Shown in pieces: positions 1 to 64,000 of a stretch of DNA of 64,000 nucleotides. A model generated the notes under the pieces. The model did no database searches and was not told the DNA's origin. It saw only the letters and a list, made by a program, of their open reading frames with translations. Location: the sequence record NC_100327.1. One strand, 5' to 3'. The position numbers were made by a program, and so were the translations under genes. The stretch is from a phage. Positions within the stretch are counted from its first letter, which is position 1, and every line of letters begins with the position of its first letter.

Positions 1-798
1 TCTCGGGTTTTTCTTTTTCTTTTTAGATGTCGAACCACCTTTGGCAGCAGCTTTAGCTTTTCGTTTTTTAGCAGGTTCTGGATTTTTAGGGGTAGGAGAT
101 CCGTGCATCCCAGACTCTGCACTTATTTCAAACACAGAGTCTTTGAACCTTTTTCCAACCTTGGTCCAATACAAAGCCCCATCCTGAACGCTAAATGTTG
201 AGTTAGTCAGCCTTGCAAACCTGCGGAGGTTCTCTGCAGTGTTTCCAGAGAAAGCCATAGAGTATTGCAAAGTCTGGTTTCCAAAACCAACAACCCTACC
301 TTTTGGCAAGTTCATATCCTTCAGTAGATCATTAAGCACAGAGTTCAGAGGTGTGCCTTTCTGATAAGATCTTGTGCTTTGGCACTTAATGATGTTCTCA
401 GTACCATCCCCAAAGATGAACTTAGTTTTTCTGGTCGGACCTTCCCATCTGTCTTCAACAAACTCCACAGTTCCGGAGAATATCAACTGGTTCTCATTAT
501 CATAGCCAGCTTCAAACATAACTGCAAGGGCATCAGCCTGATGCATATCCAAATAGTTAACTGTATCGTCAGATAGGTTGTAAACTGTCACATAACCTTT
601 GTTTGGCTCTTTGGTATTGTCCTTTTGTATGTCAAACTCTATATTGGCAGCACCAGTGTCCGAGCTAACTTCATAAACTCCGGAATCACTCTCCCCTTTC
701 TTTTCAACAGATTTTGGGATATTGGTTTTTGATTTGCCGCCATGTTCTACAGGACGACCAAACAATAATCGCCATGTTCTACGTCTGTACTCTGCCAT
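1..798 (-). CDS. tail/baseplate protein, 3' end cut by window edge
   Basis: Minus-strand open frame from ATG at 796-798 (overlaps upstream stop, TAATG) running off the window start; absent from ORF track; lies downstream of tape measure. Confidence 0.45.
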   Translation of the reverse strand, partial: MAEYRRRTWRLLFGRPVEHGGKSKTNIPKSVEKKGESDSGVYEVSSDTGAANIEFDIQKDNTKEPNKGYVTVYNLSDDTVNYLDMHQADALAVMFEAGYDNENQLIFSGTVEFVEDRWEGPTRKTKFIFGDGTENIIKCQSTRSYQKGTPLNSVLNDLLKDMNLPKGRVVGFGNQTLQYSMAFSGNTAENLRRFARLTNSTFSVQDGALYWTKVGKRFKDSVFEISAESGMHGSPTPKNPEPAKKRKAKAAAKGGSTSKKKKKNPR

Positions 799-1178
799 TA
801 TTCTAACCCTTGCTGTTCCTTGTAAAGATCAACCGGGGTGCCGTATACAAGTTGTAGCTCAGATCTCGCCCCAAGGTTATATCTTCCAACCCTGCCCCAA
901 TATTGATCGTCTTTAAACGACAGCGCCATCAGTCTACCTTTCGGTAAATCATCTCTGTAATGCAGTCCGTCTAAAATATCTTGACAAGCTGTTACTTTTC
1001 TAGTTACTAAAGGGCTGTCACCTACTGGACCAAGAGATAACCACCAGGACTCATCCCTCTCATTCCATTGCATACGCATTTCATACGTTTCGTTGTCTAA
1101 AACAACACGCATGGTTTGGTCAGGAAAGCCGTCAATGTCCCACACAAAGGTTATTATGCACCAATCTTTAAGCTCCAT
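798..1178 (-). CDS. hypothetical tail protein
   Basis: ORF track 126 aa, ATG start; sits between tape measure and baseplate-like gene. Confidence 0.5.
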   Translation of the reverse strand: MELKDWCIITFVWDIDGFPDQTMRVVLDNETYEMRMQWNERDESWWLSLGPVGDSPLVTRKVTACQDILDGLHYRDDLPKGRLMALSFKDDQYWGRVGRYNLGARSELQLVYGTPVDLYKEQQGLE

Positions 1179-1190
1179 TATACGCTCCCC

Positions 1191-2075
1191 TTATTTCCCG
1201 TTAACTTTGTTGTAGTTTCCCTGCTCAGATGGGACTATGGTAGAAGGTCTTCCATATTCCTGATAATACCAATCCGCAGCCGATTGGGTAACACCGTTTT
1301 CATCTGTCCACATCATAGACTTGTATGGCTGCCACTCCTCTGCAGCGTTTGTGGATGCAGTGTCTGCGAATGCTCCTGTGTCCCTCTTGTTACCTACGTT
1401 ACTACCATTCTTACAGTCGTTGACAGCACCTTTTTGCTGGGTTTTGCCTACTTTCTTAGGATTGCTGTATACAGTTGCATTAACAACCTTATTCAAGTAG
1501 AATGTGCGGAACTCTGTAAGCTCTACATCAAACACCATTGCAGCGCCTTCACCAACAGACTTGTTGGCAGAAAGACTGGTTATGATGTAGTTCTCAAGAA
1601 GTCTCTCCTCGGTAACCAAAGAAACCAACTGTCGCTTATTGATAATCTCAGTCAAAGCCTCCAATGCAGCGCCTGGTCGCATAGATGCTGCAGGGTTTTT
1701 AGAGTCAGTATTCCTGTCAATGTAGTTTTGCTCATAAATTATGTGTGGGGATGTATTTACCCTACCAGTAAAAGAAAATACACCATCTTTAATTACAGCG
1801 TGGTCTGACAGGGTAGATTTATCTTCCACCGCAAACCCAGTCTTATCAACAGAATGTTTGAAAGAGTAATTCTCAACCTGATCGAAGATAATGGCAAGAT
1901 CGTTAGTAAAGTTTTTACCCTTCATCTCCGTATTGCGACCGCCATAGTTAAGACCGCTGACAAACATAGTGTACTTTACATCGCTTTCAGTTTGCTGCTC
2001 TGCCTTTTCAGCCTTTGGAGATTTAACCTCTTGAGGCTTGTACAGGTCTTTTTCATCAACTATATTGCTTGGCAT
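1191..2075 (-). CDS. tail-associated protein (post-tape-measure position)
   Basis: ORF track 1191..2102; start moved to internal ATG (codon 10) preceded by GGAGAGG. Confidence 0.5.
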   Translation of the reverse strand: MPSNIVDEKDLYKPQEVKSPKAEKAEQQTESDVKYTMFVSGLNYGGRNTEMKGKNFTNDLAIIFDQVENYSFKHSVDKTGFAVEDKSTLSDHAVIKDGVFSFTGRVNTSPHIIYEQNYIDRNTDSKNPAASMRPGAALEALTEIINKRQLVSLVTEERLLENYIITSLSANKSVGEGAAMVFDVELTEFRTFYLNKVVNATVYSNPKKVGKTQQKGAVNDCKNGSNVGNKRDTGAFADTASTNAAEEWQPYKSMMWTDENGVTQSAADWYYQEYGRPSTIVPSEQGNYNKVNGK

Positions 2076-2142
2076 AACCTCTCCAGGACACTCCGATACC
2101 ATCTAGATATTGTATCATAAAATAGCCGTTTTTACAACACCG

Positions 2143-2168
2143 ATAAAATAAAGGGGGCCGGAGCCCCC
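2143..2168 (-). terminator. rho-independent terminator after tape measure gene
   Basis: GGGGGC-cgga-GCCCCC hairpin with A-run on plus strand (U-run for minus transcript). Confidence 0.55.
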
Positions 2169-2179
2169 TGCACAGTTTA

Positions 2180-4516
2180 TTACCAAAGGTCGGTAGACAT
2201 GAAGTTGATATCTTTATTGTTCTCCCACTCAAGTTTTGCATCAAATATTTTGTTAAACTCACCCTCATCTATTGAAATCGTGATTTTCCCATCACTGATC
2301 TCTAAAGGTAGCATTTCCATAGTTCTTAATTGAGAAGCAAAACCAGGGCCACCCGGCAACGGAAGAGTCCCGCCCGGTAAGGTGTCCAAAGGATTAACAA
2401 ACCCGTTACCTCCCGATATGATATCTTTGCGAATCATATCGCTGATAGTATCCAGCTGCTGATTTCTTTCACTTAGTGGGTTGTAACGGTCATTAAATAA
2501 TTCCCCGGCGCTTAGTATTGTACCGATAATGCCCAGCTTACCGAGCAGACCAACTTTGCCACCAGGTGTCTTGAGGCCACCTCCACCTTTTCCTGCCGGA
2601 GCTCCACCACCAGATCCTTCTGTAGTAGCGGCACCCGCTGCTCCAGCTGCACCTCTTAGAGAGTTAAGGAATTTAAAGGTTTTTACAAGCATGGATGCCA
2701 TGACAAAACCTTTTGTTAGGGCGTTGACTACCAGCATGATGGCAGCAGCAAACCCTGCCCATTTAGCATAGCTAAAGGTGTCATGAAGCTCTTCAGAATA
2801 TTCCTTCGTCTTAGCTGTTATGAATCCCCATTTAATCCCCCATTCAAGGAAAAACATGCGGATCTTGACTATAGTGTTGTTTAGTTCACCAACTACCCAG
2901 TTAAGGCCTCTCACAAACCCGCTAACAAAATCACCAGAGGCATCCCACACAAATTGCAGAGTCTCACCCGTGCGGATCAGTGTATAATAGAACTCTGTTA
3001 GTTCGTCAGACCAACGGGTGAACAGTTTCTGACGAGTCAGTTCGATGAAGGTTTTCAGTCTGTTTTCTGCCAGCACGTTAGACTTCTGCATTCTTTCATA
3101 ACCAGCTGCAGATGCCTCGTTCATGTACTTAGCCACATACTTCATGATCTTGGCTGTTTTAACCTCACCTTTCTTCATCATGTCCATGAACTGATCCATG
3201 GAGAGTTCAGAAAGACCAAAAGCCTCTTTGGTGGCCTTGATAAAAGGTTCGTATGCACCAGGCAATGCTTCAGCAAGTTGTTGCTTCAGTTCTTCGGACA
3301 TTACTTGTCCTTTCCCAAGCATCTGTTGGATTGCCATAATACCGCGCTGGTATTTTACCTCATCGGCACCATAAGCAGCAGCATACTGTGAGTATGCAGA
3401 AAACAGCTCATGCACTTCCTGATTTGTCATCTGGTTTTTGGCGTTTACCGACATCTGGGCGTAACCTTGAAGACCAGATTTGAGATCAAAACCAAGACGC
3501 ATAGCCTCTTGCTGGACAAACGCAACCTCACTGTTGGCTTTGTTTGGATCTCCAGTAACAGCAGTAAGAGCAGCACTTGCCCCCTCCATCATGTGACCGG
3601 ATCTGTTAACCGCAGCAAATCCAGAAAAAGCTGTATACGCAGCTGTTGCATTAATAACAGATCTACGTAAGTCTCTCATGGCATCGCCTAGTGTAAGCGT
3701 TTGGCTGGTGGCGCTTTTAAACCCAGACTGCAGCGCTGACAGGTGGGCGTTAAAGGTTGACTTCTTCATCTCCCCGCGAGCAAACCTGGACTCTAACTCT
3801 GAGTATCCTGGCAAGCTTCCACGGAATCCGGCCCCATACTTGGCAGAAAGTCTTATCGCGGAGTTGTAGAGGTGGGTTCTCCTTGCCTCACGATCCGACA
3901 TAAGCCTATTATCCATACCAGCTTTACTGTCTCTTCTTAGCTGTCTATGATAACGATTCATAGCGGCTGTCTGAGCTTTCACAAGGTTAGGGTCGGAAGC
4001 TACACCACCCATATTAGGGTTACCGGGGATATATTTGAAAGCTTTGGCATTAGCCAGAACTCTTGCCTTAGGTGCCTTATAACCGCCGTAAGACACTGGT
4101 GCAGATTTGGCAGCCTTTTTGGCCTCTTTAGCTTGCTGCTGGTAGAACTTACGCATCCTAGCCATTTCTGGATTTTTAGCGGTAAGATTACCTACAGCTT
4201 GTTTACGTCTCGCATTCTCCCTACGTTCTATTGCAGCCCTTACTGCAGCCTCTTTCTTGGCCTGTGCTACGCTCTCTCTGTGCAGTTTAGCATTTGCCTG
4301 AGATTGCTGTCTGGCAACCCTCTGCATTGTCTGCTGGGTTTTAACAGCTACCGCCTGCCATCTACTCATGGGGTTGGCTGAGTTAAAATCCTCGCCCAGT
4401 TTCCTGAACTCCCTCCCAATACTGCGAATTTTCTCTACAGCTTTTTTGTAGGAGGAGTTCTCTATCTCAAAGCCAATCTTGTTGACTGTTGTGGCAACTA
4501 TTTTGTTTGTAGCCAT
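2180..4516 (-). CDS. tail tape measure protein
   Basis: 778 aa, ATG with GAGGA RBS; long alpha-helical Ala/Gln/Lys-rich N-terminus, Gly-rich segment, hydrophobic stretches; follows chaperone pair. Confidence 0.8.
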   Translation of the reverse strand: MATNKIVATTVNKIGFEIENSSYKKAVEKIRSIGREFRKLGEDFNSANPMSRWQAVAVKTQQTMQRVARQQSQANAKLHRESVAQAKKEAAVRAAIERRENARRKQAVGNLTAKNPEMARMRKFYQQQAKEAKKAAKSAPVSYGGYKAPKARVLANAKAFKYIPGNPNMGGVASDPNLVKAQTAAMNRYHRQLRRDSKAGMDNRLMSDREARRTHLYNSAIRLSAKYGAGFRGSLPGYSELESRFARGEMKKSTFNAHLSALQSGFKSATSQTLTLGDAMRDLRRSVINATAAYTAFSGFAAVNRSGHMMEGASAALTAVTGDPNKANSEVAFVQQEAMRLGFDLKSGLQGYAQMSVNAKNQMTNQEVHELFSAYSQYAAAYGADEVKYQRGIMAIQQMLGKGQVMSEELKQQLAEALPGAYEPFIKATKEAFGLSELSMDQFMDMMKKGEVKTAKIMKYVAKYMNEASAAGYERMQKSNVLAENRLKTFIELTRQKLFTRWSDELTEFYYTLIRTGETLQFVWDASGDFVSGFVRGLNWVVGELNNTIVKIRMFFLEWGIKWGFITAKTKEYSEELHDTFSYAKWAGFAAAIMLVVNALTKGFVMASMLVKTFKFLNSLRGAAGAAGAATTEGSGGGAPAGKGGGGLKTPGGKVGLLGKLGIIGTILSAGELFNDRYNPLSERNQQLDTISDMIRKDIISGGNGFVNPLDTLPGGTLPLPGGPGFASQLRTMEMLPLEISDGKITISIDEGEFNKIFDAKLEWENNKDINFMSTDLW

Positions 4517-4570
4517 GGTTTCCTCATAATAAAAAGGGCCAGATCCCAGAAAAGGAATCCGGCCCTTAGA

Positions 4571-4819
4571 TTATCCTCTCCTGCGCTTAGCTTTCGCAGC
4601 AGCTGCGGCAGCCTTCTGCTCCCGCTCCATTTCCCTGTTTTGGACGGTATCTAGGAATTCTTCGATATCAAGATACTCACAGAGCTTCAGGAAATACGCC
4701 ATATCTGCAAGATTTAGCGATTCAAAATTTTCCCCTTTGAAATTCTTGAGCACCCTACACCAAAGAAAGTCGAACCAGTTGAGTGAACTGTTCTTGGCTG
4801 CCCACTCACTGGCCCTCAC
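4571..4819 (-). CDS. tail assembly chaperone frameshift extension (candidate)
   Basis: 82-aa frame with no ATG (track M is GTG); frame stays open upstream into the 3' end of 4831..5304, the classic G/GT-type arrangement before the tape measure. Confidence 0.35.
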   Translation of the reverse strand: MRASEWAAKNSSLNWFDFLWCRVLKNFKGENFESLNLADMAYFLKLCEYLDIEEFLDTVQNREMEREQKAAAAAAKAKRRRG

Positions 4820-4830
4820 AACAACCTTGC

Positions 4831-5304
4831 TTATTCCTGCTCTTCCGGAGTCTGATCCAGGTTGTTCACCTGCTGAATCATACCCATCTGCTGTAACATC
4901 TCCAGAAGGCTTCCTAAACCGTCTTGTGTGAAAAAACAGCCGTAGTTAACCTCCAGAACCTTACCTGCCAGCTTAATCATCTCCAGCAGATGCCCTGCAA
5001 ACACAACATCTGGGTTAAGCTTATCCACACCATCTACGGTAATATCTTCGAACAAGATTTTAAATAACTCTTCAATAGAGCTATCATCAAGTTCTTGGAA
5101 CAGGTAAGCCAGAGCAGTAGGAAGGACCTCTGCCATATTCTGACCACCAGAGATAATAGATCCACCGATAGCACCTAGCGGGACAGCCACAATCTTACCG
5201 ATTTTAGGCATGTTTTTCATTGCTTTCATCGGTCCCCAGTGGGTGATCACAAAGTTGTGCCCTGCTAAATCAATCTCTGTTGTAGGTCTAAAGTTTATAG
5301 CCAT
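4831..5304 (-). CDS. tail assembly chaperone
   Basis: 157 aa acidic protein, ATG start, between tail tube and tape measure. Confidence 0.5.
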   Translation of the reverse strand: MAINFRPTTEIDLAGHNFVITHWGPMKAMKNMPKIGKIVAVPLGAIGGSIISGGQNMAEVLPTALAYLFQELDDSSIEELFKILFEDITVDGVDKLNPDVVFAGHLLEMIKLAGKVLEVNYGCFFTQDGLGSLLEMLQQMGMIQQVNNLDQTPEEQE

Positions 5305-5466
5305 TTTATAGCATCCTTATTAGTCATGTTGTGCACCATATTTGTGTATTTTACCATGATTATGGTGCATTGTCAATTTAACCTTTCAAGCAATTCAAGA
5401 ACGTGTGTCAAAACCATAAAAGCAAAAAGCCCCACCCGAAGGTGAGGCTTATGCTAAAGTGTGCCC

Positions 5467-5940
5467 TTAGATAATACCTGCAAGACCTGCGAGGCCAGTA
5501 AGAGCACCAGTGATGTTATCACGGTTGAGCCATGCATCCAGAATACCGATATCCCAGTCCAGCTGACCTACTTCGGTTCCGTAAGTCAGGTCAGGCTGTT
5601 TCTGGATCCAACCAATTGTGGAAATACCAGGACCCTGGCTACCTTCCAGCAGAACTGGGAAGAATACCAGACCAGTAATCGATGCCTGTTTCTGCCAGTC
5701 AGAAAGGTAAGCGTTCCATACAGAAGTGTTCTGCAAAGATACAGTCATAACACCAGATTGGTTACGAGACAGGGCCGCAGACATTTCGCCATCCACACCG
5801 ACGTGAGGGTAGATGTTGTCTTCGTTTCTTGAAACAACGATCTTGGTGTCAGCAGCGAAGCCAGTGACACGCTGCTGCATCAGGTACAGTTTGACCTTTT
5901 TAGGGTCATACGCATAAGGAGTTAAAATTTGAGTTTCCAT
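5467..5940 (-). CDS. tail tube protein
   Basis: 157 aa, ATG with AAGGAAG RBS; immediately downstream of sheath gene. Confidence 0.6.
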   Translation of the reverse strand: METQILTPYAYDPKKVKLYLMQQRVTGFAADTKIVVSRNEDNIYPHVGVDGEMSAALSRNQSGVMTVSLQNTSVWNAYLSDWQKQASITGLVFFPVLLEGSQGPGISTIGWIQKQPDLTYGTEVGQLDWDIGILDAWLNRDNITGALTGLAGLAGII

Positions 5941-5950
5941 CTAGTCTTCC

Positions 5951-7327
5951 TTATTCAGTCATTGCAACAGCATTGGTGGATTTAGAACCAACTTTGTCCA
6001 GAAGAACGTTGATCCGGATACGAACGAAGTGCAGGGCGTTGTTATACACCAGTTCCACTTTCACACCTTCCAGAACACGAGCAGCCAACTGATTGGTTGG
6101 GATTTCTGCACGTTTAGGAACTGTGATGATCGGGTCGTAGAATACATTATTGTCTTCGTCGAAACCTGTCAGGATCGCACCATTCTTAATGCCAGTGTTG
6201 ATTGGGTTGTTCATCAGGACAGACTTGATAACCGGAAGATCATCATCAGACATCTTCATGCTTAAACCCATGTTGGAGCGACGATGCATGTACCCAAACA
6301 TAGATTCTTCAGATCTGAACTTGATCCAGTGTGCAAAACGAATAGCGTCTGCATACTGACCTGAAGCACACTTACCTTCCCAGAAAGCGCCAACACCGTT
6401 AATCATTCTGTAGAAGTTAACGTGGTTTTCCCAAATAGCCATACGCTGAGTTAAAGTCAGAGACGGTGCAATCACACCTGGCATCTGTTTTAAGTGCAAG
6501 CTGTCGCCGTAAGACGGATCGTTGGATGCCATAGCACCTATGATACCACCCTCCGGGAAGTCCTTATCTGCGCGAGGATCGTACATGCCGACACTGTCAT
6601 ATTGTGCAGCTTTCAGTTTGGTGGCGATGTTATTATCTTTACCAGTCACATCTTCTGCAGTAGAGTAGACGTGCAGCTTGTAGTTGGCCTGAGCCCACTT
6701 AGCACATGCTTCAATGTCGGTGTGGTCTTCATGGCACAGGAAGTACCAATTGTCCCGCTCAGCATTGATCTTATCAACTACTGTAGAAGGTTTTTCAGCA
6801 TTGGCGATATTTTTAATTGTATAGTTACCAGTATGATAACCTACAGTGCAGTCACCAGTGATGGTGATAACACCGTCTTCAGCCGCTACAGTGATATCGT
6901 CCAAGTTATCATCTGCTTCGATTTTAGTCTTCATGGACTCTGCGATCTGAGTTGCAGCTGTCCCACCAGAGATAGGAACTATCAAAGAGGTATTGTAGCC
7001 ACCTTTTGCAATAGTCATTACTACATCGGTATCAGCTGCGGCAGCAATACCTTTAAAATCTACAGTGGTTTTTTCTTTGGCCTGTCTGCCGATCATAACA
7101 TATTGTGGAGGGAATACACCACCAAAAGCTTTTGCTGCAAACTCATACGCTGCAGAGCCTTGTGCGAAACCATCTTCCACCATCTGATCCAGCTCCGCAT
7201 ATACGCGAGCTCGCTCAGTAAAGTTGTTGTGGATAGCGATGAACAGGGGAGTTTCGAAACCTACAGTGTCAATAGGTTGGGTTCCGAGGTTAACTGTAAC
7301 ATCTACCACTTTATCTAAATATGGCAT
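5951..7327 (-). CDS. tail sheath protein
   Basis: 458 aa, ATG with AGAGGA RBS; size and sheath-tube-chaperone-tape-measure order typical of contractile tails. Confidence 0.65.
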   Translation of the reverse strand: MPYLDKVVDVTVNLGTQPIDTVGFETPLFIAIHNNFTERARVYAELDQMVEDGFAQGSAAYEFAAKAFGGVFPPQYVMIGRQAKEKTTVDFKGIAAAADTDVVMTIAKGGYNTSLIVPISGGTAATQIAESMKTKIEADDNLDDITVAAEDGVITITGDCTVGYHTGNYTIKNIANAEKPSTVVDKINAERDNWYFLCHEDHTDIEACAKWAQANYKLHVYSTAEDVTGKDNNIATKLKAAQYDSVGMYDPRADKDFPEGGIIGAMASNDPSYGDSLHLKQMPGVIAPSLTLTQRMAIWENHVNFYRMINGVGAFWEGKCASGQYADAIRFAHWIKFRSEESMFGYMHRRSNMGLSMKMSDDDLPVIKSVLMNNPINTGIKNGAILTGFDEDNNVFYDPIITVPKRAEIPTNQLAARVLEGVKVELVYNNALHFVRIRINVLLDKVGSKSTNAVAMTE

Positions 7328-7399
7328 TTGTTTCCTCTTAATATCTGTGCACGGATATCAAACACGCAGTGTAATCATTACACTACACAATTATAACGA

Positions 7400-7951
7400 T
7401 TACTGACCACTGTCTGTAACCGATTTATCAGAATTGGGTGAAGGGAAGTGTGTGGTTATTTCAGCCTTAATTCCCTGAAGATCCTCAAAAGCCCCAATGT
7501 CTGTCTCAACAAACCTTACGTTAAATGTCAGCATTACCGTGGCTCTATTTTCATACGTCTGCTTATTCAACGGCACTCTTTGAGGTGAGATTGTTGAATT
7601 GTTAGAGTAGGCAAAGCACGATCCCAGAGGGAAATACTTGTCATAAAACATTGGAAGGTTTATTGCTTGCAATACTCTGCTAAGTGCAGCATATGCCCTG
7701 CCGCGATAAGCTGTTAACAGATAAGTAACAGTGTAACTGTGGGTGACGTAAGCATTACCTTCCGCATCTTGAAACTCATTATCTTCCCAAGTGGTGGGAT
7801 TGATCGCCAGGGTTTGCAAAAGTACAAACTCACCTTCCGGCTTCGGTATGGTAGAGCTTTCTGCCAGAACTACAGTTCTTCCTGTGGCAACCTTGACAAG
7901 CTTAGCGATGGTTGTTTCAAGATCAGAAAAAACTTTTTCGAAAGCTTCCAT
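7400..7951 (-). CDS. tail completion/neck protein (position-based)
   Basis: 183 aa, ATG overlapping upstream stop (ATGA). Confidence 0.4.
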   Translation of the reverse strand: MEAFEKVFSDLETTIAKLVKVATGRTVVLAESSTIPKPEGEFVLLQTLAINPTTWEDNEFQDAEGNAYVTHSYTVTYLLTAYRGRAYAALSRVLQAINLPMFYDKYFPLGSCFAYSNNSTISPQRVPLNKQTYENRATVMLTFNVRFVETDIGAFEDLQGIKAEITTHFPSPNSDKSVTDSGQ

Positions 7952-8376
7952 CAGTTTTCTCCTTCAGGCTCTTCTACCACAAAAAATCTATATCTTCCAC
8001 CACCAGACGTGACATAAGCATCACATTTTAAAACGGTAAACCACTTCAGGTCACCACGGATGTCGGGCAGTTGAATTTGATCAGCCATTGCATATGTTCC
8101 TTCGTCTGGACTATACAACTTGGTTGAGGAGTAAACTGTAAAAGCCTCGTACTGTCTGTCACCCTCAGGATTTATCTGGGAGGAGTAATCTTTAGCTGCC
8201 CTTCCTGTCAACGGCTGCACAACACACTCTAAGACATCAAACTCTTCATACTCAAGTTCTAACCCCTCGTTAGCAAAAGGACCACCAACTGTTTTGTTAT
8301 ACACTCTGTGGCGACCTTTGAATGTTTTACGGGGTATTAGCCTGTTCTTTCCTATCAGCTTATAACCTGCTGCCAC
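7951..8376 (-). CDS. neck/head-tail joining protein (position-based)
   Basis: 141 aa; GTG start with GGGGG RBS. Confidence 0.4.
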   Translation of the reverse strand: MAAGYKLIGKNRLIPRKTFKGRHRVYNKTVGGPFANEGLELEYEEFDVLECVVQPLTGRAAKDYSSQINPEGDRQYEAFTVYSSTKLYSPDEGTYAMADQIQLPDIRGDLKWFTVLKCDAYVTSGGGRYRFFVVEEPEGEN

Positions 8377-8385
8377 TCAACCCCC

Positions 8386-8850
8386 TTATTTTTGCTGTCC
8401 AATTTTAAAGGTTGCAGATTCCAGCAGCACATCGTAATGCCGCATAGCCTCGTTGAAGCCCTTCTCTTGTGCCCACTGCTCACTAACAGTAGGGTTACTA
8501 AACTGACCAGCCTCAATAACAAACTGGATAGCTTTGGCCCCTGTGTCCCCCATCTGCTTAAGAATAGCCTCTGCACTTGATCCTCTAGCCATAGCTCTCA
8601 ACAATTTTTCTGTCAAGGTCTGTAGTTGAGTGCTGTGAAATGCAAAAGCTGTCTCCATGAAATTGCGAACAGGCAGCCCGTTCCAACCGAAGTTGTGAAT
8701 GGCTGCCAATGTTGCCATATTTAAGCCTGACGGGTGAGGTTCGTCATAAAAGCCGTAGGTTATTGTTTTACTTTCAAGTCTCACAAGTTCTTTGTAGAAG
8801 CGATCTAAACGCTTTAGGTTGAACCTTGTTTGACATTTAACCTTTAGCAT
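8386..8850 (-). CDS. neck/head-tail joining protein (position-based)
   Basis: ORF track 8386..8862; start moved to ATG at codon 5 with GAGGG RBS. Confidence 0.4.
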   Translation of the reverse strand: MLKVKCQTRFNLKRLDRFYKELVRLESKTITYGFYDEPHPSGLNMATLAAIHNFGWNGLPVRNFMETAFAFHSTQLQTLTEKLLRAMARGSSAEAILKQMGDTGAKAIQFVIEAGQFSNPTVSEQWAQEKGFNEAMRHYDVLLESATFKIGQQK

Positions 8851-8903
8851 TATATCCCTCACTAATGTATTTTACCACAAAGATACATCAAAAGCAACAA
8901 TTT

Positions 8904-9524
8904 TTAAAAACTGCGTTTGCGTCTTGGGTGGCGAGGAGGTTGGTTATTTAGACCGCTGATAGGTGTAATCCCCTGGACATCGAACGGTCCGTTGCTGTTT
9001 TCATTAAATTTAACCCGAATTCCTTCGTCTACACGAACACCACCAATGATAATCATTCTGCTGTAAGCATCTAGCTCAGAATCTACATAGTCTGGGTGTG
9101 CCAGCAGCCAATCAAGGAAATCCTTCCATTGGGCGTAGGAAGATCCACCACGAATCTCTATGGTCTCATCACCTATTTTTTCCAGACGGGAAGTTATACT
9201 TGCATTACCGCTGGACACTTCCTGCATCATCAGCCACCGCACAAGCTGCACAAGCACATTGTACTTAAGTAGAGGTAGCTTATCAGGATCTGCCGGATAA
9301 TTTAGTTTCAACTTCTCCATGTCAAGGAATGTTTTAATTACCTCATCAGGGAGGGTTTCCTCATCAACATTGCCAAGCAACAACCTCATAATATTAATAA
9401 GAGGTTGGTCTGGATCAGGTTCCGGAGGTACAGGATCTTCTTTTGGTGGTTCTTCTGGGGTATCGACTACACCATCATGGTTAGGCGGTGACGGGATAAT
9501 CTCTTCATCTTCATACCATGCCAT
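8904..9524 (-). CDS. head-tail connector region protein, acidic
   Basis: ORF track 8904..9581 (TTG); internal ATG (MAWYED) preferred because the extension would run through a hairpin. Confidence 0.4.
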   Translation of the reverse strand: MAWYEDEEIIPSPPNHDGVVDTPEEPPKEDPVPPEPDPDQPLINIMRLLLGNVDEETLPDEVIKTFLDMEKLKLNYPADPDKLPLLKYNVLVQLVRWLMMQEVSSGNASITSRLEKIGDETIEIRGGSSYAQWKDFLDWLLAHPDYVDSELDAYSRMIIIGGVRVDEGIRVKFNENSNGPFDVQGITPISGLNNQPPRHPRRKRSF

Positions 9525-9583
9525 TTGAAAATACCTCGTAAAAATAAAGCCCCATTCCTGATTTGGAAGGGGCCTTAACAAAA

Positions 9584-10429
9584 TTATGCCAGTGCAGCCT
9601 CAAAATCTTTCATCATATTTTGGAAAGTTTTTGCCTTACTTAAGATAACACCGTGCTCTTTGGCGAAGGTTTGGAGTGCATCTTTTGAACCACTTTTGTC
9701 ATCTTCGTTGTTAAGAGCTGCGGCCTGCTGCAGTATGGCATCAACATCACTGCGAGAAGATCTTGATTCTTGTGCCTGTTCAGGATCCTGCTCAGTGCCT
9801 CCCGGTGCAGCCGGATCTGGGGATTCTCCACCCCCACCACCTGGTTCAGTAGGACCTACAGGTGGCTCCGGCTCTGGTTCAGGCAGTGGAGCTACCGTAG
9901 AAACCAGCCCAAGATTTACAACCTGAGAACGTTTCTTAGGCCACTCGATGGTGAAAGTTTGGGTATCTTCTTCATAAACAATGTTGCATTGCTCATCGTT
10001 TATGGTCACTTTTTTAGGCATACCTTCAGGGTCCCACAGATGGCCCTCTGCCACGGAAACTTTGAAAGCAGCATCTACCTCTTTAAACACTGACGGAGTG
10101 AGTGTAATATTGACATCCCCGCTTTGCAGTGTTAAAGTGCTTTCATCAAGGTTCTCTGTGAAGAACAGAAGAATAACACCCATACGGATAGTTGAAATAC
10201 CAGTATCAATTGGCAGGCCTGTGTGTTTTGCAATCTTCTCGAAGAAGTCTACAATCGTTCTACATGGATAGTGAACACTGCCGATAACGAATTCTGTTGG
10301 TGGCAGCAGGGCTGATAAACCAACATTGATTTCTGGATTATATTGTGCTAAAAATTGATAAAAACTTAACTGATTGTTGAAAACTCTTAATAGAGGATCA
10401 TACTCAACTGGGTAGACGGTTCGCTTCAC
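9584..10429 (-). CDS. structural protein with Pro/Glu-rich linker
   Basis: 281 aa; GTG start with AGGAG RBS; PEPEPEPP/GGGGG low-complexity linker; follows major capsid gene. Confidence 0.4.
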   Translation of the reverse strand: MKRTVYPVEYDPLLRVFNNQLSFYQFLAQYNPEINVGLSALLPPTEFVIGSVHYPCRTIVDFFEKIAKHTGLPIDTGISTIRMGVILLFFTENLDESTLTLQSGDVNITLTPSVFKEVDAAFKVSVAEGHLWDPEGMPKKVTINDEQCNIVYEEDTQTFTIEWPKKRSQVVNLGLVSTVAPLPEPEPEPPVGPTEPGGGGGESPDPAAPGGTEQDPEQAQESRSSRSDVDAILQQAAALNNEDDKSGSKDALQTFAKEHGVILSKAKTFQNMMKDFEAALA

Positions 10430-10454
10430 GGGACACTCCTGTTAAACCCTAATA

Positions 10455-10487
10455 AATAAAAAAGGGGAGGGGGAGAACCCCCTCCCC
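10455..10487 (-). terminator. rho-independent terminator after major capsid gene
   Basis: GGGGAGGGGG-agaa-CCCCCTCCCC hairpin flanked by A-run (U-run on minus transcript). Confidence 0.7.
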
Positions 10488-10511
10488 ATATGGGATGAAT
10501 CACCTCAGTGA

Positions 10512-11522
10512 TTATTCACCACCTTTCAGAGTTGCTTTAACAACCAGCTCTGGACGGGTGTTAACTGCCAGCATGGAAGTTTCAGATTCAATCTTCTCTT
10601 CACGCAGGTATGCAGAGTGTTTATACCACATGTACAGTTCCTGTGCTGGAGTGTTTGCTTCGTTAACATCGTCTGCCGGAGCAAAGTGCAGCTGGAACAT
10701 CTGATCAATACCCATCGGCAGAATGCGAGCTTCTTTCTTAGGAATATTGCCAGAGATATCTTCGATAAAGGTGATACCTTTATGCTCAAACACACGGTAT
10801 ACGCTGTCTTGACCGCCAGCACCCAGACGGCGACGCAGAGGTTCCTGAGCAGAGCCGTAATAGGTATATGCCAGTTCTACCAGCGGGTGATGGGTAATAG
10901 CACTGAAGAACTCTGGTGAGCACAGGGCTACAATACGATAGCCAGCTGCGTTATCGCCAGCTTGCAGCGCGATGTGCAGACGAGCTTCTTCCAGAACCTC
11001 CATAGGATCCTGATCTGCTTTTGCAGGGTCAATCTCAACAGACTTCTGAGACACACCCCACAGAGTGTAGTAGTCATACTGACAGGTTGTGTCACCAGGT
11101 GCATAGGATTTACCCAGAATAGCCTGGAACAGCGCTTTCTCACGCAGTGCTTCATGAGAAACACGGATACGGCGAACAACGCGGGTTACTACATCCTGAA
11201 CAGTTTTCGGAGCATCTGGAGTGAAGTAACGACGGAAGTTCTGAACATCTGCTGCGGTGATGCCTTTGTCCAGAGGGAAGAACGGGATGTTCAGGTTTTT
11301 AACCTGAGCACGTTCACTACCAACGTAGTTACGCTCACCACCACGACGGCGTGCCGGAATATCGGTTACAACTTCATCAACACGCTCAATCTGAGCAATT
11401 GTTGAGGTGCCGAGACGGGTTTCGAACAGATCCATACCAGTAATCAGTCGGAATTGACGCGGAACAAGGTCCAGAGTAGCACCTAAATCAACAATGCCAA
11501 ATTCATCTTTACGAGTAATCAT
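10512..11522 (-). CDS. major capsid protein
   Basis: 336 aa, ATG with GGAG RBS, strong terminator downstream; position after scaffold; reminiscent of lambda-E/P2-N type coat proteins. Confidence 0.6.
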   Translation of the reverse strand: MITRKDEFGIVDLGATLDLVPRQFRLITGMDLFETRLGTSTIAQIERVDEVVTDIPARRRGGERNYVGSERAQVKNLNIPFFPLDKGITAADVQNFRRYFTPDAPKTVQDVVTRVVRRIRVSHEALREKALFQAILGKSYAPGDTTCQYDYYTLWGVSQKSVEIDPAKADQDPMEVLEEARLHIALQAGDNAAGYRIVALCSPEFFSAITHHPLVELAYTYYGSAQEPLRRRLGAGGQDSVYRVFEHKGITFIEDISGNIPKKEARILPMGIDQMFQLHFAPADDVNEANTPAQELYMWYKHSAYLREEKIESETSMLAVNTRPELVVKATLKGGE

Positions 11523-11570
11523 TTATTTCTCCAAAGTAAAACTTAAATATTTTCCCGAACAATTTAGGAC

Positions 11571-11960
11571 TTACTCTTCACCAAGAGTCTGGACGTGAAC
11601 TTTGTTACCCAGAGCTTCCAGCTTTTCAATAACAGCCTGCTTAGCTGCTTCACCGTTAGACCCCAGCAGCTTATCTTTTGCAAAGGTAACACCGTGAACT
11701 GCAACAACCAGTTTATATTTCTGACCTGTTTGCAGAGGCTCAGCAAGATGAACTTTTCCTGCATCTTTTACCAAAGCTCGGTCTACAAGAACACCATAAA
11801 CGTCTGAGCCATCATCGTTAGCGATAGTGCCAGTTTTTGTTACAACAGTACCAGCATGGTGGTGCTCTGTCAGTGTAATTTCCATCTCTTTAAAATTGTA
11901 GCCAGCATCGCTAGAATCAACTTTGCCGAGCACGATATCAGAATATTGAGCGGTAATCAT
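11571..11960 (-). CDS. head decoration/accessory capsid protein (position-based)
   Basis: 129 aa, ATG with GGGGGAAATAA RBS, between scaffold and capsid genes. Confidence 0.4.
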   Translation of the reverse strand: MITAQYSDIVLGKVDSSDAGYNFKEMEITLTEHHHAGTVVTKTGTIANDDGSDVYGVLVDRALVKDAGKVHLAEPLQTGQKYKLVVAVHGVTFAKDKLLGSNGEAAKQAVIEKLEALGNKVHVQTLGEE

Positions 11961-11980
11961 TTATTTCCCCCGTTAATGTC

Positions 11981-12958
11981 TTATTTGGTAGATTCTGCAC
12001 GTGCACGAGCAAGTGCTTTTGCAACGTTTTCAGCAAGAATTTCTTCTGCGGATTTTGCAATATCATCCACAACAGGTTCGCCATCATTACCATGTTCAGT
12101 GGTGGCAAACTCTTCTTTAGTTTTATGCACCTCTGCTTCCAGCTCTTCAATTTTTGCTTGAGCTTTCTCCAGCATAGCTACGATAGGTTCGTTAGCTTTT
12201 TCCAGCATGAAGTCAACCAGGGTTGCATGATCTTCTTCACCAACAAAGCTTAAAGCTTGAGCCTTAGTCAGCATTTTAGCTTTTTCAACTTCAACCTGGG
12301 CCTTGATGATTTCTTCAGCTTTACTCTGGGTTGCTTTCAGCTCTTCTACTTGCTTCAGCAGATCCAGATACTCTTTAGTTTTGGTTACGTCCACCGGATT
12401 CTCCTCGGTATTTGCGGATTTTGCAACATCATCCACCTCGGTAGTTTTATCCACCTCAGCAGGTTCCTGTACCGCCTTGATCAGGTTCCCTTCTTTATCG
12501 AAGAGATCAGCGGTTACTTGTTCAAAAATCTGTTGTGTTTTTAACAGGCTGTACTGATCTGCCACACTAAGCTGCTTGCCTTCTTTTGCAGCTTTATGAA
12601 TGGTCACGTTATCACAACGCTCTTCCAGCCATGCAATACAAGACTCTGCGTCAGCTTGCGCCCATTCCCAATCAGGATGCTCTTTAGCCCAAGCCTCCTC
12701 TTCAATCTCAAAACCAAGCATGTGTGCAAGTGCTTTAGCATCATCATACCACATATCGAAGAAACGACGCAGGTATTCTTCAAAACTAAGCTCCACAGTA
12801 ACTTGGCGAAGTGCCTTAACAATATCGTCTGTTAACTGCTCAGGCTTAAGATCACTCTTCATCAAAAGAGATACAGGTCTGTTGTTAGCGCTATAGCCTT
12901 GCGCCTTATGGCACAGGGCAATCCCCTTCTCTTTAATAGTAATCGTTTTTTCAGACAT
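11981..12958 (-). CDS. head scaffolding protein
   Basis: 325 aa, highly charged, predicted coiled-coil (EELEAEVHKTKEE...), ATG overlapping upstream stop. Confidence 0.55.
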   Translation of the reverse strand: MSEKTITIKEKGIALCHKAQGYSANNRPVSLLMKSDLKPEQLTDDIVKALRQVTVELSFEEYLRRFFDMWYDDAKALAHMLGFEIEEEAWAKEHPDWEWAQADAESCIAWLEERCDNVTIHKAAKEGKQLSVADQYSLLKTQQIFEQVTADLFDKEGNLIKAVQEPAEVDKTTEVDDVAKSANTEENPVDVTKTKEYLDLLKQVEELKATQSKAEEIIKAQVEVEKAKMLTKAQALSFVGEEDHATLVDFMLEKANEPIVAMLEKAQAKIEELEAEVHKTKEEFATTEHGNDGEPVVDDIAKSAEEILAENVAKALARARAESTK

Positions 12959-13377
12959 TATTCATTGCCCTCTTCTACAACACTGATCCCGAAGTTTACG
13001 TTGGTAATTTCACCAGTTTCTTCATCAACATTACCTGTTGCCTGAATGCTTAGGCCACCAACAATGCCAGCCTTCTTAGCTTCCCATAATTCAGGATTAT
13101 TGTATTTAACTTTAGCAACCCAAGAGCCAGCCTTGATGACCTGCTCAGTGCCAATTACTACAACATCAAACTCTTCTTGAATCCACGTCTTTTCAATAGT
13201 GAAAGCATCTGTAGAGGTCAAGTGAAAAAGGTTTTCAGAAACTAGGCCTGCGGCGTATGCTGCGTCCCAGTTATCTTTAGCCTTTTTGATGGTGTCTTTA
13301 CTCATCCACTCACCGTGAGCATCTTTAGTGTCAGGTTCGTAGATGATTTCGTAGGAAATCATTTCTTCCTGTGGCAT
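12958..13377 (-). CDS. head assembly protein (function uncertain)
   Basis: ORF track 12958..13533 overlaps portal 3' end; start placed at ATG (MPQEEM) with GGGGA RBS; no ClpP/U35 motifs recognised. Confidence 0.35.
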   Translation of the reverse strand: MPQEEMISYEIIYEPDTKDAHGEWMSKDTIKKAKDNWDAAYAAGLVSENLFHLTSTDAFTIEKTWIQEEFDVVVIGTEQVIKAGSWVAKVKYNNPELWEAKKAGIVGGLSIQATGNVDEETGEITNVNFGISVVEEGNE

Positions 13378-13444
13378 CTTATTCCCCATGTGGATTATTT
13401 TATCACGCCAAAGGAGGTTTTGCAACCCCCTGTGTTGATAATTT

Positions 13445-15001
13445 TTAATTTTCCATGTTGGATATGGAATTATCTCTGGTTGATGATATTTTAGAAGTGC
13501 CGTTTCCAGTGGATCCTGCAGCCATTCCATCACCAGCCCTACTGATGTCCTGGCCCAAGAGCTTCATCAGCTCTTCCTGATCCATGTCCTCGTCAAATCT
13601 TTCATCAAACCCGCCTACTTCAAGAATCTTATTAATTACTGCAGGAGTTTTTGGCAAGTAACCTACAGCACCGATCCTCTGGACAAACTTGGAGAAGCTC
13701 TCCATGTCCACTTCTTCGATCAGACCAGGTTTCAGTTTAGGCATATCATCATCTTCAAGGATGATACCATTCAATGCCAGAAGCTGTGGGATAAGATCTT
13801 TATTGAAGGCCTCAGTGATAATATCTATATCACGCTGAACAAAATGACCATGGATAGACTGTTTTGACTCAGACAGAGAGAAAGATCCGACGTTATCGTT
13901 ACCGAGGTTAATAAAGCCAGCACCGAAACGGTCAAGAATCGCCTTCTTACGGGCATCAATCAAATCTTTAGTGGAATACTGCTTACCCATACCGTCAACC
14001 CCCTTCAGGGTCATGGAGTAAAGCTCTTTACCAGACTTATCTCTATCAGACGGAAGTATAAAGAAACTTTGCTCACCACTATGGGCGTTTGCTGCGTCAA
14101 GCATAAGGTCTGCAACCATTCTCCCTTCCATTGAATTCGGGTCAATGCTGGCCTTGTTCAAAATATTGGAAGGAATTTTCAGCTCAAGCACACCACCAAG
14201 GTCTTTGGAACAGCCAACAACCTCAAGGTTTTCAATCAGAACTTTCTCACGGAAAGATCTGTAGCAACCTATCATTGGCGACACACCTGCAGGGTTAGAT
14301 TCTGTTCCTGACAGAGTCATGAGCATAAGCTTTTTAGCAGGGATGAAAATTTCAGGCTCATTAAAGCCTTTTGAAGGCATTGCAGCAAGAGGTCCAGCCC
14401 AGCGTGCATTCTGAGTGTTTAGAAATGCATTAGGTGACTGATAAATACCTGTCAGTGTTCTACTATTCTTGTCAAAGACAAACGGCTCTGATCTGGACAA
14501 ACTGGCCTGAGGTCGGAATGCAATTTTATCAATAAGAAGCATCCCGGCATATTTACCTTCTTTCTCTCTGCGGTATACTTTCTCAAACAGTGAAAAACCA
14601 TACTCGTTAAAGGTAGCTGCGCTTCTTGCAATATCTCGAAGAGTTTGTTGGTTTGCCAAATTACGCAAAGAATACTCTATAAGCTCGGCAGCTTTCTTAG
14701 AGTCTTCACTTTTAACATTATAAAGGATCTTAAAATCATTGAATGCTTTCGTGATGAAAACATACTTTGTATCTAAGGCAGTAGCAACTGTGGAATCACA
14801 TTTCATAGTCTCCACTGTAGCAATCAGCTGAGGCCAACGCAATTCCTCAACCATCATAGATTGCGATTCTGCCATAATTTGGGAAAGTGCGCCAGAACCG
14901 ATCTCACTCATACGAACATTATGAGTTGGTGCGCCTGCGTTCCCAGATTTATTCACAGTTTTGGCTGTGGCGTTGTGTTTCCTGCGGTTCTTTTTGGACA
15001 C
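13445..15001 (-). CDS. portal protein
   Basis: 518 aa, GTG start with GAGGGG RBS; size and position between terminase and scaffold. Confidence 0.7.
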   Translation of the reverse strand: MSKKNRRKHNATAKTVNKSGNAGAPTHNVRMSEIGSGALSQIMAESQSMMVEELRWPQLIATVETMKCDSTVATALDTKYVFITKAFNDFKILYNVKSEDSKKAAELIEYSLRNLANQQTLRDIARSAATFNEYGFSLFEKVYRREKEGKYAGMLLIDKIAFRPQASLSRSEPFVFDKNSRTLTGIYQSPNAFLNTQNARWAGPLAAMPSKGFNEPEIFIPAKKLMLMTLSGTESNPAGVSPMIGCYRSFREKVLIENLEVVGCSKDLGGVLELKIPSNILNKASIDPNSMEGRMVADLMLDAANAHSGEQSFFILPSDRDKSGKELYSMTLKGVDGMGKQYSTKDLIDARKKAILDRFGAGFINLGNDNVGSFSLSESKQSIHGHFVQRDIDIITEAFNKDLIPQLLALNGIILEDDDMPKLKPGLIEEVDMESFSKFVQRIGAVGYLPKTPAVINKILEVGGFDERFDEDMDQEELMKLLGQDISRAGDGMAAGSTGNGTSKISSTRDNSISNMEN

Positions 15002-15017
15002 AAGCTTTACCCCTCAA

Positions 15018-15054
15018 AACAGTATAACAAAATAGCCCTCGTGTTAGAGGGCTA
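15018..15054 (-). terminator. hairpin terminator between terminase and portal
   Basis: TAGCCCTC-gtgtta-GAGGGCTA hairpin with adjacent A/T-rich run. Confidence 0.45.
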
Positions 15055-15103
15055 GTATCTCCGATTACTCTATTCTACCACATCTAATTAAGATTGGCAA
15101 CAC

Positions 15104-15910
15104 TTAGATAAAACGCTTGAACATAGAAGGTGATGAGATTGATGGAATCACACAAGGAAGTGCTACCTCCTCTTTCTCCAGGAAATTAATCGCAGAAGCT
15201 ACACAGTCAGCCCAGTCGTCTTTTCTGTTAAATGTTGATCTTTCCCCGTTGAATTTTTCAAGTTCGGTCAGAAATGCTTCCAGAGTATCAGGATGGAAAC
15301 TGGATTTTACAATCCTTACCATTCCTTGTTGGGCAAGATTGGCAAAAGGTGAGAACCTTGTCAGTTTAGACTTGTTGGAAGGCATTGGGTCTTCTTCAAC
15401 CCTAAACCCTTCGGCGAGCAAGGATCTGGAGGAGGTTAAGAACTCACTCTTACCTGCCTGACCGGGGTCCACAGAGAATACGATTATACAATCATCACCA
15501 TCAAACTGCGCCTGTTTCCTGATGATCACATCTCGTTCACCAGCCTTTTTACAGAACTTGCCTTCCAGACCTGTGGAATACCTCCCGTCATCCACGTTCT
15601 CAGGACAATAATCACCGGACAGGTAATAAAAGCCGTCGCTATCTTTACTTACCTTAACACTGGCGGTAAAGTCAGGAAATTTATTACCGGAAGTTCTCTC
15701 GGTTCCTGCCTTATCCCATGCCCTGCAAGATACTGACCCAAGAGGTACTCTATCGGCATCACGAAGGAAAGATCTTTGAAAATAGTTTGCACCCTCAGGC
15801 TTTGCAAACCAGTTACCATGGAGAAGCTGAGCTTTTTCCAGCTCTGGTAGACCTTCGAGGAAAGCAAGGTATTCTGGGTTGTCTCTCAAACAGACAGGAT
15901 TATCGAATCC
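15104..15910 (-). CDS. terL: terminase large subunit, nuclease domain (coding segment 3 of 3)
   Basis: Frame open from 15910 to stop at 15104-15106; no ATG at 5' end (track M is TTG); AWDKAG and DDWADC nuclease-type motifs; 5' boundary approximate. Confidence 0.65.
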   Translation of the reverse strand, partial: GFDNPVCLRDNPEYLAFLEGLPELEKAQLLHGNWFAKPEGANYFQRSFLRDADRVPLGSVSCRAWDKAGTERTSGNKFPDFTASVKVSKDSDGFYYLSGDYCPENVDDGRYSTGLEGKFCKKAGERDVIIRKQAQFDGDDCIIVFSVDPGQAGKSEFLTSSRSLLAEGFRVEEDPMPSNKSKLTRFSPFANLAQQGMVRIVKSSFHPDTLEAFLTELEKFNGERSTFNRKDDWADCVASAINFLEKEEVALPCVIPSISSPSMFKRFI

Positions 15911-16883
15911 TTATATTCAAAGGTGGTCGCAACACCACCCTCCGCACCATTACGTGCTGCTGCATGTTACCATGCAGAGTAGACTATATCACCACCCATC
16001 TCAGGGTGCTTCGCTTTTCGAGCGCCATAAGCTTGCGCCCTACTCCCTCTCGGGATAGTCGTTGAACTACATTACCAATCGTAATTGTTTGAAATATAGG
16101 TGTAAGTCTTACGGTCTTTTATTCCTTTAACAACACTAAAACTTACTCCCCACTTCTTAGCTATTTTATTTACACACAAAACCCTATCACTAAGATCCTC
16201 GCAGATACCTATTATCTTGTGCTCACTTATCCTATTAGAGGTTGGCACTTTTCTAAAGTTAAACTCTTTAGAAATATCTGGGTATACTGAGCCATTCTTT
16301 ATACCACTTACAAGTGGTTGATTGACACCAAACATTTCACAAATGTCTTTTACCCTTGCACCTTGCTCTAACAGCCTACATATTTCAAGAGCAGTGGCAT
16401 CATCTAGGGACCTGTATTTATTGACATAGTCCTTTTTAAGTCCCATTTCATGAGCGTGATGTGTGTTTTCCTCAGGCGTTGTCCACTCAAGGTTCCATGC
16501 GGCGTTATTCAACTTATTACCATCCAGGTGGTTTACTTGAGTTTTCACGCTGGGATTATCATTATCAACAAAAGTCATAGCGATAACTCTATGGACTAGC
16601 ACTTGGAACTTTTTCCCGCCCTCGCACAAAGTGACCATAGCATAGCCAGTCTTTTTCTGCACATTAGGATGGAGGAATTTATTAGAATACAGACTGTAAA
16701 TTCTGCCATCGTATGTAGCACAATAATGATTGTAGCCTAAAAAGCCTAAATTTCTCATTTCAAACATCTCCCTACTACAGGTTCGGAAGGGTAATTATAG
16801 CTGCTGATTGTCCGTTTAGCAATCGGATTTTCCAGCAATTAACGAAGTTATTCGACGTGCATTTCTGCACGAAGCCACTATCA
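15911..16883 (-). mobile_element. intron-like insertion with HNH homing endonuclease ORF (candidate group I intron)
   Basis: About 970 nt between terminase segments 2 and 3; GC-richer non-coding flanks around a free-standing HNH ORF; boundaries approximate. Confidence 0.5.
16072..16767 (-). CDS. HNH homing endonuclease
   Basis: 231 aa, ATG start; NHLDGNKLNN...HH HNH motif and C-terminal DNA-binding helix region. Confidence 0.75.
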   Translation of the reverse strand: MFEMRNLGFLGYNHYCATYDGRIYSLYSNKFLHPNVQKKTGYAMVTLCEGGKKFQVLVHRVIAMTFVDNDNPSVKTQVNHLDGNKLNNAAWNLEWTTPEENTHHAHEMGLKKDYVNKYRSLDDATALEICRLLEQGARVKDICEMFGVNQPLVSGIKNGSVYPDISKEFNFRKVPTSNRISEHKIIGICEDLSDRVLCVNKIAKKWGVSFSVVKGIKDRKTYTYISNNYDW

Positions 16884-17207
16884 TTTAATGGTTGCGCCTA
16901 TAAACGAGAATGACAACGGTCTTGGCTTGATCTCCACACCCAGTCCGTTAACCGTGGTGTATTTCTCTATCAACTCTTCTTTAGAGTCTCCCCAGATAAA
17001 TTCACCGTCGCGTCGGATAAAATATCTTTTCTTACCGCATTTCTCCGGATCTGGATACCCTTCATCGTCCAACCACCATCTAACCAGTTTGGCAAGCATG
17101 TGTTCTGAATCGGGGTTACAGCTGATAACCATTCTTGATGGATACTTTGACTGAGATCGCAGACGAGACATCAGGTAGTCTATCTGCTCCCATTCGAACT
17201 GTGTCGT
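16884..17207 (-). CDS. terL: terminase large subunit (coding segment 2 of 3)
   Basis: Frame open between stops at 17208-17210 and 16881-16883; track ORF 16881..17171; VISCNPD motif-III-like sequence; boundaries approximate. Confidence 0.6.
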
Positions 17208-18087
17208 TTATGTTCGGGCAAGGTCGCTAGTCTTGCCCCGCCATTTTCAGGCAGCTGCATGTCTCCATGCAGACCAGACTATATCTTATGAATGTGCAAA
17301 TACTCTGCCGCTCTAAGAATAGTTTCCTCATCCTCTTGGAAGAAACCTAAAGCTCTGTTGCATTTATCACAAAGCAACCCTCTTACAGCACCAGTTTTAT
17401 GGTCATGATCAACACAAAAGAAATCTCTGTACCCTTGCGTCCTATACTCATCAAGAGATATTCTACAAATGGCACACTTATGATCTTGATCTGAGAGTAG
17501 ACGATAGTATTCATCTTTTGTTATGTGAAATTTCTTCTCAATCTGATAAAACTTTTCACACATCTTACACCTGTTCGTAACCAGATATACTTTACCATAG
17601 TCACGTTTTGTGTAAAAACTATCAGCGAGCATACTTTCATGACAAGATTTGCATTCAAAAAGTTCACCTTTCTTCAGCAAGTCTTGAATAAATAATGCTG
17701 CGTCATCTCTCTTAACCATATTTTTGTTTCTACGAGATCCACCATTCCTGTAGTACATATAGCATTCCTTGCATGTACCTGAGTATCCATCCTTGCTCTT
17801 AGATGATAAAAAGAAATCATCAATAGGTAGAACTCTTTGGCAATCCATACATTTTTTAGTATTACACATTCACCCTCCCGTTTCGAATCGCTTGATTCTA
17901 CGTCTTTCGACTAGTCGTTGAACGTTCATCCTCTCGGATGCTTCGCTGCGGATTATCTAAATTAACACACTGTTACCATACCTTCGATCTCTCTTCGAAG
18001 CCTCTATCATGTTACCATGACAGGTTGGTGGTGTCAATAATAAAGATTTCCCCGCAATTAGGGAGGTTTTACGAGAGCTACAAATTA
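17208..18087 (-). mobile_element. intron-like insertion with Endonuclease-VII-type homing endonuclease ORF (candidate group I intron)
   Basis: About 880 nt between terminase segments 1 and 2; structured non-coding flanks; boundaries approximate. Confidence 0.5.
17279..17869 (-). CDS. Endonuclease VII-family (His-Me finger) homing endonuclease
   Basis: 196 aa, ATG start; multiple CxxC pairs and CVDHDHKTGAVRGLLCDKCN motif. Confidence 0.7.
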   Translation of the reverse strand: MCNTKKCMDCQRVLPIDDFFLSSKSKDGYSGTCKECYMYYRNGGSRRNKNMVKRDDAALFIQDLLKKGELFECKSCHESMLADSFYTKRDYGKVYLVTNRCKMCEKFYQIEKKFHITKDEYYRLLSDQDHKCAICRISLDEYRTQGYRDFFCVDHDHKTGAVRGLLCDKCNRALGFFQEDEETILRAAEYLHIHKI

Positions 18088-18513
18088 ACCCTCATCGAAG
18101 CAAACCATGGTGTACTCAAGCCCCTGATGGTTAAGCTTATCTTGTACATACTCCATATGGCAGTATTTTACAACAGCTCCCTTTTTGCTTCTATCCCACT
18201 TACCAGTGTTCGGATCAAACCGTGGAAAAATGAACTTATGATCCTTCTCTCTGAACTTTGGCTTAATGTTTTCAGGCAGATCACTATAAATAGCTACTGC
18301 TTTAGGCCATAGTCCACCCTCACCTTCCAACTGTGGGGTTGTTCTTCGGAACATAACCACAGAGCTGTGGGGGTCATCAATAATTTTAAGTGGCATCAAC
18401 TGCAAGAGGAACGACTTGCCAGACCCTGCGGCACCGCCGATTACCAAAATATCTGCATCGTTTTCTAGGATCATCTTCTGCTTTTCAGAACACGGTCCGT
18501 AAATCTTAGACAT
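18088..18513 (-). CDS. terL: terminase large subunit, ATPase N-terminus (coding segment 1 of 3)
   Basis: ATG with AAGGAGAGAGG RBS; Walker A GGAAGSGKS; Walker B MVCFDEG followed at once by an in-frame stop. Confidence 0.75.
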
Positions 18514-18800
18514 TAACCTCTCTCCTTTGGAAACAGTGTTCTAATATAGTCTTGCAAAATGATCAATTTAGCTCTATCATTGCTACAAGACAGATTATTA
18601 TCCCTCATAATGCCAGAATTCACTGCATCTGGCGCACCTTTCTTCAAAGGCATAGCTTTAGCAGGTGGTTTCATGGCACCTTCCGGGGGTTTAACAATCA
18701 ACCTTCCTACATCCGGAGGGTCAATCTTGTATTCTCTCTCAACGCTGGTTGCACACCCACATAATAACAAGCACACAATAAACAGTGTAGCAACTCTCAT
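18513..18800 (-). CDS. o-spanin (Rz1-like outer-membrane lipoprotein)
   Basis: 95 aa; lipoprotein-type signal with LLLCGC; proline-rich mature region; ATG overlaps i-spanin stop (ATGA). Confidence 0.55.
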   Translation of the reverse strand: MRVATLFIVCLLLCGCATSVEREYKIDPPDVGRLIVKPPEGAMKPPAKAMPLKKGAPDAVNSGIMRDNNLSCSNDRAKLIILQDYIRTLFPKERG

Positions 18801-19195
18801 CTACCCTCCTGATTAATACTCTCATTATAAATATCTATAAGCTGATCAGGGAGTGTTGACTTCTTACCCTCAGGTGACTGGAGGTAAATAATCTGCTTTT
18901 CTTTACCTGCCTTCTCAGCCATATTTAATTTATCCTGTAGATCAGAAAGGGATTTTTCAAGGTTTTTAACCTCCTCTGCGTGGCCCATTTTAATTTTGTC
19001 GGCCTGCTTTTGTTGCTGATCAAGGATCCGTTCCCACTTTAACTCTGTTGCTGACACACCTTCTTGGTAGGCATCATTAAGCTTAGAGTTAAACCAATAC
19101 ACGGCCCCAAGATAAGCTGTACCTATCGCAGCTGCAAAAACTAAACCTTTTATGATCCCTCTATACCTGCTCAGCCATGTTAAAACTGAAATCAT
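18797..19195 (-). CDS. i-spanin (Rz-like)
   Basis: 132 aa; N-terminal transmembrane helix then charged coiled-coil; ATG with GGAG RBS. Confidence 0.55.
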   Translation of the reverse strand: MISVLTWLSRYRGIIKGLVFAAAIGTAYLGAVYWFNSKLNDAYQEGVSATELKWERILDQQQKQADKIKMGHAEEVKNLEKSLSDLQDKLNMAEKAGKEKQIIYLQSPEGKKSTLPDQLIDIYNESINQEGR

Positions 19196-19211
19196 TTTAA
19201 GGCTCCAGAAA

Positions 19212-19244
19212 CGAAAAAACCCCGCAGCTATACAGCTAACGGGG
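19212..19244 (-). terminator. rho-independent terminator
   Basis: CCCCG...CGGGG hairpin adjacent to A6 run (U-run on minus transcript). Confidence 0.5.
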
Positions 19245-19300
19245 CGGGTTAAAATTGAGTAACCTAAATAGATCGAAACTAACTAAAAGGAGACTAATAC

Positions 19301-19570
19301 TTATCGAGGCACTCGGTGGATGATTCTAACAGTAACTGCATTTTCATTCATCAAGTATGCATCTACATCTCTGTAAATATAAAACTTCTGCTCACTATCA
19401 ACAACACAAGCTACCGCCCCTTCAGAGTTGTCTTCAAAAAAGACCACCACTGCATCGCAGCTGAGTTCATGATATGACTCTCGAAGATTTACAGCCAGAG
19501 GATTGAAATCGTCACGAAAATCTACGGTATGGGTTGGATTTACACGCTCTACAATTTTAAGTGTATACAT
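19301..19570 (-). CDS. hypothetical protein
   Basis: ORF track 19301..19660 would overlap tRNA-Pro; start moved to internal ATG (MYTLKIVERV), 89 aa. Confidence 0.45.
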   Translation of the reverse strand: MYTLKIVERVNPTHTVDFRDDFNPLAVNLRESYHELSCDAVVVFFEDNSEGAVACVVDSEQKFYIYRDVDAYLMNENAVTVRIIHRVPR

Positions 19571-19616
19571 TTTAAAGGTTCCTTTTGTTTGTATATGTTT
19601 AAAGTATAACTGAAAG

Positions 19617-19693
19617 TGGTCTCCACGGAGTGATTCGAACACTCGACCTCCTGATCCCAAATCAGGCGCTCTACCAAGCTGAGCTACGCGGAG
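19617..19693 (-). tRNA. tRNA-Pro (anticodon TGG)
   Basis: Hand-folded cloverleaf: 7-bp acceptor with C1-G72, D-arm, anticodon loop TTTGGGA, T-loop TTCGAAT, encoded CCA. Confidence 0.75.
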
Positions 19694-19703
19694 TATTTAT
19701 TAT

Positions 19704-19779
19704 TTGGTGGCCCTGGGTGGAATTGAACCACCGTCTGGCGATTATGAGTCGCTTGCTTGAACCTTCCAGCTACAGGGCC
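19704..19779 (-). tRNA. tRNA with CAT anticodon (Met, or Ile if lysidine-modified)
   Basis: Acceptor GGCCCTG/CAGGGCC, anticodon loop CTCATAA, T-arm GGTGG-TTCAATT-CCACC, CCA encoded. Confidence 0.75.
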
Positions 19780-19780
19780 A

Positions 19781-19856
19781 TGGTGCTGATGGCAGGACTT
19801 GAACCCGCAACCTATTGATTACAAATCAATTGCACTACCGATTGTGCTACATCAGC
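19781..19856 (-). tRNA. tRNA-Thr (anticodon TGT)
   Basis: Perfect acceptor GCTGATG/CATCAGC, anticodon loop TTTGTAA, T-loop TTCAAGT, CCA encoded. Confidence 0.8.
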
Positions 19857-19860
19857 AAAA

Positions 19861-19959
19861 AGGTGCTAGGTGATGGAATCGAACCACCTATGTATTCAAC
19901 GACTACCTCGTCTATTTTCAGGATTAAAAATCCTCGCCCTTGCCAAAGGGCTTACCTAG
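19861..19959 (-). tRNA. aberrant tRNA-like element with Lys (TTT) anticodon loop and ~25-nt insertion
   Basis: About 99 nt: perfect acceptor GCTAGGT/ACCTAGC, D-arm GCCC-TTTGGCAA-GGGC, anticodon loop TTTTTAA, T-arm GGTGG-TTCGATT-CCATC; extra hairpin GACGA-ggtag-TCGTT between anticodon and T arms; 3' end ACC not CCA. Confidence 0.4.
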
Positions 19960-20057
19960 CTCAGTATGTTGACCATGTTGCTAGTCGGCGATGACGACTG
20001 TAACATTTGATAATCCGGTTCTGCTTCCGACTTTCGCTTAATTACAAGGTCAACAAT

Positions 20058-20148
20058 GTGGCGGAGAGTAATGGAATCGAACCATCATCGAGTCATCCTC
20101 AACGGGACGGTTTTCAAGACCGCTTGAGCACCATTGCTCCCTACCCTC
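20058..20148 (-). tRNA. tRNA-Ser (anticodon TGA), type II
   Basis: Acceptor GGAGGGT/ACTCTCC with one G-U, anticodon loop CTTGAAA, long variable arm, T-loop TTCGATT, CCA encoded. Confidence 0.65.
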
Positions 20149-20263
20149 CTTTATAAATTATACTGATAATGACACTGATTTTCGAGCAGTTAGTGACTAG
20201 TATAAACGACGATAAATATCAATGCCATTATCTGTATTATTTATGCATCTAAAAATATAAATT

Positions 20264-20350
20264 TGGTGGGGAGTGGTGGAGTCGAACCACCCGAGTCGCA
20301 ATGACAATAGATTTACAGTCTACACCGCTACCTCTACGGGATAACTCCCC
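20264..20350 (-). tRNA. tRNA-Tyr (anticodon GTA), type II
   Basis: Acceptor GGGGAGT/ACTCCCC, anticodon loop CTGTAAA, long variable arm, T-arm GGTGG-TTCGACT-CCACC, CCA encoded. Confidence 0.75.
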
Positions 20351-20354
20351 AATT

Positions 20355-20429
20355 TGGCACCCCGTACTGGACTCGAACCAGTGTCAACGGCTTAGAAGGC
20401 CGCTGCTTTATCCACTAAGCTAACAGGGC
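20355..20429 (-). tRNA. tRNA-Arg (anticodon TCT)
   Basis: Acceptor with two G-U pairs, D-loop AGTGGATA, anticodon loop CTTCTAA, T-arm ACTGG-TTCGAGT-CCAGT, CCA encoded. Confidence 0.75.
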
Positions 20430-20525
20430 ACTGGGTGGCTTTCTTTTACACCTTAGCCGCCAGAAAAGGTGGGAGACCATGTTTACAATATTACACTGTT
20501 AAGCAAAGTTTGTCAAGAAAATATT

Positions 20526-20864
20526 TTAGCTATTGCTAACAGGTTGTATTTCTGTGGTAAATGGCATAAAAGGTGCTGGTTTTTCAGCCTCTTCTACTAC
20601 CACCTCTTCCTCTTCACCAAACATCTCATCATATTCTTCCTGCATTCGGTCTGCCTTATCAAGAACATACTCTGCAATGCTTTGACGAATATTTTGTTTG
20701 GTTTTCGGGTCCAACATCAGCTCTCTTAGAACTTTGTGAGCTTCTGGAACCATCGCTATAAAAGATTCCTTCATATCGAGGATGTTCTTCTCTAGCTGAA
20801 TGGCGTTGGACTCCTCTTTCAGAGGTCTGCCTCTACGGCGACGCTTTTTAGTTGTATCCGCCAT
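20526..20864 (-). CDS. AT-hook-like DNA-binding protein with acidic tail
   Basis: ORF track 20526..21017; start moved to ATG (MADTTKKRRRRGRPLK) with GGAGG RBS; RGRP basic motif; Glu-rich C-terminus. Confidence 0.5.
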   Translation of the reverse strand: MADTTKKRRRRGRPLKEESNAIQLEKNILDMKESFIAMVPEAHKVLRELMLDPKTKQNIRQSIAEYVLDKADRMQEEYDEMFGEEEEVVVEEAEKPAPFMPFTTEIQPVSNS

Positions 20865-21212
20865 GTTTCCTCCATTATCACGTGATAGGTGGATTTTATC
20901 ATAGCAAATACTGATTGTCAAGTTCGCCGCAGGGTGGTATTCCCTGCGACTTGTCCAGCGTCCTGGACCAGCAAGACCCAACAAGTGGGTTTTCCAGCTA
21001 TACCCATTACCGCGCACAGGCTCGACCTTATTACAGGTTGGCTGGGGTCACATCGTCATGTGCTGGCTGCCCCTACCATTTTAAGTGTGGTGCACTATCA
21101 AGCCCTCTAAGGGGAACTCAGTCTTCTCCGAACCCTGTTTCAAAGCATCCAGAGATAAAGCCATCAAATTCATCTTTAAATTGGATATTCATCATGATAC
21201 ACGAAAACAACC

Positions 21213-21455
21213 TCATTGTAAAGCACAAATAAATAAAACATACTTAATTTGTTTGTTATCAGGCTCAGGGTAGAAGTAGAAGATCTTGCTATCACCGATC
21301 TGAACACCACCATCCCAACAACATAGCCCATAACCTGTATTCATACAAGCTAAGTCGTTGGCAAAATCTATTGCATCATCCAGTGCACGAAATTCACCTT
21401 CATCTTCTAAATAATCCTCATTCATGGAACGAAAAACGAGCTTAACCTTAAACAT
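21213..21455 (-). CDS. hypothetical protein
   Basis: 80 aa ORF, ATG start. Confidence 0.4.
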   Translation of the reverse strand: MFKVKLVFRSMNEDYLEDEGEFRALDDAIDFANDLACMNTGYGLCCWDGGVQIGDSKIFYFYPEPDNKQIKYVLFICALQ

Positions 21456-21531
21456 AGCATTACCTGTAGACCTCGTAAGTTAAAATTGCATCACATCATA
21501 TTGCAGATCTTATCAGGTAACACTATTTTTG

Positions 21532-21741
21532 TCAACAGATTCCGGCCTTATCCTTCCTGTCTGCGTATTCTTTAATCGCAACCTCATCTGCATTAGTGAC
21601 CAGGTCTTCAAAGTAACTCTCAAGCTCCTCGTCAATGTCAGGAGACCAGCTCTTTTTCCTGTCAGTGTGAATTGCAGACTTGTTGAACTTATTACAGTTC
21701 TTTGCTACCGGGTTGTTCATTAAGCGCTCCTCAGCGTTCAT
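21532..21741 (-). CDS. hypothetical protein
   Basis: 69 aa ORF, ATG overlapping upstream gene end. Confidence 0.4.
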   Translation of the reverse strand: MNAEERLMNNPVAKNCNKFNKSAIHTDRKKSWSPDIDEELESYFEDLVTNADEVAIKEYADRKDKAGIC

Positions 21742-22309
21742 AGTAAATTTTATTTAACATTACCTCATCTTTTGCAGAAAGAATACCGAGATATGCATCA
21801 CCGAATCTACCTGCAACAACCTCTGCATGATACATCACTTCGTTAATATCGTCAAGAGTGATAACTGGATGACCGTATCTCTCTGAGTATTGTCTCAGAG
21901 TGCGATGTAGAGAGTCATCATCATAGGCAGACTTTTTAATATCACAAACACGACGAATAGCCTTGATGTCGAAAAAACCTGTGCGATACCACCCAAGAAA
22001 AAGGTTTCGTGCAGTGTCAACATCTACATTGATACCATCAAGAACCTTATCTACAAGATAGCTGTCATCCTTTGGACCAGCGTCCTTAGTGCGAATGTAG
22101 TTGCCATCTTTTCCAGGCGACATCTCCTTCTCATCCCCAACCTGCATGCCATCATTTGGCGGTGTTAGCCACTTATCCGGATGCTTACGATCACGAGCGT
22201 TAGAATGATTACGCTGGAAACCGGGCTTCCACTTGAAAGTTTTCTCCATCTGTTCTTCATTCTGATAACGTTTTGCAATCTTTTCACGGTCATCTTTGCG
22301 TGAACCCAT
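21731..22309 (-). CDS. hypothetical protein
   Basis: 192 aa, ATG with GAGGAGG RBS. Confidence 0.55.
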   Translation of the reverse strand: MGSRKDDREKIAKRYQNEEQMEKTFKWKPGFQRNHSNARDRKHPDKWLTPPNDGMQVGDEKEMSPGKDGNYIRTKDAGPKDDSYLVDKVLDGINVDVDTARNLFLGWYRTGFFDIKAIRRVCDIKKSAYDDDSLHRTLRQYSERYGHPVITLDDINEVMYHAEVVAGRFGDAYLGILSAKDEVMLNKIYYER

Positions 22310-22689
22310 AGCTGCCTCCTCTTCAAGTTATAGAAAAACTCACTGTATCGCTTTGTAACGAGCTTTTCTATCAAACTGGTGCGATTGCATTACCTGGTAT
22401 AGTTTATATAGCTGTGGAGCGATTTAGGGGCCTTCTTGTCAGTTTCCACACATAAACTTCATCCAAGCTCGCGCGGGAGACTCTCAACCGACTCCTTACG
22501 GCGCTGGCAAGCTTTCGTCGGTGGTCCACATCAGTGCTCGGCCTTTGGCCTGCGCTATCGCTTCGCTCCCACACATGTTAACAGACCTGCATGTATGAAC
22601 TTCTGTTATTGTGTGCACCAAGGAGGCCCGGCATCTCGCCCCTCGTAGGCGAGTGCCAATGAAGGGCCGACACTGCCCATAGTAAGTAA

Positions 22690-22810
22690 TAAATTTAAAA
22701 CATGGTACTTAGGATCTAGTATATTCTACATAAGTTAAGTATATGTACTTAGTACCATAAGTACTAGATCTTTTATTTTTTATTATTTAGTTATTTTAGT
22801 TATATTCTTT
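22690..22810. promoter_or_regulatory. AT-rich palindrome-bearing region (candidate origin/regulatory DNA)
   Basis: Over 75% A+T with GTACTTAG/CTAAGTAC-type inverted repeats and T-runs, adjacent to iteron array. Confidence 0.4.
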
Positions 22811-22812
22811 AT

Positions 22813-22900
22813 GTGTCCGTATCACGGACAGTTAGTGTCCGTATTACGGGCAGATGTGTCCGCGTGACGGACAGTAGTGTCCGTATCACGGACAGTTAAT
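22813..22900. repeat. array of 4-5 palindromic operator/iteron-like sites at ~22-bp spacing
   Basis: TGTCCGT-atc-ACGGACA twice exactly, plus variants TGTCCGT-att-ACGGGCA and TGTCCG-cgtga-CGGACA and a degenerate fifth copy. Confidence 0.7.
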
Positions 22901-22969
22901 AGTATCCGTTCCATGACGAACATAAAACATACGAATCCTTATAGTACAGATATTTAAGTTTTTACTGGT

Positions 22970-23320
22970 CTAACCAGTTGTTGACATCCGAATAACTTCT
23001 TCTGGTGGCAAAACTTTGGAAAATGTGCATCTTTTACCTCTCCCTTGTGTGGATGTTTCAACCACTCCTGCACATTCTAAAGTTTTAACGCACGCTGCTG
23101 CTTTTGTTTTCTTTATCCCAACATCTGCTGCAATTTTCCTTGTGCTTGGTGTGAAGCGTGAATTTCCTCCAAGCTTATACCAGTTGTGCAGGTAGCAGTA
23201 TACGATCTTGTCATACAAGTCAAGAACAACAACCTCCCCAGTTGTGTCATTCAAAACTTTTGACATAGATAGTATTTCAAGGGGGACTTTAAGATATAGC
23301 AGCTTATCCCCATCTTTCAT
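22970..23320 (-). CDS. winged-helix/HTH DNA-binding protein (candidate binder of adjacent iterons)
   Basis: 116 aa, ATG with AGGAG RBS; helix-turn-helix-like segment STRKIAADVGIKKTKAAACVKTLECAGVV. Confidence 0.45.
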   Translation of the reverse strand: MKDGDKLLYLKVPLEILSMSKVLNDTTGEVVVLDLYDKIVYCYLHNWYKLGGNSRFTPSTRKIAADVGIKKTKAAACVKTLECAGVVETSTQGRGKRCTFSKVLPPEEVIRMSTTG

Positions 23321-23367
23321 ATCTCCTGATTCTCCTTGTGTGGCAATTTTCTTTAAAATAGCAGGGA

Positions 23368-23922
23368 TTACTCCCTGCTGTCAATATCAAAACTCATTGC
23401 AATACGGTATGCCTCTTCTAATGGTAAGAGTCTCCCCCACACATCCCAACCGACATCAAGCTGCCTGCCAAACAACTGTTGTGTGGTTCCGTGAGCATGA
23501 CCGAACAGTTGGACTGATCCGTGAGGCTTTCTGTTCCACTTTGCAAACTGGTAATGGCTCATACAGATCAAATTCTTGTTGTGGCGAAGCTCGTAATAAT
23601 CTACAACCTCATGACCGAACTCTTTCATAATTCTGACAGTCGTCCTTGTGTCATGGTTGCCACGAACAAGAATAATATGTCCGTTCAACATATTTAGAAT
23701 ATCTGGAAGTAAGTTGTTGATATTCTTATCATTAGTGCACGCAATATCTCCCAAGTGGAACACAGTGTCTGCAGGTGACACAACAGAGTTCCACTCGGCG
23801 ATGATTCCCGCATTCATACTGTCAAGATTGTGATCATACTGAGATCTGTGTTTTTGACATGAATCAAACTCCATGACCCGCTGGTGGAGAAAGTGTGTGT
23901 CGCTTGTTACAAAGTATTTCAT
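23368..23922 (-). CDS. calcineurin-like metallophosphoesterase
   Basis: ORF track 23368..24027; start moved to ATG (MKYFVTSDTHF) with GAGGAA RBS; motifs SDTH, HLGDI, GNHD. Confidence 0.7.
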   Translation of the reverse strand: MKYFVTSDTHFLHQRVMEFDSCQKHRSQYDHNLDSMNAGIIAEWNSVVSPADTVFHLGDIACTNDKNINNLLPDILNMLNGHIILVRGNHDTRTTVRIMKEFGHEVVDYYELRHNKNLICMSHYQFAKWNRKPHGSVQLFGHAHGTTQQLFGRQLDVGWDVWGRLLPLEEAYRIAMSFDIDSRE

Positions 23923-23929
23923 ACATTCC

Positions 23930-24340
23930 TCATTTAAGTTTAATGCAGTTTTTAAGCTGGCGTTCCATACGATCCACAACCTTGTCTGGAACATCATGAA
24001 TGCTTTTATTACCGTGGCGGTTTTCAACCACGATCACGGTATAACTATACCCATGACTGATTGCCATGTCAACATATTCCTGCACATGTTTTTCTTTTGT
24101 AAACGTATTACTTACCACGATACGGTCGTATCCCATACGCATCATATCTTCTACGTTATCTTTGCACCATTTTGCTGCGAGTGTTACTTTACTTGCATCC
24201 CAGTTGTAATTGCCGTCATCGTCATACCAGAACATGTCGTTCTCAAAATGTGGATACAGACCCTCTAAAGATAGCGCATTTGCCAGTGTTGATTTGCCAG
24301 ACCCTGGTAGACCACGCACGATATATAGCATTTTAGACAT
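23930..24340 (-). CDS. P-loop kinase (polynucleotide-kinase-like)
   Basis: ORF track 23930..24397; start at ATG (MSKMLYIVRG) with GGAGGG RBS; Walker A GLPGSGKST. Confidence 0.6.
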   Translation of the reverse strand: MSKMLYIVRGLPGSGKSTLANALSLEGLYPHFENDMFWYDDDGNYNWDASKVTLAAKWCKDNVEDMMRMGYDRIVVSNTFTKEKHVQEYVDMAISHGYSYTVIVVENRHGNKSIHDVPDKVVDRMERQLKNCIKLK

Positions 24341-24461
24341 AGTGACCCTCCGTTTTAATTTCAACGGTAGTATACCTAACTGTTTTGTTAATTTCAAGTG
24401 TTGACACTAGGTTATTTGTGTGGCAGGATAGACTGACAAAATGACAAATGAGGAACATATA

Positions 24462-25376
24462 ATGAAGTATTTTAATGCAGACGACCTAGTTGACAAAGGT
24501 CTTGTAACCAGTAGGTATTACCCAGATCTCGGGTTAAAGATCTATAAATATGCTAGAAAAGTATTTTACAACAATTTATGGCATTTGTCCCCTCGTTTAC
24601 TGGAGTGCCGAGGCATTGTTGTAGGTAATGAAGGAAATGTTGTGGCATGGCCCTTCACAAAAGTGTTTAACTTGGGAGAAAACTCCACCAACCTGCCTGA
24701 CAATAAGCTTGTGACTGCGGTAGAGAAAAAGAACGGATTCCTTGGTGTGGTATCATCTCATAAAGGTGACCTATTGTTCTCAACAACCGGGTCTCTTGAT
24801 TCTCCATATTGTAACCTTGCAAAGGAAACCATCCAAGAGCAATGTGGTAATTTAGATCTTATCAAGAAGGTTATGGGCAATGAAAACATGACATTCATGT
24901 TTGAAATTTGTCACCCTTCAGATCCGCATATTGTTCAAGAAGACCATGGCGCATATTTGATAGGTTGCAGATATAATGATTCTGGAATAATGCTACCAGA
25001 AGCCGCTTTAGATGGGATTGCCAAATACCTTGGTGCAAAACGTCCTCACACTGTGCGTGAAATTCCGTTCAGCTATGCAAAAGAGTTAGCTGCAGAAACA
25101 AGAGGTGAAGGATATATGATTCGTAAGCCTTACTACCCTTATGATCTGCAGTTGAAGATCAAGTCTCCATACTATCTGGCACGAAAGGCCGTAATGAGGG
25201 GTAAAGCTTGGAAGATTTGGGATGATGATATCTTTAAACGTGTTGACGAAGAGTTTTACGGCATGGTAAACTTCATTCGTAACAACTACACAGAGGATGT
25301 ATGGAACTGCCTCCTGGAGCAGGAACGCCGTGAGATACTTGACTGCTATTTCCACAACGAGGACTATATGCAATGA
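24462..25376 (+). CDS. RNA ligase-like nucleotidyltransferase
   Basis: ORF track 24441..25376; start at second ATG with GAGGAA RBS; ligase motifs EKKNGFLG (KxNG), EGYMIR, KIKSP. Confidence 0.6.
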   Translation: MKYFNADDLVDKGLVTSRYYPDLGLKIYKYARKVFYNNLWHLSPRLLECRGIVVGNEGNVVAWPFTKVFNLGENSTNLPDNKLVTAVEKKNGFLGVVSSHKGDLLFSTTGSLDSPYCNLAKETIQEQCGNLDLIKKVMGNENMTFMFEICHPSDPHIVQEDHGAYLIGCRYNDSGIMLPEAALDGIAKYLGAKRPHTVREIPFSYAKELAAETRGEGYMIRKPYYPYDLQLKIKSPYYLARKAVMRGKAWKIWDDDIFKRVDEEFYGMVNFIRNNYTEDVWNCLLEQERREILDCYFHNEDYMQ

Positions 25377-25723
25377 AGAAGTTGATTGTGTGGCTGGATG
25401 ACTTGAGAGATCCGTCAAATTACGAGCTCCAAGACGCTGTTTGGCTAAAGAATTCCTCCGAGTTTATAGATTTTATTAACGATAATAGAAAGCTCTACAG
25501 ACGCGTTTCTGAGTGGCACATGGACAACGACCTTGGAGAGTTGTTCGAAGGGTACGATTGCCTATCTATGTTGGAGGAAAAATTTGTATTTGGTAAGCCC
25601 CCTGTAGTTGACAACGTGAAGATTTTCGTGCATACTTCTAACCCATCAGCGGCTCGTAAATTCATGCTTGCAGCTGACTCGTTTAAAAAGTTTGGAATAG
25701 AGATTAAACAAAACATCTACTGA
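25373..25723 (+). CDS. small receiver-like (Rossmannoid) protein, translationally coupled to RNA ligase
   Basis: 116 aa; ATG overlaps ligase stop (ATGA); pattern IVWLDD ... DNDLGE ... KIFVHTSNP ... K. Confidence 0.45.
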   Translation: MKKLIVWLDDLRDPSNYELQDAVWLKNSSEFIDFINDNRKLYRRVSEWHMDNDLGELFEGYDCLSMLEEKFVFGKPPVVDNVKIFVHTSNPSAARKFMLAADSFKKFGIEIKQNIY

Positions 25724-25731
25724 GGACACTT

Positions 25732-26493
25732 ATGCGACGACTGATTATTATCTCCGGTGCTGGTTTGAGCGCTGAATCTGGTATTCCCACTTTCCGATCT
25801 GGTAGCACTGCAATGTGGGAGAATTTCAGCATCGATGAGGTGTGCAACATCCACACCTTTGCCAAGAACTACTACAAGGTGCATGACTTTTACAATGCAC
25901 GTCGTGTAGCTCTAGGCGGTGTTGAGCCTAACCTTGCACATCTTCGGATCGCTGAGTGGTATTCCCGCTGGTCTGGTCGTGTGATCAACCTTACCACCAA
26001 TGTAGATGATTTGCTGGAGCGTGCGGGTGTAAAACATGAAGATATTTTACATGTTCACGGGTATTTGCCAGAAATAGTCTATGAGGACGACGAAGGAAGT
26101 AACGTCATTAAGGACATTGGATACTCTGAGGTAGATGCAGGAAAGTATACCTGGGTTAAGCCTAATGTGGTGTTCTTCGGAGAAGTAGCTCCGAAGTATA
26201 CAGACATGTATGACCTGTTGACTTCTCTTACGAGTAATGATATGGTTATCCTTGTAGGGTGTTCCAACACAGTTATCAATTTTAACTGGGAGCTATTCCC
26301 TGCCTGCAATAAGGGAACCAAACTGCTGATCGTTAACAAATACGACTCACAGCAGCTAGGGGAGAATGGTATTTCACGTAGTGATATTTACCAATATGAG
26401 GATCGCGGCATCCCAGTTTGGTTTAACGGGGCGGTTGATGCTTTCTCTGATAAAACATTCATTGAGACCGTAGAAAACTTTATGGAACTTTAA
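25732..26493 (+). CDS. Sir2-family NAD-dependent protein (deacylase/ADP-ribosyltransferase-like)
   Basis: 253 aa, ATG with GAGGA RBS; GAGLSAESGIPTFR, TTNVDDLLERAG, HVHG, NVVFFGE motifs. Confidence 0.8.
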   Translation: MRRLIIISGAGLSAESGIPTFRSGSTAMWENFSIDEVCNIHTFAKNYYKVHDFYNARRVALGGVEPNLAHLRIAEWYSRWSGRVINLTTNVDDLLERAGVKHEDILHVHGYLPEIVYEDDEGSNVIKDIGYSEVDAGKYTWVKPNVVFFGEVAPKYTDMYDLLTSLTSNDMVILVGCSNTVINFNWELFPACNKGTKLLIVNKYDSQQLGENGISRSDIYQYEDRGIPVWFNGAVDAFSDKTFIETVENFMEL

Positions 26494-26506
26494 AAGGAGA
26501 CCTTTA

Positions 26507-27220
26507 ATGCTGAATACCAAATTAATTGACAACCTGGAAAAACTGTCCCAACCTGAAAACTACCTTTGGTCTGCCAACTGGGTGGAAAACTGGAACCGTG
26601 TGGCAGCTAAAGTGAAAAAATCATACACACCATTCGAATTACAGCTTAGCTTCATTGAGGAAGAGTTCAATGAAGTTTTGGAAGAGCTGGAGAAAGGTGA
26701 TGGCGGAGATCACCTGCTAAAAGAGGCCTGCGATCTTCACGTTGTCACAAGTTATGCCGCTTATCTTGTTAATGATAATCACGAAAAGTGGTCAAACCTG
26801 TTTGATAATCCACAGGGTCTTAAGTTCAAGATCGGTGAGTTCTATGATACACTGATCGCTGCGAAAAACACCTCTAAGCAAAAAGCGTCCGCTTACCGCT
26901 TAGCAGAGTTGTCAACAGCTTTGCTGTTCCAGCTTCGCGGCGATGTGTGCGGGATGATGCGTAAGGTTCTCAAATCGAATGACAGCAAGTTTGCACGGGT
27001 CAACCATCTACAGTATTCACACGGTGCCAGTGCAGATATGCCTGCTGAACAACTCATCGAGTTGGAGATTAAAGATCTTGAGCGTCGTTTTGGTGGTCGC
27101 TACGAAGGTTTCGTTGCTAAAGAGGAGTTCTACAACGGCAATAAAGTTATTATATTCCTTGACAGTAAAGGTAAGATTATGAAGCCTTCGAGCTTCAAGG
27201 ATGTAACAGAGTATATTTAA
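26507..27220 (+). CDS. MazG-like nucleotide pyrophosphohydrolase domain protein
   Basis: 237 aa, ATG with AAGGAG RBS; EExxE...D helical signature (FIEEEFNEVLEEL...EACDLH). Confidence 0.45.
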   Translation: MLNTKLIDNLEKLSQPENYLWSANWVENWNRVAAKVKKSYTPFELQLSFIEEEFNEVLEELEKGDGGDHLLKEACDLHVVTSYAAYLVNDNHEKWSNLFDNPQGLKFKIGEFYDTLIAAKNTSKQKASAYRLAELSTALLFQLRGDVCGMMRKVLKSNDSKFARVNHLQYSHGASADMPAEQLIELEIKDLERRFGGRYEGFVAKEEFYNGNKVIIFLDSKGKIMKPSSFKDVTEYI

Positions 27221-27227
27221 CAACATA

Positions 27228-27252
27228 GCCGGGATTACCCGGCTTTACTTAT
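27228..27252 (+). terminator. rho-independent terminator
   Basis: AGCCGGG-atta-CCCGGCT hairpin followed by TTTACTT. Confidence 0.55.
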
Positions 27253-27282
27253 TATGGAAAGTATGCAGTGAGGTAGTCAGTT

Positions 27283-27591
27283 ATGTACAAGCATTCCAGA
27301 GATCTTGAAAAAGATGCTGTGTTTGGCGACCAGATGAAGGAGCTGATCAAACTTATTGGTAGAATGGAAGATAAGTTTGACACTAAAATCTACATCGATA
27401 GCAAGGTCTTCAACCACAAAATATGGACAAATGTGTGTGTTGGGCTACATGGTGATAAAGATATTGTAAATTTGGTTGTAATAAAGTTCATAGTGTGGCA
27501 GAATAGGACTATACGTTATTACGACCCACACTTACTTGTTTATCCTATAAAAGACCTACTACAGAAGGAGGACTGCAATGCCGTTATTTAA
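27283..27591 (+). CDS. hypothetical protein
   Basis: 102 aa, ATG with GAGG RBS. Confidence 0.5.
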   Translation: MYKHSRDLEKDAVFGDQMKELIKLIGRMEDKFDTKIYIDSKVFNHKIWTNVCVGLHGDKDIVNLVVIKFIVWQNRTIRYYDPHLLVYPIKDLLQKEDCNAVI

Positions 27592-27847
27592 TCTTGCTAA
27601 ACCTGTAGAAGCACATCAGTTTGACGGAAGCTCTTCATCAGTATCTGATCTGCAACGGTGGATTGATACAGGTGTGTTTACATCGTCACCTGTTCGGACC
27701 AGAGATCTTCGTCGCATGTGTGAGCTTGTCGAGCCTTTTGGTAACCTTGTCTTGTACCAGGGAGATTGGCTAGTTGACTTTATGGGAGACTGGTTGGTAA
27801 TGAGTAAAGAAGAGATGTTTAAAATTTTTAAGGAAGAGGCCGAGTAA
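27578..27847 (+). CDS. hypothetical protein
   Basis: 89 aa, ATG with GGAGG RBS, overlaps neighbours. Confidence 0.5.
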   Translation: MPLFNLAKPVEAHQFDGSSSSVSDLQRWIDTGVFTSSPVRTRDLRRMCELVEPFGNLVLYQGDWLVDFMGDWLVMSKEEMFKIFKEEAE

Positions 27848-29130
27848 TGCATCAGATCAAAACAACACTGTACGCACTGAATAAAGATGGCAGCTACCAA
27901 CAGTGGAAAGTATTCACGGATGGTGATAAGGTTATCGTAGAGTTTGGCAAGCTTGATGGTAAACTGCAGTACAAAGAGACGGTATGCACACCTAAGAACG
28001 TAGGTCGTGCCAACGAGACTACAGCTGAGCAACAGGCCGAGCTTGAGGCTATCAGCAAGTGGGAAAAACAAGTCCGTCTGGGGTATGTTGAAAACATGGA
28101 AGATTGCGAGCAGGGTGTTGATCTTTTACCCATGCTGGTGCATGACTACCTGAAGCGTGGCAAGGCACTTAAATTACCTTGCTGGATCTTGCGTAAGTTA
28201 GATGGCCTTCGTCTGCTTGTTGTTTTCCAAAATGGTGAGCCTAAATTTATTTCCCGTGGTAATAAGTCCTACCCTATTCAAGGAAAGCTTTTAGAGCAAC
28301 TTCGTTCTTTCCATTCTACCACTGGGATTAAACAACTTGATGGGGAACTATACATTCATGGTCTTCCTTTGCAGAAAATAGTGTCTCTTGCTAAACGGTG
28401 GCGCACACAGGAAGAGATTCAGGCCGAGATCGATAAAGACTATGAGGCAGATAAAAAACGCCGTCATGCAGCAATTAAGGCAGGCTTATCAACATACAAA
28501 AACTTCAACAAGGTAGATATTCCTGTCGATGTTGAGCCTGTTCGTGATGATTTGCGTTACGGTGGGTACTGTAGCTACGATCTGGAGTATCACATTTTTG
28601 ATATTCCTAGCGACAAGGTGTGGTGGGATCCAGAAACAGAGTCTGGACGCTGCAAGGATCTTATGGATGCAGAGGATACCGTTACCACTCTGATGCTTGA
28701 CCATATCAAGGTTGTTGACGCAGAGCTTGCGTACACAGTTGATCATTGCGAAGAATCTGTTGGTATATTCATGTCCGAAGGATATGAAGGTACTATCATG
28801 CGTAATTTCTGCGGTAAATACGAGTACGGTCAGCGAACATCTGAAGCATTGAAATGGAAAAAGTTCAACGACGCAGAGGTGAAAGTTATTGACGTTGAGA
28901 AAGATAAGAATGATGAAGGTGTTCTTATCTGTGTTGACAAGGAAGGTGTTATTGTTAAAATGAAGATGAAAGGCACGCACGAGGAGCGTAGCTATGACAG
29001 GATGCAGGAAATGATCGGCAAGTTTGTCACCTTCAAATATCAATCAAGGACAGAAGACAACAACTACCAATTCCCTGTCGGTATCTGCGTCCGAAATGTT
29101 GACCCAGACACTTGGGAGGTTCTGGAATGA
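27847..29130 (+). CDS. ATP-dependent DNA ligase
   Basis: 427 aa; motif I RKLDGLR (KxDGxR), DGELY, EGTIMR, KWKKF. Confidence 0.8.
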   Translation: MHQIKTTLYALNKDGSYQQWKVFTDGDKVIVEFGKLDGKLQYKETVCTPKNVGRANETTAEQQAELEAISKWEKQVRLGYVENMEDCEQGVDLLPMLVHDYLKRGKALKLPCWILRKLDGLRLLVVFQNGEPKFISRGNKSYPIQGKLLEQLRSFHSTTGIKQLDGELYIHGLPLQKIVSLAKRWRTQEEIQAEIDKDYEADKKRRHAAIKAGLSTYKNFNKVDIPVDVEPVRDDLRYGGYCSYDLEYHIFDIPSDKVWWDPETESGRCKDLMDAEDTVTTLMLDHIKVVDAELAYTVDHCEESVGIFMSEGYEGTIMRNFCGKYEYGQRTSEALKWKKFNDAEVKVIDVEKDKNDEGVLICVDKEGVIVKMKMKGTHEERSYDRMQEMIGKFVTFKYQSRTEDNNYQFPVGICVRNVDPDTWEVLE

Positions 29131-29254
29131 TGTAGGAAGGTTTAGTAGGTAACGGTAGCCAATCGAATGATGGTTTTTCAATTGGCACCTACATAACCAC
29201 ACTGTGTAGTGTTGTTGATCTGGTTAGTTATGAGTAAACTGGAGAGTATGAAAA

Positions 29255-29725
29255 ATGAAACTTGATAAAAATGTTCAACGAAAAGCTTTCTTGGATATGA
29301 TCGCATATTCAGAAGGCACAGATAATGGTAGACAACCCACCAAGGATCGGGGCTATGATGTCATAGTTGGTGGCAAGCTGTTTAGCGATTACAGCAAGCA
29401 TCCAGGTGTGTACGTTAAGCTAAATGCTAAACTTACCTCCTCCGCTGCTGGGCGTTACCAGGTTTTGGAGAAGTTTGCTAAACACTACATGGAACAGTTA
29501 GGATTGCCAGATTTTGGCCCTGCCAGTCAGGACAAGATTGCGTTGCAACTGATCCGTGAGTGCAAGGCTCTCGCCGACATTGACGAAGGGCGTATCCACG
29601 AGGCTATCCATAAATGCCGTTCCCGCTGGGCTTCGTTACCTGGTGCTGGATATGGTCAGCATGAACAGAAGATTGAGAAGTTGATCGAGGTGTTTAAAAA
29701 GGCAGGCGGTGTTGTCCTTGATTGA
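29255..29725 (+). CDS. endolysin (lambda R-type lytic transglycosylase)
   Basis: 156 aa; near-colinear with lambda R as recalled (QRKAFLDM.A.SEGTDNGRQ ... GAGRYQ ... WASLPGAGYGQ). Confidence 0.85.
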   Translation: MKLDKNVQRKAFLDMIAYSEGTDNGRQPTKDRGYDVIVGGKLFSDYSKHPGVYVKLNAKLTSSAAGRYQVLEKFAKHYMEQLGLPDFGPASQDKIALQLIRECKALADIDEGRIHEAIHKCRSRWASLPGAGYGQHEQKIEKLIEVFKKAGGVVLD

Positions 29726-29728
29726 TCA

Positions 29729-29757
29729 TTGACATAACCACACGGACGTGGTATTGT
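29729..29757 (+). promoter_or_regulatory. sigma70-type promoter
   Basis: TTGACA - 17 nt - TATTGT. Confidence 0.5.
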
Positions 29758-29788
29758 TGCCTCATAAAATGTTTAGGAGGGTTTAACC

Positions 29789-29995
29789 ATGAAAGATTTT
29801 CTGTTGGCAATTTTGTTCATGGCAGCATGTCTGGCCTGTGGTGTCGTGTTTGCAGGTGAAACAGCGTATCTTGTCGATGTATATCGGGACAATGGTAAAC
29901 GTATTTGCCTTTATGAGACAAGCCAAGGTGAGCTCTACGAGCTTGTGAAACAAGGCGAGGCTGGATCTTGTCCTCGCACCCATTTCTTTGAATGA
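29789..29995 (+). CDS. small Cys-containing secreted/lipoprotein-like protein
   Basis: 68 aa, ATG with AGGAGGG RBS; N-terminal hydrophobic signal with Cys residues (FMAACLACG); directly after endolysin. Confidence 0.5.
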   Translation: MKDFLLAILFMAACLACGVVFAGETAYLVDVYRDNGKRICLYETSQGELYELVKQGEAGSCPRTHFFE

Positions 29996-30004
29996 GGAGA
30001 ATAC

Positions 30005-30469
30005 GTGGAAGACGGACGTTTAATGAAGTCTGAACGCAGGCTTATTGTGCAACTGATCCCAGAAACAGCTTGGTATAATAACCTACGAAACGCTGTGAAG
30101 AAGAGTGAGTGGGATAAGATCCGTAAGAAGTGCTACAGAGAAGCCAACTACACTTGTGAGGTGTGCGGAGGTAAAGGCAGCAAACACCCAGTGGAGTGTC
30201 ATGAACTTTACACTTTCGAAGATGGAGTGATCCGTCTTGTCGGACTGATAGCGTTGTGCCCGGATTGTCACACATCGGTGCACCCTGGGTTAGCAAATAT
30301 CCGTGGAAAGTATGCTCAGGCAGTTAATCAGTTGGCTAAGGTGAATAAGATCACCAAGGGCATGGCAGAGGCTTATTATCGAGACTGCTTTGCAGAGTGG
30401 CGGGAGCTTAGCAAGGTTCCGGAATGGAAGACTGACTTTTCTTGGATACATCAGTATTTGGAGAATTAA
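30005..30469 (+). CDS. HNH-type zinc-finger nuclease-like protein
   Basis: 154 aa; GTG start with GAGGAG RBS; CEVCGG...ECHELY...CPDCHTSVH. Confidence 0.45.
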   Translation: MEDGRLMKSERRLIVQLIPETAWYNNLRNAVKKSEWDKIRKKCYREANYTCEVCGGKGSKHPVECHELYTFEDGVIRLVGLIALCPDCHTSVHPGLANIRGKYAQAVNQLAKVNKITKGMAEAYYRDCFAEWRELSKVPEWKTDFSWIHQYLEN

Positions 30470-30471
30470 GT

Positions 30472-31326
30472 GTGGTATACTACAATGACAATGATAAAGA
30501 TGCAGTTGCTTGGTTGAAGAATCTAATATCTTTAGGACTACTTCCTCAAGGCGAGGTGGATGATCGTTCTATTACAGAGGTTACTGTAGAAGATCTTAGA
30601 GGTTTCACACAGTGGCACTTCTTCGCTGGCATAGGTGGATGGCCTTTGGCCTTGAAACTTGCTGGCATTCCAGAAACTTGGTCGGTATGCACAGGATCTC
30701 CGTGCTGCCAACCTTTCTCTCAAGCAGGTAAGCAACGTGGAAAATTTGACCCAAGACATCTTGCACCAACATACCTCCGGCTCGTTAAACAGCTTAAACC
30801 TGAGTTCATGTTTGGAGAGCAGGTTGCAAAAGCGATTGAATCCGGATGGCTCGACGATATGCAGAATGAAATGGAAAACGCTGGTTACAGCTTCGGGGCT
30901 TCCATACTTAATGCTGCAATCCTCAACGCCCCGCACCGCCGCGAACGACTTTACTTCGGGGCAGTTAGCAACGTGGTTAACCCCTACGGTAACTCAGGTA
31001 GGGTGCAGATCTCAGGAAGCGATGGAAAGGCGCAAGCAACAACGCTTAGCAACTGGCAGGAAGTCATTAAGTCCTGGGAATCTGTGGGAGCAGGTGAGGA
31101 TGTATTACGGGTGTGGGAGCATACAAGACAGTATCTATGCCGAGACGGAAAATGGCGTAAACTTCCTGAACCCGGCATTCCCTTGTTGGTTGATGGGCTA
31201 TCCACCCCAATGGGATTGTCTCGCCACAAAGGCTTCGGTAACGCCATAGTTCCTCAAATAGGGGCACTTTGGGTGCAAGAGTTTATGAAGTCAGTGGATG
31301 ATTGTGTGAGAGGTGAGCATGGCTAA
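30472..31326 (+). CDS. DNA (cytosine-5)-methyltransferase
   Basis: ORF track 30442..31326; GTG start just after upstream stop; motif I FFAGIGGW, motif IV GSPCCQPFSQAGK, RRERLYF, GNAI. Confidence 0.8.
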   Translation: MVYYNDNDKDAVAWLKNLISLGLLPQGEVDDRSITEVTVEDLRGFTQWHFFAGIGGWPLALKLAGIPETWSVCTGSPCCQPFSQAGKQRGKFDPRHLAPTYLRLVKQLKPEFMFGEQVAKAIESGWLDDMQNEMENAGYSFGASILNAAILNAPHRRERLYFGAVSNVVNPYGNSGRVQISGSDGKAQATTLSNWQEVIKSWESVGAGEDVLRVWEHTRQYLCRDGKWRKLPEPGIPLLVDGLSTPMGLSRHKGFGNAIVPQIGALWVQEFMKSVDDCVRGEHG

Positions 31327-31609
31327 GAAACCTGTAAAAGAGAAATTTGATAAGACAGCTTTTGTATTCGATACACCTCTGGACGACATCATTAGAGGTA
31401 TGCAATCATTGTATCGGAAGGCTGAATCTGAGCAGCTGTCGGAATCAGAACTTTACTGGCTCGGTTGGTGGGAGTTAAACCTGCCTAAAGCTGAAAGTTC
31501 TTCTCTGAGAACTGTTAAAACGTGCGCCCAAGAAAACGCTGCACTTGGAATCTACCACAAAAGGAAAAGATCAACAAAAAGCTCTCCAAGAAAGACTAAA
31601 AAGTCTTGA
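31319..31609 (+). CDS. hypothetical protein with basic tail
   Basis: ORF track 31313..31609; ATG at codon 3; C-terminal KRKRSTKSSPRKTKKS. Confidence 0.45.
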   Translation: MAKKPVKEKFDKTAFVFDTPLDDIIRGMQSLYRKAESEQLSESELYWLGWWELNLPKAESSSLRTVKTCAQENAALGIYHKRKRSTKSSPRKTKKS

Positions 31610-31635
31610 CAAAAGTGTTATTAATCTGATATTAT
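31606..31635 (+). promoter_or_regulatory. sigma70-type promoter
   Basis: TTGACA - 18 nt - TATTAT upstream of 31669 gene. Confidence 0.55.
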
Positions 31636-31668
31636 CAGTCAGATATTTATAAACTAGGAGAACTAGAC

Positions 31669-31977
31669 ATGCTTAAAATTTTTATTGTTGAAGATAAAGA
31701 TATTGTCCAGTTGTATGCAAACGAGAATCATAAAGGTATTATTCTGAAGAAGGAAAGCAACCTCTATGAAAACACAATTCAACCTGGTGATGTAATTAAG
31801 ATCTGTGGCTATCTGCTACCAGACTCATTGATGAAAATAACCCACCACTGGGGGTCTAATCCGTTCCTTTTTGAAAAGTATTGGGATGTTGAGTCACTTA
31901 TTGCAGAGAGTGATGATGCATTTCATTACAGCATCCAACCATCTTGCAGAATAACTAACAGGAGGGTCTTTGAGTAG
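31669..31977 (+). CDS. hypothetical protein
   Basis: 102 aa, ATG with AGGAG RBS, downstream of promoter. Confidence 0.55.
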   Translation: MLKIFIVEDKDIVQLYANENHKGIILKKESNLYENTIQPGDVIKICGYLLPDSLMKITHHWGSNPFLFEKYWDVESLIAESDDAFHYSIQPSCRITNRRVFE

Positions 31978-33109
31978 AGAATATCCACTTATTGAGTCCA
32001 TAGATTGTCTAGCTGATCTTCTTGAACCTGACGCTATAGTTTATTATGACTTCGATCAGGTTGCATATCAAGCTGCAGCAAGTTGTGAAAAAAGGACAAT
32101 TGAGGTAACACACAAAGCCTCCGGACGTAAGAAGATGTTTAAAACACGAACAGAGTTCTGGGGGCGGCAGAAGAACACCGTTGGTGGTTGGTTAAAAGCT
32201 GAGAATACCAACCGTGAAGCTGCATGTAAAAAGGCTGGCAAGGAGTTTATTCCGTGGACACGAGAAGATTTCGATGTCTTGGATATCCAAACCCCTGATC
32301 CTGTAGAGAACTGCTTGCACACAATTAAGTGTAAAGCTAATGCAGTCCTTAATTATCTCGGTATTCCGGAAGATCGGTGCGTGGGGGTACTTGGAGGCAC
32401 AGGTAATTTCAGACTAGATCTTCCCATGCCGGAAAGATATAAAGCCAACCGTAACAATACTCTTCGACCACTGCTGCTTGGAGATGCAAGACAGTATCTC
32501 CAAAAGCAGTATAATGCTCAAGTGATCAACGGTATCGAGGCTGACGACTGGTTAGCTATCCAGCAATTTGAAGGTTGGAACCACTACCAAAAAACAGGTA
32601 AGTTCAACAAGTTTATTATCTCTATTGATAAGGACCAAAGAACACTACCGGGGCTTGTGTTCGATCCCATGCGAAACGATAAGGGAGATTTTGTAAGGGA
32701 AACCCCTATGCTGATCGATAACGGTATGGGGAACATCTTCATGAAGCCTAATGGAGAGGTTGGCGGTTACGGGATGCTGTTCTTCGGATACCAAATGCTG
32801 TGTGGTGACTCTGCTGACAACATCAAGCCGTATCAAGGACTTATCGGTAAGGGTAAGTTCGGGGATGCCTCAGCATTCTACCTACTGTCTCAGTGCAGCA
32901 CTCCAAAGGAGATGTGGGTGGCTATTATTGATCAGTACAAGAAGTGGTTCCCGAAAGGTGTTGTTAAGTATACTGACTTCAATGGTATTGATCGTAGAAT
33001 TTCCGTAGGTCAATGGATGAGTATAATTTTTGACTGTTTGTATATGAAGCGGACATTTAATGACCAGACAAAACTTGTTAACGTTCTTAGAAATGTTGGA
33101 GCAATCTGA
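31970..33109 (+). CDS. 5'-3' exonuclease / flap endonuclease
   Basis: 379 aa; TTG start with AGGAGG RBS; H3TH-type motif CGDSADNIKPYQGLIGKGK. Confidence 0.65.
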   Translation: MSREYPLIESIDCLADLLEPDAIVYYDFDQVAYQAAASCEKRTIEVTHKASGRKKMFKTRTEFWGRQKNTVGGWLKAENTNREAACKKAGKEFIPWTREDFDVLDIQTPDPVENCLHTIKCKANAVLNYLGIPEDRCVGVLGGTGNFRLDLPMPERYKANRNNTLRPLLLGDARQYLQKQYNAQVINGIEADDWLAIQQFEGWNHYQKTGKFNKFIISIDKDQRTLPGLVFDPMRNDKGDFVRETPMLIDNGMGNIFMKPNGEVGGYGMLFFGYQMLCGDSADNIKPYQGLIGKGKFGDASAFYLLSQCSTPKEMWVAIIDQYKKWFPKGVVKYTDFNGIDRRISVGQWMSIIFDCLYMKRTFNDQTKLVNVLRNVGAI

Positions 33110-33441
33110 TGACTAAAAATGCTGTAGATAACGCAATTATGGAAGCTGTTTTTGAGGATGATCACACAACAGGGACACTTAAAACAAAAAATACATTCGT
33201 TGTTGCCACAGGTATGTGGCGGTTGTATGAAGATGACACCATTTCATACATCCTGTACACGGATGATTACGCAGATGACCGTGTATGGTCTGCTGTTTTA
33301 AAAGAGGATTGTGAGCTGATTGAGGGCGAGCGGTTATGCATGTTCACCAGTGTGGAAACAGATGTTAAGCTTTGCTCTCTCGTCTTGTTCAAAGATAAGG
33401 CTTATGCTCCTGATGAAGGAGAGGAGGACGAGGAAGCATGA
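33109..33441 (+). CDS. hypothetical acidic protein
   Basis: 110 aa, ATG overlapping upstream stop, Glu/Asp-rich C-terminus. Confidence 0.5.
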   Translation: MTKNAVDNAIMEAVFEDDHTTGTLKTKNTFVVATGMWRLYEDDTISYILYTDDYADDRVWSAVLKEDCELIEGERLCMFTSVETDVKLCSLVLFKDKAYAPDEGEEDEEA

Positions 33442-34067
33442 GAGAGCGTCTATTATCCATAGACCAGTCGTTGACACACACAGCTTGCGTTGTATGGGAC
33501 GATGGAAAGCCTGTTCATAAGGTTGTGTTACGAACTCAAAGCTCATCTGCAAAAGAGAAGAAACCAGGGACGGTTTCTTTTGCAACAGCTGCTGAGCGTA
33601 TTGACTGGATCTGCAAACAGGTCAGATATTACATCCACACGCACGGCGTTGACACCGTGGTTATGGAAGGGCTTTCCTTTGGATCACGCGGGGATGCCAC
33701 ACGCGAACTGGCTGGGTTGTTTTACGGTCTTGAAGTTATGCTTTGGGATGCTTTAGCTGATTGTGAAAATGACGGCCTGTTTAAGGTCCACACCGTGACA
33801 CCAACAACTGCCAAAAAGTTTGCTCGTAGTCATCTTCCTGAGGAACTTGCTTTTGAGGAGAAGAAAAAGCTTGACAAAAAGACAGGTAAAGAGCATACTG
33901 TGAAGAAACCTGTTACGATGGATAAAAAGTTGATGGTTAAGGCCTGCGAAGTATCTGAACCTGGGTTCCTAGATGGGATCAATTTGGTACAAGGTAAGGC
34001 CGATCTCGCAGATGCTTATTGGATAGGCAGGGCGCATCTGGAGGGGTTATCGCAAAGCGTAAAATAA
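33438..34067 (+). CDS. RuvC-like Holliday junction resolvase (RNase H fold)
   Basis: 209 aa; LSIDQSLTHTACVVWDDG N-terminus, VVMEGLSFG acidic motif, C-terminal Asp cluster. Confidence 0.5.
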   Translation: MRERLLSIDQSLTHTACVVWDDGKPVHKVVLRTQSSSAKEKKPGTVSFATAAERIDWICKQVRYYIHTHGVDTVVMEGLSFGSRGDATRELAGLFYGLEVMLWDALADCENDGLFKVHTVTPTTAKKFARSHLPEELAFEEKKKLDKKTGKEHTVKKPVTMDKKLMVKACEVSEPGFLDGINLVQGKADLADAYWIGRAHLEGLSQSVK

Positions 34068-34624
34068 GAAAGAAAGCTGTCAAAGCCCCCGTTCATAGCG
34101 GGTGGCTAAAAGATTCTAAGGACATAGCCAACTTTCGAAAAGAATTGTCAGAGGAGCAGGATGGTCTTGATCCGATCTTGTGCGAGCCACTTCGTAAGCC
34201 TTGTTTAGATCATGATCATCTGACTGGTCGTTGCAGGGGTGTTTTGTCTCAGTGCACTAATACCTTTGAGGGGTATGTGCTTAAATACTGGATGAAATAC
34301 TGTAACGAGTATACAGATTGCAGTTTATCAGAGGCGTTGCGCCGGATGGCTGACTATCTGGAGAAAGACTACAGCGACTTCCCGCTCCACAAAAACTACA
34401 GAGATGATATGACAAAGTTCTTGAGGAGATGCTCTAAAGCTACGATTATTGCACGAGCAGAATCAGATCTCAATCTTGTCATTAATCCAGAGTGCACCAA
34501 GCATGAGGCTATTGAGTCCTACATGCAGGAGTTTATAAAGAAAACTGAGGAGAGAGATTTCTATGGGGATGAAAAAGGTATTCAATCCTTGCGACTCAGT
34601 CCTGATCAGGATGAAATACCGTAA
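34019..34624 (+). CDS. Endonuclease VII-like junction-resolving enzyme
   Basis: Track ORF starts at TTG inside the RuvC-like gene; no in-frame ATG/GTG before the catalytic motif CLDHDHLTGRCRGVLSQC, so true start is uncertain. Confidence 0.55.
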   Translation: MDRQGASGGVIAKRKIRKKAVKAPVHSGWLKDSKDIANFRKELSEEQDGLDPILCEPLRKPCLDHDHLTGRCRGVLSQCTNTFEGYVLKYWMKYCNEYTDCSLSEALRRMADYLEKDYSDFPLHKNYRDDMTKFLRRCSKATIIARAESDLNLVINPECTKHEAIESYMQEFIKKTEERDFYGDEKGIQSLRLSPDQDEIP

Positions 34625-34784
34625 CTGGAAAGGTGTTGTTGCAGATCGCTGCGTTACTGAGCCTAATTTATGGTTTGGCTCTACAGAGTATCATAAAGAA
34701 GAGCAGTGGTTGATGCATGCCTTTGATGTAGACAAGGGCGAATATCGTGACTTCGCTTTAAAAGACATTCTTCAGTTTTACTAA
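34563..34784 (+). CDS. hypothetical protein
   Basis: 73 aa, ATG start, overlaps preceding gene. Confidence 0.4.
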   Translation: MGMKKVFNPCDSVLIRMKYRNWKGVVADRCVTEPNLWFGSTEYHKEEQWLMHAFDVDKGEYRDFALKDILQFY

Positions 34785-34796
34785 GGAATTTTGACG

Positions 34797-35780
34797 ATGA
34801 TGACAAAGTTAACTCTTGAGCAAATTTTAACACTAAAGCAGCAGGGATACACTAATAGACAAATTGCTCGTGAATTTTTAGGCCGTGAGTCACGTGAGAG
34901 TTGGATCCGACTACAGCTTAAACGTGCACAAGAGAATATGTCAGAGATTGTAGGAGAAGCAACGGAGCGCTTCCTTGAAGAACACAAAGGAGCTAAAGTT
35001 TGGGTGTATGATACAGAAACATCACCAACAAACGGCTGGTTCTTTGGGCACTATAAGACCAACATTCAAACCTGCGGTATTGAAATTATGCCCTATATGC
35101 TAACTTTCGCAGGTAAGTGGTTAGACAGTCCTAGTGTGGTTGACTGCGCTCTTCCCGATTACAAAATGTGGGATGAGGATATTCACAATGACCTCGAATT
35201 GATTCAGGACTTGTGGTATTATCTGGATAAATGTGATGTCGCAGTAGCCCACAATTCAGGTTTTGACTGTGGGTGGGCAAACCAACGATTTGCATTTCAC
35301 GGGTTGCCTCCAACAAGCCCATACAAAGAGGTTGACACCCTTAAAATGATCAAGAAGGCATTCCGTTTGAATGCAAACACTTTGGAGTATGCATGCAAAT
35401 ACTTCCAACTTGCCCGACAGAAACTGATTGACCACACATTTGAAATGTGGATCAAGTGTGTTCATGGTGATCTTGAGGCGTTTAAACAGATGCGGGAGTA
35501 CAATGTTGGTGATATCCTATCTCTGGAAGGCCTGTATTTGCTGGCACGCCCGTTTGCTAAGCAGCACCCCAACATGTCATTGTACTACCAGGATGAGGAG
35601 CCAAAAGTTCGTTGCCCACGCTGCGGTGGAGAACACCTTCACGAGGAAGAAGCTTTGGCGTATACTCAACTGAGTGCATTTAAAACATATCGCTGCGAAG
35701 GTTGTGGATCTGTTGTTCGTGACCGTAACAACATCCGTACCAGAGAAGAAATGAAAAACACCCTGATTCAGATAATCTAA
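34797..35780 (+). CDS. DEDD-family 3'-5' exonuclease with N-terminal HTH
   Basis: ORF track 34791..35780; ATG at codon 3 with AAGGAA RBS; Exo motifs VWVYDTETS, VAHNSGFDCG, YNVGDILSLEGLY; C-terminal CxxC...CxxC. Confidence 0.65.
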   Translation: MMTKLTLEQILTLKQQGYTNRQIAREFLGRESRESWIRLQLKRAQENMSEIVGEATERFLEEHKGAKVWVYDTETSPTNGWFFGHYKTNIQTCGIEIMPYMLTFAGKWLDSPSVVDCALPDYKMWDEDIHNDLELIQDLWYYLDKCDVAVAHNSGFDCGWANQRFAFHGLPPTSPYKEVDTLKMIKKAFRLNANTLEYACKYFQLARQKLIDHTFEMWIKCVHGDLEAFKQMREYNVGDILSLEGLYLLARPFAKQHPNMSLYYQDEEPKVRCPRCGGEHLHEEEALAYTQLSAFKTYRCEGCGSVVRDRNNIRTREEMKNTLIQII

Positions 35781-35785
35781 TCAAG

Positions 35786-35815
35786 TATAGGGAGGCTTGC
35801 GCCTCCCTTTTCCTT
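35786..35815 (+). terminator. rho-independent terminator
   Basis: GGGAGGC-ttgc-GCCTCCC hairpin followed by TTTTCCTTTT. Confidence 0.6.
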
Positions 35816-35826
35816 TTGGAGGCACT

Positions 35827-36645
35827 TTGAGCAAGAAAGAGTCCAACGACAAATATTACACAAACCCTGAGTATGCAGAATATCTTGTTGGTAAAGTAAA
35901 AGATAAGTATGGAAATTGTGCATACGTTGAGCCTTCTGCTGGAAGGGGTTCTTTTTCAAAACTATTTTCAGAGATACTGTCTTACGATCTAGTACCAGAT
36001 CCTGAATTTGAAGGACCAACACCGTGCATTCAGGCAAACTTCTTGGAGGTGCATCCCAAGGCAGATGTCTTCATAGGTAACCCACCATTTGGCAAGAATT
36101 CATCTTTAGCTTGCAAATTCTTTAACCATTGTGCATCATTGCTAGAGCTTGGAGGGGCTATAGCCTTCATCTTGCCACGGACATTTGAAAAAATATTTTT
36201 TGCAAACAAACTGGACATGTCGATGCACCTTGTCTACAGTGAAAGGTGCCCTAAGAACTCGTTTCTACTTAATGGCAAACCTTATGACGTGCCGTGTGTT
36301 TTCCAAATTTGGGAGAAAAAGGCGTGCAACAGGGATCCTGTAGAGATTGGGGAGAATAAGTTATTTTCTTTTAGCACTCCAGATGACTACGACTTCTGTG
36401 TAAGACGTGTTGGGTATAATGCTGGAAAAGTATTGGGGGAGGATGACCCAAAATCTGAAGAATCAACATATTTCATAAAATCTTTAGTTGACGGTGTTGA
36501 CAGAGTGTTTGCTGAATGCTATTCTTCTTTTCAAGAAGAAGCAGGTAAGACTGCCGGAATGAAGAGTATAGGTAAGAAAGAACTACAATACATTTTGGAG
36601 ACTAGGTATGATCAAAAGCATAGACTTGACCAAAGAACTTACTGA
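35827..36645 (+). CDS. N6-adenine DNA methyltransferase (gamma-class motif order)
   Basis: ORF track 35797..36645 begins inside the terminator; start placed at TTG after GGAGG; motif I VEPSAGRGSF precedes motif IV FIGNPPFG. Confidence 0.75.
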   Translation: MSKKESNDKYYTNPEYAEYLVGKVKDKYGNCAYVEPSAGRGSFSKLFSEILSYDLVPDPEFEGPTPCIQANFLEVHPKADVFIGNPPFGKNSSLACKFFNHCASLLELGGAIAFILPRTFEKIFFANKLDMSMHLVYSERCPKNSFLLNGKPYDVPCVFQIWEKKACNRDPVEIGENKLFSFSTPDDYDFCVRRVGYNAGKVLGEDDPKSEESTYFIKSLVDGVDRVFAECYSSFQEEAGKTAGMKSIGKKELQYILETRYDQKHRLDQRTY

Positions 36646-37066
36646 TGCAAAAGCTTTTGGTGAGACAGCGGTACAAAGGGGGCAGGCGATGGGACTGGCA
36701 CTACCTTTCGTATTAAAAGAGCACTTTACAGATTTTCAACTTATCAAGGGTGATAAGGGAATGCTTATCCTGGAGCATAAGTTGAGTAAGAAACGCTATA
36801 AAGTTGTTTTTAATTCTAAAGCTCCAACAAAACTGGGATTCAGAACTTACAATCTTAACCCATCCTACACTAAGGGTGTTGGAAGGGTAGAACAACAGCA
36901 TTTCAGTGCCAGAGCTTCTTTAGCCCCTTTGATGCTAAATTTCTCAGGGGTGGCTTTAGGATACCTTGATAAGAAAAGAGTTCTTCATGTCCGTTTCACA
37001 GACTTTGTAACGCTTCTAGCCAACAACGAGGTTGATGAAAAGGGACGTGTAAAAACAAACTTCTAA
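36608..37066 (+). CDS. hypothetical protein
   Basis: 152 aa, ATG with GGAG RBS. Confidence 0.5.
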   Translation: MIKSIDLTKELTDAKAFGETAVQRGQAMGLALPFVLKEHFTDFQLIKGDKGMLILEHKLSKKRYKVVFNSKAPTKLGFRTYNLNPSYTKGVGRVEQQHFSARASLAPLMLNFSGVALGYLDKKRVLHVRFTDFVTLLANNEVDEKGRVKTNF

Positions 37067-37093
37067 TAACGCATAGTATGATTGGAGAACGCA

Positions 37094-37285
37094 ATGACAC
37101 TAAAGTTAACAATTCCAGACAGCTTTTCAGAAGACTTTATCCCAGAAATGATGGGTAAGATGCGATCATTGCTTGATCAGATCGAGGAAGCTGTTTGGGA
37201 AGACGATGCTGTAGTGGCTAACGAGCTGGTAGATAAGTGTAAAAGTATTATTGATGCAGTTGAAGAATACCACGGAGGTTTTTGA
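37094..37285 (+). CDS. hypothetical small acidic protein
   Basis: ORF track 37082..37285; ATG at codon 5 with GGAG RBS. Confidence 0.45.
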   Translation: MTLKLTIPDSFSEDFIPEMMGKMRSLLDQIEEAVWEDDAVVANELVDKCKSIIDAVEEYHGGF

Positions 37286-37899
37286 TGGATATTATTGTTC
37301 TTAACGCCCCACCCAGCAGTGGTAAGGATCACATTGCAGATCTCTTGTTGGAAGCTATTCCTAACTCACACCACCGTGAGGTTAAGGAGATGCTCTTCAG
37401 TGTGGCAATTAAGGCAGCTGGTGTAACTCCTCAACTCTGGAATGCACTTTATGACCGCCACTACAAAGAAGAGCCTTGCCCTTTCTTAATGATAGACGGC
37501 AAGCATGTTTCTCCGCGAGAATGGATGATCCATTGTAGTGAAAATCTGATTAAACCTATCTTTGGTGAAGATGCTTTCGGTAAAGCCGCAGTCGCATCTT
37601 TGAAGAAAGATTTCCCTAAAGGTAAAGGGGTTGTTGTTTACTCCGATGGTGGATTCAAAGAGGAGCTGGCATGCCTTAGCGAGTACGCGTACAGCACAGG
37701 TGGAGATCTGTTGTTGTTCCGTATTCACCGTGTCGGATATGACTGGGGAAATGATTCCAGAACCTATCTAAGTCTGGAAAAGAACGGAATAAAAGGAATT
37801 GAGTTCGATGTTGTAAACCCTGAAGGTGCACCTTGGGAATGTGCATCGGAGATTGTGTGCAAGTATATTGATGCTAAAGAGGCCCAAGAAGAATGTTAA
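37285..37899 (+). CDS. deoxynucleoside monophosphate kinase-like P-loop kinase
   Basis: ORF track 37282..37899; ATG at codon 2 with GGAGG RBS; P-loop NAPPSSGKD. Confidence 0.55.
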   Translation: MDIIVLNAPPSSGKDHIADLLLEAIPNSHHREVKEMLFSVAIKAAGVTPQLWNALYDRHYKEEPCPFLMIDGKHVSPREWMIHCSENLIKPIFGEDAFGKAAVASLKKDFPKGKGVVVYSDGGFKEELACLSEYAYSTGGDLLLFRIHRVGYDWGNDSRTYLSLEKNGIKGIEFDVVNPEGAPWECASEIVCKYIDAKEAQEEC

Positions 37900-38486
37900 T
37901 CGGTATTGATGTAGATTTGACACTGGTAGATTCAGGAACAGCATGGTGGGAGTGGTTGGAGCGTTTATATGGTCCAGCCAGTAAGACAGTCACTAAACCT
38001 TCTAATGGGTTAATGTATTACGATCTGTCAAAGTATTGGCCTGATCGCCCCAAAGAAAACATCATAGGGCCTTTTGATTTCTGGAGTGACCCGTTCCTCT
38101 ACGACTTTCTTAAGCCTGAAGAGGGGGCTATTGAGGTTATGAAAGATTTGGTGGCTCGTGGTCACAAGCTTGCATTTATCTCGGTATGCAAGAAAGGTCA
38201 CCTTGCATCTAAATCAAGGTTCTTAAAGCGTTGGACTAGTGATTTTATGGATCTGGACGATCACACCCAGGGTCACGGCTTCTACGCCACGCATTTCAAG
38301 GGAAATGTGGCTGTAGATGTTATAATTGACGACAGGCATGAATACCTGAACCAATTCGCTTCACGCCCTGAAGTTATTAAAATCCTAAAAGATACGCCTT
38401 ATGAGCAATTTGAGGAGTTAAAGGTCAGTGTTGACTATACCGCTAATAGCTGGTATAAAATAGGAAAGTTTTTAGAAGGTATTTGA
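37893..38486 (+). CDS. HAD-superfamily 5'(3')-deoxyribonucleotidase-like hydrolase
   Basis: 197 aa; HAD motif I IGIDVDLTLVD. Confidence 0.65.
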   Translation: MLIGIDVDLTLVDSGTAWWEWLERLYGPASKTVTKPSNGLMYYDLSKYWPDRPKENIIGPFDFWSDPFLYDFLKPEEGAIEVMKDLVARGHKLAFISVCKKGHLASKSRFLKRWTSDFMDLDDHTQGHGFYATHFKGNVAVDVIIDDRHEYLNQFASRPEVIKILKDTPYEQFEELKVSVDYTANSWYKIGKFLEGI

Positions 38487-38487
38487 A

Positions 38488-38688
38488 ATGGGCAGATGTT
38501 CTAAAGGTGGCGATCCTGTAGTCAGATACGGTGACTGGCTAGAGGTGTATGATCTGGGAGGTAAGCTGGTGTATGCCTCCAGGATCACCCAAGACATGTG
38601 CTCCGATATGTTCAACAGATACCTTGCATTTAAGGCCAACATAAACCCAGACGAAATTTCCAAAATTAAAACAAGGAGAGCTAAATAA
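38488..38688 (+). CDS. hypothetical protein
   Basis: 66 aa, ATG with GAAGG RBS. Confidence 0.45.
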   Translation: MGRCSKGGDPVVRYGDWLEVYDLGGKLVYASRITQDMCSDMFNRYLAFKANINPDEISKIKTRRAK

Positions 38689-39671
38689 TGCTAAAACTGT
38701 GCACTGCAAAGATCATTGCTGACAGCATTTCCGAGAAAGGTAAGCGCATCACCACTTTTGAGCTAGAGTATCCTCGAATTATTCACTCAGAGCTTATGAC
38801 GCACCGAGTGTTCAGCCGAAACGCCATGTCTTCCCGTGCAGTGCCTGTCGGAAAGATGCTGCAACAGATTGTGGAGAATCCGGCAATGCCAGTTCGCTTC
38901 GGTGTAAATAAGCGAGGAATGGAAGATGGTGGGGAACACGATCAAAAGATCCGTGTAGAGTACACTGATATGGAGCTAACTCCGGAAGAGTTTTGGAAAG
39001 AAGCTGCAAAAAACGCCGCTTGGCATGCAGAGAAGTTTGCCCTTGCTGGTTACCATAAGCAAGTATGTAACCGCTTAGTGGAGCCTTTTCAGCGCATGAA
39101 AACAGTTGTAACAAGCACCGAGTGGAATAATTTTTTCCACCTCCGTTGCTGGCACGATGCGGATCCTACGATTCAGATGTTAGCTAATTGTATGTGGGAG
39201 GCTCTTGTGAATAGCACTCCTGAAATCCTTAAACCGGGTCAATGGCACACTCCATATGTAGAGCACGTTTATTTGGACGGGGAGTTTAACTACGCTGTAC
39301 GTGACACAGAAGGAAAGCTCTGCATTCTCGATACTAAAGAAGCTCTGTCTATCAGTGCTAGTTGCTGTGCACAAGTATCTTATCGAAATATTGACAGCAC
39401 GTTTGAAAAGGCAGACAGTGTGGCTAAAAAATTGATTGGTGGGGATCGTATTCATGCAAGCCCTTACGAGCACCAGGCAACACCTATGGATCACGATAAC
39501 GCAATGGAACGTTTAAACTACTACCTGTCTTCATGTGAAATCACACAAGACATCAGTACTTGGCAGGAAGGTGTAACCCATCAAGACCGTGATGGTAAAT
39601 TCTGGTCTGCCAACTTTTGTGGGTGGGTTCAGCACAGACAACTGCTTAATAACCACTTCGTGAAAGGTTAA
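38688..39671 (+). CDS. thyX: flavin-dependent thymidylate synthase ThyX
   Basis: 327 aa, ATG with AAGGAGAG RBS; ThyX signature ELMTHRVFSRNAMSSRA. Confidence 0.85.
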   Translation: MLKLCTAKIIADSISEKGKRITTFELEYPRIIHSELMTHRVFSRNAMSSRAVPVGKMLQQIVENPAMPVRFGVNKRGMEDGGEHDQKIRVEYTDMELTPEEFWKEAAKNAAWHAEKFALAGYHKQVCNRLVEPFQRMKTVVTSTEWNNFFHLRCWHDADPTIQMLANCMWEALVNSTPEILKPGQWHTPYVEHVYLDGEFNYAVRDTEGKLCILDTKEALSISASCCAQVSYRNIDSTFEKADSVAKKLIGGDRIHASPYEHQATPMDHDNAMERLNYYLSSCEITQDISTWQEGVTHQDRDGKFWSANFCGWVQHRQLLNNHFVKG

Positions 39672-39672
39672 T

Positions 39673-39698
39673 CCTATCACAGCGATAGGTAACTTTTG
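39673..39698 (+). terminator. hairpin terminator after thyX
   Basis: CCTATC-acagc-GATAGG followed by TAACTTTTGTG. Confidence 0.5.
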
Positions 39699-39700
39699 TG

Positions 39701-39729
39701 TTGACTAATAGTATTAGATAATCTATAAT
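39701..39729 (+). promoter_or_regulatory. sigma70-type promoter (consensus -10)
   Basis: TTGACT - 17 nt - TATAAT. Confidence 0.65.
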
Positions 39730-39757
39730 AATGGCTCACTTTGTTGGTGAGCCAGAA

Positions 39758-40231
39758 ATGGAGACAGATATGAGTAATGTTATGATTCCTAAAAAGACAT
39801 TTATTTCAGTTACTTTGGATTTCCTATCTACCGTTCCCGGGTTTAACGTTCGCACACGAAACGGTCTCCGAGCTGCACTCTTTGCCGTAGGGTTTGATTT
39901 AAAAAGTATTGATGTTCTTCGTGGAAAAAACGTTCGATGCAAAAATAAGCCAACACATTATCGAAAGGCAGATGTATTTGCTGGTGTCATGCGTGCAGAC
40001 TTTAGATACCCGCAAATGTATAACGGTGTAGATATTTTAGATGTGGATAAAGCACCTGGTGAGGCAATGCTTGTTCAAGATCTTCCGTATGATATTCCTG
40101 TAGAGGATCGTGTTAATGTAAGAAAGTATACAAAACAATCTGAAAAGGCTGAAGATATTCATATTGTTGATGAACCTTTCAATTTTGAAGATCTGCATCG
40201 CCTGGAAAAATTATTCGGTATTGAAAGCTAA
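39758..40231 (+). CDS. hypothetical protein
   Basis: ORF track 39731..40231 would begin inside the promoter -10; start moved to ATG at codon 10 (METDMSNV) with GGTGAG RBS. Confidence 0.5.
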   Translation: METDMSNVMIPKKTFISVTLDFLSTVPGFNVRTRNGLRAALFAVGFDLKSIDVLRGKNVRCKNKPTHYRKADVFAGVMRADFRYPQMYNGVDILDVDKAPGEAMLVQDLPYDIPVEDRVNVRKYTKQSEKAEDIHIVDEPFNFEDLHRLEKLFGIES

Positions 40232-40241
40232 GGTGGTGAAG

Positions 40242-40472
40242 ATGAGTCATAACTCCAAGTGGAAGGATCTTGGTTTTGCAAGTCGGTCAGAGTATGTTGG
40301 TTGGCTTTGGTTCAACGGCCTGACAAACGATATTAAAATGTATGATGATGTTTATTATGACGAGTATACAGGCAAAATTATAAATATCTCTGTAGAAGAG
40401 GATACCTTTATCCAGCAAGATACTGATACCTGCCTTGATAAATACGTTGATGAAGTGGAGGAAGCAAATTGA
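40242..40472 (+). CDS. hypothetical small protein
   Basis: ORF track 40164..40472; ATG (MSHNSKW) with AAGGTGGTGA RBS. Confidence 0.45.
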   Translation: MSHNSKWKDLGFASRSEYVGWLWFNGLTNDIKMYDDVYYDEYTGKIINISVEEDTFIQQDTDTCLDKYVDEVEEAN

Positions 40473-42784
40473 TCACCAAGGTAATTAAAAGCAACGGATG
40501 TGAAGTGGCATTCGATCCAGAACGTTTAAATAAGGCAGCTATTTTCGGTGACGACGGTAACGGCAATTGGTCACATATTGCACTGGATGCATACAAACGA
40601 CTGTATGATGGATGTACAACCAAAGAAGTTAACCAAGCTATCATAGACTCCTGTGTTAGCCGTAAAGACGAAGCACATTCCCGTATGGCTGGTCGTGTTC
40701 TTATTGGTCAGATTTATAAAGAGGCTTTTGGAGGGTTTACAAAGATCCCTTCCTTACCATCATTTTACAACGACATGGTTGAGAAAGGGTATTGGGAGGA
40801 TATGGGATATAGCTTTACCGAGCTAAACACTTTAGACGCTGTTATTGACCACAGTAAAGATCTCGGTTATGGCTATGCAGTCCTTAAACAGTTTCGCGAC
40901 AAATACGGGATCAAGGATACTCTTAAAGACACCTTGTTTGAATCTCCCCAGATGATGTTTATGGGGATAGCAATGGCTGTCATGAAGAATATGCCGAAAG
41001 AACGTCGTATCAACGATGTTGTAAAATTATACACTTATCTGTCCGACTTAAAGATCAATGCCCCGACACCGTACTTAAACGGGCTGCGCACAGGTAAGAC
41101 AGGGTATGCATCTTGTTGTGTAATAAAAGCTGACGATACAGCAAAATCTATTGGTGTGGCACGTGAAGTTGCGTACACAATGACGGTTAACCAAGCAGGT
41201 ATCGGCTACTATTTATCATCAAGATCTGCAGGTGATGGTGTTCGCGGTAACACTATTAAACACATGGGTAAGATTCCATATTATCGAGGTATTGATGCTG
41301 GTGTTAAGGAGAACAGACAACAATCACGTGGCGGTTCTGCAACAGTATCATTCCTTGCACTGGACCCGCAGATTGATGAGCTAATCCGTTTGAGAAACCC
41401 TATGACTGTTGCTTCAAAAAGAATCAACACCATGGACTACTCCATCGGTATTAATAGGTCGTTTATCAACCGTGTGGCTAAGAATTTAGATTGGATGCTT
41501 GTTTCTTATAAGCACGCTCCTCAACTGCATGAGGGTATCTTCACCATGTCTATGGAGGAGTTCGATGCAGAGGTTGAGCGTATTGCTAAAGATGACAGTA
41601 TTCCTAAGACATGGATCCGGGCTAGAGATCTTGCTGTTGAGCTGATCACGCAGCGTACTGAGGTGGGAAGGCTGTACGTATACTGGACAGATGAGATGAA
41701 TAGACATACACCTTTTAAAGATGTGATCTATTCAAGCAACCTGTGTGCAGAAATAGCCCTCCCGACAAAAGGCTATTCAGATATGCGTAATATCTTCAAG
41801 TACGATGTTGATGATGGTGAGGTTGCATTGTGCTTCCTGTCATCTCTTGTAGCTGGAAGGGTTACCCCAGAGGAGTATGAGGATGTTGCATACTACACGG
41901 TGCTTATGATTGACAATGTTATGGAAATCATGACATATCCGTATGAAAACATGGAGAGTACTGTTAAAAAACGCAGATCCATCGGGGTTGGCCTTACCAA
42001 TGTTGCACATTTTATTGCCAGCCACAAGGTTACTTACGGATCTCCTGAAAGTAAACAGCTTGTTCACGATCTTGCAGAACTTCACAGCTACAGCTTGCAT
42101 AAGGCAAGTTTACGGTTGGCAAAAGAGCGTGGTGTCTGCGAGTGGATGTATAAAACAAAATATCCAGAAGGTTGGTTACCAATCGACACTTATAACAAAG
42201 AGGTCGATAGTGTGGTGAAAGATCCTTCTCTTAAACAGGATTGGGAAGGGTTACGTAAAGAAATCATTGAAAATGGTGGGCTACGTAATAGCGTTCTTGA
42301 AGCATATATGCCTAATGAAAGCTCTTCGCTGGCAACAAACACCACTAACGGGGTTTATCCTGTCCGTGAGCACATTATCTTTAAAAAGTCGCCACAAGGG
42401 CAGGTGCTGTTTATCGTTCCTGAATACGATGAGTTGAAAGAGTATTACACTTCGGCTTGGGACGTTGATACTAACGACATGATCGATATGTATGCTGTGA
42501 TTCAAAAATTCACAGGTCAGGCAATCAGCGCGGATTTATACATAGACTACACCAAGTTGAAAGATGGTAAAATTTCAATGAAGGAGCAGCTAGGGTACCT
42601 TATCCGTGCCACTAAATTCGGGATGAAGACATGGTATTATTTAAACTCTAGGGTTGGTGCTGGTGACTCCTTGGCAGAGGAACTTCATGCCAAGAAACAG
42701 GCTGAAGATGAAACCAGAAAGAACTATCCTTTGATTGCAGATAGTTCAGTTGAAGATCCGTATTGCGAAAGCTGTGCACTATAA
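40469..42784 (+). CDS. nrdA: ribonucleotide reductase class Ia large subunit
   Basis: 771 aa; TTG start with GGAGGAAG RBS; N-terminal ATP-cone; catalytic-site motif SSNLCAEIALPT. Confidence 0.9.
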   Translation: MITKVIKSNGCEVAFDPERLNKAAIFGDDGNGNWSHIALDAYKRLYDGCTTKEVNQAIIDSCVSRKDEAHSRMAGRVLIGQIYKEAFGGFTKIPSLPSFYNDMVEKGYWEDMGYSFTELNTLDAVIDHSKDLGYGYAVLKQFRDKYGIKDTLKDTLFESPQMMFMGIAMAVMKNMPKERRINDVVKLYTYLSDLKINAPTPYLNGLRTGKTGYASCCVIKADDTAKSIGVAREVAYTMTVNQAGIGYYLSSRSAGDGVRGNTIKHMGKIPYYRGIDAGVKENRQQSRGGSATVSFLALDPQIDELIRLRNPMTVASKRINTMDYSIGINRSFINRVAKNLDWMLVSYKHAPQLHEGIFTMSMEEFDAEVERIAKDDSIPKTWIRARDLAVELITQRTEVGRLYVYWTDEMNRHTPFKDVIYSSNLCAEIALPTKGYSDMRNIFKYDVDDGEVALCFLSSLVAGRVTPEEYEDVAYYTVLMIDNVMEIMTYPYENMESTVKKRRSIGVGLTNVAHFIASHKVTYGSPESKQLVHDLAELHSYSLHKASLRLAKERGVCEWMYKTKYPEGWLPIDTYNKEVDSVVKDPSLKQDWEGLRKEIIENGGLRNSVLEAYMPNESSSLATNTTNGVYPVREHIIFKKSPQGQVLFIVPEYDELKEYYTSAWDVDTNDMIDMYAVIQKFTGQAISADLYIDYTKLKDGKISMKEQLGYLIRATKFGMKTWYYLNSRVGAGDSLAEELHAKKQAEDETRKNYPLIADSSVEDPYCESCAL

Positions 42785-42789
42785 TTTTA

Positions 42790-42812
42790 AAGGGGCTTCG
42801 GCCCCATTTTAG
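42790..42812 (+). terminator. intercistronic hairpin (attenuator/terminator) between nrdA and nrdB
   Basis: GGGGC-ttcg-GCCCC followed by ATTTT. Confidence 0.5.
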
Positions 42813-42822
42813 AGGTAGAATA

Positions 42823-43911
42823 ATGGCTGTATTTAATGCTGAGAACACCGCTCATAAAACTGGTGACTATCCGCTGTTTCTGGGACAGCAAATGGGTATG
42901 TACGACTCTATCAACAAAAAATATCCACAACTGTTTGAACTATACAAAAAACAAAAAGAGCAAGATTGGGCAGAGGATGAAGTGGATTTGTCGCAATCTA
43001 TTTCAGATTTTGTAACATGCTCAAAGTCAACTTATGACGTGATGGTGCAGACCTTGATGTGGCAATGGGAGGCTGATAGCGTTGCGGCAAGATCGATCAT
43101 CTGCCTCTTTTCACCATTCATCACTAATAGTGAGCTTTTCACTCTATTGATGAAACAGTCAGAGATTGAAGTTCTTCACGCACTAACTTACTCAGAGATT
43201 GTTAGACAATGCCTCCCCAATGCCCGTGAGATTATAGAAGAGATTCAGGAAAACCAAAACGTTCTGAGCAGATCTGGCGTTATTGTCAAATACATGCAAG
43301 AGCTTGAGGATATTGGTGCAAAATACCGACTGGATCCTTCTAGTGTTGAAGAAGATATTGTGCGGAAATGCATTCTTAGAGCGCTTTTTGCACTTTTAGC
43401 CCTGGAAAGTATTGAGTTTATTGCAAGTTTTGCATGCACTTTCGCAGTAGCTGAACAGGGTATTTTTGTTCAGGTGGCGCAGCTTGTTCAAAAAATCATG
43501 CTTGACGAAATGCTACATTCGAAAGGTGATTTTGCCATCATTGATATCTTGCTTAACGATCCCGCATGGGAGAAAAGCTTCCTGGAGATAAAAGGGGAGT
43601 TAAAAGAGATTCTTGATGAAGTACGAACCAAAGAGTACGGTTGGAGTGACTATATTTTCAGCGAAGGAAGAGCGATTATAGGTCTTAACTCACCGTTGCT
43701 TAAAGAATGGGTTGACTATAACTGTTCACCGATTTATGATTACTACGACATCGACAAAGACTTTGTGCCGCCAACAAAGGACCCGCTACCGTTTATGCAG
43801 GTGTGGATGAAACCTTCATTGCAACAGACGGCGAACCAAGAAATGTCGAACACTGACTACCGCGTCAACACAACTGTTAACGACGCTGAAGAAGAAATTT
43901 GGGAGTTTTAA
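42823..43911 (+). CDS. nrdB: ribonucleotide reductase class Ia small subunit
   Basis: ORF track 42763..43911; ATG (MAVFNAEN) with AGAGG RBS; ferritin-like helices with EExxH-type metal ligands. Confidence 0.85.
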   Translation: MAVFNAENTAHKTGDYPLFLGQQMGMYDSINKKYPQLFELYKKQKEQDWAEDEVDLSQSISDFVTCSKSTYDVMVQTLMWQWEADSVAARSIICLFSPFITNSELFTLLMKQSEIEVLHALTYSEIVRQCLPNAREIIEEIQENQNVLSRSGVIVKYMQELEDIGAKYRLDPSSVEEDIVRKCILRALFALLALESIEFIASFACTFAVAEQGIFVQVAQLVQKIMLDEMLHSKGDFAIIDILLNDPAWEKSFLEIKGELKEILDEVRTKEYGWSDYIFSEGRAIIGLNSPLLKEWVDYNCSPIYDYYDIDKDFVPPTKDPLPFMQVWMKPSLQQTANQEMSNTDYRVNTTVNDAEEEIWEF

Positions 43912-43914
43912 TAT

Positions 43915-44193
43915 ATGAGCTGCGAAAAATCTTTTTTCATCATCATTTACGGTAAGGATAACTGCCCACATTGTGTCAGAGCAAAAGAATTTGCAATCAG
44001 CAAAGGTCTGCCTTTTGTATATAAGACACTTGGCGAGGGATACACAAAAGAAGAGCTTATTGAGAAGTGTAGTCCAATCGTCCCCAGAACGTTGCCGCAG
44101 ATCTTCTTAGAAAGCGATCTTGACAGTATCCATATAGGCGGTGCCGACGATTTCATCTCTTTTGTTAAGAATGGTTTTGGAGAGAAAAAGTGA
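43915..44193 (+). CDS. glutaredoxin/NrdH-like redoxin
   Basis: 92 aa; CPHC active site; between nrdB and nrdD. Confidence 0.75.
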   Translation: MSCEKSFFIIIYGKDNCPHCVRAKEFAISKGLPFVYKTLGEGYTKEELIEKCSPIVPRTLPQIFLESDLDSIHIGGADDFISFVKNGFGEKK

Positions 44194-46313
44194 AAGTTGT
44201 AAAACGGGACGGTAGAGAAGAGTTCTATAACGGAATTAAGGTGATCAAGGCGGCAGAGTCCGCCTTACTTGAGTCTGGACATACTGAAGAAGAAGCTTAC
44301 CGGATCGCTTGTGCGGTTAATGAAGTTGTTGCTAACAATCTACCAACCGACCAGTGCACGATCTCTGTAAAAAATATCCATATCCTTGTTGAAGATGCTC
44401 TTATGGATATGGGTTTAAAATGTGCAGCCAGAGAATACATCCAGTATAGACAGACAAGAGATAATAACAGAGAGGCAGGTGGAAAACTGCTTGCAGATAT
44501 TAGTGGCTTCTTGGATCGAACTTGTGATGAATTTACAAAAGAAAACGCAAATAAGCCTACCAATCATGTACACACTCATCGTGACCTGCTTGCAGGCATC
44601 CTTAGCAAACACCTTGCATCAACACAGATCCTGCCAGACCGTGTCTCAGAAGAGCACAATAAAGGCTTCATCCATGTGCATGATCTTGACTACTTGATCA
44701 GTCCGTTAACAAACTGTTGTTTGGTAAATTATCCAGATATGTTGGAAAACGGATTCAACATTGGTAACGCCCATGTCAGTAAGCCGAAGTCAATAGGGGT
44801 TGCAACAACAATCCTTAGCCAAATCTCTAGTGCGGTAGCTAGTGCTCAATATGGGGGTCAGACTATGAGCCATATTGATCATTATCTGGCACAGTATGCT
44901 GAGGCGACTTATGAGAAGAACCTTAAATTTTGCCAGGAACATTGGTTGCCAGATGCTGAGACTGTTGCAATGCAGATGACAGATAAAGACGTATTTGACA
45001 GCATGCAGACTTTACTCTATCAAATCAATACGTTAACTTCTGTCAACGGGCAAACCCCATTCATCACATTAAGTTTAGGTCTGGACACCTCAGTCTTTGG
45101 TAGAATGATTACCAAAAACTACTTGAAAGTCCACAAAATGGGTCTTGGTGAAGAACGTATCACACCTGTGTTCCCTAAAGTGTTGTTCTTCCTAGAAGAG
45201 GGTGTCAACATGAACCCTGGAGATCCTAACTATGATTTGAAACGATTAGCTCTGGAATGCTCTGCAGAGCGGATTTATCCTGACTTTGTTTCTGTTCCAC
45301 TAAATCGTAAAGTGACAGGCTCGACAGATGGTAAAGTAACGAGCATGGGTTGCCGGAGTTTTCTTAGCAAATACAATGACTTGGAAACAGGCGAGGAGAA
45401 ATACCTTGGCAGATTTAACTTAGGCGTTGTTAGCCTTAATCTGCCAATGATTGCGGCAAAAGCTAAAACGGAAGGTGTTGATTTCTTTGCAGTTCTTGAC
45501 GAATACCTAGATCTTGCATACGAGGCTCACCTTGTAAGGGTTGATCGTCTAAAAGGGACAAAGGCAGGGCAGAACCCTATCATGTGGTGTGAAGGCGCTC
45601 TTGCTCGCCTGGGCCCTGAAGAGAGTATTGATAAACTCTTCTACGACGGGTACGCTTCCATCAGTATTGGGTATATTGGTGTGTATGAAACCTGTCAGAT
45701 TTTGGGCAGGGAGGGTGACAAGGCTTTAGCTCTTGGAATACTTCAGCACATGAGAGATGCTTGTGAGAGATACAAGAAGGAAAGTAGACTAGCGTTTAGC
45801 TTGTACGGCACCCCTTCTGAGAGTCTATGCTATAAAGCTGCAACCTGTCTGGATCGTGAATATCCTGAAGTGTTGAAGCACGAGCATGAATATCTCACCA
45901 ACAGTTTCCATCAGCCAGTATGGATCAATAGCTCTCCTTTTGATAAGTGGGAGTATGAGGAAGGTTTTGCTATGATCTCCTCTGGTGGCAACATCGGATA
46001 CGTAGAGACACCAAATCTGAAAAACAACTTAGATGCTTTGGAAGCTCTTGTTGATTTCGGATATAAACACATTATGTATTTTGGTATCAACCAGCCTGTG
46101 GATAAATGTCTCAAGTGTGGTTTCTCTGGTGAGTTCAGTGCAACAGCTAAAGGCTTTGTATGCCCAGAGTGTGGAAACCATGAAGAGGGAACGATCAGCG
46201 TAATTCGACGTGTGTCTGGATACCTTTCCAGTCCTAACTCTCGTCCTTACAATAAAGGTAAGCAAGCGGAAGTTATCGAGCGAGTTAAGCACTACGGAAG
46301 TTGTGGTTGCTGA
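44190..46313 (+). CDS. nrdD: anaerobic ribonucleotide reductase class III
   Basis: 707 aa; GTG start overlapping upstream stop; N-terminal ATP-cone; zinc ribbon CLKCG...CPECG; glycyl-radical motif RVSGY. Confidence 0.9.
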   Translation: MKVVKRDGREEFYNGIKVIKAAESALLESGHTEEEAYRIACAVNEVVANNLPTDQCTISVKNIHILVEDALMDMGLKCAAREYIQYRQTRDNNREAGGKLLADISGFLDRTCDEFTKENANKPTNHVHTHRDLLAGILSKHLASTQILPDRVSEEHNKGFIHVHDLDYLISPLTNCCLVNYPDMLENGFNIGNAHVSKPKSIGVATTILSQISSAVASAQYGGQTMSHIDHYLAQYAEATYEKNLKFCQEHWLPDAETVAMQMTDKDVFDSMQTLLYQINTLTSVNGQTPFITLSLGLDTSVFGRMITKNYLKVHKMGLGEERITPVFPKVLFFLEEGVNMNPGDPNYDLKRLALECSAERIYPDFVSVPLNRKVTGSTDGKVTSMGCRSFLSKYNDLETGEEKYLGRFNLGVVSLNLPMIAAKAKTEGVDFFAVLDEYLDLAYEAHLVRVDRLKGTKAGQNPIMWCEGALARLGPEESIDKLFYDGYASISIGYIGVYETCQILGREGDKALALGILQHMRDACERYKKESRLAFSLYGTPSESLCYKAATCLDREYPEVLKHEHEYLTNSFHQPVWINSSPFDKWEYEEGFAMISSGGNIGYVETPNLKNNLDALEALVDFGYKHIMYFGINQPVDKCLKCGFSGEFSATAKGFVCPECGNHEEGTISVIRRVSGYLSSPNSRPYNKGKQAEVIERVKHYGSCGC

Positions 46314-46316
46314 TAC

Positions 46317-46346
46317 TTGACAAAAGCCACAAGGATGTGGCATATT
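46317..46346 (+). promoter_or_regulatory. sigma70-type promoter with palindrome in spacer
   Basis: TTGACA - 18 nt - TGgCATATT (extended -10); spacer holds GCCACA-agga-TGTGGC. Confidence 0.45.
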
Positions 46347-46382
46347 ATTGACACACAGTGAGCTAGGAGTAGGAGGTGCAGT

Positions 46383-46499
46383 ATGTCTACAGGTATTTAT
46401 AAAATTTGCAAGTGCGGCTGTCATTGCAATCTTCGTTGGTGCAAGGCACTGGACGATTTTATTTGGCATTGCCCTGAATGCGATGCGGAGTACTTATAA
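46383..46499 (+). CDS. zinc-ribbon microprotein (38 aa)
   Basis: Found by hand (below ORF-track size cut-off); ATG with AGGAGG RBS; MSTGIYKICKCGCHCNLRWCKALDDFIWHCPECDAEYL has 7 Cys and 2 His. Confidence 0.5.
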   Translation: MSTGIYKICKCGCHCNLRWCKALDDFIWHCPECDAEYL

Positions 46500-46514
46500 G
46501 CATAAGGGGTCGAA

Positions 46515-46619
46515 ATGCGGAAATCTATCAAGAAAATCAAGATAAAATTGTTAGCACTGAAGCGTAAGTATAAAAAGTTATACGGCTTCATCAAATGGAC
46601 TTTTATAAGTTTATCTTGA
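46515..46619 (+). CDS. basic micro-ORF (34 aa), speculative
   Basis: ATG preceded by AAGGGG; Lys-rich peptide MRKSIKKIKIKLLALKRKYKK... Confidence 0.25.
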   Translation: MRKSIKKIKIKLLALKRKYKKLYGFIKWTFISLS

Positions 46620-46650
46620 ATAGAAGCACACCACAGAAGAGAGGTTCCTT

Positions 46651-46887
46651 ATGATAGGTGTCTGTGTAAAAGCTAACAGATGGTTTACATTCGGTAAGGA
46701 TTACGAAATTATCTTTCATTCGGACAGAGCCACAACAGTAGAAAGTAATGATGGGTGCTACTGGTTCGTTAGTTACCAGGGTGATGGGTATTATAGATCT
46801 ACTGATTCCAGAGGGGAAGAAGCTGTTTTCTTAGATAGAGCTTATTGTGGGCCTGAATATCCCTATCTCAAAGAGGGTAAGGCATGA
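46651..46887 (+). CDS. hypothetical protein
   Basis: 78 aa, ATG with GAGAGG RBS. Confidence 0.5.
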   Translation: MIGVCVKANRWFTFGKDYEIIFHSDRATTVESNDGCYWFVSYQGDGYYRSTDSRGEEAVFLDRAYCGPEYPYLKEGKA

Positions 46888-47357
46888 ATGTTGTCAATAT
46901 TATAGAGTGTAGCATGGTTGACGGCCCAGGTATCAGGACAACAGTGTTCTGTTCTGGTTGTCCACATCACTGCGTCGGTTGCCAAAACAAAAGTGTTTGG
47001 TCCCCCGCTAAAGGGGAACCGTTAACAAATGACACAATCGAGAGCATACTTAGCTCTATAGAACCAAACCATATTACCGGCGTTACATTATGCGGTGGAG
47101 AGCCTTTAGCACCTTACAATATTGATGGTATGTATTCAATCATTTGCGCTATCCGTGAACGCTTCGGCAACACAAAAACTATCTGGGTGTACACAGGGTA
47201 TTTGTTTGAAGAAGTCCCCGATTACATTAAAGATAGTGTTGATTACATTATGGACGGTAAGTACGAAAAAGATAACCCCACCAAAAAACCCTTTAGAGGC
47301 AGTGATAACCAAAGAATGTTTAAAAAGGTAGCAGATGGTTGGGTTCAGGTTGACTAA
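46884..47357 (+). CDS. nrdG: anaerobic ribonucleotide reductase activating protein (radical SAM)
   Basis: 157 aa; cysteine cluster CSGCPHHCVGC; adjacent to nrdD. Confidence 0.85.
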   Translation: MNVVNIIECSMVDGPGIRTTVFCSGCPHHCVGCQNKSVWSPAKGEPLTNDTIESILSSIEPNHITGVTLCGGEPLAPYNIDGMYSIICAIRERFGNTKTIWVYTGYLFEEVPDYIKDSVDYIMDGKYEKDNPTKKPFRGSDNQRMFKKVADGWVQVD

Positions 47358-47360
47358 TCG

Positions 47361-47390
47361 TTGACAAAGCTTTGTTAAGTCGGTTATAAT
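47361..47390 (+). promoter_or_regulatory. sigma70-type promoter (consensus)
   Basis: TTGACA - 18 nt - TATAAT. Confidence 0.65.
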
Positions 47391-47419
47391 TGTCGTAATG
47401 AAAGCAGAGGAGGTGCCAA

Positions 47420-47533
47420 ATGGCTAAAAAAGCCTTGAAGAAGGCGTACAAGAAAGAGATTGCGCTTGAGCTTAAGAAAAAACACAAGCGTGAAAATAAA
47501 CATCATGAAGATGAAGAGGGGGTGCAACAGTGA
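47420..47533 (+). CDS. small basic protein (37 aa)
   Basis: Found by hand; ATG with AGAGGAGG RBS 8 nt upstream; MAKKALKKAYKKEIALELKKKHKRENKHHEDEEGVQQ; stop overlaps next start (GTGA). Confidence 0.45.
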   Translation: MAKKALKKAYKKEIALELKKKHKRENKHHEDEEGVQQ

Positions 47534-47880
47534 CACAAGAACGTATCGATTTGGCTAATAAGTTTGTAGATCTCATTTTGCCACGGTTAGTTACTCAACA
47601 TGCAGATGCTATTTCTACTAATCTTGATGGCTTACGCCTAATGCTGAATCGCACAGATGACCCTCGTATTCGGGCTGATTTAGAAGCCTCTGCCAACAAA
47701 CTGGAAAAGTTCTTGCAAGTAGACACGCAAGAAGCCTTGCACAAGATTATGGTGGAAGGTTTCTCTAAAGAATTTACCATTAAAGAGCTTAAGGAGCTGA
47801 TCCACCAAGAAGAGATGAATATCCGAGTTCAGGCTGTTGCAAGCAGCATGGAAGCGGCTATTGAAAAACTGTTGCAGTAA
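47530..47880 (+). CDS. hypothetical helical protein
   Basis: 116 aa; GTG start with GAGGGGG RBS. Confidence 0.5.
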   Translation: MTQERIDLANKFVDLILPRLVTQHADAISTNLDGLRLMLNRTDDPRIRADLEASANKLEKFLQVDTQEALHKIMVEGFSKEFTIKELKELIHQEEMNIRVQAVASSMEAAIEKLLQ

Positions 47881-47918
47881 AAGTACTTGGCACATCTCAA
47901 TCTGAAAGGAGTCCCAAC

Positions 47919-48707
47919 ATGGGTCGAGCTAAAGAAACAAAACGCATGCGTGATGAAGCTAGAGAGGCTCGCAAATCTGATCGCCTGCGTAAGGCTGCTG
48001 AGAAATTTGCTGACGAAAGAGAGCACACCGCTCCAGCTCTCCGACCAATGAATAAGAAGCAGCAAAAGTATCTTGATTATCTAGGGTCACGTAAGATTAT
48101 TATTGTAAACGGTGTGTTTGGATCCGGTAAGACATTTATGGCATCTGCATATGCAGGTGATCTTCTGCGTAAGAACGAGATTGATAAGATCATTGTTGCA
48201 CGTCCTTACGTCCAGACAGGAAAGACTTCAGGATTTAAACCCGGAAATGCAATGCAGAAACTGTGGCCCTATCTTCGAAGCATGATGGACACGATTTGTC
48301 GTCGTGTTGGCAAAGGTGCTTTTACCGCAATGCTGGGAGACGGTCAGAACAGTCGTATCGAGATTTGTGAAGTTGAAAGCATTCGTGGTCGTAGTTTCGA
48401 TGAGCGATGCTTTGTCCTGATTGACGAGGCACAGCAAACTAACCCTGAAGAAATGTTGTCAATTATCACAAGGATCTCTGATCAAGCCACCCTTGTAATT
48501 ATGGGTGATAATAGCCAACGTGACATCCCTGGTAAATCTGGCCTCGCATGGGTGACGGATTTCTTTACTCGTCATCCAGATCCTGAGGTTGGAATGATTA
48601 GCTTTGATAGTCCAGACGATGTCGTTCGTTCCGGGTTGGGTCGTCAGATTGCACTCAATCTTATTGAAGATCGTGCAAATCATATTTGGACCCCTGTTTC
48701 CGAGTAA
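47919..48707 (+). CDS. phoH: PhoH-like ATPase
   Basis: 262 aa, ATG with AAGGAG RBS; Walker A GVFGSGKTF; Walker B CFVLIDEAQ. Confidence 0.85.
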   Translation: MGRAKETKRMRDEAREARKSDRLRKAAEKFADEREHTAPALRPMNKKQQKYLDYLGSRKIIIVNGVFGSGKTFMASAYAGDLLRKNEIDKIIVARPYVQTGKTSGFKPGNAMQKLWPYLRSMMDTICRRVGKGAFTAMLGDGQNSRIEICEVESIRGRSFDERCFVLIDEAQQTNPEEMLSIITRISDQATLVIMGDNSQRDIPGKSGLAWVTDFFTRHPDPEVGMISFDSPDDVVRSGLGRQIALNLIEDRANHIWTPVSE

Positions 48708-48752
48708 TACAGAAGGGTGGTTATTCCACCCTTAAAATATCTAAAACAGTTG

Positions 48753-48781
48753 TTGACAAACAGGTAAGCTTTAGATATTAT
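48753..48781 (+). promoter_or_regulatory. sigma70-type promoter
   Basis: TTGACA - 17 nt - TATTAT. Confidence 0.6.
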
Positions 48782-48811
48782 CATCGGACAAAACAAGGAG
48801 AAGGAGATAGT

Positions 48812-49123
48812 ATGGCTACAATACAAGAGAGACTGAATAAAATATACTGCCTGTTCGTCTACAACGGTGAGACAATTTTGGCAAATAAAGGATCCAAGAA
48901 TGTGTGGATCAAGGACAGTGGTGGTAATATAATCAACTTAGCGTTGCTACGTGAGCGCCGACACAGATTCTTTATCGAGTCTCGAATTATTGAAAGCAGC
49001 ACCTGCTACAGAACAGGCGATAAAGTAATTGTTGACAATGATACGTGGTATGTGGTAGACTGGCAATCATTGAGTTGTGATGCTTCTGACAATCGTAAGT
49101 ATTCCATAGTGATTGCTAAATAA
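48812..49123 (+). CDS. hypothetical protein
   Basis: ORF track 48686..49123; start moved to ATG (MATIQERL) with AAGGAGAAGGAG RBS. Confidence 0.5.
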   Translation: MATIQERLNKIYCLFVYNGETILANKGSKNVWIKDSGGNIINLALLRERRHRFFIESRIIESSTCYRTGDKVIVDNDTWYVVDWQSLSCDASDNRKYSIVIAK

Positions 49124-49183
49124 AGGTAAATGTGAATCAGGTTTAAATAAATAGCTTTCAACTTCCAATATTAAGGATTTCTC

Positions 49184-50230
49184 ATGAATTTAACACCTCG
49201 CAGCACCATGGTACACGGCATGAAAGAAAAACAGAACGGTTTCGAACCTATGAGTAATAAAATGTTTGGTATGCCGGGCGGTATCATGGAAACATACAGC
49301 TACCCAACACCTGTTGTTGACCACGTTCTTTATATCGACGATTTGGAAGACCTGCAGGATCATATGTCTCGTCTGCAGACGATCCGTATGGCTCAGCCGG
49401 AAGAAAGCATTCGGGTGATCATCAATAGCCCTGGTGGTTGCGTGCACATTGCAATGGCTTATCTACAGGCATTCCGCGAGTCTCAGGCAAGCGTTGTTGC
49501 ACATGCTGAAGGGATGTGCTGCTCTGCGGGAACAATCTTATGGCTGGGTTGTAAAGAACGCACTGTGGCTCCGGACACAGAATTTATGTTCCACTACTAT
49601 CAAGGTGGCACTTATGGTAACGGTGTGAACATGAATACTCAGGTCAGCTACTGGAAAAAACGTTTTGAACGCCTGATCGAAAAATACTACGGTGGGGTGC
49701 TGACAGAAGATGAGATCGCATCCATCACAGCTGGTGGTGAAGTGTGGTTGGACGGAGAGGAGCTGGCAGCTCGAACTGGAGCCATCATTCTGGATGAAGG
49801 TAACATACAGCGCATCCAGAACGGACAAAAACCTAAAAAGCTTCTGGCAAAAGGTGATGAAGGCGTGTTAGGTGAAGCAGGTCTTCCTGAGATTCACCAG
49901 TGCACCTCTTTAGATGAGCTAGTTCATGCTGTTGAATCTGCGAAAGCGGTTGGTTCGAAAGGTGATGTTCACACTGTGTTCCTAAATCTGCAGATGGAAA
50001 GTGGTGAGACCATTAAGATTGCCTTAGGTGAGATTACCTCAGAAGATCTGCAGCGATTCTCTGTCGTTGAACTTCAAGACATTCTGTCCCAATTGAAGAC
50101 AACCCTGAACGGCGGTGAAGAGGTTAAGGTAAAAGATAAGACTCGCAAGCGTCTGGTGGACAATATTATTAAAACAGCAAAAGAGCTCAATGAAAAAATC
50201 CTGGGTGCAGGAATTGTCGAAGAAGCTTAA
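49184..50230 (+). CDS. ClpP-like (S14-family) serine peptidase with ~150-aa C-terminal extension
   Basis: 348 aa, ATG with AAGGA RBS; INSPGG, CCSAGTILWLG (Ser) and FMFHYYQGG (His) align with ClpP catalytic regions. Confidence 0.7.
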   Translation: MNLTPRSTMVHGMKEKQNGFEPMSNKMFGMPGGIMETYSYPTPVVDHVLYIDDLEDLQDHMSRLQTIRMAQPEESIRVIINSPGGCVHIAMAYLQAFRESQASVVAHAEGMCCSAGTILWLGCKERTVAPDTEFMFHYYQGGTYGNGVNMNTQVSYWKKRFERLIEKYYGGVLTEDEIASITAGGEVWLDGEELAARTGAIILDEGNIQRIQNGQKPKKLLAKGDEGVLGEAGLPEIHQCTSLDELVHAVESAKAVGSKGDVHTVFLNLQMESGETIKIALGEITSEDLQRFSVVELQDILSQLKTTLNGGEEVKVKDKTRKRLVDNIIKTAKELNEKILGAGIVEEA

Positions 50231-50242
50231 ACATTAATTCTA

Positions 50243-50268
50243 AAGCCCTCTTCGGAGGGCTTTTATGA
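50243..50268 (+). terminator. rho-independent terminator
   Basis: AAGCCCTC-ttcg-GAGGGCTT followed by TTAT. Confidence 0.65.
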
Positions 50269-50281
50269 TCTGGAGATTTGC

Positions 50282-50815
50282 ATGACTTGTGCTAGAAAAC
50301 CTGATGAACAACGTAACGCTTACGATGAGTATGTGACACCGGAGTGGTGTGCAGAAGGGCTGTATGACCTTATTCCGTTCCCAGAAGACTGGACCTATTT
50401 AGAGCCTTGCAGGAATAGTGCCTCAGGTGTGTTCTACTCACGTATGCCGTTAGGATCTGCATGGGGAGAAATCCAAGAAGGTGTTGACTATCTGAATACA
50501 GAATACAACCATGTTGACTGTATTATCACCAACCCACCATACAGTTTGGCTCGTGAGTTTGTAGACAAGGCGTTGAAAGATGCTGACGTAGTTATTATGC
50601 TTTTGCGTCTTAATTTTCTGGAAAGCAAAGCCAGATTTGAATGGTGGCTTGATAATGCACCTACCACTGTGATCACAATATCTAAGCGTCCATCTTTTCA
50701 ATCAAATGGCAGAACTGACGGGCAAGCATATGCATATTTTGTCTGGGATAAGAAAAACCGTTTAGACTTGCCGCCATTTATGTGGTTGGCACCTCCAGAG
50801 GTAGACCTGAAATGA
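50282..50815 (+). CDS. small phage-type N6-adenine DNA methyltransferase
   Basis: 177 aa, ATG with GGAG RBS; motif IV DCIITNPPYS. Confidence 0.65.
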   Translation: MTCARKPDEQRNAYDEYVTPEWCAEGLYDLIPFPEDWTYLEPCRNSASGVFYSRMPLGSAWGEIQEGVDYLNTEYNHVDCIITNPPYSLAREFVDKALKDADVVIMLLRLNFLESKARFEWWLDNAPTTVITISKRPSFQSNGRTDGQAYAYFVWDKKNRLDLPPFMWLAPPEVDLK

Positions 50816-51096
50816 AAATGAGTGCTAAGGACAAATTACACCAGTTAGCGCTAAAACGTCCTGTAACGCTTCCTGACGAGCTTAACTCTATTTATGATGC
50901 GATTGTAGGGGAGATACAAAATAAAGCGTTAGCAGGCTTTCTGGGGTGCGGATTTTCGATAAATCTACCATCGCATCTCTCAGATTACTTCCCGCACATT
51001 GTTGGAGATTTAAGGGCAGGAGGTCTGCAGGTAGATGTTGTTGGCATCTCCCCAGAGAAAAATAATACGGTTGCCTACTTGACAGTAACCTGGTAG
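50812..51096 (+). CDS. hypothetical protein
   Basis: ORF track 50782..51096; ATG overlapping upstream stop (ATGA). Confidence 0.45.
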   Translation: MKMSAKDKLHQLALKRPVTLPDELNSIYDAIVGEIQNKALAGFLGCGFSINLPSHLSDYFPHIVGDLRAGGLQVDVVGISPEKNNTVAYLTVTW

Positions 51097-51132
51097 TTGT
51101 GTATTGTTGTTTTCAACAAGAGGGGGTCATTT

Positions 51133-51372
51133 ATGTACAAGTCATTTTCAATCTACTCAAGACAGTCGAAACACTACACAGAGATCCTGATCACTCAGAA
51201 AAAATCTGTGGAAGGTGAGTGGGAATATCACCATAAAATGTTGCGTCCAGACTGGGTTTTTGATAGACTTATTGCTATGATCCCTCTCGGAGAAGTATAC
51301 CCTCTGACAGCCCATCGCGATGCTTGGGATTTAATTGATTACATAGATTCATTTAAGGAGCCTAGATTATGA
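51133..51372 (+). CDS. hypothetical protein
   Basis: ORF track 51097..51372; ATG (MYKSFSIY) with GAGGGGG RBS. Confidence 0.45.
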   Translation: MYKSFSIYSRQSKHYTEILITQKKSVEGEWEYHHKMLRPDWVFDRLIAMIPLGEVYPLTAHRDAWDLIDYIDSFKEPRL

Positions 51373-51770
51373 AGATTGAGATTACTAAAGAAGGTAAGAA
51401 AGTGTCCGGCAACTATGCAACAGTAATTCGGGATTTAATGTTTGAAGCCACCAAGATCGGTACATCTAAAGTTGGTCAAACTGTTAGTGTGCAAAGTAAT
51501 ATCGCCACAGGAGAGAAGGTATTCATTGTGGTCAAAGGGCAGGATCCTGTGGAAGGAACAGTGGGCCGAGGAGGTTACCTGTGCATTTCTGAAGAGCCTC
51601 GTATGCTAGTGGCTGACTCCGCTACTATAGGTGGGAAACGTGTGTGCGAGGCGGATGAGGTGATGATTATCCAGCCTGTTGACCCAGATGATCCAGCAAC
51701 TTGGGTGGTAGGAAATGAAATCTTCTCTTTAGAAGAGTTATCCTTCCTAGCCCCGCGCTCTGTTCAGTAA
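51369..51770 (+). CDS. small-protein paralog family A member (longer form)
   Basis: 133 aa, ATG with AAGGAG RBS; shares MKIEIT start and KVFIVVKGQD motif with family. Confidence 0.5.
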   Translation: MKIEITKEGKKVSGNYATVIRDLMFEATKIGTSKVGQTVSVQSNIATGEKVFIVVKGQDPVEGTVGRGGYLCISEEPRMLVADSATIGGKRVCEADEVMIIQPVDPDDPATWVVGNEIFSLEELSFLAPRSVQ

Positions 51771-51809
51771 TAATTTATCTTACCAGGGACGGTAGAAGCA
51801 GGAGGTAGC

Positions 51810-52043
51810 ATGAAAGTTAAATTTCTTACAGATTTAGGGTACCCTTCCTTGGTTGACTGTGTTGGTAAAATTGTGGAAGCAAAACGGCTATCTGCAAACG
51901 AGAATGTTGTCCTGGTTAAAGGGAAGGATTTACTAGCTGCAGGTGCAGAGTCTGGCAGGATCTCTCCTGATTATATGTATTACCTATCTTTAAGTAATCT
52001 GCCAGAGCGAGGCGGTAAAGGCCTTGAAGTTGTGGAGGGGTGA
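51810..52043 (+). CDS. small acidic protein, paralog family A
   Basis: 77 aa, ATG with AGGAGG RBS; MKVKFL...VVLVKGKDLLAAGA. Confidence 0.55.
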   Translation: MKVKFLTDLGYPSLVDCVGKIVEAKRLSANENVVLVKGKDLLAAGAESGRISPDYMYYLSLSNLPERGGKGLEVVEG

Positions 52044-52048
52044 CAGGT

Positions 52049-52573
52049 ATGCTTCTGATTAACTGGGAAGACCTCTATGGGGACAAAGACCCTGTTGCGT
52101 TTGTTGATCGTAGGTGGAGATACACTGAAGAACAACTGGCGGCAAAAAATTTAACTGCAAAACGCAGAAAGATCATCCAGTGCAAGTACAAATACGCACA
52201 GTTTGCTGCAAAAGTGTCTCCACAAATCGAGAGCTTTGTGCTTAAATTGTATGACGAGTACCTCAAATTCAAATTGGATTTTGTACAGGTGTACCGTGCA
52301 CAGATACGACCAGATACCAACATATGTAGATGGAAGGTTGTTTGTGACGGTAAAGATTTGCCGCTCAGCTTGACAATTGAGTGGCGTTATGGGTATCATG
52401 AGTGTGGTCTGTATGATATTTGGGATGTCATTGTAGATCCTGCTAAGCATCTGAACACAGAGGAGCTGGAATATATCAATAAGGTTATTCTCGATATGTT
52501 TTTCAGCTACACCCATGAAAACTCTGAGAAAGAACGGGATAATTTTCTTGACACCCTCAGTTGCCATTTGTAG
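52049..52573 (+). CDS. hypothetical protein
   Basis: ORF track 52040..52573 (GTG); ATG at codon 4 after GGAGGGG. Confidence 0.5.
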   Translation: MLLINWEDLYGDKDPVAFVDRRWRYTEEQLAAKNLTAKRRKIIQCKYKYAQFAAKVSPQIESFVLKLYDEYLKFKLDFVQVYRAQIRPDTNICRWKVVCDGKDLPLSLTIEWRYGYHECGLYDIWDVIVDPAKHLNTEELEYINKVILDMFFSYTHENSEKERDNFLDTLSCHL

Positions 52574-52576
52574 TAT
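52548..52576 (+). promoter_or_regulatory. sigma70-type promoter
   Basis: TTGACA - 17 nt - TAGTAT. Confidence 0.5.
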
Positions 52577-52603
52577 ACAATTTAACCTACAAAGGGAGGA
52601 CCA

Positions 52604-52840
52604 ATGAGTATAAATGTTGTGCTAATAGGTTACCTGGTAATGTCCGTTATAACAGCGGTATTCTTGACAGGTGTATGCATCGTGTCCAGACGAAGGGTGA
52701 AGTTTGAGGATTTTATCACCATCATCACTGCTGCACCTTTTTGGCCTGTTGTTATCTTCATCGTGATAATGTGCCTTGTTGATTACTACAAGAATATCCG
52801 TAAGGAGAAAAAGGAGGGTAGGGATGGAGACCGCACCTAA
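52604..52840 (+). CDS. small membrane protein (two predicted TM helices)
   Basis: 78 aa, ATG with GGGAGG RBS; hydrophobic segments VVLIGYLVMSVITAVFLTGVCIV and FWPVVIFIVIMCLV. Confidence 0.5.
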   Translation: MSINVVLIGYLVMSVITAVFLTGVCIVSRRRVKFEDFITIITAAPFWPVVIFIVIMCLVDYYKNIRKEKKEGRDGDRT

Positions 52841-52976
52841 AACTGTTTATACTGTTCTTAAAGAGATTGCGTTCTACGCAGATCTTAGCCAGGCACCTTT
52901 ATGGGAAAAGAGCATGTATTTAAAATGGTGCGTTAATTTAGGGAGGCCTTCCAGTGTTTCAAGCCATGTTTATTGA
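52824..52976 (+). CDS. hypothetical small protein
   Basis: ORF track 52776..52976; ATG (METAPKT) with AAGGAGGG RBS. Confidence 0.45.
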   Translation: METAPKTVYTVLKEIAFYADLSQAPLWEKSMYLKWCVNLGRPSSVSSHVY

Positions 52977-53073
52977 GATGCTATCTGGGGTATTGTTACT
53001 GGTAGCCATCTTAGGTGGTGCAGTTCTGATGTATAACTATCTTGAAAAAGGAGACAGCAATGGTAAAAAATAA
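52954..53073 (+). CDS. hydrophobic micro-peptide (candidate)
   Basis: Found by hand; GTG after GGGAGG; ...MFIEMLSGVLLLVAILGGAVLMYNYLEK... Confidence 0.3.
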   Translation: MFQAMFIEMLSGVLLLVAILGGAVLMYNYLEKGDSNGKK

Positions 53074-53245
53074 ATCTTTAGAGCAGGCTGAAAACCTTCT
53101 CCACGAGCTGGTAAAGGAGTGGAAAGTTGAATACTCAGATTTTAATGCACGAGAGGGTGAAGATTATTGGCCTACGGAGCGCTCAGAGGGCGAATGGTAT
53201 CAAGATTTTATAGAGTGGTTATATCAGACGTGCGATGAGGGGTGA
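53060..53245 (+). CDS. hypothetical small acidic protein
   Basis: ORF track 53042..53245; ATG at codon 7 with AAGGAG RBS. Confidence 0.45.
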   Translation: MVKNKSLEQAENLLHELVKEWKVEYSDFNAREGEDYWPTERSEGEWYQDFIEWLYQTCDEG

Positions 53246-53247
53246 CG

Positions 53248-53712
53248 ATGTTTGTTAAATATGTAAAAACGTGCCTCAACAGTCTTGGCAGAGAGCATTG
53301 GTACACCTTGCTTGAAAAAGGGGAAATTTTAACAAAATCTGGAAAGATAACTTTGATACCTCTTGATAGTAAAGGTAAAGACCCGTCACGACTTGTTATA
53401 GATGATTACGTTACAGGTGTGACGTTCGAGGTCTCTGTGGAGAGGTTAATACGCAGAGCTGGCGGCCCTTATGACCGAAGAGAGTATGTTTTCGATTCCG
53501 TTACAGAGATGGGGGAGCATCCGTCTTTAATGTTCAGGATGGTAATCAGAGATATGAGGTCATCTATAGATAGGATCGTAAAGGACATTAAGGAACCTTT
53601 TAGAGTAAAAGTTAAGAAGTTTTTCGATTCTAAGATTAACATACTCGCCGTTGCACTAGGTGTAGTTCAACTTCTGTTAATTTTGCACTATTTTGAACTA
53701 CTATTTAAGTAG
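53248..53712 (+). CDS. C-terminally membrane-anchored protein
   Basis: ORF track 53242..53712; ATG at codon 3; C-terminal hydrophobic helix ILAVALGVVQLLLILHYF. Confidence 0.5.
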   Translation: MFVKYVKTCLNSLGREHWYTLLEKGEILTKSGKITLIPLDSKGKDPSRLVIDDYVTGVTFEVSVERLIRRAGGPYDRREYVFDSVTEMGEHPSLMFRMVIRDMRSSIDRIVKDIKEPFRVKVKKFFDSKINILAVALGVVQLLLILHYFELLFK

Positions 53713-53774
53713 TAGTTGAGATATGGCACAAAGGATGTGCCATAGTGAAATAAACTAAGAAAGAGGTAGAGAGA

Positions 53775-54122
53775 ATGCCAAAGATTAAAACGTTATTACT
53801 GTGGGTAGCTGTTTTAGCTTTTATAGGGTACTGGACTTGGGAAACTGAATTAAAAGATATCGGATATACCAGTCTTGAGAGCAAGGCGTGCATTGGCATA
53901 ACCGATGCGTTCAGGCAAAATGCTATGGATCACGAATGTGTTGATGCAGATATAGATGAGAAACTGTCTAAGGACAAAGATTTTTACCATGGGCATGCTT
54001 TACTTGATAGTGGTGACACTGTAGAGTTCTGGTCGTGGTTTCGTGAAGATGGAACAATAAAAACAGCAGTAAAGATTTCTAACAAAGAGTTAATGCTGTT
54101 GCAGCAAAAGGAGGCTCAATGA
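53775..54122 (+). CDS. N-terminally anchored membrane/periplasmic protein
   Basis: 115 aa, ATG with AGAGG RBS; N-terminal TM LLLWVAVLAFIGYW. Confidence 0.5.
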   Translation: MPKIKTLLLWVAVLAFIGYWTWETELKDIGYTSLESKACIGITDAFRQNAMDHECVDADIDEKLSKDKDFYHGHALLDSGDTVEFWSWFREDGTIKTAVKISNKELMLLQQKEAQ

Positions 54123-54406
54123 TTTGGATATCCTATGCTGATGGCACCATGCTGTATACTGCAGGTACCAGATATGAAGTTCAGGAGAACGATAAAAAAT
54201 TTATCGTAAAAACATTTGACAAGGACGACAACCTTTTGCTAGAATTGACTTACAAAGTTGGAGAGGTATCCAATATCCAGTTGGATTGTGGTCATAAAGA
54301 TAATTCACTCAAAAAACCTGGAGTAGGTAAGGCTTCAGAAGAACGTCTGTCTCGTATTGCAGAAAGCGTTTCTCCCCAAAAATCTAAGAAGAGGACTAGA
54401 AAATGA
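54119..54406 (+). CDS. hypothetical protein
   Basis: 95 aa, ATG with AAGGAGG RBS. Confidence 0.5.
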   Translation: MIWISYADGTMLYTAGTRYEVQENDKKFIVKTFDKDDNLLLELTYKVGEVSNIQLDCGHKDNSLKKPGVGKASEERLSRIAESVSPQKSKKRTRK

Positions 54407-54597
54407 AAAACTTACGTTTTAACACTTATTACTACAACACATTGAATGATTTGTATTATATTGTTCGAAGTAAAAGTCCTGAAACAGTCCTATTCTGCCG
54501 CGAACCTTTCAAAGGGGAGGAAGTAGAGTCTGAGATGAATGTTAGCCAGATCACCTCTTTGTTGCTCTCAGGCGCAATGGAAGAAGCAATATTCTAA
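54403..54597 (+). CDS. hypothetical protein
   Basis: 64 aa, ATG overlapping upstream stop. Confidence 0.45.
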   Translation: MKNLRFNTYYYNTLNDLYYIVRSKSPETVLFCREPFKGEEVESEMNVSQITSLLLSGAMEEAIF

Positions 54598-54615
54598 ACC
54601 AGGCGGGAGGGTTTT

Positions 54616-54801
54616 ATGAAGCACTATTGCCTGTCTGGTAGAATGGGTGCAGATTGTGATTGGGTTTTCTTAAAACTTGTCAGCATTCGAGAGTTCATCC
54701 CAGAGGAAGAGCAAGAAAGCGAGCTGATGTCATGGATCAACCATTACGGTAACACTTTTCGGCATGTTAAGGTAGAAGAGTTGCCAAGCGAGGCTGATTG
54801 A
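54616..54801 (+). CDS. hypothetical protein
   Basis: 61 aa, ATG with GGGAGGG RBS. Confidence 0.45.
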   Translation: MKHYCLSGRMGADCDWVFLKLVSIREFIPEEEQESELMSWINHYGNTFRHVKVEELPSEAD

Positions 54802-54803
54802 CT

Positions 54804-54893
54804 ATGATTGCATCAATATTAACGTTTATGGGTGGCGTGGCATTCGGATTCATTGTTTGCCTGTTTATAGTGATTATGTCTATGCGAGGCTGA
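54804..54893 (+). CDS. hydrophobic micro-peptide (29 aa, candidate)
   Basis: Found by hand; MIASILTFMGGVAFGFIVCLFIVIMSMRG; begins 3 nt after upstream stop. Confidence 0.3.
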   Translation: MIASILTFMGGVAFGFIVCLFIVIMSMRG

Positions 54894-54896
54894 ATT

Positions 54897-55193
54897 ATGA
54901 AACTTTTTGAGTGGTTTAAAAAGTTTAAATATAAAGCTGTAGCCATCGTGCCGTGGTCCATTCAGTGGGTTGATGAAGGTGGTCTACCGATACCTGGTGA
55001 CAAAGATACTGGGTACTGGATTATGATGGAGAACGGGTTTGGAAAGCGAAAGTATACGTGCACAAACTCTACTCGATCTGCACTTAATAGAGTGCCTGGT
55101 TACAAACTTATGGTTGTGTGGAAAATGTCAGGCGTGCCTCCAGCCAATGCTCAATTTCTTACTGACAATCCTACCACGGTAGAGGGAGATTGA
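54897..55193 (+). CDS. hypothetical protein
   Basis: 98 aa, ATG with GAGG RBS. Confidence 0.5.
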   Translation: MKLFEWFKKFKYKAVAIVPWSIQWVDEGGLPIPGDKDTGYWIMMENGFGKRKYTCTNSTRSALNRVPGYKLMVVWKMSGVPPANAQFLTDNPTTVEGD

Positions 55194-55195
55194 TA

Positions 55196-55477
55196 ATGAA
55201 AAAGATTAACAGTAGTGAAGTCGAGTTTAAACTTGTCGGAAAAGGCACTTACTGGGAAGTTCGTCAAAAGGTATATTTGTTCGGTCTTATTCCTTACTGG
55301 TCTAAATTCTACTGGGGAGCTAACGAGTGGGGAAGATACGCCACCAAATCAATGGCACTTATTGGTATAGCAGAGTACATTGCAGCCAGAGATAGGGTTG
55401 GAGACACTTATTACTATACTGCGGACGATATTCGTAACAGTGTTTACGTCCCACAACCACCTGATGGAGACCGTTGA
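55196..55477 (+). CDS. hypothetical protein
   Basis: ORF track 55190..55477; ATG at codon 3 with AGAGGGAG RBS. Confidence 0.5.
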   Translation: MKKINSSEVEFKLVGKGTYWEVRQKVYLFGLIPYWSKFYWGANEWGRYATKSMALIGIAEYIAARDRVGDTYYYTADDIRNSVYVPQPPDGDR

Positions 55478-55701
55478 TGAAAGTTAAAGTTTTAGATTCA
55501 AGCTTCTATATTGGTCAGGAGCCCTTAGTGGGGAAAGTGTTTACTGCTGTCCCTAACGAAGATTACCCCGACCTTTTAAAAATAAAAGGGGCAGATCTTA
55601 TTGCCGCTGGTGCATCTCAGGAATGCTTTGACAGTCAGTGGACCTACAACTTTGCCCTAGGTGAGGATGTAGAGATAGTGGAGGACAATCATGAAGGTTA
55701 A
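55477..55701 (+). CDS. small acidic protein, paralog family A
   Basis: ORF track 55474..55701; ATG; MKVKVLDSSFYIGQ...LLKIKGADLIAAGA...DVEIVED. Confidence 0.55.
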   Translation: MKVKVLDSSFYIGQEPLVGKVFTAVPNEDYPDLLKIKGADLIAAGASQECFDSQWTYNFALGEDVEIVEDNHEG

Positions 55702-55945
55702 AATTCTTGATTCTAACGTCTACTTGGGACAATCCTTCCTGAAGGGAAAGGTCGTTCCTGCGGTATACTTTGAAGGGTTGCCGTGGGATGATCCTGTTCG
55801 GCAACATCACAGTTATGTAGGCCACAACGTAGTGTTTATCTTAGGAGCAGACCTGATCACCGCTGGTGCACCTGAATATTATTTCGGGGAAGAGTCCTAT
55901 TATGCCTTTGGGGTAGGGTCAGATGCAGATATTGTAGAGCTGTGA
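55691..55945 (+). CDS. small acidic protein, paralog family A
   Basis: 84 aa; MKVKILDSNVYLGQ...VVFILGADLITAGA...DADIVEL. Confidence 0.55.
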   Translation: MKVKILDSNVYLGQSFLKGKVVPAVYFEGLPWDDPVRQHHSYVGHNVVFILGADLITAGAPEYYFGEESYYAFGVGSDADIVEL

Positions 55946-55957
55946 TGGGTAACCGTT

Positions 55958-56356
55958 GTGAAAAATAAACTGTTCAAAGTTACAATGAAAATTCGCGGAG
56001 CTTGGAGCATAAAGCAAGGGCGTATTCCAGAATTTGAGAAAGACTTCTACGTAGTCTCCACCTCGGAGGAGGCTGCATGCTGGCAAGCTGGCTATGCCTA
56101 TGCAAGAACCTGGTACGAAGGATACCAGACTGGGGGCTATGACGGAGAAATTATCAGCAAGGGTGTAGAAGAAATTAATGTGTTGACAAGTGAAAAAGTT
56201 TTTGTTATAGTGCATCCAGATTCCAGAGTGAAGCATTACTGGAATGCCAGAACAAAAACTTGGACACCGTTTGCAGATTCTGCTACACCACTTTTAAACC
56301 AGAAAGCTCTTGACTCTGTCCCGAGCTATGGGGTTGTTGAAGAAAAGCTAAACTGA
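55958..56356 (+). CDS. paralog family B protein (~130 aa)
   Basis: GTG start; C-terminal region HPDSRVKHYWNARTKTWTPF parallels 58163..58558. Confidence 0.5.
   Translation: MKNKLFKVTMKIRGAWSIKQGRIPEFEKDFYVVSTSEEAACWQAGYAYARTWYEGYQTGGYDGEIISKGVEEINVLTSEKVFVIVHPDSRVKHYWNARTKTWTPFADSATPLLNQKALDSVPSYGVVEEKLN
56183..56211 (+). promoter_or_regulatory. sigma70-type promoter inside coding sequence
   Basis: TTGACA - 17 nt - TATAGT. Confidence 0.4.
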
Positions 56357-56373
56357 AACAGTGGGGTACTAAC

Positions 56374-56664
56374 ATGATGGATTTAGTTCTGGACACTGAT
56401 AACACCGGAGCGTTTAAAAAGGATGGTGTAACAAGCGTTGACCAATCCTTCCCTGCCAAGATTGACTCAAAATGGACCTACAAGTTTGATGGAGAGATCT
56501 TCGCAAATGATGAGAAGGTTGTAGATGCTGCAGCCATTTTGAACGCTCTAGGGTACGACCCTGTGAATTCTTTGATCAAGGATCCTGTTGAGTTTGCAGA
56601 GTATGTTCGAAAAATGGCAGATCTTGCTGTGGATATTTTAAAAACTATCGACAACAATCTGTAA
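56374..56664 (+). CDS. hypothetical protein
   Basis: 96 aa, ATG with GGGG RBS. Confidence 0.5.
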   Translation: MMDLVLDTDNTGAFKKDGVTSVDQSFPAKIDSKWTYKFDGEIFANDEKVVDAAAILNALGYDPVNSLIKDPVEFAEYVRKMADLAVDILKTIDNNL

Positions 56665-56670
56665 AAACTG

Positions 56671-56699
56671 TTGACACAACGCTTCAGATTTAGTATCAT
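56671..56699 (+). promoter_or_regulatory. sigma70-type promoter
   Basis: TTGACA - 17 nt - TATCAT. Confidence 0.6.
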
Positions 56700-56746
56700 T
56701 GTTTTCAAAGAGGGTTTGGTTCCCTCTTCTTTAAAAGGAACACGTT

Positions 56747-57064
56747 ATGCAAATTGAAATCACTGGCAACGTAGAAATCACTGAAGGTATGGTGTCTTTC
56801 ATTTCCCACAAAATGTCTAAGCTGGAGCGTTTGCATCCCTCTGCCAACTATGCACGTGTGAGTGTAAAAGTTGAAAATGATCACCAGGAAGTTATGGCGT
56901 TCATTTTTGACAATTCTGGAAAAGAAGTTATTGCCAAAGCTAAAGGCAGTGATGCTTACGAGGCAACTGACCGTATGGTAGATGTTGCAGCACGTCAGCT
57001 GGCTAAATGCGGTGGAAAGAAAGGTAAGGGGAAAGGCAAAGTAAAGATTGACTTTGGAGAATGA
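56747..57064 (+). CDS. ribosome hibernation factor-like protein (HPF/RaiA/YfiA family)
   Basis: 105 aa; MQIEITGNVEITEG...KLER...VKVEN...AKGSDAYEATDRMVDVAARQLAK parallels E. coli HPF as recalled; Gly/Lys-rich tail. Confidence 0.7.
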   Translation: MQIEITGNVEITEGMVSFISHKMSKLERLHPSANYARVSVKVENDHQEVMAFIFDNSGKEVIAKAKGSDAYEATDRMVDVAARQLAKCGGKKGKGKGKVKIDFGE

Positions 57065-57073
57065 GGTGCTACA

Positions 57074-57175
57074 ATGGGTGTGATTAAGAAATTAGTCCCA
57101 AATGTAGAGATTGCATGCTTTGAAATTATGTTTGCAATCGCAGTTGTAGTTAATGTGTTAGGTTACGGCTATTAA
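57074..57175 (+). CDS. hydrophobic micro-peptide (33 aa, candidate)
   Basis: Found by hand; ATG after GAGGTG; MGVIKKLVPNVEIACFEIMFAIAVVVNVLGYGY. Confidence 0.35.
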   Translation: MGVIKKLVPNVEIACFEIMFAIAVVVNVLGYGY

Positions 57176-57201
57176 TATCAAATAATTGAGGAGACCTCTA
57201 A

Positions 57202-57471
57202 ATGAAAATTAAATTATTCAAAACTGAGCTGGCAGACAAAAACTGTGGACTGGTTGAAGGTATGATTGTCGAAGCACAACCAGTTGACTATATGAAGGTG
57301 GTTCGTGATGCCCTGGGTGAAGGTTTTGATCTGATGGAGCCAGCTCTGCGAGAAGATGTTATCGAGATGGCTAAAAAGCACACACCTGAAGGCATGGTGG
57401 TGTTTGTTGCACCGGGTAACGGAGAAGAGTTGATTGTAACTCCGGATGTGTATGAGATTGTAGAGGAATAA
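57202..57471 (+). CDS. small acidic protein, paralog family A
   Basis: 89 aa, ATG with GAGGAG RBS; MKIKLFK...MVVFVAPGNGEELIV...EIVEE. Confidence 0.5.
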   Translation: MKIKLFKTELADKNCGLVEGMIVEAQPVDYMKVVRDALGEGFDLMEPALREDVIEMAKKHTPEGMVVFVAPGNGEELIVTPDVYEIVEE

Positions 57472-57492
57472 CCCTGCTTGGATTAGCATACT

Positions 57493-57515
57493 TCCTCGAT
57501 AAGGAAGGTTTGTAA
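57493..57515 (+). terminator. hairpin terminator
   Basis: CTTCCT-cgata-AGGAAG followed by GTTTG. Confidence 0.4.
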
Positions 57516-57562
57516 TTATTTGTGGGAAAGGAATCCCAATCTCTTACCAGAGGTGATACTAT

Positions 57563-57826
57563 ATGATTGTTTATTTTAAAACTTCAGGTGGATACCCTGA
57601 TTCTCAAAGCTTGATCGGAAAAACGTGCACAGCATACTCACCTCTTGATGAGGAGGTAGGCGATATTCTACGAAATATGTATCGGATTGATCCTCAAGAA
57701 GCTTTTGATCAAAACCTTGTATTTGTCAAGGGCTCAGACATGAAGTCTTTGGGAGCATTCCCTGAAGCAGATGATGATGCCGTTTATTCGTTCATGACCC
57801 CTTTTGAAGCTATGGTTGTTGGGTGA
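57563..57826 (+). CDS. small acidic protein, paralog family A
   Basis: 87 aa, ATG with AGAGGTG RBS; LVFVKGSDMKSLGAF motif. Confidence 0.5.
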   Translation: MIVYFKTSGGYPDSQSLIGKTCTAYSPLDEEVGDILRNMYRIDPQEAFDQNLVFVKGSDMKSLGAFPEADDDAVYSFMTPFEAMVVG

Positions 57827-57830
57827 TAAT

Positions 57831-58163
57831 ATGAAAGTACGCTTTATTGGTGAAACAATTCCTGTGCATCTCCGGTCTCCTGAGGATTCTGCAGATCTTG
57901 CATCTCAAAAGGCGAGAGGTTATGATAAGAAAGTAACCTCAACCGATGTAGTGCTTGAGGCTACCAGTCTACCTGACCCTGCTGCATTCTTTAATCATTA
58001 TGGGTACTATTTCAGCAATCTGATGAATATCGGTGAGCTTGTGTTTATTAGTGGTGAAGAGATTGTTAGCAAGCTTGGCGGCGATCCAGATGTCTTTCAT
58101 GAAACCTGTCCTTTTGCATTTGTGGTAGGTTCAGATGTGGAAGTTATTGAGGAGGTGCGGTAA
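57831..58163 (+). CDS. small acidic protein, paralog family A
   Basis: ORF track 57804..58163; ATG (MKVRFIGE) with GGGTGA RBS; LVFISGEEIVSKLGG and VGSDVEVIEE motifs. Confidence 0.5.
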   Translation: MKVRFIGETIPVHLRSPEDSADLASQKARGYDKKVTSTDVVLEATSLPDPAAFFNHYGYYFSNLMNIGELVFISGEEIVSKLGGDPDVFHETCPFAFVVGSDVEVIEEVR

Positions 58164-58558
58164 TGGTAAGCCTATACCGTGTTGAGTATAGCTCAGATAC
58201 TGTATACAACGTAAGAAGCAAAGATCGCAGCGACAGAGTGCAAGAAATGTATGTTCTTGCCGACAGTCCGTTATCTGCAGCGTTCAAGGCAGGGGCTCTT
58301 GCATCTCGTTGGAAATTTGAAGGGGGATCTTTCTATGAAGAAACCCTTGAAGATTCTGTTGTTATTTCTTCTGTAGAGGTTTCAGACGACTACGAAGGGA
58401 AAAAGTTCGTAATGCGGCACCCACACAGCAACATTGCGTACTACTGGGATGTTCTGAACAACGAGTGGACCCCAGATCTTCAGAAGGCTACTGTGCTAAC
58501 ACCGTTTTTGGCAGATAAGTTCCCACCAGAAGGTAATTTATCCGCACTGTTTCAGTAA
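58163..58558 (+). CDS. paralog family B protein (~130 aa)
   Basis: 131 aa, ATG with GGAGGTG RBS; HPHSNIAYYWDVLNNEWTPD parallels 55958..56356. Confidence 0.5.
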   Translation: MVSLYRVEYSSDTVYNVRSKDRSDRVQEMYVLADSPLSAAFKAGALASRWKFEGGSFYEETLEDSVVISSVEVSDDYEGKKFVMRHPHSNIAYYWDVLNNEWTPDLQKATVLTPFLADKFPPEGNLSALFQ

Positions 58559-58576
58559 TTTTCTTGCACACAGGTG

Positions 58577-58605
58577 TTGACAACTCCAACCCTGTGTGAA
58601 ATAAT
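58577..58605 (+). promoter_or_regulatory. sigma70-type promoter
   Basis: TTGACA - 17 nt - AATAAT. Confidence 0.5.
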
Positions 58606-58637
58606 ACCTTCATCTTAACAAGACAGGAGACCGATTG

Positions 58638-58895
58638 ATGAAGATTAAATTGAAAAACCTTGAAACGGCAGAGATTCAGGACGGTGTTGATTTCCGTTCT
58701 AAAGATGGTGACATCTTAGAGGTAAATATTCCAACCTACGAGCTGATTAAAGGTTTTGGCAACGTTCCGGAAGAGGATATTACAGAAATTCTTATGATGT
58801 TGATTCTTGACGGAACTGTGTTTGTAGGTGAAGGTGAGAACGCTATTGCAATCCCAGGCCATTTTTATGAAGTAGTTGACGAAGAGGTGCTGTAA
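58638..58895 (+). CDS. small acidic protein, paralog family A
   Basis: ORF track 58635..58895; ATG; MKIKLKN...TVFVGEGENAIAI...EVVDEEV. Confidence 0.5.
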   Translation: MKIKLKNLETAEIQDGVDFRSKDGDILEVNIPTYELIKGFGNVPEEDITEILMMLILDGTVFVGEGENAIAIPGHFYEVVDEEVL

Positions 58896-59246
58896 ATGAA
58901 AGTAGAAATTACCGGTTTTGATGTGAATGTGGTTCCGGAAGATATTTTAGCTAAACTTCCAGAAGGTTTTGGTAACGGCGTTGTGGTGGATGCTGTTCCT
59001 CCTACCAAAGACATTCTGCTGCAGTATGGTGTAGCAGAGGAAGATGTCGATAAAGTTCTTACAATGATGGCAATCGATCGTGTTGTCGTTGTTAAAGGTC
59101 TCGATAATTTTGAGAGTGATCCCCTGATTATTCGTGGAGATGACTACAAAATCATCGATAATGAAGGCCAAGAGTTCTATGAGCCTTGTGCAGAAGATAT
59201 TCTTAACTTATTACTGGAAGCAGGCACCGAAGAGGAGGACGAATAA
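58896..59246 (+). CDS. small acidic protein, paralog family A (divergent)
   Basis: 116 aa, ATG with GAGGTG RBS; MKVEIT...RVVVVKGLDN...; Glu/Asp-rich tail. Confidence 0.45.
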   Translation: MKVEITGFDVNVVPEDILAKLPEGFGNGVVVDAVPPTKDILLQYGVAEEDVDKVLTMMAIDRVVVVKGLDNFESDPLIIRGDDYKIIDNEGQEFYEPCAEDILNLLLEAGTEEEDE

Positions 59247-59575
59247 TGAAGATTGACCCGTTACTGAAGGCTCGTGCAGAAAAAGCGTACACCATTAAGT
59301 TGACCAACCTGGTTCCTACTTGTCATCCGGATGTAGGTTGGCCCGAAGGTTTGGTGGAGGGAACTGTAACAGCTGCATACCTTCCTAACATCAAATACCT
59401 TATGGAAATCTTGGAGCTGGATGAGGAAACTGCAGAACAGTTCCAGTTGGATATGAAACAAAGTGGGACTCTGGTTATTCACGGGTGGTACAATACTAAA
59501 GATGCAGAAGACCCTCTGGTAACTTCTAATCTGGCATATGAAATCTTAGGACCTTTGAACCTGGAGAAAGACTAA
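59246..59575 (+). CDS. small acidic protein (family A-like)
   Basis: 109 aa, ATG with GAGGAGG RBS. Confidence 0.45.
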   Translation: MKIDPLLKARAEKAYTIKLTNLVPTCHPDVGWPEGLVEGTVTAAYLPNIKYLMEILELDEETAEQFQLDMKQSGTLVIHGWYNTKDAEDPLVTSNLAYEILGPLNLEKD

Positions 59576-59862
59576 TGAAAGATCTGGTTAAGATTAAGAT
59601 TAAAGATACCAATGGAGAACTCAGTCATTTTGGAATTAATGATGGTGACGAGCTGATCGCACACCTGCCTACCAAGGAAGTTGTAAGCAAAGCAGTTGCC
59701 GGAGAAGAAGATGCAATGCAGGCTGCAGGTGTGGATGAAAACTATGTAGCCATGTGCATGTGCCGAGATCAGGTTGTTCTGTATAAAGCGTATCGACCAA
59801 ACGGAGCCACGGAGTGGCTTGTATTCCGACCCGAAGGATATGAAATCTTAGAGGCACTATGA
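59575..59862 (+). CDS. small acidic protein (family A-like)
   Basis: 95 aa, ATG with GGAGAAAG RBS; MKDLVKIKIK start. Confidence 0.45.
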   Translation: MKDLVKIKIKDTNGELSHFGINDGDELIAHLPTKEVVSKAVAGEEDAMQAAGVDENYVAMCMCRDQVVLYKAYRPNGATEWLVFRPEGYEILEAL

Positions 59863-59951
59863 TAAATCTTGCCAAGGTTGCAACGGCACTGTTAATTATT
59901 TGCTGGTCTGTAACCTTAACACTGTGTCTTGTATTTCAGTGAGGTGCTTGT

Positions 59952-60215
59952 ATGAACATCCTGATGTGGGTTATAGCAGTGGCGTTTGTTGCATGTTTTT
60001 GCTGCTGGGTTGCGGTGAGGATTTCTGTAGCTACCCTTCGGAAGTTGGGGTTCTCAGAATGGGATATTAATATCCTTTCTTTTCGCAATGAAACAATCTC
60101 AGCCGCCCTGCTTTGTAAGAAATTCAAGTGGGAACCTTGTGAGGTCATGAGCTATCTAAGAACAGGCGATATCCCTGAAAGATTTAAAAAAGTTCTTGAC
60201 GGCAAGGATAAATGA
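59952..60215 (+). CDS. small membrane protein
   Basis: 87 aa, ATG with GAGGTG RBS; N-terminal TM ILMWVIAVAFVACFCCWVAV. Confidence 0.5.
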   Translation: MNILMWVIAVAFVACFCCWVAVRISVATLRKLGFSEWDINILSFRNETISAALLCKKFKWEPCEVMSYLRTGDIPERFKKVLDGKDK

Positions 60216-60243
60216 CAGTATAGTGACTAACAAGAGGTGAGGA

Positions 60244-60384
60244 GTGACTGATTTTACTGAAGCTTTAATGATGGCCTTGTCTGTTTTAGCGCTATCGGTG
60301 TGTTTTGGGGCGTTATTCACATCTCTGGTTAAAGTTTTACATACAGTATTATTACCCAAGGAGCGCAGTAATGACGAAGATTGA
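60244..60384 (+). CDS. hydrophobic micro-peptide (46 aa, candidate)
   Basis: Found by hand; GTG after AAGAGGTGAGGA; ...MMALSVLALSVCFGALFTSLVKVL... Confidence 0.3.
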   Translation: MTDFTEALMMALSVLALSVCFGALFTSLVKVLHTVLLPKERSNDED

Positions 60385-60622
60385 CTTGAATGCTGGCGAC
60401 CATGTTGTTGTCAAATGCATCGGAGATTATCTTGGATTCACAATCGGCAATACTTACGAGGCGGTAGTGGCGAAGGTTTATCATGATAAAGTCCTCAGTC
60501 TTGTATTTGACTGCGATGATGATGGAGATGACCGATACGTCTGTGAGGTGCTGGCACGAGACGACAGTGAAGACCAGAAATTCCTGGTTATTGAACTGAA
60601 CGGTATTTTTGTAGAACGTTAA
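60371..60622 (+). CDS. hypothetical acidic protein
   Basis: ORF track 60305..60622; ATG (MTKIDLNAG) with AAGGAG RBS. Confidence 0.5.
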   Translation: MTKIDLNAGDHVVVKCIGDYLGFTIGNTYEAVVAKVYHDKVLSLVFDCDDDGDDRYVCEVLARDDSEDQKFLVIELNGIFVER

Positions 60623-60650
60623 TTTAAAACAACATAAGGAGACTCTTACT

Positions 60651-60956
60651 ATGGCTAAATCTAAAGTTGAACTGTTCACCTCTCTTCCTTCTGACACTGC
60701 AGAGCGTGATCGCCTTCGCAAGACAATCGAAGAACTGGTGGAACTCCAACTTCAGATTAAAGATCTGAAAGATGCCATTAAGGATATCATTCTCGTTGAG
60801 AAGCAGGATCACCTGTATTCTCCTAAATTCATCAAATCTCTGGTGGCTACCGAGTTCGATATTCGCTATGAGGCTGAAAAACGTCGAGCTAAAATCGAAG
60901 AAGAGGTTGAGCACATGTCCGAGGCAGACATTCTGTTCAAACGCTCTGTAGAATAA
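60651..60956 (+). CDS. hypothetical coiled-coil protein
   Basis: 101 aa, ATG with AAGGAGA RBS. Confidence 0.5.
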   Translation: MAKSKVELFTSLPSDTAERDRLRKTIEELVELQLQIKDLKDAIKDIILVEKQDHLYSPKFIKSLVATEFDIRYEAEKRRAKIEEEVEHMSEADILFKRSVE

Positions 60957-60966
60957 TGACAAATAG

Positions 60967-60992
60967 AGGGGCTTGGGCCCCTCTTTTTACTA
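60967..60992 (+). terminator. rho-independent terminator
   Basis: AGAGGGGC-ttg-GGCCCCTCT followed by TTTTACT. Confidence 0.65.
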
Positions 60993-61011
60993 TCTATGAA
61001 GGAGATTTGAG

Positions 61012-61344
61012 ATGGGTATACCGATCACTGTAAAAGAATTGAATGAACGTGATGCAGGTGGTCTATGGCCTGCACGAAAAATACGCTGCATCCGTATGAA
61101 AGAGAACCTTGAGCATCTTGAGCAACAGAAACGGATTGAGGTTGGTGATATTTTCGAAGTATTTTATTCTGATCGCCGTAACTGGGAAACCATTCAACCT
61201 TCCGGTTTTGTTCTTGCTAAGCTTGACACTGGAGAAGTGATTGTTCCTGGGTTGGATATTGTCTTCGAAATTATCCAGGAGTGGGATCCGGACAAGATTA
61301 GATACGAAGAGCTATTCGGTGAAGGTATTATCAAACCTGTGTGA
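61012..61344 (+). CDS. hypothetical protein
   Basis: 110 aa, ATG with GAAGGAGA RBS. Confidence 0.5.
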   Translation: MGIPITVKELNERDAGGLWPARKIRCIRMKENLEHLEQQKRIEVGDIFEVFYSDRRNWETIQPSGFVLAKLDTGEVIVPGLDIVFEIIQEWDPDKIRYEELFGEGIIKPV

Positions 61345-61352
61345 GGTGGATT

Positions 61353-61652
61353 ATGTCTACAAAGGCGGCTAAATACTCCTACATGCCATCAACCTCTGCA
61401 GAGGTAGACTTTAGTTTCGATGTGTTTCCACTGTTTGAGGTGGTTCTGGCATACCCAACAATACTATCTACTCCTGAATCACTTGTGCCTGTTAAGTTGC
61501 AGAACGCTATGCATTCCATGCACTACAACAACAAATGTAGGCACAGATGGTGTCAGGACGAGGAAAAAGATTTGGATAGTTTGAGAGATTTTGACAGTCA
61601 CCTTTTGACACCTTTCAGCTACTCCAACCTTGATAAGCCCTCGTGGGTATAG
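61353..61652 (+). CDS. hypothetical protein
   Basis: ORF track 61341..61652; ATG at codon 5 with GAGGTGG RBS. Confidence 0.45.
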   Translation: MSTKAAKYSYMPSTSAEVDFSFDVFPLFEVVLAYPTILSTPESLVPVKLQNAMHSMHYNNKCRHRWCQDEEKDLDSLRDFDSHLLTPFSYSNLDKPSWV

Positions 61653-61669
61653 CAAAATATCAAATTTAA

Positions 61670-61700
61670 GACACCTAGGACGCTCTGTGGCGTCCTTTTC
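61670..61700 (+). terminator. rho-independent terminator
   Basis: AGGACGC-tctgtg-GCGTCCT followed by TTTCTTT. Confidence 0.55.
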
Positions 61701-61865
61701 TTTATCTGGTGCACGATTGCATACCTTGGGCAGTTAATCTCATTACAGAGCGTTTAAGAGCTCCCTACAAACAACTCCATATTTCGAGCGTAGCGAGAAC
61801 GCACGTCCGTTTTGACCCAAATCACCATACGCTCGGATTTTAACCAAACCCTCGCGGCGTTTCTG

Positions 61866-61894
61866 TTGACACATTACCGATCCAGTGATAGTAT
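61866..61894 (+). promoter_or_regulatory. sigma70-type promoter
   Basis: TTGACA - 17 nt - TAGTAT. Confidence 0.55.
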
Positions 61895-61926
61895 CCACAC
61901 ATAGTTTGTAGAATATGGAGTACACA

Positions 61927-62016
61927 ATGAGAACATTGTCCGAAGTTTTAGTGGTGATCCTGATGATCATTACGTCCATAGCGGCTGTTGCCGGAATACT
62001 CACGGGTGGAACATGA
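61927..62016 (+). CDS. hydrophobic micro-peptide (29 aa)
   Basis: Found by hand; ATG with GGAG RBS downstream of promoter; MRTLSEVLVVILMIITSIAAVAGILTGGT; stop overlaps next start (ATGA). Confidence 0.4.
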   Translation: MRTLSEVLVVILMIITSIAAVAGILTGGT

Positions 62017-62225
62017 TCAACACACATGTATCTGAAGAGACATCCGAAGGAGTGACCATATGTCCCTTGGATGAGCCAGTTAAAGAGGAAAACTTATATT
62101 CTGAGGACTCTTCATCTTCGTCCCAGACAGATCCTGAGGCTGATGACCTGACGTGGGAGGACATCGTAGATATCTGGTTCTCTATTATGCCTGAGCACGA
62201 AGAGTTCAGAGGTGGTAGACTATGA
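62013..62225 (+). CDS. small acidic protein
   Basis: 70 aa, ATG; Ser/Asp/Glu-rich. Confidence 0.45.
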   Translation: MINTHVSEETSEGVTICPLDEPVKEENLYSEDSSSSSQTDPEADDLTWEDIVDIWFSIMPEHEEFRGGRL

Positions 62226-62346
62226 AGCACCGAGCCCACACAGGTTCCTCATGCTAAAGCATGGCCTGAAGAGGAAAACGTGCATAATTCCTGTGCATTG
62301 GGACGTATAAAACCCTGTTCACACTCTCATTTCCAGAGGAGATTTT

Positions 62347-62562
62347 ATGAAGATAGAAATATTTGGTGGAGCTGACAACACTCGTGGCCTGATTTACCTT
62401 GAATTCGATGAATCATACCTGCCAGAGGTGTTAAATATAGACTCTGTTGCTGATGCTTTGGGAGTAAACCCTAAAGAACTCCACTCTTGTGCTGAGATCG
62501 ATGGTTGGGAGGAGACCATGAACATTGATTTCAGTGAAGTAGAGGATGAACCGCTGGACTGA
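62347..62562 (+). CDS. small acidic protein
   Basis: 71 aa, ATG with AGAGGAG RBS; MKIEIFGG start resembles family A N-termini. Confidence 0.45.
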   Translation: MKIEIFGGADNTRGLIYLEFDESYLPEVLNIDSVADALGVNPKELHSCAEIDGWEETMNIDFSEVEDEPLD

Positions 62563-62912
62563 CGCACAATTAGCTGCCCGGCCAAAGTGCTGGAAGCACC
62601 TATAACACATCTTTCAACTAAATTTCCCACCACCACAATCACTTACCTTCCACACATGACTGTTTGCTTGTTTAGTGAGCAGTCATGCCTTGACATTCTT
62701 GCCTATCCTGATAAAATTAAGTTCTTCTCTTTTCTTTTACCGAGTAATTCGGGTTTTCTGTTCTCTTCGGTTTGAAGGGGTATGGAGATACACCTGAGTG
62801 AACAGGGTGAACAACCGAACCATTGGCTATGGCATTAGCATGGCGAAGCGGACGGGTGACGAAAGAGGGGCCGGAGGACACCAGTCACTGCCATATGATA
62901 TATGGGTGATAA

Positions 62913-63473
62913 CCTGAAGAGTCTGAATAAGTGTTTAAGTACCAGTCAGAGGAAAAGGTGAATGGTAGCCGAAGGGGGGAGGGGGGTTTCTTGTATCTTT
63001 AATTTGTATATTATGTATACACTTGTAAACCAATCTCATCTGAATCTGTTTACCACACAAAGCGAATAGAGACAAATATTACCTATTAAACTTGAATTAT
63101 TTATAGAAAATACCACAACACCACTTAAGTCTTTGATTTTACACACAAATCCTACAGATATTCATCCTCCCTATTTAACATACCTGTAACATATTCCATA
63201 CTCTACCTGCCTGATCAATTTACCCAACCACATCCTCCATATTTTCCCTGTCTGTACTACCCCTGCCCCGCCGGGAGTCCCGTCATATCTGGCTTTCCAG
63301 CAAATATCGCACCCACAAATATCATTGCCTGAAGAGGGTTTCATCCCATAATACATGCCTTACCTGAAGAGCGCTTCATACACCACGTAAATTTTTTAAT
63401 TGACCTGCAATTTTCCCGTCATGACCCCATGCCCCGCCGGAGAGGTTGGCTTTTCCCACACAGACCTGAAGAG
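62913..63473. repeat. dispersed short direct repeats in non-coding DNA
   Basis: CCTGAAGAG at 62913, 63338, 63363, 63465; TGCCCCGCCGG near 63262 and 63430; TTGACCTG near 63400, 63505 and 63847; no credible ORF over ~1.4 kb. Confidence 0.55.
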
Positions 63474-64000
63474 TCAGCCAGAAATATCTGAACAGGCCCA
63501 ATTCTACCACGATTTTGACCTGACCTACAGGAGTGCTGCCAGGCGGACGAAATGGGAATACTTCTCATTCTTATAACAATTCTCAAATATCAAGGCAGTG
63601 AGGCAAATTAATAGGCTAGGCCGTTCACACAGTGGCACAACATTTGCAACCTATCTTGTGGGAGTGAATGAGAATACCTATCATTGTGAGAATAGTTATC
63701 ATTACGGGCAATTTAACATAATACCCATTATGCGCACCACTGGCGATACATACAGGGATTGATAACATGGGTTACTGTTTACGCACATAACAATTATATT
63801 TCTTATTATTTGTGGGGGATATAGTTAGCAGCCAATAGATTAGATATTGACCTGCAGACTTCTGACCGTCCAGACGTCTAAACGCCCACACAACAAGGAT
63901 TATACATACAACACTGAATGTAAACAGGACCGCAAAAATGCTACCATACAAGCTTGTAAATTTTTCATGCAGCACTTGACAAAGAGGAGAAAAACTTGTC

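What the first reader, a model, noticed from the sequence alone, without database searches (positions are those of the whole stretch)
62563..64000. Repeat-rich ~1.4-kb non-coding region at the end of the early array
After the last small gene (ends 62562) no credible ORF follows, but several short motifs recur: (A/G)CCTGAAGAG four times, TGCCCCGCCGG(G)AG twice ~170 bp apart, TTGACCTG three times, plus a G-run (GGGGGGAGGGGGG near 62975). This could be a packaging site, genome terminus or terminal-repeat boundary, a second origin, or clustered binding sites for a regulator.
Basis: seen in the sequence. Interest (0 to 1): 0.55.

Follow-up and report, generated by a model that had tools for sequence, protein, structure and literature searches.

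The report
Right genome end and terminal repeat
This gene-free stretch is the right-hand end of an rV5-like E. coli phage chromosome: its last 459 bases are the already published direct terminal repeat, and the short repeated motifs next to it are conserved, probably protein-binding sites used when the DNA is cut and packaged.

Summary

The window comes from a Vequintavirus (rV5-like, 98.7% identical to Bas48 CarlMeissner). Window 63542-64000 aligns without gaps to the annotated 459-bp direct terminal repeat (DTR) of phage Gotham. The window ends on the DTR's last base. At least nine GenBank records start or end at the same boundaries.

The finding therefore splits into three parts:
- **62650-62986:** a nearly invariant unit, made of a sigma-70 promoter and a G-rich non-coding stretch. 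Its function is unknown.
- **62987-63541:** an AT-rich spacer, then an array of CCTGAAGAG, AAATATC and CCCCGCC motifs ending at the invariant boundary GGAGTGCTGCCA|GGCGGACG.
- **63542-64000:** the DTR itself.

The CCTGAAGAG and AAATATC cores are invariant in 16 genomes, while TTGACCTG is not conserved. An AAATATC lies 44-46 nt inside the left DTR boundary in five genera.

The best reading is a short-DTR (T7-type) terminus with flanking terminase-recognition sites. The DTR identification is shown; the role of the motifs is inferred. The terminus is already published for close relatives, so novelty is low. The invariant promoter unit is the one unexplained element.

The parts
62347..62562 (+). 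Last protein-coding gene of the + strand array (context; 71 aa, phrog_12108)
   Evidence: Matches phrog_12108 at 6.8e-52. 24 of its 35 variable columns fall at codon position 3 in 16 genomes.
62655..62687 (.). Inverted repeat CATGACTG-N17-CAGTCATG directly upstream of the promoter -35 element
   Evidence: Read from the sequence. Invariant in 16 genomes.
62690..62717 (+). Strong sigma-70-type promoter TTGACA-N16-(TGa)TAAAAT, pointing towards the right genome end
   Evidence: Matches 11 of 12 consensus positions and has an extended -10; it is the best site in 61500-64000. 26 of 28 columns are invariant in 16 genomes.
62718..62986 (+). Nearly invariant, G-rich non-coding unit downstream of the promoter. 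It contains a small hairpin plus T-run (62740-62762) and one CCTGAAGAG (62913), and ends in G6AG6 (62974-62986).
   Evidence: 254 of 267 columns are invariant. For 62650-62984, mean pairwise identity is 99.05%, against 96.5% for the adjacent gene and 93.1% for 62985-63541. The + strand is 30-38% G and 7-25% C. No Rfam hit. RNA fold z = -0.55. Variable sites show no codon pattern. No E. coli homologue.
62987..63259 (.). AT-rich, G-poor, comparatively variable spacer
   Evidence: 25-37% GC and about 5% G on the + strand over about 63043-63220, rising towards 63259. Only 62% of columns are invariant.
63264..63541 (+). Motif array just inside the terminal repeat: CCCCGCC cores (63266, 63432), AAATATC (63302, 63317, 63482), CCTGAAGAG (63328, 63363, 63465) and TTGACCTG (63400, 63515). 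There are two indel hot spots, at about 63405-63425 and 63522.
   Evidence: Motif positions. CCTGAAGAG columns are 36/36 invariant and AAATATC columns 28/28, against a 64% background; TTGACCTG columns are only 3/8 and 5/8 invariant. Indels of 0-80 nt appear in the alignment. A homologous AAATATC..AAATATCA..CCTrAAGAG arrangement occurs in Septuagintavirus A73.
63530..63549 (+). Left boundary of the terminal repeat, the presumed terminase cleavage site: GGAGTGCTGCCA|GGCGGACG, with the cut between 63541 and 63542
   Evidence: 19 of 20 columns are invariant. The Gotham and EdH4 records start at GGCGGACG. A related GTGCT(N1-4)| sequence is found in KPP-1, Mt1B1_P17, BME3 and A73.
63542..64000 (+). 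Right-hand copy of the 459-bp exact direct terminal repeat; non-coding
   Evidence: Gapless 459/459-position alignment, 95.9% identical, to Gotham's annotated repeat_region 1-459 = 136567-137025. The same boundaries fall at record ends in EdH4, ECP2309, YN3, Pr121LW, ECP2303 and bov10K2/22_2/25_3. Published lengths are 459 bp (PMC7471380) and 458 bp (PMC6563267).
63585..63592 (+). AAATATCA, 44 nt inside the repeat
   Evidence: The same motif lies at +44 to +46 from the boundary in KPP-1, Mt1B1_P17, BME3 and A73. Invariant in 16 genomes.
63553..63703 (+). Three copies of the 17-mer TGAGAATAnnTATCATT (63553 with 2 mismatches, 63669, 63687)
   Evidence: No other copy with 2 or fewer mismatches in the 64 kb. 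The same motif occurs in the 328-bp DTR of Phapecoctavirus Mt1B1_P17 (positions 59 and 238) and in BME3, and a 1-mismatch copy in the KPP-1 DTR. Pangalan, magaca and Alma annotate it as repeat_region.
63975..64000 (+). Purine-rich right end of the repeat, CTTGACAAAGAGGAGAAAAACTTGTC|, which is the last base of the virion DNA
   Evidence: 27 of the last 30 columns are invariant. Related ends occur in KPP-1 (CTTGACAAGGAGAGAGAATTGTGTT|) and A73.

Best explanation
The region is the right-hand end of the linear virion chromosome of a Vequintavirus.

Shown: bases 63542-64000 are the right copy of the genus's 459-bp exact direct terminal repeat (DTR), and the window ends on the chromosome's last base.

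Inferred: these phages package by the short-DTR (T7-type) route. Replication gives concatemers with one DTR copy per junction. Terminase recognises the junction, cuts sequence-specifically at the invariant boundaries (..GTGCTGCCA|GGCGGACG.. on the left, ..AAACTTGTC|TGACAT.. on the right), and the DTR is duplicated during maturation.

Also inferred: the conserved, same-strand short motifs around the left boundary are the binding sites that position the packaging machinery, in the way the R sites of cosB do next to cosN in lambda. These motifs are AAATATC four times (one at a fixed +44 inside the DTR), CCTGAAGAG three times plus one further upstream, the CCCCGCC cores, and the TGAGAATAnnTATCATT 17-mers inside the DTR.

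The first 420 bp of the finding are a separate element: an almost invariant sigma-70 promoter driving a G-rich, non-coding, apparently unstructured transcript towards the end of the genome. Its function is unknown. It may deliver transcription through the junction, as phiOR does in T7, or prime replication.
For: Identity and position of the DTR:
- Gotham's annotated repeat (record 1-459 = 136567-137025, the two copies identical) aligns gaplessly to window 63542-64000 at 95.9%.
- EdH4, ECP2309 and YN3 carry the repeat at both record ends. Pr121LW, ECP2303 and bov10K2/22_2/25_3 start or end exactly on it.
- Related genera have DTRs of 514 bp (KPP-1), 475 bp (Jab), 342 bp (BME3) and 328 bp (Mt1B1_P17). 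In KPP-1 the DTR also sits in the gap between converging gene arrays.

Functional constraint on the motifs:
- CCTGAAGAG columns are 36/36 invariant and AAATATC columns 28/28 across 16 genomes, against a 64% background; the boundary is 19/20 invariant.
- AAATATC lies 44-46 nt inside the boundary in five genera. GTGCT lies just outside the boundary in the same five. The 17-mer is shared with Stephanstirmvirinae DTRs.
- A73 keeps the AAATATC..AAATATCA..CCTAAAGAG arrangement but has its own five-copy CCACAGAG array, as expected if the sites co-evolve with a binding protein.

Other support:
- The DNA is non-coding.
- According to PMC4837284 (citing Whichard et al. 2010), the large terminase of rV5 is similar to those of Felix O1-like phages; one such phage, UAB_Phi87, has a 608-bp DTR.
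Against: - No read data or virion-end data exist for this particular genome. Its left end lies outside the window, so the presence of the repeat at both ends is taken from relatives.
- Some PhageTerm analyses called vequintaviruses 'circularly permuted' or headful (PMC8407724 and PMC13211470). The rV5 paper also called the genome circularly permuted.
- No experiment links any motif to terminase.
- TTGACCTG is poorly conserved. CCTGAAGAG is absent from Mt1B1_P17 and BME3.
- Near-identical genomes give limited power to separate selection from recent common ancestry.
Confidence: 0.78

Rival explanations
1. The promoter-containing part is a transcription-primed replication origin next to the genome end. 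The host-RNAP promoter at 62690 makes a G-rich transcript ending at the G6AG6 run, which forms a persistent R-loop. This primes the phage's T7-like replisome at the AT-rich tract 62987-63220. The downstream repeats would be initiator or helicase-loader sites.
For: - A strong, conserved promoter.
- The non-template strand is 30-38% G for about 240 nt, then G6AG6-TTT, then an abrupt switch to 25-35% GC.
- The unit is as conserved as the best nearby genes.
- rV5 encodes a PolA-type polymerase and a gp4-like primase-helicase (PMC3606486).
- From my own recall, not tested here: the architecture resembles the T7 primary origin (promoters plus an AT-rich region), ColE1 RNA II and mitochondrial CSBII.
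Against: - Cumulative GC skew reaches its maximum here, not its minimum. By the bacterial convention that marks a terminus, and the skew is confounded with transcription direction.
- The unit is not found in KPP-1, Mt1B1_P17 or A73. In A73 the G-run sits inside the DTR, and in KPP-1 it is on the other strand.
- No replication data exist.
Confidence: 0.12
2. 62718-62986 encodes a phage non-coding RNA, such as a regulatory sRNA or a decoy, and the downstream motifs are unrelated.
For: - Near-consensus promoter, 95% invariant columns and no coding signal.
- A pyrimidine-rich 5' end followed by a small hairpin and a U-run at 62740-62762.
Against: - No Rfam family at E <= 10.
- The fold is no more stable than shuffles: z = -0.55 on the + strand and -0.20 on the - strand.
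- The few variable positions are not compensatory and break the predicted pair at 62821-62850.
- No homologue outside the genus or in E. coli.
- No clear terminator at the G-run.
Confidence: 0.15
3. The phage packages by a headful (pac) mechanism with circular permutation. The region is merely a gene-free convergence zone that ends the two converging gene arrays, and the coincidence of record ends reflects assembly conventions.
For: - PhageTerm gave 'circular permutated' for four bov phages and 'headful' for BpE1AUH.
- The rV5 paper describes the genome as circularly permuted and notes the 'non-coding' box.
- No intrinsic terminator was found after the last gene.
Against: - Several separately deposited records share the same two boundaries to the base, and four records carry the repeat at both ends.
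- 2x coverage and unique read starts were reported for Gotham.
- The revised bov records now start on DTR base 1.
- The boundary sequences are conserved across genera, including a PhageTerm-defined DTR in KPP-1.
Confidence: 0.05

Closest known systems
Annotated direct terminal repeats of vequintaviruses Gotham (MT682716, 459 bp) and EdH4/HdK5 (458 bp)
   Same: Orthologous sequence: 95-96% identity, the same length, and the same first and last bases (GGCGGACG... ...AACTTGTC). It has the same position, between the last + strand gene and the first - strand gene.
   Different: Nothing material. The published notes give only the length; they do not describe the flanking motif arrays, the boundary consensus or the conserved promoter unit.
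Short-DTR (T7-type) genome ends and concatemer-junction processing (PhageTerm class 'DTR short'; Casjens & Gilcrease end type iii)
   Same: An exact repeat of a few hundred bp at both ends, fixed ends, and short repeats in and beside the repeat. An outward-facing promoter lies a few hundred bp inside the right end. From my own recall, T7 has phiOR and pacB near its right end, and arrays of short repeats in its 160-bp terminal repeat.
   Different: This is a myovirus of about 137 kb that uses host RNA polymerase. There is no sequence similarity to T7 ends. The cleavage and duplication chemistry has not been tested. The repeat is 459 bp rather than 160 bp.
Lambda cosB / terminase small-subunit binding arrays
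   Same: Several same-orientation short repeats lie within about 280 bp on one side of the cleavage site, with a fixed spacing between the cut and the nearest site (+44).
   Different: The ends are blunt or duplicated repeats, not 12-nt cohesive ends. No small terminase subunit has been identified for these sites, and binding has not been shown.
DTRs of related genera: Klebsiella phage KPP-1 (514 bp), Phapecoctavirus Mt1B1_P17 (328 bp), Justusliebigvirus BME3 (342 bp)
   Same: GTGCT lies just outside the left boundary, AAATATCA lies 44-46 nt inside it, and there are TGAGAATAnnTATCATT-type 17-mers. KPP-1 shares the purine-rich right end and the position between converging gene arrays.
   Different: The rest of the repeat cannot be aligned by blastn. 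The lengths differ. CCTGAAGAG arrays are absent or replaced. The promoter/G-rich unit is absent.

Membership tests
Short exact direct terminal repeat (T7-type) genome terminus | The same sequence of a few hundred bp is present at both ends of the virion DNA | tested here: met
   Met for orthologous genomes. Gotham 1-459 is identical to 136567-137025, and EdH4, ECP2309 and YN3 each show two copies at their record ends. The window holds only the right copy (63542-64000), so its own left end could not be read.
Short exact direct terminal repeat (T7-type) genome terminus | Fixed, non-permuted ends: unique read starts and 2x coverage over the repeat | not testable with these tools
   No reads were available. 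The literature reports this for Gotham, EdH4/HdK5 and KPP-1. PhageTerm calls for the bov phages and BpE1AUH conflict with it.
Short exact direct terminal repeat (T7-type) genome terminus | Sequence-specific, conserved boundaries | tested here: met
   The left boundary is 19/20 invariant and the last 30 nt are 27/30 invariant in 16 genomes. Related boundary sequences occur in KPP-1, A73, Mt1B1_P17 and BME3.
Short exact direct terminal repeat (T7-type) genome terminus | Large terminase belonging to a short-DTR clade | not tested
   Literature only. According to PMC4837284 (citing Whichard et al. 2010), rV5's large terminase is similar to Felix O1-type terminases, and a Felix O1-like phage has a 608-bp DTR. 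No phylogeny was run here.
Headful (pac) packaging with circular permutation | Ends distributed around the map, with no fixed terminal sequence | tested here: not met
   Nine or more records share identical boundaries, and four carry the repeat at both ends. This is indirect, because it rests on deposited records, not reads.
Transcription-primed replication origin (T7 primary origin / ColE1 / T4 oriF type) | A promoter followed by an R-loop-prone G-rich transcript and an AT-rich unwinding region | tested here: met
   The promoter matches 11/12 consensus positions. The + strand is G-rich over 62743-62983, ends in G6AG6, and is followed by 25-35% GC. This is composition only.
Transcription-primed replication origin (T7 primary origin / ColE1 / T4 oriF type) | Replication starts there (skew polarity, marker frequency) | tested here: inconclusive
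   Cumulative GC skew peaks here rather than reaching a minimum, but the skew follows transcription direction. Initiation mapping cannot be done with these tools.
Structured non-coding RNA (any Rfam family) | A covariance-model match, a fold more stable than shuffles, or compensatory changes | tested here: not met
   No Rfam hit at E <= 10 with a meaningful score. Fold z-scores are -0.55 and -0.20. The variable sites are not compensatory.

The most novel reading that the evidence does not exclude
The almost invariant unit at 62650-62986, together with the AT-rich tract that follows, may be a host-RNA-polymerase-dependent, R-loop-primed replication origin, or a transcription-activated packaging element, placed beside the chromosome end. 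The unit consists of a sigma-70 promoter and a roughly 260-nt G-rich, unstructured, non-coding transcript ending in G6AG6-TTT. If so, this large myovirus would couple end-proximal transcription to replication or concatemer processing, as T7 does with its own polymerase. The conserved code 'GTGCT | 44 nt | AAATATC' would then define a shared terminase recognition system across Vequintavirinae and Stephanstirmvirinae.
Probability: 0.2. Interest if true: 0.55.

Novelty: already known. Interest (0 to 1): 0.3.

Why it matters
Practically, most of the ~120 matching Vequintavirus-like records listed here are deposited as arbitrarily opened circles, and the founding rV5 paper shows this stretch only as an unexplained 'non-coding' box in a 'circularly permuted' genome. 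Recognising it as the physical end plus its recognition region gives a correct zero point for these widely used therapeutic and typing phages. It also explains why assemblies often break here.

Scientifically, the boundary consensus, the AAATATC at a fixed +44 position and the 17-mers give concrete, testable candidates for the terminase recognition sites of a large group of enterobacterial myoviruses. These could be useful for engineering and for transduction-safety assessment.

The invariant promoter-driven unit is an unexplained conserved element that deserves an RNA-seq or deletion test. None of this changes current concepts of phage packaging.

Tried and rejected
- **Protein coding.** Nine ORFs had no PHROG match. 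The 67-aa ORF in the DTR is broken in 10 of 16 genomes and lacks codon-position bias. An 18-codon ORF at 62782 loses its ATG in two genomes, and variable sites in 62798-62917 (+) and 62717-62881 (-) show no third-position bias.\n- **Known RNA families and tRNA/tmRNA.** Nothing was found.\n- **Stable RNA structure.** Folds were no more stable than shuffles.\n- **Host-derived sequence.** No match in 5,426 E. coli genomes.\n- **Paralogous copies in the window.** None.\n- **Homology of the non-coding DNA outside the genus by blastn.** None; only the neighbouring gene matches Phapecoctavirus.\n- **IMG/VR scans.** A DTR 26-mer gave 1 contig. The degenerate 17-mer gave 120 or more apparently unrelated hits. 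Both were uninformative.\n- **tblastn with the neighbouring 87-aa gene to find more genera with defined ends.** Mostly vequintaviruses again.\n- **Phage I29's double hit.** This is a 594-bp internal duplication, not a DTR-DTR junction.\n- **BME3's annotated 'DTR-L'.** It is one unit of a tandem duplication in the record, so its phase is not independent evidence for the cut site.\n- **TTGACCTG as a functional motif.** Rejected as such, because it is poorly conserved.

Full report
**What the window is.** The 1,438-base finding matches 121 phage records at 90-99% identity. Nearly all are Escherichia Vequintavirus (rV5-like myoviruses of about 137 kb), and the closest is Bas48 CarlMeissner at 98.7%. 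In genomes deposited as opened circles, the region is the first part of a roughly 2.5-kb gene-free gap between two converging gene arrays. In CarlMeissner, the + strand genes end at the equivalent of window 62562, and the first - strand gene lies 2,484 bp further on. The original rV5 paper drew this gap as a box labelled 'non-coding'. It called the genome circularly permuted and noted a GC-skew switch there (PMC3606486).

**Checking the observation.** Every motif is present at the stated place.
- CCTGAAGAG occurs at 62913, 63328, 63363 and 63465, with a fifth copy at 62265. The window has 7 copies, all on the + strand, against 0.61 expected.
- TGCCCCGCCGG occurs only at 63264 and 63430, 166 bp apart.
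- TTGACCTG occurs only at 63400, 63515 and 63847, although three copies per 64 kb is what chance gives.
- The G-run GGGGGGAGGGGGG is at 62974-62986.

Against 1000 dinucleotide-preserving shuffles, the region has far more recurring 8- and 9-mers than expected; no shuffle reached the observed counts. It is not the most repeat-rich part of the window, though.

No ORF is credible. None of nine ORFs matches a PHROG family, whereas the last real gene does at 7e-52. The longest ORF, 63772-63975 on the - strand, is interrupted in 10 of 16 relatives and shows no codon-position bias. In the real gene, 24 of 35 variable sites fall at position 3.

**The key result: the terminal repeat.** Two papers report that vequintaviruses have short terminal repeats. 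[quoted passage not shown] For EdH4 and HdK5 the redundancy is 458 bp (PMC6563267).

Gotham's record annotates the repeat at 1-459 and 136567-137025, and the two copies are identical. The repeat aligns to window 63542-64000 over all 459 positions, without a gap, at 95.9% identity. The window therefore ends exactly on the last base of the repeat. This is best explained if the window is the right-hand 64 kb of a record deposited with its physical ends.

Other records share the same boundaries:
- EdH4, ECP2309 and YN3 carry the repeat at both record ends.
- Pr121LW and ECP2303 start or end on it.
- The revised bov10K2, bov22_2 and bov25_3 records start on its first base.

Related genera have comparable repeats: KPP-1 514 bp by PhageTerm, Jab 475 bp, BME3 342 bp, and Mt1B1_P17 328 bp identical at both record ends. 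In KPP-1 the repeat also sits in the gap between converging arrays.

Some PhageTerm runs have called vequintaviruses permuted or headful. I weigh these below the concordant base-exact boundaries, but no reads could be examined here.

**Anatomy of the finding.** A MAFFT alignment of the window with 15 vequintaviruses divides the region into four parts.

(a) 62650-62986. This part holds an inverted repeat (62655-62687), a near-consensus sigma-70 promoter (TTGACA-N16-TGaTAAAAT at 62690-62717, 11 of 12 matches) and about 260 nt ending in the G-run.
- It is 95% invariant, with mean pairwise identity of 99.05%. The adjacent gene is at 96.5% and the next 550 bp at 93.1%. Among five close genomes it is as conserved as the best nearby coding DNA, but not uniquely so.
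- Its + strand is strongly G-rich.
- It is not coding and matches no Rfam family.
- It folds no better than shuffles, with z = -0.55.
- It has no homologue in E. coli or outside the genus.

(b) 62987-63259. This part is AT-rich and G-poor, and only 62% of its columns are invariant.

(c) 63264-63541. This is the motif array.
- The CCTGAAGAG cores are invariant in all 16 genomes (36 of 36 columns), although their flanks vary.
- The CCCCGCC cores are largely conserved.
- TTGACCTG is not conserved (3/8, 5/8 and 6/8 columns).
- There are two indel hot spots. One, with 0-80 nt of partly palindromic or duplicated sequence, lies immediately before the invariant boundary GGAGTGCTGCCA|GGCGGACG.

(d) 63542-64000. 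This is the repeat itself, and it is non-coding. It contains AAATATCA at +44 and three copies of the 17-mer TGAGAATAnnTATCATT, which occurs nowhere else in the 64 kb at 2 or fewer mismatches. It ends in the purine-rich sequence CTTGACAAAGAGGAGAAAAACTTGTC.

**Footprints across genera.** The non-coding DNA cannot be aligned by blastn beyond the genus, but short elements recur at fixed positions.
- Left boundary: GTGCTGCCA|GGCGGACG in the window, GTGCTA|GACGGACA in KPP-1 (boundary defined by PhageTerm), GTGCTT|AACGCGA in Mt1B1_P17 (boundary defined by record ends), the same in BME3, and CTGCTGCCA|GGCACGGCGAC in A73 (predicted).
- In all five, AAATATC lies 44-46 nt inside the boundary.
- The 17-mer occurs in the repeats of Mt1B1_P17 and BME3, and a 1-mismatch copy in the KPP-1 repeat.
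- The right end is similar in KPP-1 and A73.
- A73 keeps the arrangement AAATATC..AAATATCA..CCTAAAGAG but has its own five-copy CCACAGAG array. KPP-1 has TTGACCTGAAGTGTCAGCC right after its last gene and three AAAATATCA-like copies before the boundary.

Conserved position combined with genus-specific repeat sequence is what one expects of sites that co-evolve with a DNA-binding protein.

**How it most likely works.**
- Shown: this is the right chromosome end with its 459-bp repeat, and the flanking motifs are under constraint.
- Inferred: the phage packages from concatemers by the short-DTR (T7-type) route. Terminase cuts at the two invariant boundaries, guided by the AAATATC, CCTGAAGAG and 17-mer sites clustered on and beside the left boundary, in a way functionally comparable to cosB next to cosN in lambda. 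The repeat is duplicated during maturation.
- Inferred: the indel hot spot directly at the boundary fits a site of repeated breakage and repair.
- Open: the promoter-driven unit points towards the end. It may supply transcription through the junction, as T7's phiOR does (my recall, not tested), prime replication, or make an unstructured RNA. None of these could be tested here.

**Rivals.**
- A transcription-primed origin fits the sequence of promoter, G-rich stretch, G-run and AT-rich tract. Against it, the cumulative GC skew peaks here rather than bottoming, and the unit is absent from other genera.
- A structured ncRNA has no support.
- Headful packaging is contradicted by the shared base-exact ends.

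**Novelty.** The terminal repeat of this genus is published and annotated in GenBank, so the core of the finding is already known. As far as the searched literature shows, three things are not described: the boundary consensus, the fixed AAATATC position across two subfamilies, and the invariant promoter unit. These are modest additions and testable leads rather than a new kind of system.

Noticed in passing
window 22811-22896: Four tandem copies of a 21-bp unit, GTGTCCGTATCACGGACAGTA. Each is itself an inverted repeat (TGTCCG-TATCA-CGGACA). They lie in an ORF-poor stretch near the cumulative GC-skew minimum and the divergent strand switch. The surrounding 21.6-24.2 kb is the most repeat-rich part of the window. 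The array looks like iterons or operators and is a better origin candidate than the finding.
   Followed up: partly
L004 (CarlMeissner) 7438-8484, just beyond the window end in circular maps (the left unique end): The first kilobase after the left DTR copy is also gene-free and highly repetitive. TGACM occurs four times, phased 10/9/10 bp, directly after the repeat. TTTACAC(A) occurs about five times at a 16-bp period and resembles a DnaA box (TTWTNCACA). AAGGCAACTAT/ATAGTTGCCTT inverted repeats occur several times. There is an 18-nt perfect inverted repeat and a 20-nt exact direct repeat, GCCATGCCATTCGTTTGCAT, twice.
   Followed up: partly
window 19862-19960 (-): ARAGORN reports a 99-nt tRNA-like gene with a four-base anticodon (atcc) inside the cluster of six ordinary tRNA genes.
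   Followed up: no
window 63522 (alignment of 16 genomes): Directly before the DTR boundary, relatives carry insertions of 0-80 nt. Some duplicate the boundary-proximal GGAGnGCTGCC element. Others are flanked by a GACCTACAGG direct repeat and contain small hairpins. This could be a recombination or repair hot spot at the cleavage site, or a tiny mobile insert.
   Followed up: partly
GenBank records MG0656xx: About 19 records named 'Campylobacter phage', with host listed as C. jejuni, are 90-96% identical to this E. coli Vequintavirus region. They are probably mislabelled or contaminant assemblies.
   Followed up: no
L146 (phage I29, ON286975) 301-1352: A 594-bp tandem duplication spans the DTR left boundary: GGCGGACG, preceded by the same 30 nt, occurs twice. 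It is either an assembly artefact or a real duplication.
   Followed up: partly
window about 56750-57065 (by homology to L004 185-502): CarlMeissner annotates a 'ribosome hibernation factor' among the small + strand genes about 5.8 kb upstream of the finding.
   Followed up: no
window 62974-62986: The G-run length varies. This window and APECc02 have G6AG6, while 13 relatives have G5AG6 and MiataMamis G4AG6. This is either homopolymer sequencing error or real slippage.
   Followed up: partly
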